UHGV virus genome: UHGV-0110227
Reading direction: 5' to 3' (one strand)
Source: a virus
Length of the DNA stretch: 25,293 bases
This document shows positions 1 through 25,293 of the stretch, piece after piece. The notes beneath the pieces are model-generated. The model worked only from the letters and a program-made list of their open reading frames with translations. It was not told the origin of the DNA and searched no databases. The translations under genes and the position numbers were made by a program. Positions within the stretch are counted from its first letter, which is position 1, and the number at the start of each line of letters is the position of its first letter.

Positions 1-22
1 TAGTTACGAGCGACATTGCTCC

Positions 23-50
23 GTGTATTCACTCGTTGGAATGAATACAC
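23..50. repeat. Perfect 9-bp inverted repeat GTGTATTCA / TGAATACAC with a 10-nt loop; possible stem-loop or protein-binding palindrome
   Basis: Arms at 23-31 and 42-50 are exact reverse complements. No T-run follows on either strand, so it is not a canonical intrinsic terminator. Confidence 0.5.
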
Positions 51-76
51 AGTGCAGTGTTTATTCTGTTGTTTAT

Positions 77-92
77 GCTAAAAATAAAGGCC
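77..92 (-). repeat. Conserved 3' flank motif GCTAAAAATAAAGGCC just downstream of the leftward gene 110..475 (copy 1 of 2)
   Basis: Near-identical to the motif at 514-530, which sits downstream of the neighbouring leftward gene. Confidence 0.5.
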
Positions 93-109
93 GACTATGC
101 GTCCTGAAA

Positions 110-475
110 TTACTTAACCAATGATGCTGCATATTCGATAAGGTAAAGTTTTGGAGCAAGCCAAATTTTCAGCCAGTCGAAATAATTGAAGAAAACAACA
201 ATAGAAGTAATCGCTATTCCTGATGTGACAAGTAGTGATAAAAGAACAATATCTGCATCATCTCCTTTATTCCATGCAAAAATCATCAGATAAACACACG
301 CTATAATCACCAATACACAGATAGCCTGAATTCCAGCTGATGATACGGCGTGCCACATCAAAAGCTGATGGATGACATCAGGAATCTGTGCCTGGCTAAA
401 TGAAACAGCCGCGTCTATTCCATTGCTGGCTTTTTGCAGTAGTTCTACGAGAATCTTGTTTGCTTGTTCTTCCAT
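110..475 (-). CDS. Hypothetical small membrane protein (121 aa, two predicted transmembrane helices) in the early-left operon
   Basis: ORF with ATG start preceded by AGGTGA. Hydrophobic stretches AGIQAICVLVIIACVYLMIFAW and IVLLSLLVTSGIAITSIVVFF. I recognise no family. Confidence 0.6.
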   Translation of the reverse strand: MEEQANKILVELLQKASNGIDAAVSFSQAQIPDVIHQLLMWHAVSSAGIQAICVLVIIACVYLMIFAWNKGDDADIVLLSLLVTSGIAITSIVVFFNYFDWLKIWLAPKLYLIEYAASLVK

Positions 476-513
476 ATATCACCTTGATTGTAATAAGCAT
501 GAAATTATTTACG

Positions 514-530
514 GCTAAAAAATAAAGGCC
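514..530 (-). repeat. Conserved 3' flank motif GCTAAAAAATAAAGGCC just downstream of the leftward gene 535..786 (copy 2 of 2)
   Basis: Direct repeat of the motif at 77-92, placed immediately 3' of a different gene. Confidence 0.5.
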
Positions 531-534
531 ACCA

Positions 535-786
535 TCAGGCAGCCTTGTTGTAAATGTTGCAGGTATCAAGTAAGTAATTAGATGGAGCGCCATAAATTAT
601 GAATTCATCGTTTGTCGGGTCCATCTCCATCTCTTGGCCTATTGCCATTCTTGCGTCAGTGTCATCAGCGGCGAAGCATAAAACAGCCCACGCACCCATT
701 GTTTTAAAAAGAACTGCAATTGGCTGTGGTTTTACTGAATTTGCGTTAGCGCGAAAATCACAAATCGCACTTTCATGAAATTCCAT
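535..786 (-). CDS. Hypothetical small acidic protein (83 aa) immediately downstream of N, in the position lambda uses for ral
   Basis: ORF with ATG start in the context AGGTGATATATGGAA, identical to the start context of gene 110..475. The N stop codon overlaps this SD. C-terminus ends NKAA, as I recall for lambda Ral, but the rest is unrelated. Confidence 0.6.
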   Translation of the reverse strand: MEFHESAICDFRANANSVKPQPIAVLFKTMGAWAVLCFAADDTDARMAIGQEMEMDPTNDEFIIYGAPSNYLLDTCNIYNKAA

Positions 787-794
787 ATATCACC

Positions 795-1121
795 TCAAAT
801 AAGTGGTTTGCTGCCTAATTTAATTTTCTGGCGACCAACACAAGTCACCCCCATTTCACTGCGTGGCTTGCTGTACCATGTGCGCTGATTCTTGCGCTCA
901 ATACGCTGCAGGTTGCTTTCAATCTGTTCGTGGTATTCAGCCAGCACCGTAAGGTCTATCGGATTCAGTGCGCTTTCTACTCGTGATTTCGGTTTGCGAT
1001 TCAGCGAGAGAATAGGGCGGTTAACTGGCTTTGCGCTTACCCCAACCAACAGGGGATTTGCTGCTTTCCATTGAGCCTGTTTCTCTGCGCGACGTTCGCG
1101 GCGGCGTGCTTGTGCATCCAT
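795..1121 (-). CDS. N: Transcription antitermination protein N (lambda-type)
   Basis: Translation MDAQARRRERRAEKQAQWKAANPLLVGVSAKPVNRPILSLNRKPKSRVESALNPIDLTVLAEYHEQIESNLQRIERKNQRTWYSKP... matches lambda N as I recall it, including the arginine-rich N-terminal motif. AGGAGA SD upstream. nutL and a pL-like promoter lie upstream on the same strand. Confidence 0.93.
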   Translation of the reverse strand: MDAQARRRERRAEKQAQWKAANPLLVGVSAKPVNRPILSLNRKPKSRVESALNPIDLTVLAEYHEQIESNLQRIERKNQRTWYSKPRSEMGVTCVGRQKIKLGSKPLI

Positions 1122-1319
1122 CTGGATTCTCCTGTCAGTTAGCTTTGGTGATTGGATGGCCGGCGCTGAACCCCGGCTTACTGGTTAGAGCGCCCGCACT
1201 ACCAGTGACGCTGTCTTGAGGCGCAGATTGGTTACTGCTTGCCATGAGCGCTGTTTATACATTGGTCGAGCATCAGCCTGCTCATTCATCCAATCCCAAA
1301 GCCTTCTGCTTTGAATGCT

Positions 1320-1350
1320 GCCCTTCTTCAGGGCTAAATTTTTAAGAGCC
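1320..1350 (-). promoter_or_regulatory. nutL site: boxA-like GGCTCTTAA and boxB hairpin GCCCTGAAGAAGGGC (read on minus strand)
   Basis: Minus strand reads GGCTCTTAAAAATTTAGCCCTGAAGAAGGGC. boxB is the lambda nutL boxB sequence; boxA differs from the lambda consensus at one base. Confidence 0.85.
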
Positions 1351-1389
1351 TCACCTTCATGGTGGTCAGTGCGTCCTGCTGATGGCTAG

Positions 1390-1418
1390 ATAATCACAAA
1401 TTGTGTTCGTGCTGTCAA
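1390..1418 (-). promoter_or_regulatory. pL-like leftward early promoter: -35 TTGACA, 17-bp spacer, -10 GATTAT
   Basis: Minus strand reads TTGACA gcacgaacacaatttgt GATTAT. It sits upstream of nutL and N and overlaps operator-like palindromes. Confidence 0.75.
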
Positions 1419-1451
1419 CACGAAATGTGATTGTTTTTATCACAACACGTG
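1395..1451. promoter_or_regulatory. Left operator cluster: three CAC-N5-GTG near-palindromes (1395-1405, 1419-1429, 1441-1451)
   Basis: CACAAATTGTG, CACGAAATGTG and CACAACACGTG with centres spaced 24 and 22 bp, overlapping the pL -10/-35. Same motif class as the right operator cluster. Confidence 0.65.
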
Positions 1452-1490
1452 TTTTCATTGATTTTTAAGGTAATTTAATTTTCTTTGGGC

Positions 1491-1516
1491 AACAAAAAAC
1501 CCGCCGAAGCGGGTTT
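1491..1516 (-). terminator. Intrinsic terminator 24 nt downstream of the repressor gene (stem AAACCCGC / GCGGGTTT, UUCG loop, T6 run)
   Basis: Minus strand reads AAACCCGC-TTCG-GCGGGTTTTTTGTT. Confidence 0.85.
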
Positions 1517-1539
1517 GATGTTTTTAAGTGGCGGGTATA

Positions 1540-2181
1540 TCAGGAGAATTTCATCATCATCTGCACTGCTACGCCGATTATCTTGCAGTTGCCGTCGATT
1601 GGGATCAACGGATAGGCAGGGTTAAGCCCTTTCAGGTATTTGTTACCGCCATCAATGATTAGCTTCTTGAACGTGGCTTCATTAGCATCTGTCAGCTTCG
1701 CAACTACCAGGCTTCCATTAACGGCTTCCTTTCCAGTGTCGAACAGAACCAGCATACCCTCAGGAACGCTAAGGCCGGTAGGAGCTGTCATTGAGTCGCC
1801 CTGAACCCTGAGCCAGAAGGCGTCACCGACAACGTGACAATCTGATTCATACCACTCATCCACTGCCTGAGGGTTGTACGGCTCTACGGCCTCACTCCAT
1901 GCACCTGCGCTAACCCAGCTAATCAACGGAAACTTTTCCCCTGGCTTGTATTGTCCCTGATAGTTGTCGCCAAAAAGCAGTTCTGCCGGAGCGACGCCCA
2001 AAGCTTTAGCTATTACCTCTGCGTCATCAACACTAACGCTTCTGGTTCCTGATTCATAGTTGCCGATCCGAGATTGTGAAGCCCAGCCGCAAAGCTCCGC
2101 CAGAGCCTTCTGTGAAAGCCCTTTATCTTCCCGTAATCGCTTGATACGCGCGGCGATAGTTTCTGTTCTGTTCATGCGCAT
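1540..2181 (-). CDS. cI: CI-type prophage repressor: N-terminal XRE-family HTH plus C-terminal S24 (LexA-like) autopeptidase domain
   Basis: 213 aa. HTH region LSQKALAELCGWASQSRIGNYESG. C-terminal domain PLISWVSAGAWSEAVEPY...VQGDSMTAPTGLSVPEGMLV...ATFKKL resembles the P22 C2 / LexA cleavage domain with a GDSM serine motif. Divergent from the gene to its right across an operator region. Not the lambda cI sequence. Confidence 0.9.
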   Translation of the reverse strand: MRMNRTETIAARIKRLREDKGLSQKALAELCGWASQSRIGNYESGTRSVSVDDAEVIAKALGVAPAELLFGDNYQGQYKPGEKFPLISWVSAGAWSEAVEPYNPQAVDEWYESDCHVVGDAFWLRVQGDSMTAPTGLSVPEGMLVLFDTGKEAVNGSLVVAKLTDANEATFKKLIIDGGNKYLKGLNPAYPLIPIDGNCKIIGVAVQMMMKFS

Positions 2182-2188
2182 TTTATAT

Positions 2189-2246
2189 CACATTCCGTGG
2201 TTTAAGGCTTTACACGATTTGTGTTGACTATCAATCACAATATGTG
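2189..2246. promoter_or_regulatory. Right operator cluster: three CAC-N5-GTG near-palindromes (2189-2199, 2213-2223, 2236-2246) between the repressor gene and cro
   Basis: CACATTCCGTG, CACGATTTGTG and CACAATATGTG with centres spaced 24 and 23 bp, the same tripartite spacing logic as lambda OR3-OR2-OR1. They overlap the pR -35/spacer and the region just upstream of the repressor start. Confidence 0.7.
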
Positions 2247-2252
2247 TTTAAT
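2224..2252 (+). promoter_or_regulatory. pR-like rightward early promoter: -35 TTGACT, 17-bp spacer, -10 TTTAAT (approximate)
   Basis: TTGACT at 2224-2229 and an AT-rich hexamer at 2247-2252, upstream of the cro SD AAGGA and ATG at 2286. Confidence 0.6.
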
Positions 2253-2285
2253 AAAGACTGAGTGAACTAGCTCTTAAGGAAACCT

Positions 2286-2501
2286 ATGAACAACATTGCC
2301 AACGAACGGAAAAAGCTTGGCATCACTCAATCTGCGTTAGCAGGCGCGTGTGGCTGGAACCAGTCCCGCTTAGCTAACTACGAGTCAGGTATCCGGACTC
2401 CAGATTTAGAGTCGTGCCGTCGCCTGGTAAAGGCGCTGAATAAATTGGGGAGCAAGACAACGCTAGATGGCTTGTTCCCGCCGGAACACAAAGCCGCTTA
2501 A
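2286..2501 (+). CDS. cro: Cro-like HTH regulator (71 aa)
   Basis: First gene of the rightward operon. HTH LGITQSALAGACGWNQSRLANYESG is clearly paralogous to the HTH of the adjacent repressor. AAGGA SD. Not the lambda Cro sequence. Confidence 0.8.
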   Translation: MNNIANERKKLGITQSALAGACGWNQSRLANYESGIRTPDLESCRRLVKALNKLGSKTTLDGLFPPEHKAA

Positions 2502-2509
2502 GACATTCC

Positions 2510-2541
2510 CGCTCTTACACATCCCAGCCCTGAAAAAGGGC
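2510..2541 (+). promoter_or_regulatory. nutR site: boxA CGCTCTTAC and boxB hairpin GCCCTGAAAAAGGGC
   Basis: Exact lambda-type boxA at 2510-2518 and boxB at 2527-2541, between cro and cII. Confidence 0.9.
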
Positions 2542-2620
2542 ATCAAATTAAACCACACCTATGGTGTATGCATTTATTTGCATACATTCAATCAATTGTT
2601 ATCTAAGGAAATACTTACAT

Positions 2621-2917
2621 ATGGTTCGTGCAAACAAACGCAACGAGGCTCTAAGAATCGAGAGTGCGTTGCTTAACAAAATCGCAATGCTTGGAACTGA
2701 GAAGACAGCGGAAGCTGTGGGAGTTGATAAGTCGCAGATCAGCAGGTGGAAGAGGGACTGGATTCCAAAGTTCTCAATGCTGCTTGCTGTTCTTGAATGG
2801 GGCGTCGTTGACGACGATATGGCTCGATTGGCACGACAAGTTGCTTCGATTCTCACCAATAAAAAACGCCCGGTGTGCAAGACCGAGCGTTCTGATCAAA
2901 TACAAATGGAATTTTAA
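2621..2917 (+). CDS. cII: Transcriptional activator CII (lambda-type)
   Basis: Translation from ATG 2621 (MVRANKRNEALRIESALLNKIAMLGTEKTAEAVGVDKSQISRWKRDWIPKFSMLLAVLEWGVVDDDMARLARQV...IQMEF, 98 aa) matches lambda CII as I recall it. AAGGA SD upstream. The ORF track starts 60 nt too far upstream at 2561. Confidence 0.93.
   Translation: MVRANKRNEALRIESALLNKIAMLGTEKTAEAVGVDKSQISRWKRDWIPKFSMLLAVLEWGVVDDDMARLARQVASILTNKKRPVCKTERSDQIQMEF
2630..2643 (-). promoter_or_regulatory. CII-binding box TTGC-N6-TTGC of a pRE-like leftward establishment promoter
   Basis: Minus strand reads TTGCGTTTGTTTGC, overlapping the 5' end of cII exactly as in lambda pRE. Confidence 0.8.
2861..2890 (-). terminator. Leftward intrinsic terminator inside the 3' end of cII (oop-type)
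   Basis: Minus strand reads ACGCTCGG-tcttgcaca-CCGGGCGT followed by TTTTTT. Confidence 0.75.
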
Positions 2918-2928
2918 CAACATCCAAC
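2861..2928 (-). ncRNA. OOP-like short antisense RNA overlapping the 3' end of cII
   Basis: Perfect -10 hexamer TATAAT on the minus strand (plus coordinates 2935-2940) about 70 nt upstream of the oop-type terminator, in the arrangement of lambda pO/oop. The -35 is weak (TGGATT). 5' end is inferred. Confidence 0.5.
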
Positions 2929-2939
2929 GAGGTAATTAT

Positions 2940-3212
2940 ATGCGAAACAAAGGCTTTAATCCACCTGATACACACAAAGAAGCTAAGCGTTTGAGCTTCC
3001 TTCGTTCCATTGATGAAAGAACTCAAATCTCTTTTGTGAAAGTTGCCAGAACTGAGCTTCTGAAGGCTGAGGCGAGGGCGTTGATCCCGTCTCTACCAAA
3101 AGAGGAGGGATATACGTTCATTCCAAACGCATTTCTGGAAAAGCTGCTCAAAGAAGACATATCCGTAAGTCAGTTTAACGATGTTCTTAAGGTCTTTCGT
3201 CAAGGCAGGTAG
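2940..3212 (+). CDS. Hypothetical protein (90 aa) between cII and the replication initiator
   Basis: ATG at 2940 with GAGG SD; translation MRNKGFNPPDTHKEAKRLSFLRSIDERTQISFVKVARTELLKAEARALIPSLPKEEGYTF... Stop lies 2 nt before the next gene start. The track ORF 2664..3212 is an out-of-frame upstream extension across cII. No family recognised. Confidence 0.6.
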   Translation: MRNKGFNPPDTHKEAKRLSFLRSIDERTQISFVKVARTELLKAEARALIPSLPKEEGYTFIPNAFLEKLLKEDISVSQFNDVLKVFRQGR

Positions 3213-3214
3213 TT

Positions 3215-4162
3215 ATGAGCAATACAGCAAAAATCTACGATTTCAGCGCCGCACACGAGCGCAGGAGCAACAGGATGGAGAACCAGAAAACTGGTTACAT
3301 TCCGTTGTACCGGAGCATTCTGAAACAGTCATGGGCGAAAGATGTTTATCTTCGCACCCTGTGGGAAAACCTTCTCCTGAATGCCGCCAGAAAGCCATAC
3401 AAAGCGAATTTCAAAGGTCATGAATGGCATCTGCAACCCGGTCAACTGGTTGTGACAGCAGCTGATTTAGGTCTTCAGTTATGCGACAGGCATGGCAAGC
3501 CGGCAAGCCGTGATCAGGTTGAGCGGATGCTTCAGGTTTTTGTGAAAGAGGGGATGATCACCATTGATGGAGAGAAGCAAAAAGGTCGTGTGATCACCAT
3601 CACAAATTACCATGAATATGCTCAAAAAATGGACAATTCACCCGCACATGAAGCCGCACAAACAACCGCACATGATGCCGCACATGATGAAGCCAGTAAT
3701 GGCGCGGCTTTCAGCGTACATTCCGCACATGAAAGCGCACATGAAGCCGCACAAACAACCGCACATCATGAACAAGAAGGTATTAACAAGAATATAAATA
3801 ATACCCCCCTACCCCCCAATGGGGGAGGCGATGGGCAGGTTAAACATGAACGTCGCAAGGCAGAACGAATCGACTACGAATCCTTCCTGAACGCCTACAA
3901 CACCGAAGTCGGTGACAGACTGCCACACGCTGTTGCGGTCAACGAGAAACGCAAACGCCGCCTGAAGAAAATCATCCCGCAACTGAAAACGCCAAACGTG
4001 GACGGTTTCAGGGCGTATGTCAGGGCGTTTGTACATCAGGCCAAGCCGTTTTACTTCGGAGACAACGACACTGGCTGGACGGCAGATTTTGATTACCTGC
4101 TGAGGGAAGATTCGTTAACGGGAGTACGGGAAGGGAAGTTTGCAGACAGGGGGATAGCATGA
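3215..4162 (+). CDS. Replication initiation protein (lambda O / P22 gp18 functional class) with an internal repeat linker
   Basis: 315 aa, sited directly upstream of a DnaB-type helicase gene. Central AH(E/D)A peptide repeats are encoded by DNA iterons. Stop overlaps the helicase start (ATGA). Confidence 0.75.
3642..3825. other. Putative origin of replication inside the initiator gene: eight 12-bp iterons (core CCGCACA) in two clusters, an AT-rich tract, and a G/C hairpin
   Basis: Iterons at 3642, 3654, 3666, 3678 and 3723, 3735, 3747, 3759 on a strict 12-bp register. A 31-bp direct repeat lies at 3643-3673 and 3736-3766. AT-rich 3771-3805. CCCCC-aat-GGGGG hairpin at 3813-3825. Same architecture as lambda ori within O. 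Confidence 0.65.
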
Positions 4163-5535
4163 GACAGGATATCGAAGCGAGCGTTATCGGTGGCCTGCTG
4201 ATTGGTGGATTAACACCAACTGCCAGTGACGTTCTGGCAACGCTGGAGCCGGAAGCGTTTTCAATTCCGCTCTACCGGAAAGCCTTCGAGGTTATCCGCA
4301 AGCAGGCGAGAAACAGAAACCTAATCGACGCGCTGATGGTTGCCGAGGCGTGCGGAGAGGAGCATTTCACGTCAATCCTGATGACCAGTAAGAACTGCCC
4401 GAGTGCCGCAAACCTGAAGGGATATGCCGGAATGGTCGCGGATAACTATCACCGCCGTCTGGTGCTGGAAATCATGGATGAAATGCGTGAACCAATTCAG
4501 AGCGGAACCATCGACGCATCGAGTCAGGCGATGGATGAACTTGTAAAACGTCTCTCAGCCATCAGAAAGCCCCGTGACGAGGTTAAACCTGTACGGTTAG
4601 GGGAAATCATTACTGACTACACTGACACGCTTGACAGGCGTCTGAGGAACGGAGAAGAGTCCGATACCCTGAAGACCGGAATCGAAGAACTTGATGCCAT
4701 CACCGGAGGGATGAACGCGGAAGACCTGGTGATAATCGCTGCTCGTCCTGGTATGGGGAAAACCGAACTGGCGCTGAAGATTGCCGAAGGCGTTGCAAGC
4801 CGCGTTATTCCTGGTTCTGACGTCCGGCGCGGGGTATTGATTTTCTCAATGGAAATGAGCGCATTGCAGATTGCAGAGCGAAGTATTGCCAACGCCGGGA
4901 GGATGTCGGTTAGCGTGCTGCGAAATCCTGCATCGATGGATGACGAAGGCTGGGCGCGCGTTGCTAACGGCATGAGTCAGCTTGCAGATTTGGATGTATG
5001 GGTAGTCGATGCCTCGCGGTTATCGGTCGAAGAAATACGCTCAATCGCAGAACGGCACAAACAGGAAAATCCAAACCTGTCACTCATCATGGCGGATTAT
5101 CTTGGCCTGATTGAGAAGCCGAAAGCAGACCGCAACGACCTCGCAATTGCTCACATCTCCGGAAGCCTGAAGGCGATGGCGAAAGACCTGAAAACGCCCG
5201 TTATCTCCCTGAGTCAGCTTTCGCGCGATGTTGAGAAGCGACCAAACAAACGCCCGACAAACGCAGATTTGCGTGATTCAGGAAGCATTGAACAGGACGC
5301 AGACTCAATCATCATGCTCTATCGGGAAGCGGTATATGACGAGAACAGTAGCGCCGCGCCATTTGCTGAAATCATCGTGACGAAAAACCGTTTTGGCTCA
5401 CTTGGTACGGTTTACCAGCGGTTCTGCAACGGACACTTTGTTGCATGTGACCAGGATGAAGCCAGACATATTTGCACAACATCAAATGCACCTGCTGCGC
5501 GTGGCAGACGATATGCACAAGGGGCTGACGTATGA
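4159..5535 (+). CDS. Replicative DNA helicase, DnaB family (P22 gene 12 type)
   Basis: 458 aa. DnaB-like N-terminal domain and a RecA-fold ATPase domain with Walker [10 protein letters not shown]. Translationally coupled to the initiator gene. Confidence 0.9.
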
Positions 5536-5562
5536 CCATCTACATCACTGAGCTTGTAACAG

Positions 5563-5588
5563 GCCTGCTGGTAATCGCAGGCTTTTTT
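5563..5588 (+). terminator. Intrinsic terminator after the helicase gene (tR2-like position)
   Basis: GCCTGC-tggtaatc-GCAGGC followed by TTTTTT, between the helicase and ninB. Confidence 0.8.
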
Positions 5589-5608
5589 ATTTGGGGGAGA
5601 GGGAAGTC

Positions 5609-6049
5609 ATGAAAAAACTAACCTTTGAAATTCGATCTCCAGCACATCAGCAAAACGCTATTCACGCAGTACAGCAAATCCTTCCAGACCCAACCAAACC
5701 AATCGTAGTAACCATTCAGGAACGCAACCGTAGCTTAGACCAAAACAGGAAGCTATGGGCCTGCTTAGGTGACGTCTCTCGTCAGGTTGAATGGCATGGT
5801 CGCTGGCTGGATGCAGAAAGCTGGAAGTGTGTGTTTACCGCAGCATTAAAGCAGCAGGATGTTGTTCCTAACCTTGCCGGGAATGGCTTTGTGGTAATAG
5901 GCCAGTCAACCAGCAGGATGCGTGTAAGCGAATTTGCGGAGCTATTAGAGCTTATACAGGCATTCGGTACAGAGCGTGGCGTTAAGTGGTCAGACGAAGC
6001 GAGACTGGCTCTGGAGTGGAAAGCGCGATGGGGAGACAGGGCAGCATGA
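5609..6049 (+). CDS. ninB: NinB (Orf-family recombination protein)
   Basis: Translation from ATG 5609 ([76 protein letters not shown]...) matches lambda NinB as I recall it. The track start at 5591 is a TTG 18 nt upstream; a G-rich SD precedes the ATG. Confidence 0.9.
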
Positions 6050-6219
6050 TGCGATGTTATCGGTGCGGTGAATGCAAAGAAGATAACCGCTTCCGACCAA
6101 ATCAACCTTACTGGAATCGATGGTGTCTCCGGTGTGAAAGAACACCAACAGGGGTGTTACCACTACCGCAGGAAAAGGAGGACGTGTGGCGAGACAGCGA
6201 CGAAGTATCACCGACATAA
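6046..6219 (+). CDS. ninD: NinD (small cysteine-rich protein, 57 aa)
   Basis: Internal ATG at 6046 overlaps the ninB stop (ATGA). Translation [37 protein letters not shown]... has CxxC pairs. Length and position match lambda NinD. The track ORF 5986..6219 carries an in-frame N-terminal extension. Confidence 0.75.
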
Positions 6220-6362
6220 TCTGTGAAAACTGCAAATACCTTCCAACGAAACGCACCAGAAATAAACGCAAGCCAATCCCAAAAGAATCTGACGTAAAAA
6301 CCTTCAACTACACTGCTCACCTGTGGGATATCCGGTGGCTAAGACATCGTGCGAGGAAATGA
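6186..6362 (+). CDS. ninE: NinE-like small basic protein (58 aa), GTG start; absent from the ORF track
   Basis: Strong SD AAGGAGG at 6175-6181 followed by GTG at 6186. Translation (M)[57 protein letters not shown]. It overlaps the ninD 3' end in another frame. Identity as NinE is from recall. Confidence 0.6.
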
Positions 6363-6364
6363 CA

Positions 6365-6712
6365 ATGGATTATTCACAGTTAAGTGATTTTGAAATTAAC
6401 AAGCGAGTATTTAAAGCGATAGTAGGGGCAAAACCATTAGGTTATCCGCACAACGCAGATGGACGGTCTGTCGGCAATGAATCAAATGGTAATTATCGAT
6501 GGTACGACTACTGCAATAACCCAGCAGACGCATGGCCTGTAATCGCAAAACATCAGATCAGCATATGTGCATACGAAAGAAATAATCCTGGAATGAAGAA
6601 TGAATATTGGTGGGAGGCGGATAGATTTTGTGAATTTATTACCATAGACAATAACCCACTCCTCGCTGCCATGATTGTCTTTCTCATGATGCAGGACGCC
6701 AATAATGCTTAG
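6365..6712 (+). CDS. Hypothetical protein (115 aa), possibly the NinX of P22-type nin regions
   Basis: ATG at 6365 with SD GAGGAA 6 nt upstream; an alternative ATG lies at 6359. The track start at 6323 is GTG. Trp/Tyr-rich with a hydrophobic C-terminus (LLAAMIVFLMM). The NinX assignment is by position only. Confidence 0.6.
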   Translation: MDYSQLSDFEINKRVFKAIVGAKPLGYPHNADGRSVGNESNGNYRWYDYCNNPADAWPVIAKHQISICAYERNNPGMKNEYWWEADRFCEFITIDNNPLLAAMIVFLMMQDANNA

Positions 6713-6881
6713 CCCATCCCAATCCCTTCAATACCAGAAAGAAAGCGTCGAGCGGGCTTTAACGTGCGCTAACTGCGGTAAGAAGCTGCATGTGCTGGAA
6801 GTTCACGTGTGTGAGCACTGCTGCGCAGAACTGATGAGCGATCCGAATAGCTCAATGTACGAGGAAGAAGACGATGGCTAA
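6705..6881 (+). CDS. ninF: NinF (58 aa); absent from the ORF track
   Basis: ATG at 6705. Translation [58 protein letters not shown] matches lambda NinF as I recall it. Overlaps its neighbours at both ends. Confidence 0.8.
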
Positions 6882-7485
6882 ACCAGCGCGAAGACGATGT
6901 AAAAACGATGAATGTCGGGAATGGTTTCACCCTGCATTCGCTAATCAGTGGTGGTGCTCTCCAGAGTGTGGAACCAAGATAGCACTCGAACGACGAAGTA
7001 AAGAACGCGAAAAAGCGGAAAAAGCAGCAGAGAAGAAACGACGACGAGATGAACAGAAACAGAAAGATAAACTTAAGATTCGAAAACTCGCCTTAAAGCC
7101 CCGCAGTTACTGGATTAAACAAGCCCAACAAGCCGTAAACGCCTTCATCAGAGAAAGAGACCGCGACTTACCATGTATCTCGTGCGGAACGCTCACGTCT
7201 GCTCAGTGGGATGCCGGACATTACCGGACAACTGCTGCGGCACCTCAACTCCGATTTGATGAACGCAATATTCACAAGCAATGCGTGGTGTGCAACCAGC
7301 ACAAAAGCGGAAATCTCGTTCCGTATCGCGTCGAACTGATTAATCGCATTGGGCAGGAAGCAGTAGACGAAATCGAATCAAACCATAACCGCCATCGCTG
7401 GACTGTCGAAGAGTGCAGGGCCATCAAGGCGGAGTATCAGCAGAAACTCAAAGACCTGCGAAACAGCAGAAGTGAGGCCGCATGA
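6874..7485 (+). CDS. ninG: NinG / Rap recombination-associated endonuclease
   Basis: 203 aa. Basic N-terminus with Cys clusters (CKNDEC...[21 protein letters not shown]), as in lambda NinG. Confidence 0.88.
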
Positions 7486-7688
7486 CGTTCTCAGTAAAAA
7501 CCATTCCAGACATGCTCGTTGAAGCATACGGAAACCAGACAGAAGTAGCACGCAGACTGAAATGTAGTCGCGGTACGGTCAGAAAATACGTTGATGATAA
7601 AGACGGGAAAATGCACGCCATCGTCAACGACGTTCTTATGGTTCATCGCGGATGGAGTGAAAGAGATGCGCTATTACGAAAAAATTGA
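7482..7688 (+). CDS. ninH: NinH (small DNA-binding protein, 68 aa)
   Basis: Length and position as lambda NinH. HTH-like segment [20 protein letters not shown]. Confidence 0.8.
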
Positions 7689-8331
7689 TGGCAGCAAATA
7701 CCGAAATATTTGGGTAGTTGGCGATCTGCACGGATGCTACACGAACCTGATGAAAAAACTGGAGACGATAGGATTCGACACCAAAAAAGACCTGCTTATC
7801 TCGGTTGGCGATTTGGTCGATCGCGGTGCAGAGAACGTCGAATGCCTGGAATTAATCACATTCCCTTGGTTCAGAGCTGTACGTGGAAACCATGAGCAAA
7901 TGATGATTGATGGCTTATCAGAGCGTGGAAACGTTAATCACTGGCTGCTTAATGGCGGTGGCTGGTTCTTTAATCTCGATTACGACAAAGAAATTCTGGC
8001 TAAAGCTCTTGCCCATAAAGCAGAAGAACTTCCGTTAATCATCGAACTGGTGAGCAAAGGTAAAAAATATGTCATCTGCCACGCCGATTATCCTTGTGAC
8101 GAATACGAATTTGGAAAGCCAGTTGATCATCAGCAGGTAATCTGGAACCGCGAACGAATCAGCAACTCACAAGACGGGATCGTGAAAGAAATCAAAGGCG
8201 CGGACACGTTCATCTTTGGTCATACGCCAGCAGTGAAACCACTCAAATTTGCCAACCAGATGTATATCGATACCGGCGCAGTGTTCTGCGGAAACCTCAC
8301 ATTGATTCAGGTACAGGGAGAAGGCGCATGA
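7666..8331 (+). CDS. Serine/threonine protein phosphatase (lambda PPase / NinI type, metallophosphoesterase)
   Basis: Translation from ATG 7666 ([29 protein letters not shown]...GDLVDRG...GNHE...) carries the PPP-family motifs GDxHG, GDxxDRG and GNHE. The track start at 7591 is an upstream extension overlapping ninH. Confidence 0.92.
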
Positions 8332-8951
8332 GACTCGAAAGCGTAGCTAAATTTCATTCGCCAAAAAGCCCGATGATGAGCGACTCACCACGGGCTACGG
8401 CTTCTGACTCTCTTTCCGGTACTGATGTGATGGCTGCTATGGGGATGGCGCAATCACAAGCCGGATTCGGAATGGCTGTATTCTGTGGTAAGCACGAACT
8501 CAGCCAGAACGACAAACAAAAGGCTATCAACTATCTGATGCAATTTGCACACAAGGTATCGGGGAAATACCGTGGTGTGGCAAAGCTTGAAGGAAATACT
8601 AAGGCAAAGGTACTGCAAGTGCTCGCAACATTCGCTTATGCGGATTATTGCCGTAGTGCCGCGACGCCGGGCGCAAGATGCAGAGATTGTCACGGTACAG
8701 GCCGTGCGGTTGATATAGCAAAAACAGAGCAGTGGGGGAGAGCTGTTGAGAAAGAGTGCGGAAGATGCAAAGGCGTCGGCTATTCAAGAATGCCTGCAAG
8801 CGCCGCATATCGCGCTGTAACGATGCTAATCCCCAACCTTACTCAACCCACCTGGTCACGCACTGTTAAGCCGCTGTATGACGCTCTGGTGGTGCAATGC
8901 CACAAAGAAGAGTCAATCGCAGACAACATTTTGAATGCGGTCACACGTTAG
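8328..8951 (+). CDS. Q: Late gene antiterminator Q (lambda-type)
   Basis: 207 aa. Translation [48 protein letters not shown]...[12 protein letters not shown]...CGRCKGVGY matches lambda Q including the zinc-binding Cys motifs. A pR'-type promoter follows immediately. Confidence 0.93.
8615..8628 (-). promoter_or_regulatory. CII-binding box TTGC-N6-TTGC inside Q (paQ-like anti-Q promoter)
   Basis: Minus strand reads TTGCGAGCACTTGC. Lambda carries a CII-activated antisense promoter within Q. Confidence 0.55.
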
Positions 8952-8993
8952 CAGCATGATTGCCACGGATGGCAACATATTAACGGCATGATA

Positions 8994-9022
8994 TTGACTT
9001 ATTGAATAAAATTGGGTAAATT
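8994..9022 (+). promoter_or_regulatory. Late promoter pR' (-35 TTGACT, 17-bp spacer, -10 TAAATT), with the overlapping qut region
   Basis: TTGACT at 8994-8999 and TAAATT at 9017-9022, directly downstream of Q. The sequence context is nearly identical to lambda pR' as I recall it. Confidence 0.85.
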
Positions 9023-9028
9023 TGACCC

Positions 9029-9221
9029 AACGATGGGTTAATTCGCTCGTTGTGGTAGTGAGATGAAAAGAGGCGGCGCTTACTACCGATTCCGCCTAGT
9101 TGGCCACTTCGACGTATCGTCTGGAACTCCAACCATCGCAGGCAGAGTGGTCTGCAAAATGCAATCCCGAAACAGTTCGCAGGTAATAGTTAGAGCCTGC
9201 ATAACGGTTTCGGGATTTTTT
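9029..9221 (+). ncRNA. 6S-like late leader RNA (pR' transcript ending at tR' when Q is absent)
   Basis: The distance from the predicted pR' start to the tR' T-run is about 193 nt, the size of the lambda 6S RNA. Track ORFs 9063..9410 (+) and 9083..9391 (-) fall here and are treated as non-coding. Confidence 0.6.
9163..9221 (+). terminator. tR' intrinsic terminator
   Basis: AATCCCGAAAC ... GTTTCGGGATT long hairpin followed by TTTTTT at 9216-9221. Confidence 0.85.
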
Positions 9222-9617
9222 ATATCTGCACAACAGGTAAGAGCATTTGTAGAGTTCGACTCTCTACCGTGGGCTTTTTCCCGCGATGCGAGCCATAAAT
9301 GCTCTTTCCGTTGTGCTGAATTAAGCGAATGCCGGAAGCAGAACCGGATTACCAAATGCGTACAGGCGTCATCGCCGCCCAGCAACAGCACAACCCAAAC
9401 TGAGCCGTAGCCACTGGCTATCCTGAATTCATCAGTGATAGTTATGCTGCGGCTTTCTACACATGACCTTCGTGAAAGCGGTGGCAGGAGGTTGCGCTAA
9501 CAACCTCATGCCGTTTTGCCCGTGCATATCGGTCACGAACAAATCTGATTACTAAACACAGTAGCCTGGATTTGTTCTATCAGTAATCGACCTTATTCCT
9601 AATTAAATAGAGCAAAT

Positions 9618-9631
9618 CCCCTTATTGGGGG
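9618..9631 (+). promoter_or_regulatory. sdi-like stem-loop just upstream of the holin dual start
   Basis: CCCC-ttatt-GGGG hairpin immediately 5' of the Met1-Lys2-Met3 start at 9638 and 9644, as in lambda S translational control. Confidence 0.6.
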
Positions 9632-9637
9632 TAAGAC

Positions 9638-9961
9638 ATGAAGATGCCAGAAAAAAATGACCTGTTAGCCGCCATTCTCGCGGCAAAGGAACAAGGCATC
9701 GGGGCAATCCTTGCGTTTGCAATGGCGTACCTTCGCGGCAGATATAATGGCGGTGCGTTTACAAAAACAGTAATCGACGCAACGATGTGCGCCATTATCG
9801 CCTGGTTCATTCGTGACCTTCTCGACTTCGCCGGACTAAGTAGCAATCTCGCTTATATAACGAGCGTGTTCATCGGCTACATCGGTACTGACTCGATTGG
9901 TTCGCTTATCAAACGCTTCGCTGCTAAAAAAGCCGGAGTAGAAGATGGTGGAAATCAATAA
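9638..9961 (+). CDS. S: Holin S (class I, dual-start; the Met3 start at 9644 gives the S105-type holin)
   Basis: 107 aa. Translation [83 protein letters not shown]... matches lambda S; three transmembrane segments. Confidence 0.95.
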
Positions 9962-10421
9962 TCAACGTAAGGCGTTCCTCGATATGCTGGCGTGGTCAGA
10001 GGGAACTGATAACGGACGGCAGAAAACCAGAAATCATGGTTATGACGTCATTGTTGGCGGAGAGCTATTTACTGATTACTCCGATCACCCTCGCAAACTT
10101 GTCACGCTAAACCCCAAACTCAAATCAACAGCCGCCGGACGTTACCAGCTTCTTTCCCGTTGGTGGGATGCCTATCGTAAGCAGCTTGGCCTGAAAGACT
10201 TCTCTCCCAAAAGCCAGGACGCTGTTGCGCTGCAGCAGATTAAGGAACGTGGCGCTTTGCCGATGATTGATCGCGGTGATATCCGTCAGGCAATCGACCG
10301 TTGCAGCAATATTTGGGCTTCATTGCCCGGTGCTGGCTACGGTCAGTATGAACACAAGATCGATAGTCTGATTGCCAAATTCAAAGAAGCTGGCGGGGTG
10401 GTTAATGAAACTTCGCTATAA
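9945..10421 (+). CDS. R: Endolysin R (lytic transglycosylase, lambda-type)
   Basis: 158 aa. Translation [57 protein letters not shown]... matches lambda R. Start overlaps the S 3' end. Confidence 0.95.
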
Positions 10422-10866
10422 GCTGGTTATTTCTGCTTTCCTCCTGACTTTATTCGGTTATCTCGTCTGGTCAGCTAATCATTACCACAATAAAGCCATT
10501 GAATACAAAAAACAGCGCGACGAAAACGCTATGGCATTAGATTCGGCTATGGCGACGATCTCTGATATGCAGAAGCGTCAACGTGACGTAGCAGAACTCG
10601 ATGCCAGATATACAAAGGAGCTTGCTGATGCTAACGCGACTATCGAAAGTCTCCGTGCTGATGTTTCTGCTGGGCGTAAGCGCCTGCAAGTCGCCGCCAC
10701 CTGTGCAAAGTCAACGACCGGAGCCAGCGGCATGGGCGATGGAGAAAGCCCAGGACTTACAGCAGATGCTGAACTCAATTATTACCGTCTCCGAAGTGGA
10801 ATCGACAAGATAACCGCACAGGTCAACTACCTGCAGGAATACATCAGGGCGCAATGCCTGAAATAA
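10405..10866 (+). CDS. Rz: Rz i-spanin (inner-membrane spanin subunit)
   Basis: ATG at 10405 gives 153 aa with an N-terminal transmembrane helix (LVISAFLLTLFGYLVW) and a coiled-coil periplasmic domain. The C-terminal two thirds resemble lambda Rz; the N-terminus is divergent. The track start at 10372 is an upstream extension. Confidence 0.85.
   Translation: MKLRYKLVISAFLLTLFGYLVWSANHYHNKAIEYKKQRDENAMALDSAMATISDMQKRQRDVAELDARYTKELADANATIESLRADVSAGRKRLQVAATCAKSTTGASGMGDGESPGLTADAELNYYRLRSGIDKITAQVNYLQEYIRAQCLK
10628..10813 (+). CDS. Rz1: Rz1 o-spanin lipoprotein, embedded in the +1 frame of Rz
   Basis: AAGGAG SD at 10615-10620 then ATG at 10628. Translation MLTRLSKVSVLMFLLGVSAC... has a lipobox-like VSAC, followed by a proline-rich mature region (KSPPPVQSQRPEP). 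61 aa. Confidence 0.8.
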   Translation: MLTRLSKVSVLMFLLGVSACKSPPPVQSQRPEPAAWAMEKAQDLQQMLNSIITVSEVESTR

Positions 10867-10897
10867 TTTTTTTGCAAATCACAAAGTCCATTTAATG

Positions 10898-10921
10898 AGC
10901 CTCGCGATGCGGGGCTTTTTT
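10898..10921 (+). terminator. Candidate intrinsic terminator after the lysis cassette (imperfect stem plus T6)
   Basis: AGCCTCGCGATGCGGGGCT followed by TTTTTT. The stem contains a bulge. Confidence 0.4.
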
Positions 10922-11068
10922 ATGTCCGCAGTAAACGCGCTTCACACGCGCGACTTATGAACACAGAACCTTTCAGGATGACCCTTGAGGATGCCGGTTT
11001 GGTAATCGGTGCCTTTCTGTGGGCCGGAATCCTGTGTGACAAGGTTCATCACTAAAAGGTAATTACCG

Positions 11069-11611
11069 ATGAATTATCCAACTATCGTTGACGGCATTGA
11101 TTTCAAAGAACTGGTTTTTATTACCAACAATGACCCTGTCACCGATTCATTTATGGTGGCGAAAGCATTTCGTAAGCGACATGACAACGTTGTGCGTGAT
11201 GTAGAAAGAACTATCGCTGCTTGTCCTGAAGAGTTTGATACAAAACTCAATTTTGAGGTTTGCTATAAAAACAATGAGTTACAGAATGGTAAGCCACAAA
11301 AATTCTATCGGCTACGTAAGGATGGGTTGATGCTTTTGGTTATGTCCTACACCAAAAAAGAAGCAATGCGTATCAAAATTGCTTACATCAACGCATTCAA
11401 CTGGATGTACGCCATGCTTCAGGTTGGTCATCGTCAATTTGAAGAAGAGAGAAATGCCGTAATGCTGGAGTACATGAAAGAGAAGGATGTTGCCAGCATG
11501 TCAGGCCGTCTGCTTAATCGCTGGGGAAAAATTAAGAAGCCTCAGCTACTGGCGAGAATTGAACGCCTTGAACAGCACGGGCAAACCGTAATCCCCGGAC
11601 TCACCAATTAA
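11069..11611 (+). CDS. Rha-family phage regulatory protein (N-terminal Rha domain)
   Basis: 180 aa. N-terminal motif VAKAFRKRHDNVVRDVERTI and a downstream YRLRKDGLMLLVMSYTKKEAMRIKIAYINAFN segment resemble the Rha family signature as I recall it. Confidence 0.65.
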   Translation: MNYPTIVDGIDFKELVFITNNDPVTDSFMVAKAFRKRHDNVVRDVERTIAACPEEFDTKLNFEVCYKNNELQNGKPQKFYRLRKDGLMLLVMSYTKKEAMRIKIAYINAFNWMYAMLQVGHRQFEEERNAVMLEYMKEKDVASMSGRLLNRWGKIKKPQLLARIERLEQHGQTVIPGLTN

Positions 11612-11746
11612 CGGCAGTACAGCGAAACAACCCAAGCCAGTAAGTGGGGAAATAACACTGGCAGCCACTGAAAGATGAACCTCCAGCCTTATGGCAAAAA
11701 AGATTCTTTGTGGTGACGGACTGATGGAAAGACATCGGTTATTGCA

Positions 11747-11769
11747 GAGACCACTCAATGAGTGGTCTC
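11747..11769. repeat. Perfect 10-bp inverted repeat GAGACCACTC-aat-GAGTGGTCTC
   Basis: Exact palindromic arms with a 3-nt loop in the intergenic region upstream of the packaging genes. No T-run follows. Confidence 0.6.
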
Positions 11770-11791
11770 GACAATGGCTTATACCCTACAC

Positions 11792-11817
11792 GGGATAACT
11801 TAACTGATATCCCTTTT
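11792..11817 (+). repeat. Hairpin GGGATA-(10 nt)-TATCCC followed by TTTT
   Basis: 6-bp stem and a short T-run, 21 nt upstream of the ATG at 11839. Weak terminator-like or regulatory stem-loop. Confidence 0.35.
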
Positions 11818-11838
11818 AACGGATAAACGGAGCCAACA

Positions 11839-12081
11839 ATGGCAGAGATTATTCCCATGACTGAAGAACAGAAATTCCAGTTAGAGATTTACAAACTGGT
11901 CATGAACCAGAACGCAGCCGCAGAAGAAGCATTTCAATTCATTGGCACTGACGAACTGAAGCTTGAGCTATTCAAAATTCACTTCCAGTCAGGTGGCGCT
12001 AATTCAGATATCACGACCCGAACTATCGAAGCGGTGCGTAAATCGAAGGAAGCGTTAGACCTGTTCACTACCGGAGCATAA
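11839..12081 (+). CDS. Hypothetical protein (80 aa) immediately upstream of, and coupled to, the small terminase gene
   Basis: ATG at 11839 with GGAG SD. Stop TAA sits 2 nt before the TerS ATG. No family recognised. Confidence 0.6.
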   Translation: MAEIIPMTEEQKFQLEIYKLVMNQNAAAEEAFQFIGTDELKLELFKIHFQSGGANSDITTRTIEAVRKSKEALDLFTTGA

Positions 12082-12083
12082 AC

Positions 12084-12524
12084 ATGGCGCGCCCAACAAA
12101 GTATCAAGAGGCGTATGCCGAACAGGCGCGCAAACTGTGCTTGCTGGGCTACACCGATGCAGAGCTTGCTGATTTCTTCGAAGTCAGTGAGTCAACTATT
12201 AACAAGTGGAAGCTTGATTATCCTGAGTTTTCGGAGTCCATAAAAAAGGGTAAGGCCGTTGCTGATGCAGAAGTTAGTGATCGTCTTTATCAACGCGCTA
12301 TGGGCTTCGTGGCTCCAGACATCGATATTCGTGTTATTGAAAACAGAATTGTCGAAACTCCGCTTGAGAAGTATTACCCGCCTGATACAACCGCCGCCAT
12401 CTTCTGGCTTAAGAACCGACAGAAGGATAAATGGCGCGACAAGGTTGATCACGAACTAACAGGCAAAGACGGCGGCGCAATTCAGATTGAAACATCACCG
12501 ATGAGCACTCTATTCGGAAAATGA
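12084..12524 (+). CDS. Terminase small subunit (P22/Sf6-type C-terminal region, divergent N-terminal DNA-recognition domain)
   Basis: 146 aa. N-terminal HTH-like LGYTDAELADFFEVSESTINKW. C-terminal ELTGKDGGAIQIETSPMSTLFGK resembles the Sf6 small terminase tail as I recall it. Translationally coupled to TerL (ATGA overlap). Confidence 0.85.
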   Translation: MARPTKYQEAYAEQARKLCLLGYTDAELADFFEVSESTINKWKLDYPEFSESIKKGKAVADAEVSDRLYQRAMGFVAPDIDIRVIENRIVETPLEKYYPPDTTAAIFWLKNRQKDKWRDKVDHELTGKDGGAIQIETSPMSTLFGK

Positions 12525-13936
12525 CCTCGATTAATCCTATCTTTGAACCGTTCATTGAGGCGCATCGCTACAAAGTCGCCAAAGGCGGTCGAGGTAGCGG
12601 CAAATCATGGGCAATTGCGAGGCTGCTTGTTGAAGCGGCGCGTCGGCAGCCTGTGCGTATTCTCTGCGCTCGTGAACTGCAAAACAGTATCAGCGATTCG
12701 GTAATCCGGTTGCTTGAAGACACCATTGAGCGGGAAGGGTATTCGGCTGAGTTTGAAATTCAGCGTTCCATGATTCGTCATCTCGGAACGAATGCTGAAT
12801 TCATGTTCTACGGCATAAAAAACAACCCGACGAAGATTAAATCGCTCGAAGGCATTGATATCTGCTGGGTGGAAGAAGCGGAAGCGGTAACGAAGGAATC
12901 ATGGGACATCCTGATACCAACCATCCGCAAGCCGTTTTCCGAAATATGGGTGAGCTTTAACCCGAAGAACATACTCGACGATACCTATCAGCGATTCGTC
13001 GTAAATCCTCCCGATGATATTTGTCTGCTGACAGTGAACTACACCGACAACCCGCATTTTCCTGAAGTTCTCCGTCTGGAGATGGAAGAGTGTAAACGCA
13101 GAAATCCGACACTGTATCGTCACATCTGGCTTGGTGAGCCAGTGAGCGCAAGTGATATGGCAATCATCAAACGTGAATGGCTTGAAGCCGCAACCGATGC
13201 GCACAAGAAACTCGGATGGAAAGCGAAAGGCGCTGTTGTTTCTGCACATGACCCGTCAGATACAGGGCCGGATGCTAAAGGTTATGCATCGCGTCACGGT
13301 TCGGTAGTTAAGCGCATTGCCGAAGGTCTGCTGATGGACATCAACGAGGGGGCTGACTGGGCTACTTCGCTGGCGATTGAAGACGGTGCTGACCACTACT
13401 TGTGGGATGGTGATGGTGTCGGTGCAGGGCTACGCAGACAGACAACGGAAGCGTTCTCCGGTAAGAAAATCACCGCCACGATGTTCAAGGGCAGCGAATC
13501 GCCATTTGATGAAGATGCACCATATCAGGCTGGAGCATGGGCTGATGAAGTCGTGCAGGGCGACAACGTTCGCACTATTGGCGATGTATTCCGCAATAAG
13601 CGAGCGCAATTCTATTACGCGCTGGCTGACAGGCTGTATCTGACATATCGGGCGGTTGTTCACGGTGAGTATGCAGACCCAGACGACATGCTGAGTTTCG
13701 ACAAAGAAGCGATAGGCGAGAAGATGCTGGAGAAGCTGTTTGCAGAACTGACGCAGATTCAGCGCAAATTCAATAATAACGGGAAGCTGGAGCTTATGAC
13801 TAAGGTCGAAATGAAGCAGAAGCTCGGTATTCCATCTCCTAACCTGGCTGATGCGCTGATGATGTGTATGCATTGCCCGGAGTCGGCTGCGCAACCCGAC
13901 TATTCCAGTTACTCAATTCCTTGTGGTGTAGGTTGA
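12521..13936 (+). CDS. Terminase large subunit (ATPase/nuclease)
   Basis: 471 aa. Walker A KGGRGSGKS near the N-terminus and a Walker B-like ICWVEEAE. Position between TerS and portal. Confidence 0.93.
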   Translation: MTSINPIFEPFIEAHRYKVAKGGRGSGKSWAIARLLVEAARRQPVRILCARELQNSISDSVIRLLEDTIEREGYSAEFEIQRSMIRHLGTNAEFMFYGIKNNPTKIKSLEGIDICWVEEAEAVTKESWDILIPTIRKPFSEIWVSFNPKNILDDTYQRFVVNPPDDICLLTVNYTDNPHFPEVLRLEMEECKRRNPTLYRHIWLGEPVSASDMAIIKREWLEAATDAHKKLGWKAKGAVVSAHDPSDTGPDAKGYASRHGSVVKRIAEGLLMDINEGADWATSLAIEDGADHYLWDGDGVGAGLRRQTTEAFSGKKITATMFKGSESPFDEDAPYQAGAWADEVVQGDNVRTIGDVFRNKRAQFYYALADRLYLTYRAVVHGEYADPDDMLSFDKEAIGEKMLEKLFAELTQIQRKFNNNGKLELMTKVEMKQKLGIPSPNLADALMMCMHCPESAAQPDYSSYSIPCGVG

Positions 13937-13937
13937 T

Positions 13938-16136
13938 ATGGCAGAAAAAAAGATGACTGACTGGCATCGCAAGGTGCTGTGCAACTTTGATAATGCCTGG
14001 TCAGCAACGCAGGATATGCGTGAGCAGATTATTGAGGCTCAACGTTTCGTCCGGGTATCCGGCGCACAGTGGGAAGGCAGCACAAACGCTGGTTACTCAT
14101 TTGATGAAGGCAGGTTTGAGCATTACCCGCGCTTTGAACTGAATAAGATTGCCCGTGAATGTGATCGCATCATTGGCGAGTATCGACAGAATCGCATCAG
14201 CGTTAAATTCAGGCCGAAGGATGACAAGGCATCGGAAGCGTTAGCCGAAAAGATGAACGGCAAATTCCGCGCTGACTATCAGGAAACATCCGGTGGTGAA
14301 GCGTGTGATAACGCATTTGATGATGCTGTAACGGGCGGATTCGGTTGTTTCCGCATGTGTGCCGATTACGAAGATGAAATGGATCCGAGTAATGAGCAGC
14401 GCCGTATAAGCCTTCTCCCGGTTTACGACCCAGCGACATGCGTTTTCTTCGATCAGGACAGCAAGCAATATGACCGCTCTGATGCTATGTGGGCTATGGA
14501 AATGTTCTCCATGACGCCTAAAGCGTTCGAGGCTGAATACCCTGATTCCACCGCGGCAAGCCTTTCTCGTGATGACACTGGCACTCAATATGACTGGTCA
14601 ACGCCAGATGCCATCTATGTTGGACGCTACTACGAAGTTCGCATAGAGAAGGTGAAGCTCACGGCGTGGCGCAACCCTGTTAGCGGAGAAACGGCAATCT
14701 ATGATGAAGAGCAAATCAAAGATATTGTCGACGAGCTGACCGATGGTGCATTCGAACTGATTGGCGAGCGAACGGTGAAGAAACGCCGCGTTTATTGCGG
14801 CCTTCTGTCTGGCGCTGAATGGCTGGAAGAACCGAAGCGTATTCCTGGCGAACATATTCCACTCATCCCGGTATATGGGCGTCGCTCATTTGTTGATAAT
14901 CAGGAGCGAATCGAAGGTCACGCAGCAAAAGCGATGGATGCACAGCGTCTTGAGAACCTGATGGTTTCCATGATTGCAGATAACGCTACTCAGGCTGGCG
15001 GTGATGGCATTCCTGTAGTTGATGTTGACATGATTCCTGGTCCTCTCGCCACTCATTGGGCGGAGCGCAACAAAAAGCGCCCGGCGTTCCTGCCGATGGT
15101 CAGTCTGAAAAACAAAAACGGAGATATTACTGCGCAGGCTCAGGTCAGCAGTTATACGCCTCCGACACAAATGCCTCCAGCTCTTGCCGGGCTATTGCAG
15201 TACACCGGAACGGCTATTCAGCAAATTACAGGTGCGTCGCAGCTTGAGAACATGCCGAGCAACGTCGCTACCGATACCGTTGATAGCATCTTTAACCGGA
15301 TGGACACGCAGTCCTATATCTACATGGACAACATGGCTAAATCCATGCGCCGTGCTGGCGTCGTGTGGCTTTCTATGGCTCGTGAAGTCTATGGCAGCGA
15401 TACGCCAATGCGCATCGTTAATGAGGATGGCAGCGATGACGTGGCGCTGATGACTGGTGAAGTGGTTGACCGTCAGACAGGGCAGGTTATCGCGCTTAAC
15501 GACCTTTCGCAGGGTAACTATGAAGTGACTGTCGATGTCGGTCAGTCGTTCGCTACTCGCCGTGATGCAACGGTTAAGTCGTTACTTTCCATGCTGGCAC
15601 TTATCCCACCAGGAACGCCGAAGCACGACCTTGTATCGTCGATGATTCTCGACAATATGGACGGCGAAGGGATGGACGACCTGAAAGAATACAACCGCAA
15701 TCAGTTGCTTCTGTCTGGCGTTATCAAGCCGAGAACGCCTGAAGAACAGCAAATGGTTGAGCAGGCGAAACAACAACAGGCCAGTCAGCCAGATCCGGCT
15801 ATGGTTGCAGCGCAAGGTCAGCTTCTTGCTGGTCAGGCTGAATTGCAGAAAGCGCAGAACGAGCAGGCAGCCATTCAGGTTAAAGCATTCCAGGCACAGA
15901 CTGATGCTCAGGTTGCAGCGGCAAATGTTGTGAAAATACTCGCATCTGCCGATAGCCAGCAGAAATCTGATATCCGCGAGGCTCTGAAACTGCTCGGACA
16001 GTTCCAGCAACAGCAAGGAGACAATGCCCGTGCTGATGCAGAGCTTGTCCTGAAAAGTCAGGCACAGGGCCATGCGCAGCGCATGGACATCAGCAGCATC
16101 CTGCAAAAATCAACCCGGCAACAACCACAGCAGTAA
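13938..16136 (+). CDS. Portal protein (P22 gp1 family)
   Basis: 732 aa. Segments such as YYEV...VYDEEQIKDIVDELTDGAFELIGERTVKKRRVY, GEHIPLIPVYG and a C-terminal Q/A-rich helical tail ending QRMDISSILQ resemble the P22 portal, including its long C-terminal barrel helix. Confidence 0.9.
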   Translation: MAEKKMTDWHRKVLCNFDNAWSATQDMREQIIEAQRFVRVSGAQWEGSTNAGYSFDEGRFEHYPRFELNKIARECDRIIGEYRQNRISVKFRPKDDKASEALAEKMNGKFRADYQETSGGEACDNAFDDAVTGGFGCFRMCADYEDEMDPSNEQRRISLLPVYDPATCVFFDQDSKQYDRSDAMWAMEMFSMTPKAFEAEYPDSTAASLSRDDTGTQYDWSTPDAIYVGRYYEVRIEKVKLTAWRNPVSGETAIYDEEQIKDIVDELTDGAFELIGERTVKKRRVYCGLLSGAEWLEEPKRIPGEHIPLIPVYGRRSFVDNQERIEGHAAKAMDAQRLENLMVSMIADNATQAGGDGIPVVDVDMIPGPLATHWAERNKKRPAFLPMVSLKNKNGDITAQAQVSSYTPPTQMPPALAGLLQYTGTAIQQITGASQLENMPSNVATDTVDSIFNRMDTQSYIYMDNMAKSMRRAGVVWLSMAREVYGSDTPMRIVNEDGSDDVALMTGEVVDRQTGQVIALNDLSQGNYEVTVDVGQSFATRRDATVKSLLSMLALIPPGTPKHDLVSSMILDNMDGEGMDDLKEYNRNQLLLSGVIKPRTPEEQQMVEQAKQQQASQPDPAMVAAQGQLLAGQAELQKAQNEQAAIQVKAFQAQTDAQVAAANVVKILASADSQQKSDIREALKLLGQFQQQQGDNARADAELVLKSQAQGHAQRMDISSILQKSTRQQPQQ

Positions 16137-16226
16137 TTAACCCATAACGTGCAATGGCTGTCTTTATGAGGCCTGGCACCCTATTGCCTTCCGATGGGCT
16201 GAACATCGAGTAAACAGGGGTAACAA

Positions 16227-17120
16227 ATGGACCAGATGGCAGAAAACACACCAGAAGTTGAAATCGAAACCGACGCGTCAGAGCAGATTCCTGATGATGT
16301 CGAACTGGCTGAAGAAGTCGAAACAGAAGATGGCAGTGAGTCCTCCGGCAATGATGCAGAGGAAGCTACTGAAACTGATGACGACGAATCGGAACAGGAA
16401 TTCTACTTTGGTGACGAAAAGCTGGATTCGCCAACCAGCGAAGATGGCGCAGAGCATGGACTGGTAAAACACCTGCGCAAGACGATTAAAGAGAAAGACC
16501 GTGAGCTGAAAGAGCTGATGCGTCAGTCTCAGAAACCCGTCGAGCAGCAGCCGGTAATTACTCAACCACCGCGAATGCCAAAACTGGATGATGAGGACAT
16601 CGGTTTCGATGAAGAAATCTACCAGCAACGCATGGCTAAGTGGGCAGAGGATAACGGCAAGTACCAGCAACAGGAGATGGCTCGCAAGCAGAAGGAGCAG
16701 GAGCTTCAGGCTGCTTATCAAGAGCGATTATCCCAATATCAGCAACGTGTTAAGGCTCTCAAGGTTCCTGGCTATCAGGAAGCAGAACAGGCCGTACTCG
16801 AGGAAATCCCCATCGAGACACAAAACGCGATCCTGTTTGAGTCAGAGAAGCCGGAAATCGTTGTTCTGGCACTCGGTCGCAACGCTGAACTGCGCAAGCA
16901 ACTGGCAGAAGCTACCAACCCCGTAGCAATTGGTCGTCTGCTGGAACGTATCGAATCGAAGGCCAGAATCATGCCAAAAGCAAAAACCACGGCAGCCACA
17001 ACCCCGACAGTTAAGGGGAGCAACGGCGCAGTAATCAATAACCTCGACAAACTGAAAGCCAAGGCGCTGGAAACTGGTGACTGGACGCCGTATTTCGCCG
17101 CTAAAAAGGCAAAAAAATAA
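16227..17120 (+). CDS. Scaffolding protein
   Basis: 297 aa between portal and coat. Highly acidic N-terminus; helical, charged, Q/E/K-rich body; basic C-terminal tail (KKAKK). Confidence 0.75.
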   Translation: MDQMAENTPEVEIETDASEQIPDDVELAEEVETEDGSESSGNDAEEATETDDDESEQEFYFGDEKLDSPTSEDGAEHGLVKHLRKTIKEKDRELKELMRQSQKPVEQQPVITQPPRMPKLDDEDIGFDEEIYQQRMAKWAEDNGKYQQQEMARKQKEQELQAAYQERLSQYQQRVKALKVPGYQEAEQAVLEEIPIETQNAILFESEKPEIVVLALGRNAELRKQLAEATNPVAIGRLLERIESKARIMPKAKTTAATTPTVKGSNGAVINNLDKLKAKALETGDWTPYFAAKKAKK

Positions 17121-17138
17121 CCTATCGGAGCATTAAGC

Positions 17139-18392
17139 ATGGCTAACCAATTAGCAAAAGACCTTGAAATCATGTTCGAAAACTACGTTGAAGGCTTTGA
17201 GGCCGCCTGCGTAGTTTCCCGTAACGCTAAAAAATTCCGTCCCGGTGATACAGCAATGCAGCGAGCAGGTGATGTTCTGTATCGTCCGCAGCATTACCAC
17301 ATGAACATTGAGGAAGGCCTCGACCTCAGCAGCAAAACGCCAACAGCACTGGTTCAGCGCCTTGTTCCTTCAGTGTTCAAGGAGCCGAAAAACATTCTGT
17401 ACACTCTGGATGCGCGTGAAATGCGTGACCCGGAACATAAAACTGAAGCTGGTCGAGCCGCAGGTATGCGCCTTGCTGCACAGATTGACTCTGACCTGAT
17501 TTCCATGGTTACGCAGCGTGCTACTAACGTGATCACAATGGCTGACTCAACCACTGGTTCACAGGGCCGTGATTTGTGGAACTGTGCGGCAGGTATTGAT
17601 GCCACCATGACGGCGATTGGTGTACCTCAGGGTATCAACCGTCGCTCTTTCTGGAACCCCTTCAACTACAAAGACCTTGCTGGCGAGCTTGGTCACCGTG
17701 CCTATGCTCAGGGCGCAACCCTGACAGCATACGAAAAAGCGCAGATCCCTCCGGTTGCTTCCTTCGATAGCTACAAGACCGATATTTCTGGTCGTGTTCC
17801 GAAGGGTACAGCAACTTCCATTACGCTGGCAGCAGCACCTGCGCACAAGGTTGAAGCGAAAGATGCTAACGATATGCCAGTGGATAACCGACAGGGGACC
17901 ATTACGGTATCTGCTGAAGGTTTGCAGGTTGGCGATGCGTTTACCATTGCAGGGGTGAATTCTGTACACCAGATCACCAAAGATACCACCGGGCAGCCGC
18001 AGGTATTCCGCGTTCTGGCAGTAAGCGGAACGACAGTAACTATCTCCCCGAAAATTCTGCCGCCTGACAACGCGGATGTCGCCAGCCGACCATATGCAAA
18101 CGTTGATGCTAACGCGGCAAATAGCGCAGCAATCACCATTCTCAACAAGAATGCCGCACTGGCTAACCTGTTCTGGGCTGATGGTTCTGTTGAACTGATG
18201 TACGGTAAACTGGCGTTCCCGACTGGTCAGGGGCCACAGGTAATGACAGCAACCACCGAGCAGGGCGCTACGCTGATCATGTCTTACGCCTTCGACCACA
18301 TCAAAGGCGTAACCACTGCGCGTTTCACCACTCTGTACGGTTGCTCTGTACTTGTTCCTGAATATACGGGCATCGTTATTGCCGGGCAGTAA
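17139..18392 (+). CDS. Major capsid (coat) protein, P22 gp5 type
   Basis: 417 aa immediately after the scaffold gene, followed by a strong terminator. Local similarity to P22 coat (YANV...FWAD) from recall. Confidence 0.85.
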   Translation: MANQLAKDLEIMFENYVEGFEAACVVSRNAKKFRPGDTAMQRAGDVLYRPQHYHMNIEEGLDLSSKTPTALVQRLVPSVFKEPKNILYTLDAREMRDPEHKTEAGRAAGMRLAAQIDSDLISMVTQRATNVITMADSTTGSQGRDLWNCAAGIDATMTAIGVPQGINRRSFWNPFNYKDLAGELGHRAYAQGATLTAYEKAQIPPVASFDSYKTDISGRVPKGTATSITLAAAPAHKVEAKDANDMPVDNRQGTITVSAEGLQVGDAFTIAGVNSVHQITKDTTGQPQVFRVLAVSGTTVTISPKILPPDNADVASRPYANVDANAANSAAITILNKNAALANLFWADGSVELMYGKLAFPTGQGPQVMTATTEQGATLIMSYAFDHIKGVTTARFTTLYGCSVLVPEYTGIVIAGQ

Positions 18393-18396
18393 TTTT

Positions 18397-18419
18397 GGTG
18401 GGGCTTCGGCCCCATTTTT
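18397..18419 (+). terminator. Intrinsic terminator directly after the coat gene (UUCG tetraloop hairpin plus T5)
   Basis: TGGGGC-TTCG-GCCCCA followed by TTTTTAT, starting 5 nt after the coat stop. Confidence 0.85.
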
Positions 18420-18433
18420 ATTGGGAGAAGACA

Positions 18434-18622
18434 ATGGCACGAACAATGCTCTATAAGCCTGGCAACATGATCACCTGTGGTCAGTTTGCTGTCGATTACA
18501 TCATTGTTGATGGCGAAGAAGTTAAATCTCACCTGAAAAAAGGTTGGGTAAAAACTCCTGAAGAAACCGCAACGAAGCAAAAAGTGGCTAAGGCGGAAGA
18601 AGATGGCGAAAACGAAGGGTGA
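18434..18622 (+). CDS. Hypothetical small protein (62 aa) between coat and gp4
   Basis: ATG at 18434 with GGGAGAAG SD. Translation MARTMLYKPGNMITCGQFAVDYIIVDGEEVKSHLKKGWVKTPEETATKQKVAKAEEDGENEG. The 3' end overlaps the gp4 start. The track start at 18395 lies inside the terminator. Confidence 0.55.
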   Translation: MARTMLYKPGNMITCGQFAVDYIIVDGEEVKSHLKKGWVKTPEETATKQKVAKAEEDGENEG

Positions 18623-19064
18623 TCTCGTTCTAAAGGCTTTACGAAAAGCCGGACTGTATTCCAATGCCACGTTGACAGATGCTGACCCTCAGGCAATTGA
18701 AGATGCCATTAATGACCTCGAAGACATGATGGCAGCATGGCAGGCTAAAGGTATCGAGCTTGGGTATCAGTTTGCTGATACAGAAAACGGCATCATGCCG
18801 TTACCTGACGATGATTCAGGTATCCCTGCATGGGCAAATGATGGCGTCGCTTTGAAACTCGCTGTGCAAGTGTGCATGGATAACGTCATTCAGCCGTCAG
18901 ACGCTCTCCTTACCGCTGCTGACAGTGCATATCAAACAATCTGTATCGCTTTAACCAAAATACCACCACTTGAGCGGCGAAATGACATGCCTCGCGGTAG
19001 TGGTAACAAAAGCGCGTTTACGTGGAATCGGTTTTACATCGAGAAAGATGATCCGAGTACGTGA
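18603..19064 (+). CDS. Head completion / tail accessory factor gp4 (P22-type)
   Basis: 153 aa. N-terminal KTKGDLVLKALRKAGLYSNATLTDADPQAIEDAINDLEDMMAAWQ resembles P22 gp4 as I recall it. Confidence 0.85.
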   Translation: MAKTKGDLVLKALRKAGLYSNATLTDADPQAIEDAINDLEDMMAAWQAKGIELGYQFADTENGIMPLPDDDSGIPAWANDGVALKLAVQVCMDNVIQPSDALLTAADSAYQTICIALTKIPPLERRNDMPRGSGNKSAFTWNRFYIEKDDPST

Positions 19065-19073
19065 GGTGAATAA

Positions 19074-20492
19074 ATGCCGATTCAGCAACTTCCGCTTATG
19101 AAAGGTGTCGGCAAAGACTTCCGAAACGCTGACTATATCGACTATCTGCCAGTGAATATGCTGGCTACACCCAAAGAAATCCTGAACAGCAGCGGATATC
19201 TTCGCTCATTCCCTGGCATTGCCAAACGCTCTGATGTGAACGGTGTATCTCGCGGCGTCGAGTACAACATGGCGCAGAATGCTGTTTATCGTGTGTGTGG
19301 TGGCAAGCTGTACAAAGGAGAAAGTGAAGTCGGTGACGTCGCCGGAAGTGGTCGCGTATCAATGGCGCATGGTCGTACATCTCAGGCGATAGGTGTTAAT
19401 GGTCAACTGGTCGAGTATCGCTATGATGGCACGATTAAAACCGTCTCAAACTGGCCTACAGATAGCGGATTCACTCAGTATGAGCTAGGTTCGGTTCGTG
19501 ACATTACGCGCTTACGTGGGCGTTATGCGTGGTCAAAAGACGGCACCGATTCATGGTTTATCACTGACCTTGAAGACGAATCGCATCCTGACCGCTACAG
19601 TGCACAATATCGTGCCGAGTCTCAGCCGGACGGCATCATCGGCATAGGTACATGGCGAGATTTCATCGTCTGTTTTGGTTCATCGACGATTGAATATTTC
19701 TCCCTGACTGGTGCAACCACAGTTGGTGCTGCTTTGTATGTCGCCCAGCCATCGCTGATGGTGCAGAAAGGCATTGCCGGGACTTACTGCAAAACGCCAT
19801 TCTCTGATTCATATGCGTTCATCAGCAATCCGGCAACAGGTGCGCCGTCTGTGTACATCATCGGCTCCGGTCAGGTGTCACCAATCGCCAGTGCGAGCAT
19901 TGAGAAAATCCTCCGCTCCTACACTGCTGATGAACTGGCTGATGGCGTGATGGAATCGTTGCGGTTTGATGCTCATGAGTTGCTGATTATCCATCTTCCG
20001 CGTCACGTCCTCGTGTACGACGCATCTTCAAGCGCCAATGGTCCACAATGGTGTGTGCTGAAAACAGGCTTATATGACGATGTGTACCGCGCTATCGACT
20101 TCATTTACGAAGGCAATCAGATAACGTGTGGCGATAAGCTGGAATCGGTTATCGGCAAATTGCAGTTCGATATCAGCAGCCAGTACGACAAGCAACAGGA
20201 ACACCTGTTGTTTACTCCGTTGTTCAAAGCGGATAACGCAAGAGTGTTCGACCTTGAGGTTGAATCTTCAACTGGCGTTGCGCAGTACGCTGACCGCCTG
20301 TTCCTCTCTGCAACCACTGACGGAATCAATTACGGGCGTGAGCAGATGATTGAGCAGAATGAACCGTTCGTTTATGACAAACGTGTTTTGTGGAAGCGAG
20401 TCGGGCGCATCAGGAAAAATGTCGGCTTCAAATTGCGCGTTATCACGAAGTCACCTGTCACTATGTCAGGCTGCCAGATAAGGATTGAGTAA
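19074..20492 (+). CDS. Tail accessory factor gp10 (P22-type)
   Basis: 472 aa. Translation [65 protein letters not shown]... is near-identical along its length to P22 gp10 as I recall it. Confidence 0.93.
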
Positions 20493-21340
20493 TGGCTGAT
20501 TCGAATCTCAATGTGCCGGTAATCATTCAGGCTACACGACTCGACACATCAGTCCTTCCGCGTAATATCTTCTCGCAGTCATATCTGCTGTACGTTATTG
20601 CACAGGGTACTGATGTTGGTAATGTGGCTAACAAGGCCAACGAGGCCGGACAGGGCGCTTATGATGCGCAAGTCAGGAACGATGAGCAGGATGTGATTCT
20701 CGCTGACCATGAGCAGCGAATTTCTGCTGCGGAAGCAACGCTTGTTAATCATGAGGAGCGAATCAGCCAGGCAGAATCAACTCTTCAGGAACATGAAACA
20801 CGAATAGTTCAGAATGAAAGCGATATTGCGTCGCTTGATACCAGAGTTCAGTCGCTGGAATTGCAGGTTTCAGGCCATGAAACGCGCATCGATGCTCTGG
20901 AGTATGCCACTACTCGCAAGAAGTCAGAGGTTGTTTACTCTGGCGTATCTGTAACCATCCCGACAGCGCCGACTAACCTTGTTAGCCTGCTGAAAACGCT
21001 CACGCCGTCATCCGGAACGTTGGCACCATTCTTCGACACCGTTAACAACAAGATGGTTGTGTTCAACGAGAACAAAACCTTGTTCTTCAAGCTGTCGATT
21101 GTCGGGACGTGGCCCAGCGGAACCGCAAACAGGTCAATGCAGCTAACCTTTTCCGGCTCTGTTCCTGACACACTGGTTAGCAGTCGTAATGCGGCGACAA
21201 CAACCGACAACATCCTGTTAGCTACGTTCTTCAGCGTGGATAAAGACGGATTTCTTGCCACAAATGGCAGTACGTTAACCATCCAGTCAAATGGTGCGGC
21301 GTTTACTGCCACAACCATCAAGATAATCGCGGAGCAGTGA
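20492..21340 (+). CDS. Tail needle protein gp26 (trimeric coiled-coil fibre) with an extended C-terminal domain
   Basis: 282 aa. N-terminus [43 protein letters not shown]...NDEQDV resembles P22 gp26. Middle carries repeated HE(Q/E/T)RI heptad-like units. The C-terminal 130 aa or so are S/T/N-rich and unlike P22. Confidence 0.88.
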
Positions 21341-21795
21341 TGATTCAGTTCAAACCAACGCGAAACATCGACCTGATCGAAGCAGTCGGAAATCACCCTG
21401 ACATTATTGCCGGGAGCAACAACGGTGATGGATACGACTACAAACCTGATTGCCGTTACTTTGAGGTGAACGTGCACGGGCAGTTCGGCGGCATTGTTTA
21501 CTATCAGGAGATTCAGCCGCTGACATTCGATTGCCACGCCATGTACCTGCCAGAGATTCGCGGCTTCAGCAAGGAAATTGGGCTGGCGTTCTGGCGATAC
21601 ATTCTGACTAACACCACCGTTCAGTGCGTCACATCGTTCGCCGCACGCAAATTCCGCCACGGTCAGATGTACTGCGCAATGATTGGCCTTAAGCGTGTCG
21701 GAACCATCAAGAAATACTTCAAAGGCGTGGATGACGTGACATTTTACAGCGCTACACGCGAAGAACTAATCGACTTCCTGAATCACAGGAGATAG
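21340..21795 (+). CDS. Head assembly / ejection-associated protein gp14 (P22-type, by position)
   Basis: ATG at 21340 overlaps the gp26 stop. The track start at 21337 is GTG. 151 aa in the gene-14 position between the needle gene and gp7. Confidence 0.7.
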   Translation: MIQFKPTRNIDLIEAVGNHPDIIAGSNNGDGYDYKPDCRYFEVNVHGQFGGIVYYQEIQPLTFDCHAMYLPEIRGFSKEIGLAFWRYILTNTTVQCVTSFAARKFRHGQMYCAMIGLKRVGTIKKYFKGVDDVTFYSATREELIDFLNHRR

Positions 21796-21797
21796 CC

Positions 21798-22490
21798 ATG
21801 TTATATGCATTTAAGCTGGGCAGAAAACTGCGCGGCGAGGAACCTTTTTTCCCTGAAAAAGGCGGGAAAGGTGGCAGTTCTGATAAAAGCGCAAAGTATG
21901 CAGCAGAAGCTCAGAAGTATGCCGCAGACCTGCAAAATCAGCAGTGGCAGACGATCATGAAAAACCTTGCTCCGTTCACGCCGCTTGCGGAGCAGTATGT
22001 TAACCAGCTTCAGAACCTTTCCAGTTTAGAAGGTCAGGGGCAGGCACTTAATCAGTATTACAACTCTCAGCAGTATAAAGACCTTGCAGGTCAGGCTCGT
22101 TACCAGAGTCTTGCTGCTGCGGAGGCTACGGGAGGACTTGGTTCGACAGCCACAAGCAATCAACTGGCTACGATCGCTCCGACACTCGGTCAGTCTTGGT
22201 TATCAAATCAGATGAGCAATTACAACAATCTGGCAAACGTTGGGCTTGGTGCGCTGCAAGGTCAGGCAAACGCCGGGCAGACATACGCCAACAACATGAG
22301 CAGCATTGCACAGCAAAGCGCAGCTCTTGCCGCTGCTAATGCCAACAAACCATCAAGTCTTCAGACTGCAATTAGCGGTGGCACGTCTGGTGCGATTGCC
22401 GGTGCAGGTCTTGCCAGCCTTTTGGGAACATCAACACCTTGGGGCGCTGGAATTGGTGCTGGTATCGGATTGCTTGGCTCGTTGTTTTAA
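21798..22490 (+). CDS. Ejection protein gp7 (P22-type)
   Basis: 230 aa. Translation MLYAFKLGRKLRGEEPFFPEKGGKGGSSDKSAKYAAEAQKYAADLQNQQ... and the Gly/Ala-rich hydrophobic C-terminus resemble P22 gp7 as I recall it. Confidence 0.9.
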   Translation: MLYAFKLGRKLRGEEPFFPEKGGKGGSSDKSAKYAAEAQKYAADLQNQQWQTIMKNLAPFTPLAEQYVNQLQNLSSLEGQGQALNQYYNSQQYKDLAGQARYQSLAAAEATGGLGSTATSNQLATIAPTLGQSWLSNQMSNYNNLANVGLGALQGQANAGQTYANNMSSIAQQSAALAAANANKPSSLQTAISGGTSGAIAGAGLASLLGTSTPWGAGIGAGIGLLGSLF

Positions 22491-22499
22491 GGGGTAATC

Positions 22500-23966
22500 A
22501 TGGCTACTTGGCAAGGATCAAATGGCGGATTGTTGGCTGGTATCGGCGGCGTCAACTCAAACGCTCCGAGCGTAAATGACATCGGCAATACGCTTCAGCT
22601 TATCAGGCAGAACAATGATATTGAGCGTTCAGGCGCTAACAATGTTGGGCTGACTGCTTTGCAAGGTCTTTCAGGTGTTGCAGGGGTGTTTCAGCAGGAA
22701 AAGCAGGCTCAGCGGCAGAAAGAATTTCAGCAGGCGTATGCTAATGCTTATGCGTCTGGTGATCGCGGTGCTTTGCGTCAGTTGGCTACTCAATATCCAG
22801 ACCAGATTGAATCCGTTCGTAAAGGCATGGGATTCATTGATGAAGATCAGCGTAATTCTATCGGCACCTTAGCGGCTGGCGCACGCCTTGCGTCATCGTC
22901 TCCAGAAGCAATGCAATCATGGCTGCAAAACAACGCCAAGGAACTGGCGCGCGTCGGTGTTGACCCTAACAACGTTGCTCAGATGTATCAGCAGAATCCT
23001 TCAGGGTTTGGTGAGTTTGTTGATCACCTTGGGATGGCTGCTCTCGGTCCGATTGACTACTTCAATGTTCAGGACAAGATGGCTGGTCGTGAGATTGACC
23101 GAGGCAGGCTGGCAGAGACAATCCGCAGCAATCAGGCTGGCGAGGCACTTCAGGCGAGAGGGCAGGATATTAGCCGAGCAAATGCGTTAACGTCAGCATA
23201 TGCACCAACAGCCGCAATGCAGAATTACAATCAGTACGCGCAAATGTTAAAGGCGGATCCAGATGGTGCAGCGGCATTTGCGGCAGCGGCGGGAATTAAT
23301 CCCAATGCTAAGAAATTACTTAAGGTTGAAACCAATCCTGATGGCTCGGTAACTAAGTATTACACCGATGGCAGCGAGGAAGCCGGAAAACTAAACCAAC
23401 CTATATCTGGTGATGGCATTAAACCAATTAGTTTGCCACAAGCGCAAAGCATCATAGATAAGGCTAATGAGGGTTCCAAGAAGGCGGCAGGATTTGCTTT
23501 GCGATTAAAAGATTCAATGGACTCAATGAATCAGCTTAGTAAAAGCATTGACCCTAAGCGAGTTGCATTAATAAATCGCTCTCTTGGTGATGGGACTATT
23601 GCAAATTTAAGCCTATCACCAGCGGAGCAGCAATATATGGTAAATGCGAGAGACGCCTTGTATGCAATTTTGCGCCCAGAAACAGGTGCAGCAATTACTC
23701 TGCCAGAGATGCAGGAGTATTCCAAAATGTACCTGCCTCAGCCTGGTGATTCCAAGGCTGCTACTGAAACAAAAATGCGAAAAATGCAGGGCCAATATAA
23801 CTCATTACGTGGTCAGTCTGGTCGCGTTTATGATGCTTTGGTGGTTTCAAGTGCTGCAAATAGTCAACAACAGAGCAATAGCCAACAACCGACAAATACC
23901 CAACAGCAGCAGAGTCAATCCGGATCATATACCTCAAAATCAGGCATTCAATTTACGGTGGAATGA
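22500..23966 (+). CDS. Ejection protein gp20 (P22-type)
   Basis: 488 aa in the gene-20 position, with a Q/S/N-rich low-complexity C-terminal tail. Confidence 0.8.
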
Positions 23967-25276
23967 TGAAAGTAACTGCAAACGGTAAGACATTTACCTT
24001 CCCTGATGGTACGAGCACGGAAGATATTGGCACCGCCATTGATGAGTATTTTGCTGGTCAGGCTGTTCAGCAACAAACAGTTAATCAGGCCAATAATGAA
24101 CCAGCACGTGAAGAACCATCATTGATGCAACAAGCTGGCGATTGGCTCACAGGTGGTCAAAGTGCAGGGCAAATTGCAGAGCAGGCTGGTCGTGGTCTGG
24201 TAAACATACCATTTGACGTATTGCAGGGCGGCGCAAGTCTGATTAATGCAATCAGTCAGGGGCTTGGTGGACCCAAGGTTTTGGATGATGTTTATCGTCC
24301 AGTAGACAGACCGACAGACCCATACGCACAAGCCGGTGAAACAATTGGTGGGTATTTAGTTCCAGGAGTTGGAACGGCAGGAAGCATGGCTATTGGATCA
24401 CTGGCAGAGGCCGCAAATCAGAAAGGCGATTTCGCACAAAATGCAGCTAAAAATGCCGGAGTTAACCTTGCCGCTCAGGGGGTTCTTTCCGCAGCAGCAA
24501 AGGGAATAGGGCGTGGAATAACGGCTATAAAAGGTGATATTGCGCCAGAAGTGGCGAAGAAAATTGCCACATCAGAATCGATGGGCGTGACACCAATGAC
24601 ATCTGATGTTATCCCGCCGAAAAATGCTTTCACTCGCGGCCTTACTCAGGATGCCGAGGGGGCTTTGCTCGGGACAGGCTCAAAGCGAGCGGAGCAATAT
24701 GCAACGCGTAGTAAGTTGGTAAGTAATTATTTTGACCGTTTTGGTGAGTACAACCCGGATGATGTGGTGAAATCTCTGACCACCACGTTAAGGGGACGGA
24801 AGGATGCCGCTGGCGCTGTTATCAATGACGTCACCAATAAAATGGGGAATGCCGCAGTTGATACCACAAACACTATGAATGCTCTGAATACAGCGATCGC
24901 AAGACAGGAACGGCTTGGGACGTCTGCCAATCAAAGCCTGCTTACATCCTTGCGTAACCTACGCGAAGAATTAGCAAACCCTGCAACTGATTTGGATGTT
25001 ACGTTTGATCTCTTGCGTCAGCACAGAACAGCATTTAGATCTAATGTTCAGGGAGATGCTATGGTCTTCCCCAACCAGGCAAAAGCAGCTACCAATATGG
25101 TAGAGAATGCAATGTCAAAAGACCTTCGTAACGCAGTTGCTAAAAACCTCGGTGCATCAGACGCAGCAAAATACCTTAAAGCAAATTCCGATTATGCAAA
25201 CGTTTATAATAAGGTGCTTAATAAAAACATTGCCAACATGACCTGCTCCCCGTTGATTAGTACACCCCGATGTTAG
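23966..25276 (+). CDS. Ejection protein gp16 (P22-type); possibly shortened or with a divergent C-terminus
   Basis: N-terminus [32 protein letters not shown] resembles P22 gp16 as I recall it. An alternative ATG lies at 23963. The ORF stops at 25276 after an atypical C-terminus, 17 nt before the window ends. Confidence 0.75.
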
Positions 25277-25293
25277 TAATGTCTTCATAAGCC

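Follow-up and report, generated by a model that had tools for sequence, protein, structure and literature searches.

The DNA studied here, referred to throughout as the window, is a 25,293-nt stretch of a lambda-like phage. Near its start two small genes, A and B, follow the antiterminator gene N, and the stretch itself begins within bsq4, the conserved anchor at the left of a variable interval (Table 1). When the sequence was re-examined, the ORFs, motifs and positions given in a first-pass annotation were all present. That annotation had left out two points: the likely nature of motif 2 as a terminator tail, and the start of the window inside an already annotated bsq4. In the Sf6 record (L001) bsq4 covers 3943-4055, position 1 of the window corresponding to position 4001, and 'boundary sequence 4' has been annotated by others in HK542 and mEp234 as well. 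The Sf6 deletion paper deals with the nin region, not the N-bsq4 interval. The part of bsq4 within the window holds a hairpin with a 14-bp stem at 23-50 (fold z-score -2.94); a scan of positions 1-1500 against Rfam returned nothing relevant.

Table 1. Features at the start of the window (window coordinates; T-run, run of T residues; SD, Shine-Dalgarno sequence; TM, transmembrane)
Feature	Position	Strand	Description
bsq4, right-hand part	1..55		Conserved left anchor of the variable interval
Motif 2, copy 1 (GGCCTTTATTTTTAGC, transcribed strand)	77..92	-	Putative T-run and 3′ stem half of the type II hairpin behind gene B
Type II hairpin, degenerate (AGGACG-CATAGT-CGGCCT)	88..105	-	One C-to-A change breaks the stem
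Gene B	110..475	-	121-aa inner-membrane protein, 2 TM helices (predicted); Sf6 gp34 family, phrog_3054
Motif 1, copy 1 (AGGTGATATATGGAA)	470..484	-	Predicted SD, start codon and codon 2 of gene B
Intergenic spacer, conserved	476..513	-	Between the type I hairpin and the gene B SD
Type I terminator-like hairpin (AAGGCTGCC-TGAT-GGTGGCCTT + T-run)	514..546	-	From terminator scan; includes motif 2 copy 2 (514-530)
Gene A	535..786	-	83-aa acidic soluble protein; VT2-Sakai orf20 family, phrog_2471
Motif 1, copy 2	781..795	-	Predicted SD, start codon and codon 2 of gene A; overlaps the N stop codon
Linker: motif 1 + 3′ end of lambda-type N	781..875	-	Right-hand homology patch for the first gene after N
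N (antiterminator, lambda type)	795..1121	-	Pfam N36, E 3e-25; annotated N in HK633, Sf6 and lambda

Two repeat families at the gene borders

A search for direct repeats of at least 12 nt within positions 1-1200 found the motif 1 and motif 2 families and no others. Motif 1 is the 15-nt sequence TTCCATATATCACCT, present in exact copies at 470-484 and 781-795, as the first pass had observed for the start contexts of the two genes. It occurs exactly twice in the window even with two mismatches allowed, against a chance expectation of 0.01, and none of 100 shuffles reached two matches. By its letters, motif 1 is a strong predicted SD followed by ATG and GAA. The previously noted overlap between the N stop codon and the SD of the first gene was also seen, TGA at 797-795 sharing the first base of AGGTGAT. 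No terminator is predicted between N and gene A, and gene A is therefore probably co-transcribed with N. A consensus scan, which atypical promoters could escape, found no promoter-like site upstream of gene A or gene B; the only such sites on the minus strand were pL at 1418-1390 and a weak one inside gene A, the total being below the shuffle expectation.

Motif 2, reported earlier as the shared 3′ flank of both genes, is 16 or 17 nt long, GCTAAAAA(A)TAAAGGCC, with copies GCTAAAAATAAAGGCC at 77-92 and GCTAAAAAATAAAGGCC at 514-530, which have the exact core AAAAATAAAGGCC in common (80-92 and 518-530). As judged from the sequence, it is the T-run and 3′ stem half of a putative terminator-like hairpin, which in the window is intact behind gene A and broken behind gene B. 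The type I hairpin behind gene A overlaps the stop codon and the last codons of the gene (NKAA*). It was matched by the terminator scan at 546..525, with a 9-bp stem, a T-run and a dG of -13.9 kcal/mol, and in the mEp234 record a 'rho-independent terminator' is annotated where the gene A stop and motif 2 lie. The commonest form of the type II hairpin is AGGCCG-CATAGT-CGGCCT (20 of 31 copies). Its stem, GGCCG/CGGCC, is intact in 23 of the 31, folding at -9.7 to -12.7 kcal/mol, and the window copy folds at -3.1 kcal/mol.

The presumed terminator function of these hairpins is not uniformly maintained. Among 55 type I copies, 22, those of the lambda type, have two disruptive changes. Covariation is mixed: one compensatory change (the pair GGACG/CGTCC in the type II hairpin of locus L111), one wobble and six mismatched copies. 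The elements nevertheless recur behind different genes. Type I lies 3′ of ral in 38 of 40 loci, type II lies behind gene B and families f156, f230, f62, f107 and f210, and a hairpin tail is found behind at least eight unrelated ORF families in all. Likewise, the SD-ATG core of motif 1 heads eight unrelated ORF families in three different upstream contexts, and motif 1 starts all 12 of the gene-B-family genes in the loci compared. The spacer at 476..513 forms the upstream context of 10 of these 12 genes and also stands between ral and gene 34 in Sf6.

Signals of this kind could have converged, an optimal ribosome-binding site and a terminator tail having been selected independently for each gene, a view which is silent on exchange. 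AGGTGAT nearly matches the ideal anti-SD complement, and a hairpin with a T-run resembles an intrinsic terminator, such as the one annotated in mEp234. We nonetheless hold convergence alone to be quite improbable. The identity extends to non-functional positions (the ATAT spacer, GAA as codon 2, and GC(T/C) after the T-run), and the tail sequence is kept even where the stem is broken. The motif is also used by no other gene of the 25-kb window or of 1.14 Mb of related loci, and both motifs fall where homology breaks off and where precise presence/absence joints lie in 99%-identical backgrounds.

Joints in related phages

Roughly 2,300 E. coli records match. The comparison sample consisted of 119 related phage contigs (1.14 Mb) and was anchored on bsq4, an ascertainment bias with which the following counts are to be read. 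All 64 matches to motif 1 and 83 of the 84 to motif 2 lie in the N-bsq4 interval, within 2.5 kb of bsq4 and in one orientation, which excludes the possibility, raised in the first pass, that the motifs are generic sequence found throughout the genome. Both occur in lambda, Sf6 and mEp234 as well. The gene content of the interval is highly variable, with at least 45 distinct gene orders among 98 unique loci.

Homology to the window ends preferentially at the motifs. At 780-794 there are 68 left ends (the 780-784 bin holds 61, most at exactly 781 or 784), and another 46 lie at 505/518; right ends number 43 at 90-98 and 51 at 549-551. These breakpoints, together with the at least eight unrelated families that the motifs flank, bear out the earlier proposal that the motifs mark cassette boundaries. 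Around the motifs run longer conserved linkers of 47-105 nt (1-105, 505-551 and 781-875). HSPs covering 781-847, 781-849 or 781-875 are found in many loci that are otherwise unrelated to the window, and in mEp234 the 781..875 linker survives, no longer coding, behind an N of the HK97 type. It should be noted that other breakpoints, at 55, 65, 105, 810-818, 847 and 875, fall on neither motif; position 55, the annotated end of bsq4, is a right end in 35 loci.

Natural variants display the joints directly. In L008 and L107 gene A is followed by one copy of motif 2 and then bsq4, gene B being absent. L107 matches the window at 99% identity on either side, and gene B is missing exactly between the motif 2 copies. 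In L040 the end of N is joined through one copy of motif 1 to gene B, gene A being absent, and in L087 motif 1 joins gene B to a lambda-type upstream context. Lambda has one motif 2 between bsq4 and ral. The variants with gene A but not gene B would correspond to a crossover inside motif 2, and those with the gene-B family but not gene A to a crossover inside motif 1. These single-copy joints (L008, L107, L040, L087) support the motifs as candidate sites of homologous recombination.

From these comparisons we conclude, with a probability of roughly 0.8, that genes A and B are independent, swappable accessory cassettes 3′ of N. The locus is a real and well-marked example of cassettes joined by a common ribosome-binding/start sequence and a common terminator-like tail. 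That the two genes instead form a functional module, their shared flanks reflecting co-regulation, appears very unlikely to us. The two stand side by side in the window, HK633, L111, L047 and several E. coli prophages, but L008, L107, mEp234 and VT2-Sakai have gene A and no gene B. The gene-B family, for its part, is accompanied by ral in place of gene A in Sf6 and at least five other loci, follows N directly in L040, and is found without gene A in N4-like, phi92-like and Vibrio phages. A terminator-like hairpin also separates the two genes. The first pass had pictured them as a toxin with its partner or an anti-defence factor with an effector; their independent assortment contradicts this. 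Tandem duplication as the origin of the pair is excluded, since the ORFs show no relationship and, from one genome to another, the copies of the motifs assort independently.

Mechanism and relation to known systems

The N-bsq4 stretch of lambdoid pL operons may be regarded as a series of accessory-gene slots in tandem, whose cassettes each have the putative form of a strong SD-ATG(-GAA), an ORF, and a short GC hairpin with a T-run. The two motifs would be the common cores of junction elements serving both as expression signal and as homology patch. Motif 1 would supply an incoming ORF with a near-ideal ribosome-binding site coupled to the upstream stop codon, and motif 2 would be the tail of a weak intrinsic terminator or 3′ stem-loop, through which the N-modified polymerase would read. 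Recombination by Red, Erf/RecT or RecA at the linkers, with co-infecting phages and prophages as partners, could then swap, insert or delete cassettes. As gene B is bounded by the motif 2 repeat and gene A by the motif 1 repeat, each could be gained or lost precisely and separately.

Homologies that are short or diverged can be recombined by Red-beta, whose minimal efficient pairing segment (MEPS) is 23-27 bp (PMC3945230); the RecA value reported alongside is 31-34 bp. The repeats within one genome, at 15-17 nt, are below MEPS, so that recombination between two copies in the same genome would be inefficient. More plausibly, exchange would use the longer linkers, or the joints would be rare events fixed by selection. 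The shortness of the repeats and the breakpoints off both motifs also suit illegitimate recombination, to which most joints in phage mosaics are generally ascribed (PMC3029335). Joints would then arise at random, selection would keep those at gene boundaries, and the short repeats would be side products or scars of microhomology. We consider illegitimate recombination an unlikely source here, because the same joint is found before eight families and behind at least eight, within 47-105-nt linkers, and independent illegitimate events would not regenerate the same junctions. The arrangement of short direct repeats around single promoter-less ORFs is, superficially, integron-like as well. The idea that a dedicated site-specific system (a homing endonuclease, for instance, or a cassette integrase of the integron kind) recognizes the motifs is nevertheless scarcely credible: there is no recombinase or endonuclease gene in or beside the cassettes, the two cassette ends differ in motif, both motifs are expression signals of an ordinary kind, and the crossover points vary within and around them. 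On the preferred reading, homologous exchange at conserved linkers, those ordinary expression signals would double as recombination joints; the joints come from comparison, and the process we infer.

Lambdoid boundary sequences bsq1-5 were reportedly described by Clark et al. in 2001 for HK620 and by Casjens et al. in 2004 for Sf6, and used by Degnan et al. in 2007. Morons were reportedly described by Juhala et al. in 2000. The boundary-sequence concept (cited in PMC3029335) is that of short conserved stretches which mark the borders of genes or modules and have unrelated DNA beside them in different lambdoid phages, proposed as foci for homologous recombination. Our motifs are alike in this: both occupy the same map position across lambdoid phages, and homology breaks at both. 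They differ in that they lie to the right of the annotated bsq4, are shorter, are repeated within one genome, bound single-gene slots and not large modules, and are recognizable expression signals.

Morons are independent transcription units with their own promoter, expressed from the repressed prophage (Cumby et al., 2012, PMC3594210). The present genes resemble them as extra genes that are precisely absent in some relatives, the comparison of L107 with the window placing the added DNA exactly between its neighbours. They also have a deviant base composition (GC 42.5% in gene A and 38.8% in gene B vs. 50.8% in N and 48.9% in the window) and a terminator-like 3′ element, which behind gene B is broken in the window and intact in most relatives. 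However, genes A and B appear to lack a promoter of their own and to ride the pL transcript with coupled ribosome-binding sites. Gene B was considered as a true moron and set aside when the consensus scan found no promoter in front of it.

In T4-type phages, PeSL elements, consisting of an early promoter and a stem-loop, flank ORFans in hyperplastic regions, and through recombination between these elements single genes are inserted, deleted or replaced (Arbiol et al., 2010, PMC2839356; Comeau et al., 2014, PMC4122927). Small motifs with a terminator stem-loop, and presence/absence and replacement variants joined at them, are common to both systems, the analogy being one of mechanism only. The N-bsq4 cassettes have an SD/start joint as their 5′ element and no sigma-70 promoter, belong to another phage lineage with other sequences, and are not known to form mini-circles. 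The locus is, in sum, a new and well-resolved case of known lambdoid boundary-sequence and moron-like mosaicism. It does not overturn current views, since mosaicism at conserved lambdoid boundaries has been described since 2001. What it offers is base-pair resolution of the gain, loss and replacement of accessory genes in the lambdoid early-left operon, Stx-converting and P22-like phages included.

The two proteins and their slots

The acidic character attributed to gene A holds (pI 4.24; 12 D+E vs. 5 K+R), and the two-helix membrane protein proposed for gene B agrees with a hydrophobicity profile that peaks twice, around residues 57 and 86, and with an all-helical predicted structure of three helices (mean pLDDT 78). 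Neither protein is the orphan that it had been taken for: gene A is VT2-Sakai orf20, found in 56 phage records, and gene B is a member of the Sf6 gp34 family, for which there are 4,718 cluster representatives. Neither matches a characterised family. Scans of both against Pfam, NCBIfam and PADLOC gave nothing significant, profile searches of the two families against the PDB found nothing, there were no fold matches, and the PHROGs matches are to families with no assigned function. A structure search with gene B in BFVD returned uncharacterised homologues only, and the PADLOC '2TM effector' hits to it (E 0.06-0.09) reflect composition only.

Gene A occupies the slot that ral and orf28 fill in lambda. 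The lambda genes share its 3′ hairpin and tail, Ral shares the NKAA* end, and orf28 shares the SD-ATG-GAA start. BLASTP of gene A against Ral gave no alignment at E <= 100, and this lack of sequence similarity means that the anti-restriction function of Ral is not transferable to gene A. The last four residues are all that the two proteins share, because the junction falls inside the coding end. From its position, the sole guide here, gene A is likely to be an early factor aimed at the host or at defence. The anti-restriction and exclusion roles raised in the first pass are speculation from position.

In gene B, about 45 N-terminal and 22 C-terminal residues are conserved and the TM core between them is hypervariable; DNA homology to other alleles breaks within the gene at about 175-183 and 365-375. 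Gene B and lambda SieB gave no alignment. A lysis or holin role was dropped after a look for lysis-gene neighbours in unrelated phages, because there the gene sits among early genes. Gene B appears to be a membrane protein with a fast-changing TM core among early genes, its functional assignment, too, resting on position. The Sf6 gp34-like proteins are a very large family of two-TM phage proteins with no Pfam or NCBIfam model.

As Ral, a known anti-restriction gene, sits in the first slot, the other families found there are reasonable candidates for counter-defence or host-takeover screens. A bolder and doubtful extension, to which we give a small though real chance, would make the slot a plug-and-play dock for early counter-defence genes, formed by the 3′ end of N with the SD-ATG joint and by the hairpin tail. 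Gene A and the seven other families that begin at this joint (f156, f107, f62, f87 and others) would then be Ral alternatives, the TM core of gene B might determine the specificity of a very widespread membrane function such as superinfection exclusion, and the motifs would be a ready-made handle for mining anti-restriction and anti-defence genes. The SD-ATG joint, paired with the hairpin tail or with bsq4, can serve as an anchor to harvest the accessory genes of the slot from thousands of prophages. Outside the N-bsq4 locus, members of the gene-B family mostly start with MNEQ and not with MEEQ.

Repeated elements behind N

At its left end the window carries the first part of a lambdoid early-left (pL) operon, encoded on the minus strand, in which the antiterminator gene N is followed by two small genes, A and B. 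Each begins with a copy of a 15-nt start element (motif 1, TTCCATATATCACCT) and is followed by a copy of a 16/17-nt tail element (motif 2, GCTAAAAA(A)TAAAGGCC). The repeats are genuine and plainly not a product of chance. Motif 1 occurs only twice in the 25-kb window, even at 2 mismatches, against a chance expectation of 0.01, and positions 1-1200 hold no direct repeats of at least 12 nt besides the two motifs. Both pairs of copies had been reported in the first-pass annotation, as had an overlap of the N stop codon with the gene A Shine-Dalgarno sequence, and all are present; the stop codon (TGA) overlaps the first base of AGGTGAT. On the transcribed strand, motif 1 (AGGTGATAT-ATG-GAA) spans an extended Shine-Dalgarno sequence, the start codon and the second codon, and motif 2 (GGCCTTTATTTTT(T)AGC) consists of the 3' arm of a short GC-stem hairpin, of which there are two versions, and a T-run.

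Features of the left end of the window
Feature	Position	Strand	Remarks
bsq4 (boundary sequence 4), right-hand part	1-55		bsq4 is an annotated feature of the Sf6 record and of the immunity-region records of HK542 and mEp234
bsq4 hairpin	23-50		14-bp stem; fold z-score -2.94; no T-run on transcribed strand
Motif 2 copies	77-92; 514-530
Gene B	110-475	-	121-aa ORF after N, beyond gene A
Motif 1 copies	470-484; 781-795
Gene A	535-786	-	83-aa ORF after N
N, lambda-type	795-1121	-	Pfam N36, E 3e-25
Terminator-like hairpin	1320-1344	+	GCCCTTCTTCAGGGC and T-rich tail; between nutL/pL and immunity genes
pL-like promoter	1418-1390	-
Immunity region	1540-2917
Candidate repressor-like ORF	1540-2181	-	213 aa; from position and reading of the sequence
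Candidate cro ORF	2286-2501		71 aa; divergent from the repressor-like ORF; from position and reading of the sequence
Further immunity-region ORF	2561-2917		118 aa; from position and reading of the sequence

The genes were initially taken for orphans, which they are not. Gene A, a small acidic protein as described (83 aa, pI 4.24), matches VT2-Sakai orf20 exactly; 56 phage records contain it, among them many from Stx-converting phages, and its family is a small one of enterobacterial prophages (19 clusters). In HK633 the products of both genes are 100% identical to those of the window. Searches of family libraries and the PDB with gene A came back empty, fold searches gave nothing convincing, and sequence comparison found it unrelated to Ral.

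The gene B product shows two TM peaks and its predicted model is helical, in keeping with the two-helix membrane protein proposed earlier; it belongs to the Sf6 gp34 family. It thereby draws attention to a family of membrane proteins that is very large and uncharacterised: a profile search returned 4,718 representatives of 50%-identity clusters (E <=0.001), the best 150 of them being without exception stand-alone proteins 103-184 aa long, and the family has neither a Pfam nor an NCBIfam model. Members in N4-like, phi92-like and Vibrio phages lie in an early-gene neighbourhood, not a lysis-gene one; by sequence comparison gene B is unrelated to SieB. Some 45 N-terminal and 22 C-terminal residues are conserved and enclose a hypervariable two-TM core, and among alleles (Sf6, L011, L078 and others) DNA homology breaks inside the gene, at ~175-183 and ~365-375. 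The swapped core between conserved coding ends thus makes a cassette within a cassette. It is only the position of genes A and B that suggests anti-defence or exclusion roles.

Cassette joints in related loci

The comparative set (1.14 Mb) consists of 119 IMG/VR contigs oriented on the exact 28-mer of the bsq4 hairpin, which occurs in at least that many; being chosen through bsq4 and capped at this number, it yields frequencies that are not population estimates. Within 2.5 kb on the N side of bsq4, and in a single orientation, fall 64/64 matches to motif 1 (<=1 mismatch) and 83/84 to the core of motif 2. The motifs are therefore not generic, and the possibility named beforehand as fatal to reading them as cassette boundaries is removed.

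The points at which homology to window 1-1400 is lost are tightly clustered. Left-end breakpoints lie at 780-794 in 68 loci (61 within the 780-784 bin) and at 505/518 in 46; right-end ones lie at 90-98 (43), at 549-551 (51) and at 55, the annotated end of bsq4 (35). A 12-nt SD-ATG core begins eight unrelated ORF families with three different upstream contexts: orf28 (41 loci), a 156-aa family (17), gene B (12), gene A (5), 62-aa and 107-aa families (2 each), and 52-aa and 87-aa singletons. The full 15-mer stands at the start of orf28 in 43/43 cases, gene B in 12/12 and gene A in 5/5. The hairpin tail follows Ral (38/40), gene B (10/12), a 230-aa family (11/11), gene A (4/5) and four more families.

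Individual joints retain a single motif. In L008 and L107 the 3' end of gene A is connected through one motif 2 to the bsq4 side, L107 being 99% identical to the window on both flanks; in L040 one motif 1 connects the 3' end of N to gene B, and in L087 motif 1 links a lambda-type upstream context with gene B. Lambda is the most telling comparison: it has one motif 2, between bsq4 and the ral stop codon, and both the window and Sf6 have a gene-B-family gene between two copies. Gene A and Ral end alike (NKAA-stop), so that the junction falls within the last codons. At least 45 different gene orders occur in the bsq4-N interval among 98 unique loci, and in these genes A and B assort independently, which disposes of the idea that they form a pair.

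Comparison across the loci shows that single-gene cassettes are bordered by junction elements sharing the motifs as their cores, with natural variants joined exactly at these motifs. The exchangeable cassettes of the first-pass annotation are thus borne out by the breakpoint clusters, the single-motif joints and the unrelated families found at both motifs. The locus illustrates, at good resolution, a form of phage mosaicism that is already known; it is no new type of system. The joints are the same type of phenomenon as lambdoid boundary sequences, a proposal that a passage in PMC3029335 credits to Clark et al. (2001) and Susskind & Botstein (1978). Like morons, the cassettes are precise extra DNA of low GC with a 3' terminator-like element, but they lack the defining promoter of their own. 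T4-type phages offer a parallel in mechanism with their PeSL regulatory cassettes, by which ORFans are shuffled (PMC2839356), although the 5' element is a promoter in PeSL and a Shine-Dalgarno/start joint here.

The locus is chiefly useful in two ways: the motifs can anchor searches for accessory genes in the post-N slot, and gene B leads to its large membrane-protein family. Recurrent Ral-slot families of unknown function include the 156-aa (17 loci), 230-aa (11), 98-aa (9), 62-aa and 107-aa families and a T4 55.4-like 54-aa ORF; a DUF7167 protein is annotated in the bsq4-N interval of one E. coli record.

Proposed recombination linkers, and the hairpins

Cassette exchange would proceed by homologous recombination, using longer linkers that hold the cores: window 1-105, 505-551 and 781-875, the last including the 3' end of N. 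These exceed the reported minima for efficient pairing, 23-27 bp with Red-beta and 31-34 bp with RecA (PMC3945230), whereas the 15-17-nt cores alone fall short, so that recombination between two copies in one genome should be rare. In mEp234 (L124, 1443-1500) the HK97-type N has behind it a leftover, non-coding stretch from the 3' end of lambda-type N (compare window 797-875), together with motif 1. The remnant suggests that the C-terminal coding end of N is itself a recombination linker, and many HSPs ending at 847-849 or 875 agree with this reading.

It is plausible that the elements double as expression signals. Motif 1 would act as a coupled ribosome-binding site, allowing any promoter-less ORF to be translated off the pL transcript; the motif 2 hairpin would serve as a leaky terminator or a 3' stem-loop. 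A terminator scan predicted none between pL and gene A, so gene A is probably co-transcribed with N; gene B, unlike gene A, lies beyond the first hairpin. This type I hairpin (AAGGCTGCC-TGAT-GGTGGCCTT, 9 pairs, dG -13.9 kcal/mol) was detected by the scan and overlaps the gene A stop codon; its equivalent is labelled a rho-independent terminator in the mEp234 record. The type II hairpin after gene B has AGGCCG-CATAGT-CGGCCT as its commonest form among relatives, and its stem is broken in the window by a C-to-A change.

The stems give mixed evidence that terminator function has been maintained: type II in L111 shows a compensatory double change (GGACG/CGTCC), whereas disruption affects 22/55 copies of type I (those of the lambda type) and several of type II. 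The window copy at 88-105 carries one half only of the L111 change (GGACG/CGGCC) and may be an intermediate state. The gene A stop codon (equivalent of window 535-537) is TTA, not TGA, in L107, giving a 91-aa ORF that runs through the hairpin, and in HK633 (L003, 4396-4785) a 129-aa ORF is annotated over gene A.

Follow-up and report, generated by a model that had tools for sequence, protein, structure and literature searches.

Positions 1,390 to 2,501 of the virus genome UHGV-0110227 (a stretch of 25,293 nucleotides, hereafter the window) had been read as an immunity region of non-lambda specificity, which raises the question of whether this locus encodes a new repressor-operator system or one that is already known. 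Our analysis revealed that the cassette at about 1385-2507 is an ordinary lambda-style lysis/lysogeny switch, composed of a repressor, a Cro protein and six operators. Very probably, the whole of an mEp213-type lambdoid immunity cassette lies at 1385-2507, flanked by lambda-type N/nutL and nutR/cII within a P22-like (CUS-3/Sf101-like) prophage; it would function by analogy with lambda and 434.

The two regulatory genes are divergent:

1540..2181, minus strand: cI repressor, 213 aa from the ATG at 2181, or 211 aa from the ATG at 2175, the putative start for a leaderless pRM transcript.
2286..2501, plus strand: Cro, 71 aa, an all-alpha HTH_3 protein whose recognition helix begins with Q26-S27-R28.

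Database annotation places the cI start at the upstream ATG (213 aa), and both helix-turn-helix strings quoted in the sequence-only reading are present in these two ORFs. Pfam identified an N-terminal HTH_3 domain (PF01381, E=3e-14) and a LexA-like C-terminal Peptidase_S24 domain (PF00717, E=3e-25) in cI, which aligns to lambda cI (3bdn) with E=5e-27. Its recognition helix begins with S33-Q34-S35-R36. An Ala90-Gly91 cleavage motif, Ser128, and Lys170/171 in TFKKL complete the repressor architecture; A90-G91, S128 and TFKKL align to A111-G112, S149 and K192 of lambda cI. The C-terminal domain is 68.5% identical to that of 434, 67.9% to HK620, 63.4% to P22 C2 and 40% to lambda, values that place it in the 434/HK620/P22 group. 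Its earlier description as P22 C2-like holds for the group but not for the closest member, P22 C2 ranking third. The N-terminal domain is 37% identical to that of lambda, 36% to 434 and 29% to P22.

Cro was assigned by Pfam to HTH_3 (E=1.3e-12, 48 bits, the cutoff being 23), and no model outside the HTH family was reported at E<=0.01. BLASTP against its own repressor gave 21/45 identities (E=8e-12, about 47% to the cI DNA-binding domain), while 434 Cro and 434 cI share 33/63. The AF2 model comprises five helices (pLDDT 80), and its best Foldseek match was 28tn (TM 0.82), followed by matches that included the N-terminal domains of P22 c2 and lambda cI, and Xfaso1 Cro; lambda Cro was absent among the top 50 matches, and direct comparison with it gave no meaningful alignment. 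Cro belongs to the all-alpha, repressor-like HTH_3 class of 434 and P22 and not to the alpha+beta class of lambda. The homology to the repressor and the 434-like arrangement previously proposed for Cro are borne out by its 47.7% identity to the cI N-terminal domain and by the repressor-type folds matched by the all-alpha model.

As in other lambdoid regions, the spacer of about 100 bp between cI (1540-2181, minus strand) and cro (2286-2501, plus strand) carries OR3, OR2 and OR1 over pR and pRM, and a second operator cluster overlaps pL (1418-1390), with lambda-type nutL and N to its left. The operators, given without strand, are the following:

1392..1408: OL1, AATCACAAATTGTGTTC, between the pL -35 and -10 boxes, its central 5 bp all A/T.
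1416..1432: OL2, CAACACGAAATGTGATT, overlapping the pL -35 box and colinear with lambda OL2, CAACACCGCCAGAGATA.
1438..1454: OL3, TATCACAACACGTGTTT.
2186..2202: OR3, TATCACATTCCGTGGTT.
2210..2226: OR2, TTACACGATTTGTGTTG, its last 3 bp forming the start of the pR -35 box, as in lambda; centre at -43 from the putative pRM start.
2233..2249: OR1, AATCACAATATGTGTTT, between the pR -35 and -10 boxes.

The two triplets (OL 1392-1454, OR 2186-2249) flank the leftward repressor gene and overlap pL and pR. Exact CAC-N5-GTG matches lie at 1395-1405, 1419-1429, 1441-1451, 2189-2199, 2213-2223 and 2236-2246, with centres at 1400/1424/1446 (OL) and 2194/2218/2241 (OR) and spacings of 24/22 and 24/23 bp, so that all six sites listed in the sequence-only reading were recovered exactly as given. 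From -7 to -2, the half-sites carry A (11/12), W (11/12), C, A, C and R (12/12). Chris1 and pAEv1818 have a further, fourth OR site downstream of pR; none was found here at up to one mismatch.

Promoters and a terminator complete the cassette:

1390..1418, minus strand: pL promoter, -35 TTGACA (1418-1413), 17-bp spacer, -10 GATTAT (1395-1390), with a TG before the -10 box.
2224..2252, plus strand: pR promoter, read from sequence, -35 TTGACT (2224-2229), 17-bp spacer, -10 TTTAAT (2247-2252).
2182..2187, minus strand: putative pRM -10 box TATAAA, from sequence and the geometry shared with lambda.
1487..1516, minus strand: intrinsic terminator of the cI (pRM/pRE) transcript, stem 1516-1497 followed by a T-run.

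The pL promoter scored 10/12 matches in a promoter scan, and its -35 box aligns without gaps to that of lambda pL. The pR -35 box is identical to, and aligned with, that of lambda pR; pR was absent from a strict promoter scan. The putative pRM -10 box overlaps the last 2 bp of OR3, as does the lambda pRM -10 box, and would put +1 at A2175, in the second ATG; there is no good -35 box (AAGCCT, essentially without a match). By analogy with lambda, transcription from pRM probably starts at A2175 and yields a leaderless cI message. The terminator consists of an 8-pair stem (1497-1516), a GNRA-like loop and a minus-strand T-run, with an RNA fold of -16.8 kcal/mol (z=-2.8). No ORF was found between it and OL3, in agreement with the strong terminator directly after the repressor gene, and the lack of a rex-like passenger, noted previously.

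The cassette is not new, because the sequenced coliphage mEp213 (records JQ182733, NC_019720 and PV340538) has an essentially identical immunity region. Its DNA is 99.8-100% identical to the immunity regions of mEp213 and CurroJimenez_Bas106 (99.8-99.9% across 1261 bp) and 98.6% identical to that of ECP1; among 5,426 complete E. coli genomes, 14 carry the entire cassette, with 100% identity in E. coli chromosomes. The first 75 residues of cI, its N-terminal domain, are 100% identical to those of mEp213 cI, and all six operators are identical in the alignment with mEp213 (99.8% DNA identity); both cI and Cro are 100% identical to their CurroJimenez counterparts. Cro, both promoters and the terminator are likewise identical to those of mEp213. 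In ECP1, substitutions within the operators affect central bases or outer flanks and never CAC or GTG. The surrounding genomes differ, mEp213 being a siphovirus, ECP1 HK97-like, and the window a podovirus mosaic resembling P22/CUS-3, in which the early and late regulatory genes are lambda-type. The immunity cassette has moved as a module.

On record, mEp213 forms lysogens and defines an immunity group of its own (PMC3442831), and the cassette therefore belongs to a named type. This mEp213-type cassette is genuine and already known, since several phages that carry it have deposited sequences in which cI and Cro are annotated. Its operators appear biochemically uncharacterised in the literature searched: for the operators of mEp213, mEpX1, CurroJimenez and H-19B, the search retrieved neither molecular work on this repressor and its operators nor any binding, footprint or transcript data for the mEp213-type cassette. 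CurroJimenez, which carries the same cassette, forms clear plaques on K-12, for which its authors suggest a missing attB; a weakly functioning switch could be an alternative explanation. As a textbook lambdoid genetic switch, the region has little value as a discovery. It can nevertheless be annotated precisely, with its operators, pL, pR, probable leaderless pRM start, terminator and junctions.

The same motif recurs, about 23-24 bp (or double) apart, in the cI-cro spacers of phages whose cI N-terminal domains are 57-68% identical (mEpX1, Chris1, GF-2, pAEv1818 and S107). The related repressors (those of mEpX1 and VT1-Sakai, which are identical, and of Chris1, GF-2 and S107) carry the same operator type. 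For the DNA-binding parts, the nearest named relative is mEpX1/VT1-Sakai (Stx1 prophage Sp15), with 64% identity for the N-terminal domain and 58% for Cro. It has three OR sites of the CAC-N5-GTG type, and the VT1-Sakai record, whose sites are identical to those of mEpX1, labels them 'putative operator'. With mEpX1/VT1-Sakai OR1 (AATCACAAATTGTGTGT) differing from OL1 at only 2 of 17 positions, and given these protein identities, partial cross-talk might be envisaged, in which the two repressors bind some of each other's operators without conferring full immunity. We consider this unlikely: mEp213 is listed in an immunity group apart from that of mEpX1 (PMC3442831), and the recognition helix, S-Q-S-R here, reads A-P-S-R in mEpX1 cI, a difference that involves a probable contact residue. 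In addition, the C-terminal domains are of different types, that of mEpX1 being lambda-like (44% identical to the cI described here), and heteromeric cooperativity is therefore unlikely. Operators of this family were reportedly footprinted in the Stx1 phage H-19B by Shi and Friedman (2001). This lead was rejected: in the H-19B sequence (AF034975), cI, Cro and OR proved unrelated and contained no CAC-N5-GTG sites.

A new and uncharacterised immunity specificity, with operators unrelated to those of lambda, is very improbable. In its favour, the cI and Cro DNA-binding domains are only distantly related to those of lambda, 434 and P22 (29-37% identity), and no paper on the operators was found in the literature searched. 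However, the cassette is identical to those of mEp213, CurroJimenez and ECP1, and mEp213 already stands as its own immunity group (PMC3442831); the operator frame and outer half-site are common to lambda, and the same type is annotated in VT1-Sakai. As to novelty, this proposal is already largely refuted. The sequence-only reading had itself named, as grounds for refutation, a repressor/Cro pair identical to a well-characterised type, and essentially such a pair was found in mEp213 (99.8-100%), a type that is named, not biochemically characterised.

Comparison with 434 and P22 situates the mEp213-type cassette further. Like 434, it has a Cro that is a paralogue-type copy of the repressor DNA-binding domain, and a cI C-terminal domain 68.5% identical to the 434 one. 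It differs by an N-terminal domain only 36% identical, by the absence from OL and OR of the 14-bp ACAA-N6-TTGT operators, and by the absence of a gene downstream of cI, which 434 possesses; only the C-terminal domain is 434-like. From the 434 literature, the AT-rich central bases of the operators likely matter. With P22 it shares a 63% identical C-terminal domain, an all-alpha Cro and a compact layout in which c2 abuts OL without a passenger gene, whereas the N-terminal domain is 29% identical. P22 operators are a different 18-bp sequence.

The relationship with lambda is closer at the operators than at the proteins. With at most one mismatch, CAC-N5-GTG also describes each of the six lambda operators, which lie at the same offsets from pL and pR; OL1 and OL2 align without gaps to lambda OL1 and OL2. 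The two phages have in common the general layout, the A-T/A-C-A-C outer half-site, the placement of sites 1 and 2 relative to the pL and pR -35 boxes, the relation of OR3 to the pRM -10 box and the leaderless ATG, the Gln-Ser start of the recognition helix, and a cI made of HTH and S24 domains. The inner operator bases differ, being AT-rich here instead of CCGC, with R-W at positions -2/-1 instead of the C-G of the lambda half-site TATCACCGC; cI is 37% identical, and Cro belongs to a different fold class and is unalignable. The cassette has no rexAB, and its cI no long N-terminal arm; the OL-OR distance is therefore about 0.75-0.85 kb, compared with 2.3 kb in lambda. The non-lambda specificity initially read for this region thus stands for the repressor and Cro (cI 37% identical to lambda cI) and holds only in part for the operators: both clusters had been called non-lambda, but only their inner bases depart from the common frame and outer half-site.

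Functional cross-immunity with lambda through the common ATCAC/CAC-N5-GTG frame, with lambda cI repressing the cassette or the reverse, would agree with the fit of the lambda operators, the colinearity of OL1 and OL2 and the shared Gln-Ser helix start. It is even less probable than a new specificity, since lambda and mEp213 are heteroimmune, belong to different immunity groups and have been combined in stable double and triple lysogens (PMC3442831), and since the inner half-sites (R-W versus C-G), the missing N-terminal arm and the 37% identity of the N-terminal domain set the repressors apart. Conceivably, though less likely than not, the repressors of lambda and of mEp213, mEpX1 (VT1-Sakai), Chris1 and GF-2 are variants that differ in specificity around one common operator frame. 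A conserved Gln-Ser at the start of the recognition helix would then read the outer half-site A-W-C-A-C in cI and Cro, and heteroimmunity would reside almost wholly in the central 5-7 bp, GC-rich and contacted by the N-terminal arm in lambda, AT-rich and read indirectly in the mEp213-type cassette. If true, this would provide a natural series for how new immunities arise without moved operators or promoters, and would leave room for partial cross-talk with the Stx1 prophage repressor of O157:H7 Sakai. With operators that keep the lambda frame and outer half-site yet confer a different immunity, mEp213-type phages could be a convenient comparison for studies of repressor specificity.

A chance origin of the six palindromes, or a mere association with the promoters without protein binding, can practically be dismissed: although the bare motif count over the whole window is only modestly above expectation and not striking (11 versus 6.4 expected, reached in 7/100 shuffles), three sites within 60 bp occurred in 0/3000 mononucleotide shuffles while the window carries two such clusters, and the sites are placed like lambda operators relative to pL, pR and pRM and are kept in divergent relatives with differing surroundings.

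For the mEp213-type switch, analogy with lambda and 434 leads us to infer binding, affinity order, cooperativity, pRM activation, pRM start and the reading of the outer half-site by Gln-Ser. In the lysogen, cI dimers would bind the 17-bp operators through the half-site A-W-C-A-C-R, and the 434/P22-like C-terminal domain would allow cooperative binding of dimers at sites 1 and 2 of OR and OL, shutting off pR and pL. A weak pRM, apparently starting at the A of the second ATG, would be activated by the dimer at OR2 (centre at -43) and would yield a leaderless cI message ending at the hairpin 1516-1497. OR3 and OL3, with the least AT-rich centres, are probably the weakest repressor sites, an order of affinity that central AT content would dictate as in 434. 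Upon SOS induction, activated RecA would promote self-cleavage at Ala90-Gly91 by the Ser128/Lys dyad; pR would then produce Cro, which would read the same sites and turn pRM off.

The cassette is bordered by lambda-type sequences:

1295..1384, minus strand: lambda-type start of the pL transcript and nutL, with the boxB hairpin 1320-1334 (GCCCTTCTTCAGGGC); 97.8% identical by blastn to lambda 35494-35583.
2508..2917, plus strand: lambda-type right flank, with nutR boxB 2527-2541, the tR1 region and cII (2621-2917); 96% identical by blastn to lambda 38247-38649.
2630-2643, minus strand: pRE cII-binding box TTGC-N6-TTGC, within the right flank.

The left junction, at about 1384/1385, matches the putative pL +1 at about 1383, and homology to ECP1 starts near 1372. 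The lambda type earlier assigned to N, nutL, nutR, cII, Q and the lysis genes was confirmed by blastn identities of 93-98% to lambda for N, nutL, nutR/cII, nin, Q, S, R and Rz. The flanking lambda-type cII/pRE would provide the establishment transcription of cI. A search of window positions 1-5000 against Rfam at gathering thresholds gave no matches. The terminator hairpin of the cI transcript also has a T-run on the plus strand.

The switch lies in lambda-type surroundings, as the sequence-only reading had held: blastn gave 93-98% identity in N, nutL, nutR/tR1/cII, nin, Q, S, R and Rz, which therefore delimits a non-lambda cassette at about 1385-2507. The flanking features are:

820-1150: match to lambda N, 93% (blastn)
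1295-1384: match to lambda nutL and the start of the pL transcript, 97.8% (blastn)
2508-2913: match to lambda nutR, tR1 and cII, 96% (blastn)
5532-10677: match to lambda nin, Q, S, R and Rz, 94-98% (blastn)
2630-2643, minus strand: cII box of pRE, TTGC-N6-TTGC

The interval from the N start codon to nutL (1151-1294) gave no blastn match to lambda, though both neighbours match. The left junction falls at the inferred pL start, and the junctions drawn against lambda (1384/1385 and 2507/2508) and against phage ECP1 (~1372 and ~2498) lie within about 15 bp of each other. The cassette itself contains:

1540-2181, minus strand: cI repressor ORF, Pfam HTH_3 (E=3e-14) and Peptidase_S24 (E=3e-25)
2286-2501, plus strand: Cro ORF, 71 aa, Pfam HTH_3 (E=1.3e-12)
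1395-1405, 1419-1429 and 1441-1451: CAC-N5-GTG cores of the left operators (OL), exact matches
2189-2199, 2213-2223 and 2236-2246: CAC-N5-GTG cores of the right operators (OR), exact matches
1418-1390, minus strand: pL, TTGACA-17-GATTAT
2224-2229: -35 of pR, TTGACT (the same as lambda's), with TTTAAT 17 bp downstream
1516-1497: terminator, an 8-bp GC-rich hairpin followed by a T run, 24 bases past the cI stop codon

All six CAC-N5-GTG sites were recovered at the exact positions originally proposed, in two clusters with centres spaced by 24 and 22 bp (OL) and 24 and 23 bp (OR). The whole-window tally of the bare motif is unremarkable (11 matches against 6.4 expected, a count reached in 7 of 100 shuffles); what stands out is the arrangement, since three matches within 60 bp never occurred in 3000 shuffles and the window holds two such triplets. 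A seventh, isolated match, CACTACCAGTG, lies at 1197-1207, inside 1151-1294. The twelve aligned half-sites gave the consensus A(11/12)-W(11/12)-C-A-C-R(12/12)-W, and most of the six sites pair an ATCAC half with an AACAC half. Among the central five bases, the number of A/T declines identically in both clusters, from 5 to 4 to 3 for sites 1, 2 and 3.

The promoters are interleaved with these sites. OL1 lies between the pL hexamers and OL2 overlaps the pL -35; likewise, OR1 lies between the pR hexamers, and the last three bases of OR2 form part of the pR -35. Past OR3, the minus strand reads TATAAA-ATGCGC-ATG, the same geometry as TAGATT-TAACGT-ATG in lambda, so that a pRM with its -10 at 2187-2182 would start at A2175, the first base of the second ATG. 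The cI message from this putative promoter would be leaderless and encode a repressor of 211 aa, and the OR2 centre would stand at -43 from the start, compared with -42 in lambda. The pRM -35 region, AAGCCT, is a very poor match, which fits an activator-dependent promoter. Downstream of cI, the terminator folds at -16.8 kcal/mol (z=-2.8); since no ORF was found between it and OL3, the proposed lack of rex-like passenger genes is correct. The T-rich tail of the hairpin (1497-1516) is present on both strands, and the hairpin could also halt rightward transcription running antisense into the cI gene.

The cassette is already known. A megablast search of phage genomes with 1300-2560 recovered the entire segment from three named phages. 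Identity is 99.9% in CurroJimenez_Bas106 (PQ850599, 28106-29366; one base different in 1261 bp), 99.8% in mEp213 (three records, one with cI and Cro annotated), and 98.6% over 90% of the stretch in ECP1. Full-length cI and Cro are both 100% identical to those of CurroJimenez, and the cI N-terminal domain is 100% identical in mEp213 and CurroJimenez. The possibility that the repressor/Cro pair would prove identical to a well-characterised immunity type, raised in the sequence-only reading as counting against it, is thus essentially realised, because the sequence is already in GenBank under the name of mEp213, a phage that has an immunity group to itself; "well-characterised" refers here to existence and naming rather than biochemistry, and the literature searched yielded no biochemical work on the mEp213-type repressor or operators. 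The original observations were correct and were described well; the system itself, however, is a lambdoid switch of the textbook kind. A passage of PMC3442831, citing Kameyama et al. 1999, reports lambda/mEp213/mEp235 triple lysogens. According to the BASEL paper, CurroJimenez plaques are clear on K-12 though the lysogeny genes are apparently intact, for which its authors suggest a missing attB.

The cassette is also present at full length in 14 of 5,426 complete E. coli genomes, in some at 100% identity, where its genes carry just the labels "LexA family protein" and "helix-turn-helix transcriptional regulator". The genome types around it differ: a siphovirus for mEp213, an HK97-like phage for ECP1 and, for the window, a P22-like mosaic (best whole-window matches CUS-3, Sf101 and Kapi1). 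The cassette has therefore moved as a module. In the ECP1 record (locus L004, 770-1156), only a 387-nt 'hypothetical protein' is annotated, but by the alignment the cI ORF there is intact and carries three substitutions, among them a Ser21-to-Thr change where helix 2 begins; the locus seems to be under-annotated rather than the repressor truncated.

Phages with related N-terminal domains, namely mEpX1 (E. coli), Chris1 (Citrobacter), GF-2 (Edwardsiella), pAEv1818 (Aeromonas) and S107 (Salmonella), all carry CAC-N5-GTG, exact or with one mismatch, in the cI-cro spacer, at spacings of ~23-24 bp or twice that and within neighbouring sequence that varies between phages. mEpX1 and the Stx1 prophage VT1-Sakai are identical in cI, Cro and OR (1378-1494 in both loci, L002 and L016), and the VT1-Sakai GenBank record labels the same three 17-mers "putative operator". 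ECP1 differs from the window at an OL1 flank base and at one central base each of OL3 and OR1, never in the CAC/GTG triplets. These observations lend independent support to the CAC-N5-GTG sites as operators. The OR1 of mEpX1/VT1-Sakai differs from the window OL1 at 2 of 17 positions, and the recognition helix reads A-P-S-R in mEpX1 versus S-Q-S-R in the window; mEpX1 and mEp213 are listed as separate immunity groups (PMC3442831).

The claim that the operator clusters are not lambda-type stands for the inner bases, which differ, but not for the motif, since CAC-N5-GTG also describes every one of the six lambda operators, with no or one mismatch. In an ungapped alignment anchored on the common pL -35, lambda OL1 (TATCACCGCCAGTGGTA) falls on the window OL1 (AATCACAAATTGTGTTC) and lambda OL2 (CAACACCGCCAGAGATA) on the window OL2 (CAACACGAAATGTGATT); offsets of the OR sites in the cI-cro spacer are 14, 37 and 61 in lambda and 14, 38 and 61 here. 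HMMER aligned cI S33-Q34-S35-R36 to lambda G43-Q44-S45-G46. It is established from structural work that positions 2 and 4 of TATCAC are contacted in lambda by Gln44 and Ser45. From the operator and recognition-helix alignments, we infer that the outer half-site would be read as in lambda, specificity residing in the inner bases. These are C-G-C in lambda and partly contacted by an N-terminal arm that is missing in the window cI; here they are A/T-rich, which suggests a 434-like indirect readout. It is mildly interesting that the operators hold lambda's frame and outer half-site and immunity is nonetheless different.

The proposed homology between Cro and the repressor DNA-binding domain was confirmed by BLASTP (21/45 identities, E=8e-12; 33/63 for 434 Cro and its own cI). 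Cro scored 104 against its own cI and 49-57 against the 434, P22, HK620 and lambda repressors; mEpX1 Cro (58%) and Chris1 Cro (57%) are the true orthologues, and the motif G-W-x-Q-S-R-(I/L)-x-N-Y-E is common to the compared cI/Cro proteins. A single-sequence AlphaFold model of Cro (pLDDT 80) has five helices and is closest to PDB 28tn, an E. coli "lambda repressor-like protein" (TM 0.82, 38% identity). Its other matches include the N-terminal domains of P22 c2 and lambda cI as well as Xfaso1 Cro, which is all-alpha; lambda Cro was absent among the top 50 structural matches. The 28tn entry, released 2026-03-11, looks like the Cro of a related prophage; no accompanying description was found.

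Over its entire length the repressor can be aligned with the complete lambda repressor 3bdn (E=5e-27), including the Ala-Gly cleavage site A90-G91, the catalytic Ser S128 and the TFKKL lysine K170/171 (numbered from the second ATG). Its C-terminal domain, described as P22 C2-like, does share 63.4% identity with P22 C2 but is closer to 434 (68.5%) and HK620 (67.9%); identity to lambda is 39.8%. The nearest N-terminal domains are those of Chris1 (67.6%) and mEpX1 (64.2%), the latter repressor ending in a lambda-like S24 domain. The Chris1 (L003, 1501-1881) and pAEv1818 (L012, 1198-1578) repressors are 126 aa long, with N-terminal domains 60-68% identical and a short helical, non-peptidase tail replacing the S24 peptidase domain. 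Because the C-termini of these relatives differ, one DNA-binding module is joined to at least three different C-terminal domains, and the mEp213-type repressor is, by sequence comparison, a domain mosaic.

The regulatory region is bordered by three small ORFs, a pair to the left of N and a single one separating cII from an O-like replication gene (3215-4162):

110-475, minus strand: a 121-aa hydrophobic protein, match to phrog_3054
535-786, minus strand: match to phrog_2471
2940-3212, plus strand: match to phrog_2519

The O-like gene contains 12-bp iterons (CCGCACATGAAG, CCGCACAAACAA, CCGCACATGATG and similar) in two blocks of four, at 3642-3691 and 3723-3772, which probably form the replication origin and also code for a repetitive peptide segment of the O-like protein.

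Follow-up and report, generated by a model that had tools for sequence, protein, structure and literature searches.

The region between cII and the replication initiator of this phage carries a predicted lambda-type pO/oop antisense unit whose -10 hexamer is superposed on the start of a 90-codon gene (ORF90). Lambda- and P22-like phages are already known to place a start codon inside an antisense-RNA promoter in this manner, and the arrangement is normal for them. Comparison with related loci identifies ORF90 itself as a genuine, conserved protein-coding gene of a family that is catalogued but uncharacterised.

The stretch of DNA analysed here (the window; 25,293 nucleotides of virus genome UHGV-0110227) finds its best matches in the Lederbergvirus phages JEP4, HF4s, Gally and CUS-3, and reads as the early region of a P22-like/lambdoid phage (Table 1). 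Its succession of cro, cII, antisense oop, small orf, O-like initiator with internal iterons and helicase matches the lambdoid order, and its CII is 95% identical to that of lambda. The 90-aa frame, its GAGG Shine-Dalgarno sequence and its end 2 nt before the initiator, from which the original prediction set out, all lie where it had placed them.

Table 1. Features of the cII-initiator region and its neighbourhood, in window positions.
Feature	Position	Strand	Description and evidence
cI-type repressor	1540-2181	minus	
cro	2286-2501		
cII	2621-2917	plus	98 aa; predicted target of the antisense RNA; Pfam Phage_CII, E 3.8e-48
Predicted OOP-like antisense RNA	2860-2928	minus	about 69 nt; ends set by register with lambda oop
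tO-type intrinsic terminator hairpin	2863-2893	minus	12 pairs, then U run down to 2860; terminator scan
ORF90 Shine-Dalgarno GAGG	2929-2932	plus	7 nt 5' of the ATG
Invariant block AATTATATGCGAAA	2934-2947		14 nt; -10, ATG and a conserved rare CGA codon
pO-type -10 hexamer TATAAT	2935-2940	minus	ATTATA on plus; SD-ATG spacer and A of the ORF90 ATG
ORF90	2940-3212	plus	small basic helical protein, PHROG 2519; phrog_2519, E 8e-56, residues 1-90 on profile 1-90/90
ORF90 start codon ATG	2940-2942	plus	first of 90 codons
ORF90 stop codon TAG	3210-3212	plus	
ORF90 codons 54-90	3099-3209	plus	motif G[YF]xFIPNxF..LLK.D.S..QF..VL..F; weakly like the first two helices of the O-type initiator N-domain
Conserved junction block	3196-3270	plus	ORF90 end, initiator SD and ATG, first 19 initiator codons; about 90% nt identity
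Replication initiator	3215-4162	plus	315 aa; Phage_rep_O N-domain, ori iterons internal; PF04492, E 3.6e-15; phrog_345
Iterons CCGCACATGA	3642-3689, 3723-3770		inside the initiator gene; 12-nt period, two clusters of four
AT-rich stretch after the iterons	3775-3805		inside the initiator gene
DnaB-type replicative helicase	4159-5535	plus	458 aa; overlaps initiator stop; DnaB_C, E 9.5e-78; DnaB N-domain, E 4.5e-13

The antisense unit at the start of ORF90

The original prediction had combined a perfect minus-strand TATAAT overlapping the ORF90 ATG with an oop-type terminator at 2861-2890 into an antisense RNA of about 70 nt, and these elements are borne out: the hexamer is present, sharing with the ATG only its A and otherwise lying in the SD-ATG spacer, the hairpin is found at 2863-2893, and homology to lambda oop provides a register that gives 69 nt. 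This predicted RNA overlaps the 3' part of cII in antisense by 58 nt, its 5' end lies directly next to the ORF90 Shine-Dalgarno sequence without reaching into it, and its calculated fold has an energy of -20.3 kcal/mol (z = -2.84). The cII 3' end and the hairpin of the window can be aligned with lambda oop, and the 9-bp core of the terminator stem is 96.7% paired across 10 sequences, with compensatory changes at two of the nine pairs (AU/GC/UA and GC/UA), one of them at the cost of a non-synonymous change in cII. The covariation score of the stem was reached by none of 500 shuffles, and sliding the register dropped pairing to 40-50%. An Rfam scan of the whole window returned no family at gathering score.

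The hexamer taken by itself is not significant, as bare TATAAT occurs four times in the window against 7.8 expected, and the -35 of the candidate pO is weak (TGGATT, 3/6), which explains why a generic promoter scan called no sigma-70 site there. The case for a promoter thus rests on comparison with relatives. Among eight loci that are elsewhere 52-90% identical per 30-nt window, the longest run without any variation, within about 550 nt, is AATTATATGCGAAA, and the spacer next to it and the bases flanking the Shine-Dalgarno sequence vary. The hexamer in this block is also in register with the -10 sequences of lambda and P22. On this comparative evidence, the minus-strand -10 and the terminator appear to form a conserved OOP-type antisense unit homologous to lambda oop. 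An OOP homologue, OOP(BTP1), has been detected by RNA-seq in the P22-like Salmonella prophage BTP1 (PMC7067206), and we infer that the antisense RNA is made in the phage of the window.

The lambda counterpart of this unit is defined at the nucleotide level. The lambda pO -10 is CATAAT, and its reverse complement, ATTATG, holds the O start codon; the oop RNA has its 5' end at 38675 and its 3' end at 38599, and mutations in the pO -10 fall at 38683-38687, with the O ATG at 38686 (PMC5869508). In the work of Olszewski et al., too, the pO- mutation is 2 bp away from the codon with which O begins (PMC3985674). The unit in the window resembles lambda pO/oop/tO and the pR-pO 'dual promoter system' in that its RNA would be antisense to the cII 3' end and would terminate at a homologous hairpin, its -10 falls on the start region of the first gene downstream, and the 5' end of its RNA would border on the Shine-Dalgarno sequence of that gene. 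It differs in that the first downstream gene is ORF90 and not O itself, the predicted RNA is 69 instead of 77 nt long, the -35 is different and weaker, and the segment resembling the lambda LexA-site-like CTGTATT..CAT lies at the initiator start (~3215-3235) rather than at pO. As the original prediction had held, lambda has no gene between cII and O.

The lowering of CII by OOP in lambda is RNase III-dependent. [quoted passage not shown] Convergent interference between pR and pO has been described for lambda by Olszewski et al., who found O protein slightly increased when pO was inactivated (PMC3985674). The conflict between ORF90 translation initiation and antisense transcription, which had been predicted, is the same as this known convergent-promoter situation, because the lambda O ATG already lies in the pO -10, P22 orf48 starts in the oop promoter, and the gene order is that given by Hayes et al. 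in 2012.

P22 belongs to Lederbergvirus, the genus of the window's best matches, and its record (NC_002371) places the oop terminator at 32277-32319, the oop promoter at 32346-32374 and orf48 at 32349-32495, so that orf48 starts inside the annotated oop promoter; it overlaps gene 18 by 8 nt. Like ORF90, orf48 is a small ORF between a cII homologue and the initiator, with an end that overlaps or abuts the initiator start. ORF90 differs in being twice as long and in carrying an O-like C-terminal motif, and the window differs from P22 in having the consensus TATAAT as its -10 and an oop 5' part that is about 10 nt shorter. Relatives of orf48 include hkaW of HK620 and ECs_1188 of Sakai Sp5, a homologue of 48 aa with CATAAT over its ATG; their family is PHROG 1913, a different protein family whose profile ORF90 does not match. 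Judged by these comparisons, ORF90 is placed like orf48 but is not a member of its family. The RefSeq record and PHROGs label P22 orf48 (1850-1996 in locus L144) a 'tail protein'; for a gene situated between c1 and gene 18, this label is almost certainly wrong.

Hayes et al. (2012), after Clark et al. 2001, give the general lambdoid order as cII-oop-'orf'-O-P (PMC3349717). The order in the window is identical, with a conserved boundary block reaching from the oop 5' end over pO to the ATG, and the occupant of the 'orf' slot here comes from a family not named there. The slot is variable. An IMG/VR sample yielded 27 loci with the AATTATATGCGAAA block and an oop terminator, in 19 of which ORF90 starts at the block and in 8 a 47-aa ORF. 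Homology of the window to other E. coli prophages ends at 2947, with the 47-aa ORF starting there instead, and a mosaic boundary lies directly to the right of the block. The slot holds a 265-aa ParB-HTH protein in Klebsiella phage Mulock and a Rha/KilAC antirepressor in a Yersinia phage; in both phages CATAAT or TATAAT again occurs on the minus strand where the slot gene begins, with a hairpin upstream of it. A relationship of ORF90 to these larger slot proteins was considered and rejected, the local matches being short and unconvincing. A likeness between the ORF90 3' end and the lambda cII-O intergenic DNA was also set aside, since it is specific to the window save for about 12 nt before the ATG. 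In one metagenomic relative (L015, region 3442-3790), cII is short and is separated from ORF90 by an extra gene of 84 aa; a different, GC-rich hairpin follows the same -10 block there, and the putative oop-like RNA would have another gene than cII as its antisense target.

Conservation of ORF90 and its junction with the initiator

ORF90 had been described as an orphan, a description that its distribution overturns. It matches the PHROG 2519 profile over its full length, and it is present in 278 of 5,426 complete E. coli genomes (~5%), E2348/69 included, always annotated as 'hypothetical protein'. It is also found in 57 phage records, of which 49 are Stx2/Stx2a-converting phages (48 of them labelled Stx2a-converting), and it stands as a hypothetical protein in the records of JEP4, HF4s, Kapi1, Gally, TL-2011a and many Stx2a phages. 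No characterisation of ORF90 turned up when the literature was searched for it. Among 5.8 billion proteins its homologues fell into 34 clusters, all from Enterobacteriaceae. The family is small, an exhaustive profile search of 1.84 billion representatives giving 15 clusters at 50% identity. The homology search that had been proposed as a check thus shows ORF90 conserved in related phages at the same place; full-length homologues are 69-98% identical and nearly all exactly 90 aa long, with a Salmonella variant of 86 aa. The gene follows cII and precedes a rep_O-type initiator in every locus recovered, and the cII-ORF90 distance is 23 nt in 10 of 11 distinct contexts; a related-locus search with a narrower alignment added only two MAG loci. 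The initiator of these loci is partnered by a DnaB-type helicase in most and by a lambda-P-type loader in one (L010). GenBank OR850084.1 (2,692 bp), labelled 'Staphylococcus phage SA 1298 Kay', also carries an enterobacterial ORF90 and initiator homologue; its match statistics are identical to those of Salmonella phage S.Inf 5-2, and it is therefore probably a mislabelled or contaminant record.

Patterns of substitution point in the same direction. Across seven loci that are 68-88% identical in DNA, pairwise dN/dS of ORF90 is 0.06-0.17, and variable columns fall at codon positions 1, 2 and 3 in 28, 26 and 78 of 90 cases. The GAGG Shine-Dalgarno sequence is kept in nearly all loci compared, and the frame is intact in all relatives, in which the other frames carry 2-10 stops. 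From N- to C-terminal third, pN/pS falls from 0.32 through 0.20 to 0.15, compared with 0.19 in the initiator DNA-binding domain, and the C-terminal third is the most constrained part of the protein. Upstream of its ATG, the ORF90 frame continues without a stop into the 3' part of cII and so makes up a 182-aa ORF with a GTG start (2664-3212), and the frame of cII contains a further ATG upstream, at 2561 (2561-2917); mis-annotations of 120-164 aa that stem from these long frames occur in several database entries, and in the CUS-3 annotation cII is called as 126 aa and ORF90 is not called.

The junction with the initiator is tight. With the ORF90 stop 2 nt before the initiator ATG at 3215 and the initiator Shine-Dalgarno sequence within the last ORF90 codons, the two genes are probably translationally coupled; the stop of other slot genes overlaps the initiator ATG. 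Sliding identity across eight loci is 0.85-0.93 in the junction block, compared with about 0.72 inside ORF90, and variation in the block shows no third-position bias (4/6/8 of 20). This pattern suggests a constraint at the level of the nucleic acid or a recombination boundary. Most gene callers choose as the initiator start a second in-frame ATG at 3275, which follows AGGAG (3263-3267) at a distance of 7 nt. The homologous N-terminus of lambda O (MTNTAKILNF) and the coupled starts in the Klebsiella (Mulock) and Yersinia phages speak for 3215. Further downstream, the iterons and the AT-rich stretch make up a lambda-style ori within the initiator ORF, and the iterons of related initiators differ (CCGCGCATAA; CCATCCGAAGAA). 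Two further candidates at the junction were rejected. Fusion of ORF90 to the initiator by a programmed -1 frameshift would be compatible with the frames, but there is no slippery heptamer in 3191-3212, and the iteron-like CCGCACACGA (3249-3258), considered as an autoregulatory operator, does not co-vary with the iterons of other initiator types.

The ORF90 protein and its possible roles

The predicted protein has a pI of 9.8, and the basic N-terminus and helical character that had been anticipated for it are both upheld, with 7 K/R against 4 D/E in residues 1-30 and a mainly helical AF2 model. This model, built on a 19-sequence alignment, has a pLDDT of 83.9 (an earlier one from 12 sequences was poor, at 60.7) and comprises helices at residues 10-23 and 26-51, a short hairpin at 54-59, and helices at 63-71 and 76-87. 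The structure prediction proposed for ORF90 accordingly gave a usable helical model; fold searches returned nothing informative, and a PDB sequence search with the family profile returned nothing relevant (best E 0.81).

The C-terminal third of ORF90 shows a weak resemblance to the N-domain of O-type initiators. Residues 55-88 are colinear with positions ~4-39 of the Phage_rep_O domain, as found in lambda O, and the two share the pattern GY..(I/L).N..LE......(L/I)(S/T)..QF..(V/L)L...R; ORF90 lacks the part of the domain C-terminal to these two helices, and its N-terminal 53 residues are unrelated to it. The match of ORF90 to PF04492 covers positions 6-39 of 95 (E 0.049; 14.6 bits against a cut-off of 28.7) and recurs below threshold in 16 of 19 family members (best E 5.2e-5). 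A homologue matches TIGR01610 with E 0.011 (16.2 against a cut-off of 45.5), ORF90 matches phrog_678 with E 0.0078, and hhalign of the family against the O N-domain gives E 0.031 at a probability of 1.6%. ORF90 is thus below every curated cut-off for this domain (PF04492/TIGR01610), and because all scores are sub-threshold and only two helices are covered, it is not a member of the O-type initiator domain family and cannot be a complete winged helix. Near the other end, residues 9-27 weakly and colinearly resemble orf48-family proteins, with a motif H[KR]xx[KL]Rx[RQ]F[LY] equally far from the start in these three slot ORFs, which are not otherwise related: at ORF90 codons 12-21 (2973-3002) and at codons 13-22 of orf48 and ECs_1188 (E 0.003-0.02); it could reflect shared leader ancestry or a constraint at the DNA level upstream of pO.

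The most likely explanation among those that we ranked is an accessory and dispensable role in the replication module, with an unrelated accessory function and a leader or coupling role as its rivals. In its full form, this explanation superposes a lambda-type pO/oop unit on ORF90 and regards the slot gene as a likely dispensable accessory factor of the replication module, and we hold it to be probable, if only somewhat so. ORF90 fills the variable 'orf' slot between oop and the initiator, of which P22 orf48 is the classic occupant and which is empty in lambda, and its start site belongs to the conserved cII/oop/pO boundary block. With a C-terminal third that is similar to helices one and two of the initiator, ORF90 may act on the O-type initiator, and it is from such resemblance and position that we infer any role in replication. 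In Stx2a phages, which match the window from 2852 onwards, cII has been exchanged and the gene remains linked to the initiator. Near-identical ORF90 alleles adjoin initiators with different iterons and specificity types, so there is no signal of co-evolution, and ORF90 is missing from Klebsiella and Yersinia phages whose initiators are 74-80% identical, the slot being filled there by regulators.

The same observations bear on the proposal that ORF90 is a 'moron'-like accessory gene unrelated to replication, whether a modulator of the lysis-lysogeny decision or an exclusion or anti-defence factor housed in a permissive slot, which we judge possible though rather unlikely. The variability of the slot, with a Rha/KilAC antirepressor, a ParB-type HTH protein or different small ORFs elsewhere, would be expected under this proposal, as would the dispensability of ORF90 for closely related initiators and its lack of co-variation with initiator specificity or with helicase type (DnaB at most loci, lambda P at L010). 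It is weakened by the tight stop-start junction with the initiator at ~90% nucleotide identity and by the fact that the sole sequence lead of ORF90 is the initiator N-domain; searches of PADLOC-independent libraries gave no match in its favour, and no Pfam or NCBIfam family was found.

Less credible is the suggestion that ORF90 is mainly a translated leader, in which a strong and conserved ribosome-binding site within the pO block delivers ribosomes to the initiator and the peptide itself has little function. We regard it as improbable, since purifying selection extends over the whole of ORF90 (pN/pS 0.15-0.32) and is as strong as in the initiator domain, the 90-aa length is kept at saturated synonymous divergence, and diverged members keep the IPN...QF..L..F motif and not the junction sequence. 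We assign slightly less credence still to the idea that ORF90 is a domesticated chimera maintained by selection, composed of an orf48-like leader (residues ~9-27) and the first two O-type helices (55-88), that acts in trans on the initiator. Were it true, ORF90 might for example cap or chaperone the oligomerisation of the initiator N-domain at ori, and replication licensing would depend on a start codon gated by pO/pR interference.

That ORF90 is the decaying 5' stump of a displaced O-type initiator, or a chance ORF beside a fortuitous TATAAT, is highly implausible: its likeness to the O N-domain does end where the domain would go on, and the TATAAT alone is not enriched in the window and has a weak -35, but dN/dS is ~0.1 with the frame intact in all relatives, and the 14-nt -10 block is invariant across loci and positionally homologous to the experimentally defined lambda pO (PMC5869508). 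No full-length initiator with an ORF90-like N-terminus was found among 1.84 billion representatives (15 proteins found), which leaves the idea of a stump of a known initiator without a direct donor.

Our analysis changes little as a matter of principle: the arrangement is already on record for lambdoid phages, so no new regulatory logic is added. Its practical value is modest and lies in defining ORF90 as a well-conserved and strongly constrained early gene directly upstream of the initiator, shared by Stx2a-converting and several P22-like phages. The boundary block should also help in the annotation of starts, as the 47-aa ORF escapes PGAP and the initiator start is placed differently by different gene callers. 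For lambdoid phages of this kind, the comparisons show that the Shine-Dalgarno sequence and ATG of the first gene after cII belong to a conserved oop/pO boundary block, with different replication modules spliced in just after it.

Follow-up and report, generated by a model that had tools for sequence, protein, structure and literature searches.

A candidate replication origin with two arrays of 12-bp direct repeats inside the initiator gene of a P22/CUS-3-like lambdoid prophage

The replication region and the repeats in the initiator gene

The DNA analyzed here (the window) is a stretch of 25,293 nt, UHGV virus genome UHGV-0110227. A cluster of short direct repeats, followed by an AT-rich tract, lies within an open reading frame on the + strand (3215-4162) that is preceded by the regulatory genes of a lambdoid phage and followed by a helicase gene. 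The genes and the parts of the encoded initiator are:

1540-2181, - strand: cI-type repressor gene, upstream of the initiator gene
2286-2501: cro, upstream of the initiator gene
2561-2917: cII, upstream of the initiator gene
3215-4162, + strand: initiator gene, lambda O / P22 gp18 type, 315 aa (open reading frame and Pfam match), with the candidate origin inside it
3272-3637, + strand: predicted N-terminal winged-helix DNA-binding domain (AlphaFold2 model)
3458-3460, + strand: codon for Ala82, a second candidate specificity residue (covariation)
3509-3550: predicted recognition helix, aa 99-112
3512-3514, + strand: codon for Asp100, candidate specificity residue for core position 5 of the repeats (covariation)
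3557-3601: predicted wing, aa 115-129
3830-4162, + strand: C-terminal domain, P22 gp18 / HK97 O type (96% DNA identity to the 3' half of HK97 O)
4159-5535, + strand: DnaB-like replicative helicase gene, P22 gp12 type (Pfam DnaB_C, E = 9.5e-78; DnaB N-terminal domain, E = 4.5e-13)

The initiator matches Pfam family PF04492 (Phage_rep_O) over aa 20-132 (E = 3.6e-15; 56.7 bits against a gathering cut-off of 28.7). Its gene shares 98-99% identity with those named "replication protein O" in CUS-3, JEP4, Gally, HF4s and approximately 50 Stx2a-converting phages. None of the GenBank records of close relatives that we inspected (CUS-3) annotates an origin at this gene. The start of the helicase gene overlaps the initiator stop, and P22-type head genes lie downstream of the replication genes.

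We modeled the initiator with AlphaFold2. The mean pLDDT was 72, with values of 80-90 over aa 40-130, and the model has helices at aa 82-88 and 99-112 and strands at aa 115-120 and 124-129. Foldseek searches of the PDB with this model gave only weak matches (E ~0.01), to generic winged-helix regulators, and a sequence search found no solved structure for the initiator or a relative. The C-terminal domain matched no family in a Pfam search. By analogy with the two-domain model of lambda O (PMC6022878), it is presumed to be the part that recruits the helicase.

Two other features lie upstream of the initiator gene, in or overlapping cII. A 182-aa open reading frame with a GTG start (2664-3212) overlaps cII and fills the ~300 bp between cII and the initiator gene (2918-3214). 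It had no match in a Pfam search and is unannotated in CUS-3. The 3' end of cII contains a terminator-like hairpin (2863-2893, - strand) made up of a 12-bp stem and a T run. Its position is that of the terminator of the antisense oop RNA in lambda and P22; in the P22 record, oop is annotated at the corresponding site. A simple scan found no promoter for an oop-like RNA near 2863-2893.

The elements of the candidate origin (3642-3825) are:

3642-3689, + strand: iteron array 1, four head-to-tail 12-bp units with core CCGCACA(T/A) (from the unit listing and the family position matrix)
3690-3722, + strand: spacer of 33 bp, the first 21 bp of which (AAGCCAGTAATGGCGCGGCTT) are conserved
3723-3770, + strand: iteron array 2, four 12-bp units, the second with a GCGCACA core and the last (CCGCACATCATG) forming a conserved junction to the AT-rich tract
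3771-3805, + strand: AT-rich, purine-skewed tract, candidate DNA-unwinding element (23% G+C; 69% purine on the + strand)
3802-3825, no strand: right-hand boundary element, made of two direct copies of TACCCCCC (3802-3817) and a CCCCC-aat-GGGGG inverted repeat (3813-3825)

We found eight 12-bp units in two clusters of four, at the coordinates given in a preliminary description of this DNA. Seven of the units contain CCGCACA and one contains GCGCACA. The units of array 1 start at 3642 (CCGCACATGAAG), 3654 (CCGCACAAACAA), 3666 (CCGCACATGATG) and 3678 (CCGCACATGATG), and those of array 2 at 3723 (CCGCACATGAAA), 3735 (GCGCACATGAAG), 3747 (CCGCACAAACAA) and 3759 (CCGCACATCATG). The 31-bp direct repeat described earlier is exact (3643-3673 and 3736-3766, offset by 93 bp), and the longest direct repeat in 200 codon shuffles of the initiator open reading frame was only 12 bp. 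CCGCACA occurs 11 times in the whole window (4.1 expected). Seven of these copies fall within 129 bp, where 0.02 would be expected (Poisson P ~3e-16). The first 9 kb of the window contain no other family of multi-copy direct repeats. The arrays are in frame with the initiator gene and, as first noted, double as coding sequence for a peptide linker, which consists of (P/A/T/S)-A-(H/Q)-x repeats.

The adjoining tract at 3771-3805, called AT-rich in the preliminary description, has 23% G+C and contains the lowest-GC 35-mer of the initiator open reading frame; only 10 regions in 25 kb are as AT-rich. A second stretch, moderately AT-rich (30-33% G+C), lies upstream of the arrays at 3590-3639. The CCCCC-aat-GGGGG sequence that had been proposed to form a hairpin is present at 3813-3825, but the hairpin is weak (-6.6 kcal/mol) and is no better than those of shuffled sequences (z = -0.9 on the + strand and -1.8 on the - strand).

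Several other features were found in or sought around the gene. One further CCGCACA, at 3249-3255 near the 5' end of the initiator gene, is absent from a homologue in a Yersinia phage and is probably there by chance. Within the C-terminal domain there is a 12-bp tandem repeat (TCAGGGCGTATG, 2.1 copies, 4008-4032) that encodes FRAYVRAFV. A terminator-like match on the - strand (3752-3735) was discarded because it is merely iteron sequence. A scan of 2200-4300 for sigma-70 promoters found none, an Rfam search of the window gave no match, and the window contains no tRNA genes.

Layout of the arrays in related prophages and constraint on their sequence

We found that the two-array structure is common to a family of loci. 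A survey of one genome per species gave 56 loci, spread over the Enterobacterales, with N-terminal domains 47-85% identical. Of these, 51 could be parsed, with N-domain identities of 64-85%. A second, independent scan, of viral contigs, gave 82 arrays. The 51 parsed loci have a common layout: the N-domain, two arrays of n 12-bp units each with a 33-bp spacer between them, a conserved CATCATGAACAAGAA junction, the AT-rich tract, and a variable right-hand module. The full origin segment was also present in 272 of 5426 complete E. coli genomes (~5%).

The number of units varies among loci in whole steps. Repeat number had been put forward in the preliminary description as a point of comparison across related prophages, and we found three units per array (3+3) in 28 loci and four (4+4) in 23, with arrays 1 and 2 equal in all 51. 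On the N-domain tree, n changed at least five times, with the arrays staying equal. The viral contigs comprised 45 arrays of the 4+4 type and 37 of the 3+3 type. We rejected equality of the two arrays as an absolute rule because one E. coli locus (L064, strain ANT; 660-800) has a 4+3 array, with a 12-bp deletion, and four contigs (L125, L163, L176 and L057) have a single array of three units. A single three-unit array is the product expected from recombination between the two arrays. Direct repeats of 31 bp should recombine often, and the products are rare; we therefore infer that the double array is kept by selection. The natural single-array and 4+3 variants may indicate that the full structure is not strictly required, or those prophages may be defective.

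The spacer and the AT-rich tract are also conserved. The spacer was 33 bp in 44 of the 51 loci by automatic parsing; for the remaining 7, whose units are degenerate, this length was taken as given. At synonymous positions 5, 14 and 17 of the spacer the information content is 1.5-1.7 bits, compared to a baseline of 0.84 bit. The first 21 bp keep their synonymous sites and the last 12 bp are free. In the 51 loci, the 40 bp on the 3' side of array 2 have a mean G+C content of 23% and a maximum of 33%, and the tract that had been singled out in the window is conserved in composition.

One relative (L059; Sodalis MAG; 2330-2720) has an N-domain 47% identical, a gp18-type C-domain and a DnaB-like helicase. 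Its iteron core is CCGRTACAC, with the 12-bp register unchanged and a different recognition helix, and the first 21 bp of its spacer are similar to those of the other loci even with this other core. It appears to carry four clusters (2+2+3+3). Most of the database proteins with this N-domain (P0001-P0073) are labeled "partial" or run to only 146-250 aa; breaks in gene calls or contigs seem to be frequent within the repeat arrays or directly past them.

Because the in-frame arrays specify a (P/A/T/S)-A-H-x repeat that separates two domains, they might simply code for a low-complexity, Ala/His-rich peptide linker that arose by replication slippage, in which case the DNA would have no binding function and the origin would be unrelated to it. 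The drop in confidence of the AlphaFold2 model at aa 141-147 is in keeping with a linker. So is the behavior of the repeats, since changes of unit number in whole 12-bp steps and the exchange of sequence between arrays are typical of slippage or unequal recombination. The codons point the other way. Read in frame, each unit has third codon positions at 2, 5, 8 and 11, and a new codon begins at position 12. The consensus over 352 units is C/G-C-G-C/A-A/G-C-A-T followed by four nearly free positions. Core position 2 is C in 350 of the 352 units. At position 5, 351 units have A or G, although GCC and GCT are Ala codons as well. At position 8, 313 units have T and 5 have C, and with either base the codon is one for His. 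Position 12, where a change alters the amino acid, is free, and the residue is Thr, Pro, Ala or Ser. For comparison, third positions in the N-domains of the same loci average 0.84 bit, and at least 1.9 bits is reached at 7.5% of them. Fixed synonymous positions next to a free amino-acid-changing position are the reverse of what selection on a peptide produces. Judged by these codon patterns, the constraint is on the DNA and not on the peptide, and we consider a mere peptide linker very unlikely. Concerted evolution between the arrays, for example through the 31-bp repeat, could inflate the uniformity of the core within a genome.

Covariation with the initiator and inheritance as a module

We found that the iteron core varies together with the protein encoded by the same gene. 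The loci fall into two classes by core position 5. The A class (23 loci) has CCGCACAT cores, and the G class (28 loci) has CCGCGCAT cores, plus degenerate CCGAGCAT copies. Only three of the 51 loci contain a single unit of the opposite class. Residue 100 of the initiator is Asp in 23/23 A-class loci and His in 28/28 G-class loci. The same rule was found in 42 distinct viral N-domains (33/33 and 9/9). At residue 82, A-class proteins have Ala or Pro and G-class proteins have Ser, Thr or Leu; residues 110, 117, 118 and 125 have weaker associations with class. This is further evidence against a role of the repeats in the peptide alone, as the choice between A and G is synonymous, uniform within each genome, and tracks a residue encoded 130 nt upstream.

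The class has switched at least twice on the N-domain tree. The locus of Yersinia vastinensis (L019) is nested in the A clade, with an N-domain 85% identical to that of the A-class locus L029, yet it has G-class iterons. It has S82, H100, E110 and T125 on an otherwise L029-like background. We considered a plain recombination event in which G-class iterons arrived along with the 3' portion of the N-domain, and rejected it because the L029 background is kept over aa 82-142 except at 82, 100, 110 and 125. There may be micro-mosaicism in L019. With approximately two independent switches behind it, the covariation could owe something to linkage or common descent.

In the predicted structure, the covarying residues fall on the helix-turn-helix and the wing, the usual DNA-contact surfaces. 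[quoted passage not shown] A plausible contact would be Asp accepting a hydrogen bond from the N6 of adenine and His donating one to guanine.

The arrays are also inherited with the N-domain, as part of a mosaic. The DNA similarity of the window splits at ~3788-3804. To the left (N-domain, arrays and most of the AT-rich tract), the relatives are Klebsiella and Yersinia phages, in which the initiator continues with a lambda-O C-terminal domain and is followed by lambda-P homologues (PF06992). To the right (the end of the AT-rich tract, the C5/G5 element, the C-domain and the helicase), the relatives are HK97, ST104 and the "Eru2" type of Stx phage. The DNA match to HK97, ST104 and P22 begins at ~3788, and the window differs from these phages in its N-domain and repeats; P22 itself matches the window only over the AT-rich tract and the hairpin.

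The N-domain, arrays and AT-rich tract occur together in all 51 loci, joined to at least three kinds of right-hand part. These are the lambda-O C-domain with lambda P (PF06992), the P22 gp18 C-domain with a DnaB-like helicase, and a third type in two loci (L047 and L057). In the lambda-type members, the sequence on the 3' side of the AT-rich tract is homologous to that after the AT-rich region of lambda (TCGTCAGAGAATTCTGGCGAATCCTCTGAC). The CCCCC..CCCCC-nnn-GGGGG element is found in the annotated rep_origin of P22virB-3, in HK97, and in L047 and L057, and its DNA is preserved while the peptide encoded there takes three different forms (those of L047 and L057 included). One locus (L015) has the same gp18-type C-domain as the window without the element. 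The hairpin belongs to the P22-type right-hand module and not to the iteron module. A 2692-bp GenBank record labeled "Staphylococcus phage SA 1298 Kay" (OR850084.1) is 88-93% identical to the enterobacterial gp18 C-domain and hairpin region, which probably reflects contamination or mislabeling.

These results also bear on which protein binds the repeats. A host protein, or a phage protein other than the product of the same gene, might be the one that does so, and the conserved 21 bp of the spacer could be the site of a second factor. However, the cores covary with the helix-turn-helix and wing of their own protein and travel with this N-domain whatever the neighboring genes, and searches of 3600-3850 for a DnaA box (up to 1 mismatch) and for the IHF consensus found no site. 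We regard binding of the repeats by some other protein as extremely improbable, slightly more so than a pure peptide linker.

Proposed origin function and comparison with known origins

We propose, with a probability of roughly 80%, that 3642-3825 is the replication origin of a P22/CUS-3-like lambdoid prophage, situated inside its own initiator gene. From the anatomy, the positional equivalence to the lambda and P22 origins, the selection on the core at the DNA level, the covariation, the modular inheritance and the conserved AT-rich tract, we infer binding, unwinding and origin activity. The N-terminal winged-helix domain would bind the eight 12-bp units head to tail, reading the 8-bp core CCGCACAT, with residue 100 in contact with core position 5. 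The nucleoprotein complex on both arrays would then stress and open the AT-rich tract (3771-3805), and the gp18-type C-domain would recruit the phage DnaB-like helicase (4159-5535). These steps are modeled on lambda, where O binds the iterons, the O-some destabilizes the adjacent AT-rich region, and the C-domain recruits the helicase complex (PMC6022878).

The geometry of the units suggests how they might be bound. As had been pointed out, a period of 12 bp is not a whole number of helical turns (~10.5 bp per turn). Since the units run head to tail and have no dyad symmetry, they suggest one winged-helix domain per unit, with a rotation of ~50 degrees per step, and not the dimer-per-palindrome mode of lambda. 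A more specific proposal is tentative, and we consider it less likely than not that all of it is right: single winged-helix domains polymerize head to tail on 12-bp units in two equal arrays whose separation is fixed at 33 bp, with initiator dimers or a second factor bound to the conserved spacer perhaps forming a bridge between them, and core position 5 is read by a code in which Asp100 specifies A and His100 specifies G. If this code holds, origin specificities could be reprogrammed and could be predicted from sequence. The geometry would be one undescribed for lambdoid phages.

In the open-access literature we found no description of the 12-bp iteron family, the double-array layout or the Asp/His-A/G rule, and no experiments on binding or origin activity for this iteron type; the iteron sequence itself turned up only in primers and unrelated matches. 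Two features go beyond the preliminary description, namely the two equal arrays around an invariant spacer and the hairpin as a part of the P22-type right-hand module. The textbook picture of lambdoid replication is unchanged. A large set of Stx2a-converting phages has this same replication module. The papers on Eru types classify the proteins of Stx phages, make no mention of origins, and describe replication in the non-lambda types as uncharacterized (PMC8044961, PMC8951638). An origin position and a specificity residue would provide a handle on prophage induction, amplification of Shiga-toxin genes and incompatibility of co-resident prophages. The family, with its two core classes, its arrays of either 3+3 or 4+4 units and its three or more partner modules, is also a natural series in which to study the co-evolution of initiator and origin and the reading of short direct iterons.

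The closest known counterpart is the lambda origin, which has four iterons and a 39-bp high-AT region inside gene O, where the O-some forms; the iterons are 18 bp long with hyphenated dyad symmetry, and each is bound by an O dimer (PMC6022878). The preliminary description saw the iterons and AT-rich region as a mirror of lambda ori, and the positions agree with this. In both cases the origin lies in the coding sequence of a Phage_rep_O initiator, directly past the DNA-binding domain, and encodes the linker of a two-domain protein. In the window the domain spans aa 20-132 and the first array starts at codon 143. The lambda domain spans aa 22-115 and the iterons (four, annotated at 39034-39118 of NC_001416) begin at codon 117, 2 codons past the domain; in P22 it spans aa 20-114 and the rep_origin begins at codon 118, 4 codons past it. 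The AT-rich region immediately follows the last iteron, as in lambda, and has almost the same composition (23% G+C and 69% purine in the window; 23% and 70% in lambda). As in ori-lambda, there is a cluster of iterons under DNA-level constraint, and their core class covaries with residue 100 of the initiator. Many members of the family also carry lambda right-arm sequence, with the O C-domain and the P partner. The units themselves are unlike those of lambda. Lambda has four 18-bp dyad iterons, whereas this family has eight (or six) 12-bp units that are head to tail and non-palindromic, so that the hyphenated-dyad iterons of ~18-19 bp that mark the lambda type are not what is found here. In further contrast to lambda, the family has two equal arrays with an invariant 33-bp spacer, and the partner in the window is a phage DnaB-like helicase and not lambda P.

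The units might also be genuine initiator sites used mainly for autoregulation, copy-number control or a transcription roadblock, with opening and helicase loading elsewhere. Plasmid iteron arrays also act in copy control, and the moderately AT-rich stretch upstream (3590-3639) could be another place for the DNA to open. However, the tract beside the arrays has the lowest G+C content of the gene, keeps its composition in 51 loci, and matches the unwinding region of lambda, including its strand skew. The layout is collinear with lambda ori and with the annotated rep_origin of P22, and the first 9 kb hold no further repeat cluster. We therefore think it unlikely that regulation is the main role of the units, and we continue to treat 3642-3825 as a probable origin.

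The right-hand half of this probable origin is that of P22 gene 18, HK97 O/P and the "Eru2" module of Stx phages (PMC8044961). The end of the AT-rich tract, the C5/G5 element, the C-domain and the DnaB-like helicase are homologous, and the C-domain and helicase are those of the P22 gp18/gp12-type module. The N-terminal domain and iterons are unlike the gp18/Eru2A type, being unrelated in sequence to those of P22 and HK97. The P22 repeats are ~20 bp long and of the TCGGTAAA type, and by our own reading of the sequences the P22 and HK97 sites are partly palindromic (cf. PMC8022706). The P22 record OQ031658 places a rep_origin inside gene 18 "by similarity to lambda", spanning the P22 repeats, the AT-rich tract and CCCCCTTACCCCCTAAAGGGGG.

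Gene 18 of phage L contains six imprecise 11-bp direct repeats (TGTCCAACGGA) that have been proposed as an origin (PMC8022706). The parallel is that in both cases short repeats (11-12 bp) within an O-like initiator gene have been proposed to be iterons on sequence evidence only. The repeat sequence differs, that paper has no two-array layout or covariation, and the likeness drawn here is between the repeats.

Iteron plasmids (RepA, RepE, pi) have direct iterons of 19-22 bp that are bound by monomers (PMC4980987). They resemble the window in having head-to-tail direct repeats beside an AT-rich unwinding element and a winged-helix initiator. They differ in that plasmid Rep proteins place two winged-helix domains on each 19-22-bp iteron, whereas one is predicted per 12-bp unit here. 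In Pfam the initiator matches only Phage_rep_O and not Rep_3, and the model shows one winged-helix domain, so that the initiator lacks the WH1-WH2 arrangement of the Rep_3 type. Taken as an origin, the segment would function in the manner of ori-lambda, and it is a mosaic that joins a new left half to a P22/HK97 right half.

Follow-up and report, generated by a model that had tools for sequence, protein, structure and literature searches.

Two described phage systems, the isrK-orf45-anrP region of Gifsy-1 and the c4-icd-ant immI region of P1 and P7 (Rfam isrK RF01394, C4 RF01695, c4-a1b1 RF03163), have the same architecture and logic as the region presented here. In Gifsy-1, a terminator is followed by a structured RNA that was annotated as a small ORF and by an antirepressor-like gene which is translated upon refolding of the RNA (PMC4825925). 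In P1 c4-icd-ant, the segments a' and b' pair with a2 and b2 (PMC12197685). The rha locus of P22 (gene 15/Rz, rha, orf25, pid, orf80, gene 3) shares the late-operon position and the terminator of the region, and pid was placed between orf25 and orf80 (PMC8835761). The lambdoid morons, P22 pid for example, are similarly accessory DNA between late-operon modules, differing among relatives; a classical moron has its own promoter and a downstream terminator (Juhala et al. 2000) and is expressed from the prophage.

Rha, KilA-N, Ant and Bro-type genes are among the commonest and least understood phage genes and are routinely annotated as antirepressors without known control. Domain-shuffled viral DNA-binding regulators of this kind were reportedly described, at the protein level, by Iyer, Koonin and Aravind in 2002 (cited in PMC8951638); to our knowledge, a shared RNA leader was not described there. 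A shared structured leader gives a concrete handle on the timing and mode of making Rha/KilA-N/Ant-type proteins.

The window is the whole stretch of DNA analysed, the 25,293-nt viral genome UHGV-0110227. The gap between the Rz stop (10866) and the start of the DUF2560 gene (11839) was determined to be 972 bp, which agrees with the original prediction of a late operon interrupted for about 1 kb after Rz/Rz1, and the listed features were in place: an intrinsic terminator, a 32-codon ORF, the Rha gene and a non-coding stretch of 227 nt that folds strongly (Table 1). The region is probably a widespread late-operon cassette in which a terminator and a structured leader RNA precede an exchangeable cargo gene, and the leader would gate the translation of the cargo by refolding. 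In this P22-like prophage, the variable slot between Rz and the DUF2560 and terminase genes holds as cargo a DNA-binding protein of the Rha family, the C-terminal domain of which is ORF11CD3.

Table 1. Features of the region between Rz and the DUF2560 gene, in window positions.
Feature	Coordinates	Strand	Details and basis
Intrinsic terminator	10897..10923	+	Stem 10897-10905 / 10909-10917, loop GAU, then U-run
Conserved structured leader RNA, about 125 nt	10936..11059	+	P1 through rha Shine-Dalgarno; covariance models
P1 hairpin	10936..10952	+	CGCGC (10936-10940) / GCGCG (10948-10952), loop 10941-10947; covariation
PK 5' strand	10942..10947	+	P1 loop UCACAC, pairs with 11034-11039; covariation
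32-codon ORF, probable chance frame inside leader RNA	10957..11055	+	Leader comparison
P2 5' strand	10962..10968	+	CACAGAA, pairs with 11015-11021; complementary heptamers
Anti-SD block	10969..10973	+	CCUUU, can pair with SD 11055-11059 (P5); MFE folds
P4 5' strand	10977..10987	+	GAUGA-C-CCUUG, pairs with 11040-11050; variant pairs
P3 hairpin	10988..11014	+	AGG / CCU closing pairs, then UGCCGGUU-UGGU-AAUCGGUG; covariation
P2 3' strand	11015..11021	+	UUCUGUG, between the two P4 strands; complementary heptamers
PK 3' strand	11034..11039	+	GUGUGA, directly 5' of P4 3' strand; covariation
P4 3' strand	11040..11050	+	CAAGG-U-UCAUC; variant pairs
Shine-Dalgarno of rha	11055..11059	+	AAAGG, 9 nt before ATG at 11069
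rha, 180-aa Rha-family protein	11069..11611	+	Pfam, PHROG 518
Conserved non-coding block	11612..11736	+	Precedes Gp49-like gene in Sf6 and phiKp30
14-bp hairpin	11741..11775	+	AUUG..GAGACCACUC-AAU-GAGUGGUCUC..CAAU; fold, inverted-repeat self-match
Empty site, where P22 has its pid moron (about 630 bp)	11797..11825	.	P22 alignment

The Rz-to-DUF2560 stretch is an accessory, variable slot known from P22-like phages, as its predicted place between lysis and packaging genes implied. Sf6 has no Rha at the slot, P22 combines the pid moron with a different Rha N-domain, a Gp49-like gene occurs in Sf6 and, as an extra one, in phiKp30, and KilA-N or other cargo was found in further relatives. Since the slot cargo varies in this way, Rha does not belong to the core of all P22/Sf6-type late operons. 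Nor is the insert novel, as P22 itself has rha at the same position; the Rha insert is ordinary.

Besides position, P22 and the window have in common a homologous leader (28.6 and 30.2 bits with the covariance models R1 and R2, respectively), the C-terminal half of Rha with its ORF11CD3 domain, a 3' non-coding block and the orf80/DUF2560 gene. In contrast, the N-terminal half of Rha is unalignable at the DNA level, with the alignment of the two rha genes covering only the 3' (C-terminal) part from 11440, and the closest P22-like Rha proteins listed, those of the Salmonella phages As3 and UAB_Phi20, are 58% identical over residues 10-180. The window also lacks the pid moron: P22 aligns with the window up to 11797 and resumes at 11825, and a Pid protein is annotated at the same position in phage P6.

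The encoded Rha protein has two domains with scores well above the gathering cutoffs. Residues 25-113 correspond to the winged-helix domain Phage_pRha (PF09669; 82.8 bits, cutoff 29.9), confirming the predicted family, and the domain search proposed for the C-terminal half resulted in ORF11CD3 (PF10549) at residues 125-176 (91.1 bits, cutoff 25). PHROG 518, 'Rha-like transcriptional regulator', matched with an E-value of 2e-81. The region of the rha Shine-Dalgarno is kept as CUAAAAGG in most leaders. The most likely role of Rha is that of a DNA-binding regulator, similar to antirepressors, which works late in infection.

In the terminator (consensus scan), 6 of the 9 bp of the stem are G-C pairs, UUUUUUAU comes next, and the fold energy is -15.1 kcal/mol, i.e., a G+C-rich hairpin lies directly before a U-run. 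A terminator at 10898-10921 had been predicted, and it had been called imperfect and weak. The first part stands, and the element, far from weak, appears to be a reasonable terminator because 46 of the 60 representative relatives keep a hairpin and a T-run just 5' of the leader while the stem sequences differ. The consensus scan, which covers consensus sigma-70 promoters only, detected no sigma-70-like promoter in 10500-12200, and no IHF consensus was found near the cassette or the rha gene. The site of P22 pid adjoins the cassette, but the cassette departs from a classical moron in that no promoter was found, the terminator precedes the gene, and rha points in the direction of late transcription.

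These data bear on the proposal that the prophage expresses the insert as cargo for defence or lysogenic conversion, in which Rha would exclude other phages and the small hydrophobic peptide would be a membrane factor. The variable slot next to a known moron site would fit, and rha products are reported to inhibit phage growth in IHF-defective hosts (Henthorn and Friedman, 1995, cited in PMC8951638). However, at E up to 0.01 no family of the PADLOC-DB 2.0 models matched Rha or the DUF2560 protein, the peptide lacks conservation, and rha lies in sense orientation inside the late operon without a detected sigma-70-like promoter, behind a terminator that would block non-antiterminated transcription. 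In addition, the five highly expressed genes (TPM > 100) of the BTP1 prophage transcriptome are bstA, cI, pid, gtrC and gtrA, and rha is not among them (PMC7067206). The defence proposal is thus not supported and is very improbable.

The original prediction missed that the DNA under the 32-codon ORF belongs to a conserved structured RNA, which was the sole significant match in the window scan, with 186 bits for R1 and 183 bits for R2. Each of the two models leaves some helices unfitted, and the alignments are each fitted to part of the structure. The pairing patterns of the relatives show a predicted + strand fold into P1, P2, P3, P4 and a P1-loop pseudoknot (PK), in which P2 crosses P4; since the 3' strand of P2 sits between the P4 strands, the topology is that of an H-type pseudoknot.

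All five helices carry compensatory changes. In P1, 5 of 5 pairs were changed on both sides, with variant stems including UGCGC/GCGCA, UGCGU/ACGCA, GUGUC/GACAC and CGCUU/AAGCG. The alignment-free listing of P2 heptamers gave CUCAGAA/UUCUGAG, CCAAGAA/UUCUUGG, CCAAAGA/UCUUUGG, UCCCGAG/CUCGGGG, CGCAGAG/CUCUGCG and CCACCGA/UCGGUGG; all 7 pairs were changed on both sides and 98% of the cells pair. The variant pairs of PK were UCUCAC/GUGAGA, UCGCAC/GUGCGA, UGCCC/GGGCA, CGCCC/GGGCG, UUCACC/GGUGAA and CCGCA/UGCGG, the observed score was reached by none of 5000 random re-pairings, and in an alignment not fitted to PK 5 of 6 pairs were changed on both sides with 95.5% of the cells pairing. P4 varied as CCCUG/CAGGG, UGAGCCUG/CAGGCUCA, AACGA/UCGUU and AAUGA/UCAUU, with C.U, G.U or G-C at the central position; in an alignment fitted to P4, all 9 pairs of the core helix were changed on both sides, and of the two outer pairs one was changed on both sides and the other never varies. 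P22 has its own P2, PK and P4 sequences, the last-named P2 and PK pairs above and AAUGGGCCUUUG/CAAAGGUUCAUU for P4. In P3, the length of which differs among relatives, 9 of 11 pairs were changed on both sides. The unpaired blocks CUUUCAG, GGSYGG and YCUG are kept in the leaders.

For the whole structure, 91% of the cells were paired and 34 of 45 pairs were changed on both sides. None of 500 shuffles attained any pairing measure of the real leader alignment, although such counts overstate independence because the leader sequences are related and come from few clades. Sliding the 3' partners out of register reduced the pairing to 27-52%. The compensatory changes thus exceed the controls, as in a structured RNA family, and for P2 and PK there is alignment-free support as well. 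The P5 pairing (CCUUU/AAAGG), seen in 99% of the cells, is uninformative as the helix is near-invariant and partly imposed by the search pattern. The MFE of the whole leader was unremarkable (z = -1.45 for the window and -2.5 for Sf101); pseudoknots are missed by single-sequence MFE folding. An all-against-all column covariation scan on the MAFFT alignment was swamped by clade structure, and in MAFFT alignments P2 or P4 was off by one column in some leader types.

The same data weigh on the reading that the conservation is at the DNA level, i.e., that the leader is a recombination linker (boundary sequence) or a promoter/operator of the cargo and not an RNA. Such a role would suit a sequence next to exchangeable modules, the annotations of CUS-3 and Sf6 include boundary sequences, and recombinant leaders exist, such as the natural recombinant L067, in which both P2 and PK are broken. 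Compensatory double changes in five helices and G.U pairs valid on the + strand only speak against it, as do the lack of a sigma-70-like promoter in 10500-12200 and of an IHF consensus nearby, and the terminator-to-P1 spacing, which can be anything between 1 and about 17 nt. The covariation alone refutes most of this reading, which is extremely improbable.

The leader was found upstream of cargo genes that are unrelated to one another, of the Rha, KilA-N, AntA, ANT, P22_AR_N, HNH and T5orf172 types. The Pfam census of the cargo consisted of AntA, KilA-N (with P63C or ORF11CD3), ANT, Phage_pRha, P22_AR_N, two HNH_3 types and T5orf172. The cargo is therefore the same set, in many combinations, as the viral DNA-binding regulator domains KilA-N, Rha, AntA, P22_AR_N, ANT/KilAC, ORF11CD3, P63C and T5orf172, except that it also includes HNH_3 nucleases. 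Among 5426 complete E. coli genomes, 806 (about 15%) have the leader, in up to 8 copies each, and it is unannotated in RefSeq. It was present in 298 phage records, mostly of Stx phages, and species-representative genomes gave 22 matches across at least 17 genera of Enterobacterales; matches of the genome pattern scan outside Enterobacterales were mostly due to chance and were removed by the covariance model. Most Stx-phage late operons have the leader beside the lysis genes. At present it either lacks an annotation or goes under the label of a hypothetical protein.

When the whole window was scanned with Rfam 15 at the gathering score, no match to the leader was obtained. A scan of 10700-12000 at E up to 5 gave two chance-level matches only, asX2 with 26.5 bits on the minus strand (its gathering score is 70) and Proteo-phage-1 with 16.8 bits, and a limited literature check found no prior description. 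Tentatively, the leader may represent a class of RNA with two pseudoknots that is as yet undescribed, a small ribozyme or a translational gate similar to a riboswitch, and that forms the shared 5' end of hypervariable antirepressor-like and nuclease genes in lambdoid and P22-like late operons across Enterobacterales, with the P2/PK types as possible specificities which keep co-resident cassettes apart. If the RNA senses a ligand or cleaves itself, it would be a new RNA class in well-studied model phages.

The translational gating would proceed as follows. The leader would be transcribed within the Q-antiterminated late transcript and would control the translation of the cargo in cis by changing from one fold to another, with a ligand, a protein, temperature, RNA processing or co-transcriptional folding as candidate triggers. 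When P1-PK-P2-P3-P4 form the compact double pseudoknot, CCUUU would be held in the P2-P4 linker and the SD would be free, and in the extended hairpin (P5 plus P4) CCUUU would be paired with the SD, a pairing which shows in the MFE folds. By geometric reasoning, P2 and P5 should be mutually exclusive because the 5' strand of P2 abuts the anti-SD without a linker. Control by CsrA was rejected, as the two AGGAUG motifs of the window (10975-10980 and 10988-10993) are missing from Sf101-type leaders.

The 32-codon ORF was present and its ATG is not preceded by an SD, as had been predicted; its standing as a gene for a hydrophobic peptide was not upheld. In 81 distinct homologous leaders, the longest ATG ORF ranged from 0 to 43 codons, the downstream peptides were in different frames, and the peptide of the window occurred in 5. 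The start ATG is missing in Sf101, CUS-3, phiKp30 and P22, and the reading frame is disrupted among relatives by stops and 1-3-nt indels, so start, frame and length are not kept among homologues as in a protein-coding gene. The match of PHROG 16173 shows only that some annotators called the ORF. Judged by this comparison, the ORF is apparently a by-product of the leader sequence and not a conserved gene. The leader also accounts for a recurrent annotation artefact, namely spurious small ORFs and the N-terminally extended rha of P22 and CUS-3; the annotated GTG start of P22 rha falls inside the leader.

A translated upstream small ORF could nevertheless be coupled to the cargo gene, like orf45-anrP in Gifsy-1 isrK, with the RNA structure gating only the start of the ORF. 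Gifsy-1 is alike in its layout of a terminator, a small ORF with conserved nucleotides and variable amino acids, and an antirepressor gene (PMC4825925). The stop TAA of the window ORF lies within the conserved CUAAAAGG right before the SD, ATG ORFs of at least 10 codons occur in 71 of the 81 leaders, and PHROG 16173 exists. However, neither the start codon nor the length, frame or stop position is constant, an ATG ORF of at least 10 codons is missing from 10 leaders, 1-nt indels separate close relatives, and the window ATG has no SD. Coupling of this type is distinctly unlikely. Homology to Gifsy-1 isrK/orf45 was rejected, as R1 had no match in Gifsy-1 at E up to 10; the Rfam C4 and isrK models do match Gifsy-1, the region of which is a C4/isrK-type RNA of another family, and these models (RF01695, RF01394, RF03163) gave no match in the window at the gathering score or at E up to 5. 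The systems differ further in that the Gifsy-1/c4 element sits directly after PR' whereas the window leader follows the lysis genes, and in the separate trans-acting sRNA, none of which is evident for the window leader.

Relatedness of logic to c4 leads to the reading in which the 5' module (P1 loop and P2 5' strand) is a c4-type antisense determinant and the P2/PK types are trans specificities between co-resident prophages, a code of RNA immunity or cross-talk. As in P1 c4-icd-ant, there are two segments on the 5' side whose two partners on the 3' side follow in antiparallel order. A genome can contain up to 8 copies, and in prophages with two leaders (L104, L025, L158 and L173 as listed, L011 in the sequences) the copies differ in P2/PK type. 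On the other hand, covariation is blind to cis versus trans pairing, of which cis is simpler, and the divergence of the copies is equally explained by the avoidance of deletion through homologous recombination. A 3' end releasing a small RNA is not evident after P2 because the terminator lies upstream, and elsewhere in the window there is no complementary partner of at least 12 nt; a trans antisense partner within the window was rejected, with chance-level 9-11-mers only. An antisense code is quite improbable.

Self-cleaving ribozymes typically show up between phage genes as compact pseudoknotted folds with several helices and about 100 nt. The leader is of this fold type, several of its unpaired blocks are conserved (see above), and by inspection the strand order of P2, P4 and P3 resembles that of P1, P2 and P3 of HDV-like ribozymes, so it could be a self-cleaving ribozyme or an RNase processing site which parts the cargo mRNA from the lysis mRNA. 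No Rfam ribozyme family matched at E up to 5, though. An HDV-like ribozyme would be recognised by an Rfam match, a catalytic C in J4/2, P1.1 formed by L3 with J1/4, and G.U at the start of P1; in the leader, there is no G.U in the required orientation at the first pair, which in P2 is C-G, U.G or A-U, and the P3 tetraloop has no L3/J1-4 partners for P1.1. An HDV-like ribozyme was rejected on these grounds, and cleavage or processing in general is unlikely, compared with the preferred gating of translation by refolding.

The non-coding DNA downstream of rha (11612-11838), predicted to be about 230 bp and structured, was indeed so: the 227 nt fold with -70.3 kcal/mol (z = -4.6), and 0 of 200 shuffles folded as well. 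The fold is dominated by the 14-bp hairpin, in which relatives have A-to-G and C-to-U changes with the pairing kept only as G.U on the + strand. Where phiKp30 and Sf6 have the Gp49-like gene, the hairpin is replaced. The preceding conserved block is 96-98% identical after five different cargo genes and was found in phiKp30 and also in Sf6, which has neither the leader nor Rha.

The 133-nt segment that separates the terminator from the rha ATG was found to be conserved at the nucleotide level upstream of unrelated genes. In P22-like phages this leader is located after Rz and 5' of Rha genes, and in O157/Stx prophages between endolysin and Rz, 5' of P22_AR_N-type 'antirepressor' genes; both positions are sometimes occupied within one late operon. 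The pattern scan of IMG/VR resulted in at least 120 matches with 83 distinct leaders. The domains of the genes 3' of the leader (cargo) were AntA, KilA-N (with P63C or ORF11CD3), ANT/KilAC, Phage_pRha, P22_AR_N, two kinds of HNH_3 and T5orf172/MUG113. These correspond to the domain-shuffled regulator set reportedly described by Iyer et al. 2002, except that nucleases are additional here.

The original prediction had placed a 32-codon ORF (10957-11055) without a convincing Shine-Dalgarno (SD) sequence in this segment. The ORF is present and lacks an SD, but its status as a gene was not sustained, since its start, frame and peptide are poorly kept in relatives. The ATG is missing in Sf101, CUS-3, phiKp30 and P22, where indels of 1-3 nt and stops occur. 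In a set of 81 different homologous leaders, the longest ORF starting with ATG varied from 0 to 43 codons, the reading frames shifted even among close relatives, and the window peptide was retained in only 5. Judged by these comparisons, the ORF is spurious. The match of PHROG 16173 to its peptide shows only that annotators had called it earlier. In the CUS-3 annotation the leader is fused to rha, because of a 1-nt deletion, as a 203-aa 'hypothetical protein' (L004 1944-2555; L-numbers denote the compared relatives). The annotated rha start of P22 (AB362338.2, L002) is a GTG at L002 1817, inside the leader (leader-rha region L002 1735-1888), while the rha start of the window aligns with the ATG at L002 1886, which has GAAGG in front of it. 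The N-terminus of Rha is probably over-extended in both annotations. The value of follow-up lies in the structured leader RNA beneath the ORF rather than in the slot between Rz and the DUF2560 gene or in the small ORF.

Features of the late region and of the leader RNA (window positions)
Feature	Position	Remarks
Q-like antiterminator	8328-8951	followed by holin, endolysin, Rz/Rz1, slot
Terminator	10897-10917 (stem)	9 bp, six G-C pairs, then UUUUUUAU
P1	10936-10940 / 10948-10952	+ strand
PK	10942-10947 (UCACAC) / 11034-11039 (GUGUGA)	+ strand; 5' side is the P1 loop
P2	10962-10968 (CACAGAA) / 11015-11021 (UUCUGUG)	+ strand
P5 (possible)	10969-10973 (CCUUU) / 11055-11059 (AAAGG)	+ strand; AAAGG is the rha SD
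P4	10977-10987 (GAUGA-C-CCUUG) / 11040-11050 (CAAGG-U-UCAUC)	+ strand
P3	inside 10988-11014	+ strand; hairpin
Rha protein	11069-11611	180 aa; Phage_pRha residues 25-113, ORF11CD3 residues 125-176
Conserved non-coding block	11612-11736	~125 nt; Sf6 L253 2960-3084; phiKp30 L006 2473-2607
Small ORF	11691-11798	counterpart of 24-codon ORF annotated in Sf101 at equivalent position; within region aligning with P22 orf25
Hairpin	11741-11775	14 bp, no U-run; stands where relatives have a Gp49-like gene, absent from window
Empty pid site	11797/11825	from P22 alignment
DUF2560 gene	11839-12081	directly 3' of slot
Small terminase (presumed)	12084-12524	followed by large terminase, portal

P1-P4 and PK were supported by covariation. 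The heptamer immediately 5' of the CUUUCAG block had a complement downstream in every case, as seen before any sequences were aligned, and at least eight sequence pairs of P2 were detected, including CUCAGAA/UUCUGAG, CCAAGAA/UUCUUGG, UCCCGAG/CUCGGGG, CGCAGAG/CUCUGCG and, in P22, CCACCGA/UCGGUGG; the pairing score was 6.4 for cognate and 4.5 for non-cognate strands. On the alignment of the first covariance model (R1), each of the 7 P2 pairs had changes on both sides, with 98% of cells paired. At least nine PK variants were found (UCUCAC/GUGAGA, UGCCC/GGGCA, CGCCC/GGGCG, UUCACC/GGUGAA and CCGCA/UGCGG among them), and the observed PK score was reached by none of 5000 random re-pairings. P4 was independently compensated as CCCUG/CAGGG, AACGA/UCGUU, AAUGA/UCAUU and CGUGA/UCACA, and its central position varied from C.U through G.U to G-C.

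The second model (R2) was fitted to P1, P3, P4 and P5 only. In its alignment the unfitted PK had changes on both sides at 5 of 6 pairs, with 95.5% pairing, and one pair of the unfitted P2 was distributed as AU:32 CG:24 UA:8 GC:3. Over all helices, both sides had changed in 34 of 45 pairs; no measure was reached by any of 500 shuffles, and slid partners paired at 27-52%. Wobbles like the U.G of UCCCGAG/CUCGGGG are valid on the + strand only, so it is the sense RNA that is structured. A natural control was provided by the recombinant leader L067 (2515-2654), in which P1 and the P2 5' strand of one type are joined to a body of a second type, with P2 as well as PK broken; this chimera may be non-functional. 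That the leader is a conserved structured RNA has good support and is regarded by us as highly probable. The AGGAUG direct repeat (10975-10980 and 10988-10993, 13 nt apart) resembles CsrA GGA sites; it is no universal feature, being present in window-type leaders and replaced by GAA in those of the Sf101 type.

The 5' strand of P2 precedes that of P4 and the P2 3' strand lies between both P4 strands; in the resulting H-type pseudoknot, P3 sits at the junction. The P4 3' strand is directly adjoined by the PK 3' strand, and the P2 5' strand adjoins the CCUUU block with zero linker. With P2 formed, CCUUU would have to span the P4 groove and the SD would be out of its reach; with P2 open, CCUUU-CAG-P4 could extend to a long hairpin including the SD. 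Single-sequence MFE folds predict such an SD-containing hairpin. From these two alternatives we infer two-state control of cargo translation, and the leader would thus be a translational gate, a reasoned proposal to which slightly less than an even chance is given. P5, which the search pattern had in part fixed, hardly varies. The spacer between the terminator and P1 varied from 1 to ~17 nt among leaders and no promoter was found in it, so the simplest reading places the leader within the antiterminated late transcript.

Of 5426 complete E. coli genomes, 806 contained window-like leaders (identity of about 85% or higher), at 2280 places with a median of 2 and a maximum of 8 per genome; no RefSeq feature was annotated under these places. 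E. coli strain E-93 (NZ_CP112988.1) has the window leader segment at 100% identity. The leader was also found in 298 phage records, mostly of Stx-converting phages, and was confirmed by the model in species representatives of Siccibacter, Raoultella, Arsenophonus, Entomohabitans, Pseudocitrobacter, Serratia, Tatumella, Edwardsiella, Erwinia, Salmonella, Providencia, Chimaeribacter, Pantoea, Yersinia, Buttiauxella, Intestinirhabdus and Citrobacter. Two leaders per prophage were present in L011 (509-651, 1873-2012), L104 (568-703, 1714-1854), L025, L092, L013, L027, L158 and L173. The paired cassettes share one late operon, e.g. an endolysin-Rz copy and a copy after Rz, and their P2/PK types differed wherever comparable (L011, L104, L025, L158, L173), which could reflect avoidance of recombination or RNA cross-talk.

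The closest analogue in logic is isrK-orf45-anrP of Gifsy-1, where a terminator precedes a 'small ORF' whose nucleotides are conserved and whose amino acids vary, and translation of the antirepressor-like gene 3' of it depends on RNA refolding (PMC4825925). The architecture is analogous, whereas the RNA is different: the leader model did not match Gifsy-1, and Rfam isrK, C4 and c4-a1b1 did not match the window. These three families matched Gifsy-1 (L132 34131-34329, minus strand), with the C4 antisense RNA inside 'orf45' and the c4-a1b1 target element overlapping isrK, which points to a P1 c4-type system there; by these matches, the published module looks like a P1-type c4-icd-ant immunity module just 3' of the Q gene. 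No Rfam 15 family matched the leader, and nothing relevant to the motif came from limited checks by full-text searches and of the EHEC Hfq-CRAC paper, so that its undescribed status can only be bounded by these sources.

The window represents the late region of a prophage of P22-like type (Lederbergvirus), closest to S.Inf 5-2, phiKp_30, CUS-3, Sf101 and P22. All elements listed by the original prediction in the 972-bp gap from the Rz stop (10866) to the start of the DUF2560 gene were recovered at their positions. The terminator, described there as weak and imperfect, was determined to be a normal one: its hairpin folds at -15.1 kcal/mol, and a hairpin with T-run, differing in stem sequence, stands just 5' of the leader in 46 of 60 representative relatives. 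No promoter-like sites were found in 10500-12200. An extra ~150 bp, holding a 50-codon ORF that overlaps the Rz end, precedes the terminator in Sf101 (L001 1655-1807), CUS-3, 720R6 and Sf6 (gene 65) and is absent from the window, S.Inf 5-2 and phiKp30. No tRNA genes were detected in the whole window by ARAGORN, including the ~690 bp between the Q-like gene and holin (8952-9637), where Sf6 and 720R6, in contrast, carry tRNA-Asn and tRNA-Thr. The only long ORFs in this interval are an overlapping opposite-strand pair, 9063-9410 (+) and 9083-9391 (-), with no match in anything compared. The presumed small terminase is annotated as such in CUS-3 and 720R6; it gave weak HTH/terminase-like matches only (E about 0.01-0.07) and no Pfam family above threshold.

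The insert with rha is an ordinary accessory slot, and both slot and Rha occupant have long been known. P22 has rha at exactly the same position, followed by orf25, the pid moron (opposite strand) and orf80, the DUF2560 gene. P22 and window DNA match up to the terminator (10921), diverge across the leader and Rha N-domain, match again from 11440 (the ORF11CD3 half) to 11797 and, after ~630 extra bp (pid) in P22, from 11825. The Sf6 slot, in contrast, has neither leader nor Rha and contains gene 65, the block equal to window 11612-11736, the Gp49-like gene 66 and DUF2560; that of phiKp30 holds Rha and a Gp49-like gene, and that of an APEC prophage a KilA-N gene in place of Rha. Because relatives occupy the slot with other genes, Rha is accessory, as predicted, and is not a core gene of every P22/Sf6-type late operon. 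Defence cargo had also been suggested, but Rha matched no PADLOC defence model; the domain search proposed for its C-terminal half returned ORF11CD3.

The predicted ~230 bp of structured non-coding DNA 3' of rha was determined as 227 nt with a folding z of -4.6. Its first block (11612-11736) is of low sequence diversity, with 96-98% identity behind five different cargo genes, and is near-identical in P22, Sf6, phiKp30, Sf101 and the window irrespective of the upstream gene. In Sf6 and phiKp30 a Gp49-like gene follows it directly. The block possibly serves as a second leader or a regulatory element. The small ORF 11691-11798 had no family match. In the 11741-11775 hairpin, two substitutions in relatives (S.Inf 5-2, Sf101, CUS-3) keep the pairing solely as G.U on the + strand. 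This points to an RNA hairpin, possibly a stabiliser or RNase III site, and not to a protein-binding palindrome.

Follow-up and report, generated by a model that had tools for sequence, protein, structure and literature searches.

The window analyzed here, the whole 25,293-nucleotide stretch of the virus genome UHGV-0110227, represents a P22-like phage (Lederbergvirus) that is near CUS-3, Sf101 and HK620. In the region of interest, identity to CUS-3 and to Sf101 reaches 98.5%, and identity to HK620 is about 98%. All genes of this region lie on the plus strand. Late operons of lambdoid phages are transcribed from PR' under Q antitermination, and the epsilon34 record annotates PR' and qut 5' of the homologous lysis genes. 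The space between an accessory, Rha-like gene and a DUF2560 gene contains two hairpins, which are listed below with their neighbors.

9638-9961, plus strand: holin
9945-10421, plus strand: endolysin
to 10866, plus strand: Rz/Rz1
10897-10923, plus strand: canonical rho-independent terminator after Rz (terminator scan)
11069-11611, plus strand: Rha-like gene, an accessory 'moron' gene 5' of the hairpins (PF09669 and PF10549, phrog_518)
11603-11737, plus strand: conserved non-coding leader, the constant companion of type A hairpin 1 (the window version)
11612-11838: intergenic space of 227 nt between the Rha-like gene and the DUF2560 gene
11738-11778, plus strand: hairpin 1, the whole 41-nt stem-loop (covariance-model match)
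11738-11744, plus strand: 5' half of the basal (outer) stem of hairpin 1, GTTATTG, paired with 11772-11778 (RNA fold and covariance-model match)
11745-11746, plus strand: 5' side of the internal loop, CA, invariant in 33 and in 68 distinct variants
11747-11756, plus strand: 5' arm of the apical stem, GAGACCACTC, the left half of the dyad
11757-11759, plus strand: apical loop, AAT
11760-11769, plus strand: 3' arm of the apical stem, GAGTGGTCTC, the right half of the dyad
11770-11771, plus strand: 3' side of the internal loop, GA, invariant in all aligned variants
11772-11778, plus strand: 3' half of the basal stem, CAATGGC, with AAT invariant and the first base C or T, giving G-C or G.U with G11744
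11779-11791, plus strand: linker TTATACCCTACAC between hairpins 1 and 2, conserved along with the block
11792-11817, plus strand: hairpin 2, comprising GGGATA (11792-11797), a 10-nt loop (11798-11807), TATCCC (11808-11813) and TTTT (11814-11817)
11829-11832, plus strand: Shine-Dalgarno sequence GGAG of the DUF2560 gene, 6 nt 5' of the ATG at 11839 (read from the sequence)
11839-12081, plus strand: DUF2560 gene, 80 aa, orf80 (PF10834, E = 1e-43)
12084-12524, plus strand: TerS (phrog_309)
12521-13936, plus strand: TerL (Terminase_3)
from 13938, plus strand: portal

Structure of the two hairpins

Hairpin 1 consists of a 7-bp basal stem, a CA/GA internal loop, a 10-bp apical stem with six G-C pairs and an AAT apical loop. 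It contains 17 bp in total and, counting the 2 × 2 internal loop, 19 stacked positions beneath the triloop. Its central 37 nt (11740-11776) are predicted to fold with a free energy of -20.8 kcal/mol (z = -7.3). The first-pass annotation of this DNA had treated the apical stem and its loop as a self-contained 23-bp dyad. The symmetry of that dyad is exact, and the positions and sequences given for it and for hairpin 2 are accurate, but the dyad is only the top of the longer 41-nt stem-loop. Domain matches also bear out the neighbors that had been named, namely the Rha-like gene, the 80-aa protein (DUF2560), TerS and TerL. The dyad is the sole perfect 10-bp inverted repeat with a loop of 3-8 nt in the 25.3-kb window; dinucleotide shuffles contain a mean of 0.16 such repeats, and 13% of the shuffles contain at least one.

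As a G+C-rich stem-loop, hairpin 1 has one of the two hallmarks of a rho-independent terminator. A U-rich tract is absent 3' of both of its stems, where the sequence is GACAATGG after the apical stem and TTATACCC after the basal one, and the initial judgment that hairpin 1 is not a canonical terminator, which was based on the missing T-run, is thus upheld. The terminator scan called neither hairpin 1 nor hairpin 2, and the promoter scan called no sigma-70-like promoter in the hairpin region.

Hairpin 2 ends 21 nt before the ATG at 11839 and is predicted to fold with a free energy of -8.3 kcal/mol (z = -4.1). Perfect 6-bp stems with a 3-12-nt loop and a TTTT tail occur three times in the window, compared with 0.3 expected. 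Measured against a terminator definition that calls for a loop of 3-8 nt and at least 5 U in the 8 nt just 3' of the stem, hairpin 2 falls short because its loop has 10 nt and its tail, TTTTAACG, has 4 T. Among 31 distinct versions of hairpin 2, no compensatory change is found; the 5' arm is invariant, and the 3' arm exhibits five variant states, two of which give G.U, two A.C and one G.A. Variation is highest in the T-run, where some phages have AACAA or CACAA instead. Moreover, ST64T and a Citrobacter prophage (L090) lack hairpin 2 altogether and carry TTATCCC in place of the linker. The lack of compensatory changes, the absence from these two phages and the variability of the T-run all argue against the earlier suggestion that hairpin 2 is a functional partner of the dyad. 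Judged by these comparisons, hairpin 2 is an optional, lineage-specific appendage without covariation support, and it would be at most a weak terminator that is read through by the Q-modified polymerase. Downstream of hairpin 2, the motif ACGGAGCCAACAATG upstream of orf80 is kept in relatives.

Conservation of the helix among related phages

Homologous copies of the element were gathered from IMG/VR and reference phages through the anchor GAYAATGGCTTATACC, which lies just downstream. The 189 homologous copies include a single perfect one of type A, that of the window, and no other copy reads GAGACCACTC. In the 5' apical arm, nearly every close relative has GAGACCATTC, GAGGCCATTC or GAGGTCATTC, and the apical arms of P22 are GGGGTCATTC and GAGTGGCCTC. 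The arm differences in the type A relatives and P22 without exception either yield a G.U wobble on the plus strand or are matched by a compensatory change in the opposite arm. The palindrome is perfect in the window because of a single C, at a position where nearly all type A relatives have T, and this perfection is without demonstrated meaning. Conservation of the dyad in related phages, which had been put forward as a check on its importance, is therefore of a particular kind: the helix is kept, but the perfect symmetry is not.

The same architecture recurs with different apical sequences. The apical helix is AAAGCCAYTC-CCTACA-GAGTGGCTTT in type B, AAGCCYATC-TACK-GGTGGGCTT in type C and AAGCGTCTC-TACT-GGGGCGCTT in the Citrobacter prophage. 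The apical loop varies in length from 3 to 6 nt, and its sequence depends on the type (AAT, CCTACA or TACG/TACT). The Citrobacter locus was one of seven loci obtained by scanning a genome collection with the DUF2560 protein. Ten representative variants fold to one architecture, with free energies from -17.7 to -25.8 kcal/mol.

In the set collected through the downstream anchor (33 distinct variants), 97.6% of the pair cells hold standard pairs, and pairing falls to 31-54% when the partner is slid by 1-3 columns. Double changes occur at five pairs (51 cells), and the covariation score of 0.379, compared with 0.238 in shuffles, is matched by none of 500 shuffles. The basal stem covaries as well, with AU, GC or GU at columns 7/38 and UG or CG at columns 2-3. 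The departures from Watson-Crick pairing also discriminate between the strands. The plus strand holds 80 G.U cells versus 7 A.C cells, and 97.6% of the cells pair on the plus strand versus 84.4% on the minus strand; recent relatives are abundant among the copies, and such cell counts exceed the number of independent events. When counted as distinct position-states, the asymmetry is 10 versus 3 (p = 0.046), which is modest as events.

A scan of IMG/VR that was blind to structure leads to the same architecture. Using the basal anchors alone (CCATTACA-N21-26-GATAATG), the scan retrieved 98 distinct inner segments, of which 35 (106 copies) can pair over at least 8 consecutive positions starting at the base, where about 0.04 would be expected by chance. 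Mutually dissimilar helices are found among these 35, including GAGCCATCT/AGATGGCTC, GGGCATCAC/GTGGTGCTC, AAGGGCGGT/ACTGCCCTT and GAGGCTGTT/AGCAGCTTC. The other 63 segments are helix-free and are probably chance matches. In an extended set of 68 distinct sequences, double changes are observed at 11 of 16 pairs, and the two outermost pairs are missing from one subgroup; the 95.1% pairing of this set is inflated because a pairing filter was used in its collection.

The family can thus be described, from the aligned sequences, as a sequence-conserved base, an invariant 2 × 2 CA/GA internal loop and a freely changing apical helix of 9-10 bp. The base of the family, (G)YCAUUACA ... GAUAAUG(GC), forms 5-7 pairs and reads GUUAUUGCA ... 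GACAAUGGC in the window, and the element as a whole is 37-44 nt long.

Genomic position and spread of the element

The element is strictly oriented. At the loci that could be oriented by orf80 (DUF2560), all 119 copies lie on the gene strand, and at each of the 69 multi-copy loci the copies are co-oriented; a phage carries one to three copies. Of 80 distinct upstream contexts, 31 have an ORF of at least 50 codons that stops 0-2 nt 5' of the element; for 25 of the 31, the basal stem begins with the final nucleotide of the stop codon itself, mostly a TAG. The stop-abutting contexts correspond to roughly a dozen unrelated upstream ORFs, as judged by eye. In contrast to this tight upstream junction, the next ribosome-binding site and start codon lie anywhere from 15 to about 260 nt downstream, suggesting that the element is a 3' feature of the upstream cistron. 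The copy in the window does not adjoin a stop codon, and the Rha stop lies 126 nt upstream.

What lies on either side of the element varies from phage to phage. Sequence matches to the leader begin at window positions 11589-11603 in epsilon34, HK620, HK97 and ST64T, whose upstream gene differs, and the Rha-like gene is replaced or deleted in relatives that still keep hairpin 1. Where no gene lies between Rz and the block (hairpins 1 and 2), a strong terminator, in much the same place as the post-Rz terminator of the window, ends just a few bases 5' of hairpin 1; the Rha-less loci L211, L117 and L105 have such a terminator. On the downstream side, the block precedes DUF2560 in some phages, an ORF with an HNH motif or a TerS-like ORF in others (both recognized by inspection rather than by domain scan), and elsewhere a Nu1-like gene, from which it is separated by about 500 nt of non-coding DNA of the cos type; in HK97, a truncated start of DUF2560 separates the HNH gene from the block. 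The block occurs both in pac-type P22-like phages and in the cos-type HK97, mEp460, Stx2 phage 1717 and EDL933 prophage, and copies of hairpin 1 are also present at other intercistronic sites. BTP1, in S. Typhimurium D23580, has the block in its P22-type form. The proposal that the hairpins control the packaging genes is not supported, given this variety of downstream neighbors in pac and cos phages.

The element is concentrated in the cassette-rich junction between the lysis and head genes. In ST64T and HK97, a Rha remnant is flanked by two copies that are 154-155 nt apart; at one locus (L105), small inserted genes lie among three copies, and the pid gene of P22 is inserted directly after the block. 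The accessory genes named at the element are Rha, KilA-N, GIY-YIG and pid. Like the PeSL cassettes discussed below, the element flanks variable accessory genes and marks the junctions of insertions and deletions. Because it is a conserved island of 40-100 bp between variable genes, the element probably also serves as a homology patch for the gain and loss of accessory genes.

The search for further copies that the first-pass annotation had recommended returned none in the window, by sequence or by covariance model, but was productive elsewhere. Of 5,426 complete E. coli genomes searched with a 104-nt query, 2,540 (47%) contain a match, at 1-5 places in each, and all of these matches are consistent with prophages. 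Across the 2,540 matching genomes, no annotated feature underlies the matches. The element is absent from the right 3.5 kb of lambda (45000-48502) and from the K-12 prophages DLP12 and Qin, and the K-12 transcript-end datasets are uninformative about the element because these prophages lack it. Rfam 15 gave no match at the gathering score in the window or in seven related loci. At E <= 10, no Rfam match in 11500-11950 overlaps either hairpin; the best one, Proteo-phage-1 at 11631-11666, scores 16.8 bits against a gathering score of 42. The sequence strings of the block found no match in the full-text literature, and the published work on the P22 pid locus maps pid transcripts and does not mention the hairpins. 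The phage Ayreon record labels hairpin 1 as a 'terminator'.

Previously described prophage RNAs were considered and rejected. The prophage sRNAs of EHEC are located between PR' and the lysis genes, which is another position. sRNA-17 of the mEp460 prophage is unrelated to the element because it lies about 13 kb away in the one locus that has both.

Possible functions and alternative explanations

Hairpin 1 belongs to a strand-specific, covarying stem-loop family that is intercistronic in the late operon, often abuts stop codons and brackets variable genes. What is the biological function of such a stem-loop? Because the family is intercistronic, lies on the late-gene strand and often starts at a stop codon, it is probably an mRNA element rather than a DNA switch for packaging. 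We propose that hairpin 1 is one copy of a family of stem-loops that function in RNA form, on the late-gene strand of temperate enterobacterial phages of the lambdoid and related groups, as cis-acting intercistronic elements of the late mRNA, and we give this proposal about an even chance of being correct. The element sits in the intercistronic spaces of the Q-antiterminated late operon, very often from the last base of the upstream stop codon. It would most likely act in cis within the polycistronic late mRNA, where it would serve the upstream cistron from its 3' side. Judging from its anatomy, it may be a barrier against 3' exonucleases. By its geometry, it may instead be a processing signal of the RNase III type, or it may combine both roles. 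Given the adjoining stop codon, the hairpin could further affect how translation of the upstream gene ends. A second role, as a homology patch for the exchange of accessory-gene cassettes, would be compatible with these functions. The first-pass annotation had offered a protein recognition site or a processing hairpin as alternatives; the latter fits the present evidence, and the former, in the sense of a DNA site, suffers from the unconserved symmetry.

The candidate functions draw on several known systems. The R1.1-type sites of T7 are co-oriented intercistronic stem-loops of a long phage mRNA. Each forms a coaxial helix of about two turns in which an internal loop separates an apical part of about 10 bp from a basal helix, and once it is cut, the upstream mRNA keeps a protective hairpin at its 3' end. 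The element resembles these signals in being co-oriented and intercistronic, in having an apical helix of about 10 bp and in a conservation that is centered on the internal loop; it is this shared architecture of apical helix, internal loop and basal helix that suggests an RNase III-type role. However, the element has no sequence relationship to R1.1, belongs to another phage lineage and is transcribed by the host polymerase under Q antitermination. Its helix of 17 bp plus the 2 × 2 loop is also shorter than that of R1.1-type sites, and it falls short of the roughly 22 bp for which RNase III has room (PMC6212723).

A further system with common features is chromosomal. REP elements are transcribed, repeated, imperfect palindromes of 35-45 nt that lie in intergenic spaces within operons and stabilize the upstream mRNA, and Liang, Rudd and Deutscher reportedly found in 2015 that a REP within about 15 nt of the stop codon lowers the translation of the upstream gene, which is the model for the suggested effect of the phage hairpin on translation termination. 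The phage element is likewise an imperfect palindrome, of 37-44 nt, in intercistronic spaces on the gene strand. Unlike REP, which has hundreds of chromosomal copies, it is confined to phage and prophage DNA, has 1-5 copies per genome and follows a different consensus. We know of no link between the element and a RAYT transposase. GTAG, which REP elements conserve, is found at a part of the phage contexts: it precedes several copies, in at least 8 contexts that look independent by eye, and mostly represents a TAG stop codon preceded by G. Lambdoid late operons also carry moron or intra-operon terminators, which resemble the element in following accessory genes inside the operon. The element differs from them in that hairpin 1 has no U-tract and that its conserved base and internal loop are common to unrelated upstream genes. 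Finally, the PeSL cassettes of T4-type phages have a stem-loop that starts at the upstream stop codon and flanks and shuffles variable accessory genes; the sigma-70 promoter of a PeSL is functional, and its stem-loop terminates transcription (PMC2839356). The element is similar to PeSLs as a conserved intergenic stem-loop, often at a stop codon, that flanks variable genes. However, its promoter-like hexamers are 22-26 bp apart, no promoter was called and no U-tract follows. Taken against these precedents, the element would be a previously unannotated intercistronic mRNA hairpin of a kind that is already known.

Its prevalence gives the element broader relevance. A strongly covarying structured element resides in the prophages of about half of the complete E. 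coli genomes and in the model phages P22, HK97, HK620, Sf6 and Stx2 phages, and yet it is unannotated in RefSeq E. coli genomes and most phage records and is absent from Rfam. It marks the point at which accessory genes, including the host-modifying pid, enter and leave the late operon. Understanding the element could explain how the expression of lysis, accessory and head genes is balanced on a single 20-kb mRNA and how gene cassettes are exchanged between phages.

Several other explanations have to be weighed against a cis-acting mRNA element. In one, hairpins 1 and 2 and the upstream terminator form an array that stops transcripts not modified by Q, such as those of accessory genes or of spurious starts in the prophage, and keeps the head genes silent until Q (gp23) is active. 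The three hairpins in a row of the Rha-less relatives, with hairpin 1 just after a strong terminator, the label in the Ayreon record, the AAAA before and TTTGATAAT after the G+C-rich core of type B, the TTTT directly 3' of hairpin 2 and the intra-late-operon terminators of unknown role noted in P22-like phages (PMC8022706) all fit such an array. We nevertheless consider it rather unlikely: hairpin 1 of the window and of most other types has no U-tract after either stem, the scan called neither hairpin, hairpin 2 combines a 10-nt loop with only four, highly variable T residues, and the invariant CA/GA loop and conserved base are foreign to terminators. The element may alternatively have no RNA role and act only as DNA, either as a recombination linker or hot spot between phage modules, for which PeSLs provide a precedent (PMC2839356), or as a strand-specific folded-DNA site. 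Between types, the upstream homology stops precisely where the hairpin starts, genes that were inserted or deleted lie between copies, and G.T pairs are tolerated in folded single-stranded DNA too. In addition, the C/T polymorphism of the 3' basal stem, which makes the few A.C mismatches, is shared between types, and crossovers inside the element are suspected for this reason. Against a purely DNA-based role, the apical helix survives complete sequence turnover, although homology alone needs no helix; the element strictly follows the direction of transcription and touches stop codons, which points to a role in expression; and no dedicated recombinase accompanies the element. A DNA junction without any RNA role is thus quite improbable as the whole explanation, and it is compatible with the mRNA element as a second role. 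Equally doubtful is the idea that the stem-loop is a dedicated recognition module for a putative trans-acting factor, composed of the base (UAG)CCAUUACA...GAUAAUGG, the CA/GA loop and the free apical helix. In one version, a host or phage RNA-binding protein or nuclease would couple upstream translation termination to processing of the late mRNA; in the other, the module would be a strand-specific folded-DNA recombination site, similar to the attC sites of integrons or to REP/RAYT, that mobilizes accessory cassettes among lambdoid phages.

The remaining readings fare worse. A DNA operator, in which the 23-bp dyad binds a dimeric regulator such as the adjacent Rha-like protein and controls the unit of the 80-aa protein, TerS and TerL, would explain a perfect 10-bp inverted repeat with a 3-bp spacer between the Rha and packaging genes, where neither a sigma-70-like promoter nor a terminator was called. 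It is very unlikely, given that the dyad is single-copy in the window and that the symmetry is perfect in one of 189 copies (type A), with departures that are mostly plus-strand G.U; the arm sequences turn over fully while pairing is kept, the oriented copies are all on the late-gene strand, and the element exists without Rha and without the DUF2560, TerS and TerL genes. A promoter at the base of the hairpin, arranged as in PeSLs with a stem-loop between the two boxes, is hardly credible. Its proposed -10 hexamer GATAAT is good, its -35 hexamer ATTACA matches TTGACA at 4 of 6 positions, and both are nearly invariant, but their spacer is variable and, at 22-26 bp, outside the 16-19-bp range of sigma-70, the window version reads ATTGCA/GACAAT, and promoter scans found none.

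The ATG in the 3' basal stem was rejected as a start codon since it opens only ORFs of 3-30 codons, such as MAYTLHGIT. Read-through or bypassing at the abutting stop codon was likewise discarded, as the downstream frame is inconsistent and type B meets TGA inside the element. The dyad does lie inside a 35-codon ORF (11691-11798), the last 24 codons of which are annotated in Sf101 as gp64 (24 aa) and within which orf118 of ST64T starts. That this ORF is a small gene is nonetheless scarcely believable, because P22 has an in-frame stop (CGA TAA) and non-synonymous changes there and because types B-E lack both the upstream ATG and the upstream sequence. orf118 of ST64T combines the small ORF and the DUF2560 homologue in one reading frame, a fusion that arises because hairpin 2 is missing in ST64T. 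As an annotation correction, Sf101 gp64 and ST64T orf118 are probably not genes.

Leader and possible accessory-gene slot upstream of hairpin 1

The 41-nt stem-loop that we call hairpin 1 (window 11738-11778) is preceded by a non-coding leader of approximately 130 nt, which is a constant companion of the window's version of this hairpin. The leader is kept in epsilon34, where a GIY-YIG gene stands in place of the upstream Rha gene, and also in HK97 and ST64T despite deletion of the Rha gene. Within the leader, a small hairpin has GGA at its loop edge, and the Rfam family Proteo-phage-1 gives a weak match (11631-11666; 16.8 bits, E = 1.5). The features of this region are as follows (window coordinates).

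10897-10923: strong terminator 3' of Rz
11603-11737: non-coding leader
11721-11738: small leader hairpin, CUGAUG-GAAAGA-CAUCGG

In phages without the Rha gene, a terminator is found in a similar place and directly adjoins hairpin 1. The slot between the terminator and hairpin 1 thus appears to be a place where accessory genes insert repeatedly. In the IMG/VR locus L105 (2740892117_000010, minus strand 1234-1858), three copies of hairpin 1, each of another type, lie within approximately 620 nt, and the terminator and hairpin pair is present twice, on either side of a small gene of approximately 75 aa.

Small reading frames at hairpin 1

Two annotated genes, ST64T orf-118 (L214 1457-1813) and the 24-aa Sf101 gp64 (L001 2665-2739), span the hairpin and seem to be artefacts of annotation; the true ST64T gene at the place of orf-118 is a DUF2560 homologue that starts at L214 1572. 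An ATG is always present in the 3' basal stem of hairpin 1 (window 11772-11800 and homologues) and opens a nine-codon mini-ORF, MAYTLHGIT, that ends at a TAA in the loop of hairpin 2, the downstream T-tailed hairpin. No ribosome-binding site is found upstream of this ATG, and another frame of the same stretch reads TGA-TAA(-TGA).

Other elements in the window and in related phages

Three hairpins in the window (hairpin 2 and two more at 5563 and 18399) combine a perfect 6-bp stem with a TTTT tail, versus 0.3 expected from shuffles. The longest inverted repeat of the window lies at its very start (13-60), with 22-nt arms that are 82% complementary and 4 nt apart.

The published prophage sRNA-17 (PMC7719688) maps to 1211-1231 of the mEp460 locus (L167). 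The hairpin block of this phage is approximately 13 kb distant, and the sRNA is unrelated to it.

In P22-type phages, a poly-G run is located between hairpin 2 and the pid terminator (phage P6, L002 2764-2785; also the locus L099). Its length varies by record, with approximately 16-17 G in P6, 9 in one IMG/VR contig and 10 in a published P22 primer (PMC8835761), and the difference could be a sequencing artefact or reflect a slippery tract.

Follow-up and report, generated by a model that had tools for sequence, protein, structure and literature searches.

Gene content of the window

The stretch of DNA analysed here (the window; 25,293 nucleotides, UHGV virus genome UHGV-0110227) is a typical P22-like lambdoid genome. 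Its genes run in the order N, cI-type repressor, cII, O, DnaB-type P, NinB/X/G, phosphoesterase, Q, holin, Rz and Rha, followed by the large terminase, P22-type portal, scaffold and coat genes. Next on the plus strand are genes encoding a P22 gp4-like tail accessory factor (head-to-tail adaptor; 18603..19064; PF11650, E = 7e-41) and a P22 gp10-like tail hub with a channel predicted to be plugged by the tail needle (19074..20492; PF11134, E = 1.3e-300; syntenic with Sf6 gene 8). Downstream of the needle gene are genes for a P22 gp14-like protein (DUF2824; 21340..21795, plus strand; PF11039, E = 3e-53; syntenic with Sf6 gene 10) and for two ejection proteins, also on the plus strand: a gp7-like protein (21798-22490; PF25688, E = 2.3e-133) and a gp20-like protein (22500-23966; PF16928, E = 9.9e-78). 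We determined that this gene order (gp4, gp10, needle, gp14, gp7, gp20, gp16) is that of phage Sf6. The Pfam matches of the neighboring genes and the Sf6 annotation assign the needle gene to a P22-like late operon, with the tail hub gene (P22 10 / Sf6 8) on one side and the gp14 homolog on the other.

Among phage records and complete E. coli genomes, none matched more than about 80% of the window, as is expected for mosaic phages, and tRNA and Rfam scans of the window returned no matches. Between the NinG and Q genes, positions 7591-8331 encode a 246-amino acid calcineurin-like phosphoesterase (Metallophos, E = 6.4e-17) with TTG as its first possible start codon; this protein is probably the usual lambdoid nin-region phosphatase. 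Several reading frames of 115-297 amino acids had no Pfam match at E ≤ 0.001: 110-475 on the minus strand, and 9063-9410, 9945-10421, 12084-12524 and 16227-17120 on the plus strand. Judging by position, 9945-10421 probably encodes the endolysin, 12084-12524 the small terminase, and 16227-17120 the scaffold.

The needle gene itself (20492..21340, plus strand) is an uninterrupted open reading frame of 282 codons plus TGA that begins with ATG and contains no frameshift or internal stop. Its ATG shares one base with the stop codon of the upstream 472-amino acid gp10-like reading frame (TAATG), and its TGA shares one base with the ATG of the downstream gp14-like gene (TGATG); the needle gene of Sf6 shows identical one-base start/stop overlaps, at 8254 and 9102. 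The encoded protein has the same length as Sf6 gp9 (the tail needle encoded by Shigella phage Sf6 gene 9, NP_958185; 282 amino acids) and aligns with it without gaps, with 274 of 282 residues identical (97%), a common three-domain layout and matching flanking genes. Residues 1-91 are identical in the two proteins, and the eight substitutions fall in the shaft (R92S, D100E, A106V, S113A, S124L, D128G) and the knob (S234A, S270A). The two genes are 94.6% identical at the nucleotide level, and their 46 nucleotide differences lead to only 8 amino acid changes, which is consistent with purifying selection on the needle gene until recently. We found no sequence evidence against an Sf6-type identity. 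The gene is homologous to Sf6 gene 9 and to gene 26 of P22, and its product almost certainly is an Sf6-type (“knobbed”) trimeric tail needle belonging to a P22-like (Lederbergvirus) prophage.

At the right end of the window, the P22 gp16-like DNA transfer gene (23963..25238, plus strand) is truncated after codon 425: in tblastn searches, its homology to gp16/DNA transfer proteins (74-84% identity) stops at residue 425, and the last 12 codons of the reading frame before its stop come from an insertion sequence. The left end of this IS3-family (ISSen4-like) element occupies 25239..25293 (plus strand) and begins TGACCTGCTCCCC. Its 55 bp are identical to E. coli copies, and two E. coli genomes whose flanking sequences are unrelated carry the same sequence directly upstream of genes that bear the annotation “IS3-like element ISSen4 family transposase”. 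An “IS1 family transposase” was also considered as the match of these last 55 bp and rejected, as the IS1 feature is merely adjacent and the element is IS3-like, of the ISSen4 family.

Gene 16 of P22 is essential for injection. The ejection proteins are required as well (PMC3741392). With its gp16-like gene cut by the insertion sequence, the prophage is therefore likely to be defective despite its intact needle gene, and the needle may no longer serve in an infectious particle produced from this genome. The needle gene might accordingly be viewed as a decaying remnant without current function: the interrupted ejection gene lies 2.6 kb downstream of it, and more than 100 E. coli genomes carry small P22-like remnants that keep an Sf6-type needle gene (PMC3741392). 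Against this stand the full-length reading frame, the translational-coupling overlaps retained at both of its ends, the small number of amino acid changes among the nucleotide differences from Sf6, and the intactness of all other structural genes in the window. We consider decay rather unlikely, and favor a gene that still encodes a complete Sf6-type tail needle.

Plug, shaft and knob of the needle

We delimited three domains in the needle protein. The N-terminal virion-proximal domain (residues 1-72; 20492..20707, plus strand) is predicted to plug the channel of the tail hub, a role described for the N-terminal domain of tail needles (PMC3741392, PMC9728967). It is identical to P22 gp26 at 59 of 72 positions (82%), and PDB 8EAP_B, which comprises residues 1-62 of the tail needle gp26, matches the N-terminus with E = 1.7e-27. 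In a wider comparison with the PDB, a match to residues 1-144 was obtained with the P22 gp26 needle structures 2POH, 3C9I, 4LIN, 4ZKP and 8EAP. A preliminary description of this DNA had called the N-terminal 60 residues P22 gp26-like, which agrees with the identity we find there (49/60, 82%), but the end point it set understated the reach of the P22-like part: in BLASTP alignments, gap-free similarity to gp26 continues to residue 137 (59% overall, 34% over residues 73-137).

The second domain is a predicted coiled-coil shaft (residues 61-139; 20672..20908, plus strand), which we defined by its heptad layout, its motif spacing and the way it aligns with the P22 gp26 helical core. The preliminary description had noted heptad-like HExRI repeats and proposed a coiled coil, and both proposals fit the heptad register that we derived. 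Four copies of the motif HE.RI lie at residues 73, 87, 101 and 129, so that they are 14, 14 and 28 residues apart (each a multiple of 7), and not one of 20,000 shuffles of the needle protein contained at least two such motifs. When residues 61-137 are laid out in heptads, one column holds I, L or V in 10 of 11 rows, and the column three residues past it has H, A, L, N or Q, among them the histidine of every HExRI. This pattern places the histidine and isoleucine of each motif in successive “d” and “a” positions of the coiled-coil core. The shaft aligns without gaps to the helical core of the P22 gp26 structures 2POH, 3C9I and 4LIN. Needles of this family have a three-stranded coiled-coil shaft with 11-16 heptads (PMC3741392), and the 11 unbroken heptads between plug and tip in the window needle fall inside that range.

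We also considered whether the HExRI repeats arose by a recent duplication of DNA and rejected this, since Tandem Repeats Finder (minimum score 30) detected no tandem repeat in the needle gene; the periodicity is thus confined to the protein (heptad) level. As a separate observation on shaft length, gene 26 in the record of P22 strain MSU (AB362338.2) measures 639 nt, compared with 702 nt elsewhere among P22 records. The shortfall of 21 codons (three heptads) indicates that shaft length varies even among P22 stocks.

The third domain is an Sf6-type tail needle knob (residues 140-282; 20909..21337, plus strand), with a TNF-like fold according to the literature. It matches PF16532 (Phage_tail_NK, Sf6-type phage tail needle knob) over the full length of the profile (positions 1-175 of 175) with E = 2.8e-115 and 382 bits, against a cutoff of 27. 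Residues 130-282 match the crystallized knobs of Sf6 (PDB 3RWN, E = 2.9e-90) and HS1 (PDB 4K6B, E = 8.7e-90), and over residues 138-282 there are two substitutions relative to 3RWN and one relative to 4K6B. These matches bear out the earlier suggestion that the distal domain is knob-like and has no relation to the P22 tip. The description of a C-terminal domain that is rich in serine, threonine and asparagine and unlike P22 is likewise accurate in composition (35% S+T+N in residues 141-282) and in its dissimilarity to P22; its size, given as some 130 residues, is closer to 143 (residues 140-282).

The C-terminus lacks a P22-type tip (subtypes A-C of Leavitt et al. 2013), which would show as homology of its last 95 or so residues to P22 gp26 residues 141-233: the BLASTP alignment to gp26 ends at residue 137. 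When we compared the two tips directly by BLASTP, the best segment covered 30 amino acids near “GTAN...LTF” with 40% identity and E = 0.15, and a MAFFT alignment of the two tips was gap-filled and not meaningful. We took the 30-residue segment as a chance match and rejected collinearity of the C-terminus with the P22 tip. The observation of a non-P22 tip, for which such collinearity had been named as the decisive check, therefore stands. Of the phages put forward for comparison, HK620 has a tip that is itself P22-type, subtype A (PMC3741392). The knob had been taken for an unusual swap; in fact the whole protein is an allele of Sf6 gp9.

The tips of Sf6 and HS1 are TNF-like knobs that bind three L-glutamate molecules through Glu146, Lys200, Ser248 and Asp250 (PMC3741392). 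All four of these ligand-contacting residues (E146, K200, S248 and D250) are conserved in the window needle.

Role of the needle tip

By analogy with published proteins that are 97-99% identical to it, the window needle would form a trimer, adopt the same fold, plug the tail hub and influence the kinetics of DNA delivery. The same range of identity (3RWN, 4K6B, PMC3741392, PMC9728967) suggests that its knob is a TNF-like trimer, and that the needle would be incorporated into virions and expelled at infection. From the cryo-EM work on the Sf6 tail (PMC9728967) and the functional work on needles (PMC3741392), we propose the following mechanism. A single needle trimer would protrude from the tail's center, with residues 1 to about 70 of each chain inserted into the gp10 tail-hub channel as a plug that retains the packaged DNA inside the head. 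The three-stranded coiled-coil shaft would be built from residues 61 to about 139, with the isoleucine of each HExRI motif at core position “a” and the histidine at the preceding “d”, and residues 140-282 would form the TNF-like trimeric knob at the distal tip, with three L-glutamate molecules bound. During infection the needle would reach the outer membrane before other parts of the virion. Its expulsion from the virion would then open the channel for the ejection proteins (gp7, gp20 and gp16) and the DNA, with the tip affecting the speed of DNA delivery rather than the choice of host.

Exchanging C-terminal domains, an experiment that the preliminary description had suggested, was published by Leavitt et al. 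in 2013, who placed the Sf6 and HS1 knobs on the P22 needle (PMC3741392). On Salmonella, titre and infectivity were normal for P22 with codons 69-282 of Sf6 and for P22 with only the HS1 knob; mutants of the L-glutamate site were also normal, and even a foldon tip was tolerated (PMC3741392). Changes to the tip altered the kinetics of K+ release and DNA delivery, not host range (PMC3741392). These chimeras, with unchanged host range and altered delivery kinetics only, argue against the earlier proposal that the tip may reflect host or receptor adaptation.

On this reading, the knob would be a determinant of host range or of a secondary receptor, picked up in adaptation to Escherichia/Shigella envelopes. 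The distribution of knobs agrees with it: among P22-like phages, knob-type needles were seen only in those infecting Escherichia or Shigella, while 48 Salmonella phages had none (PMC3741392), and the full-length nucleotide matches to the needle gene in our phage collection are nearly all Escherichia or Shigella phages. The authors of the chimera study considered a role of the tip in host specificity unlikely, and left possible a specific role in native Shigella infection (PMC3741392). The normal infection of Salmonella by P22 with an Sf6 or HS1 knob, an altered L-glutamate site or a foldon tip argues against a host-range determinant, as does the finding that in P22-like phages host specificity is set by the tailspike (PMC3741392). 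A 95.5% identical gene is also present in a record named “Klebsiella phage phiKp_30”. On balance we judge a host-range role for the knob improbable, and prefer a knob that would act on the kinetics of delivery.

The P22/Salmonella chimera experiments could not reveal a knob role specific to native Escherichia/Shigella infection. One could imagine that the knob, perhaps through its bound L-glutamate, has an envelope-sensing or secondary-receptor role specific to such infections, and that the S234A and S270A substitutions could tune it. The one basis for this idea is the restricted host distribution of knob-type needles, and we regard it as very improbable. The window offers no special handle on the function of the knob and its L-glutamate during native Shigella or E. 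coli infection.

Relatives of the needle and its knob

The needle protein in the window is already known: near-identical proteins have been structurally solved and genetically characterized, and the protein is routinely annotated. As a routine allele of a characterized phage protein, it has little importance beyond correct annotation. Nucleotide identity of the gene is 94.6-96.3% with its counterparts in phages Sf6, N7, Louie and Kapi1 (96.3% for Kapi1) and reaches 97.2% with prophage genes of E. coli to which PGAP gives the name “tail needle knob protein”. At least 80% of the gene is present in 437 of 5,426 complete E. coli genomes.

Knob-type needles were found in 69 of 164 P22-like genomes, all of them Escherichia or Shigella phages, with knobs at most 4.9% divergent (PMC3741392). 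This low divergence, together with the host restriction, suggests that the knob was acquired recently from outside the P22-like group (PMC3741392). The window knob, which differs from that of Sf6 at 2 of 143 residues (1.4%), fits this picture. Record LC768498.2, named for the Klebsiella phage mentioned above, carries its Sf6-type needle gene at 13781-14627; since surveys find knob-type needles only in Escherichia/Shigella P22-like phages, the host assignment of phiKp_30 may be doubtful.

Megablast searches returned pieces of the gene as well as full-length matches. Salmonella phage UPF_BP1 and phage Dewey share nucleotides 1-209 with the needle gene, and phage JEP4 shares nucleotides 402-849. 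These pieces suggest that the needle gene may comprise three exchangeable modules.

The gp26 needle of Salmonella phage P22 (PDB 2POH, 3C9I) shares the gene position and plug function of the window needle, with a homologous plug and a collinear, gap-free shaft to residue 137. Its tip is unrelated, comprising 96 residues without significant similarity to the 143-residue knob of the window needle. In the P22 gp26 tip, a triple beta-helix is combined with an inverted coiled coil. P22 and Sf6-type tips have been described as “completely different” (PMC3741392).

The needles of E. coli phage HS1 (4K6B) and of phages with long-form needles such as Gally have an essentially identical knob and an identical N-terminal domain, and differ from the window needle in the shaft: at 317 amino acids, they carry a shaft that is five heptads (28+7 residues) longer and divergent in sequence. 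Stand-alone knob homologs, in contrast, lack a gp26-like plug or shaft and occur in unrelated virion types (PMC3741392). These proteins, annotated “tail needle knob” in T4-like, Vi1-like and other phages (for example RB43, PhiSH19 and ECBP5), are 40-57% identical to residues 140-268 of the window needle, in agreement with the 37-63% range reported for knob matches outside the P22-like group (PMC3741392).
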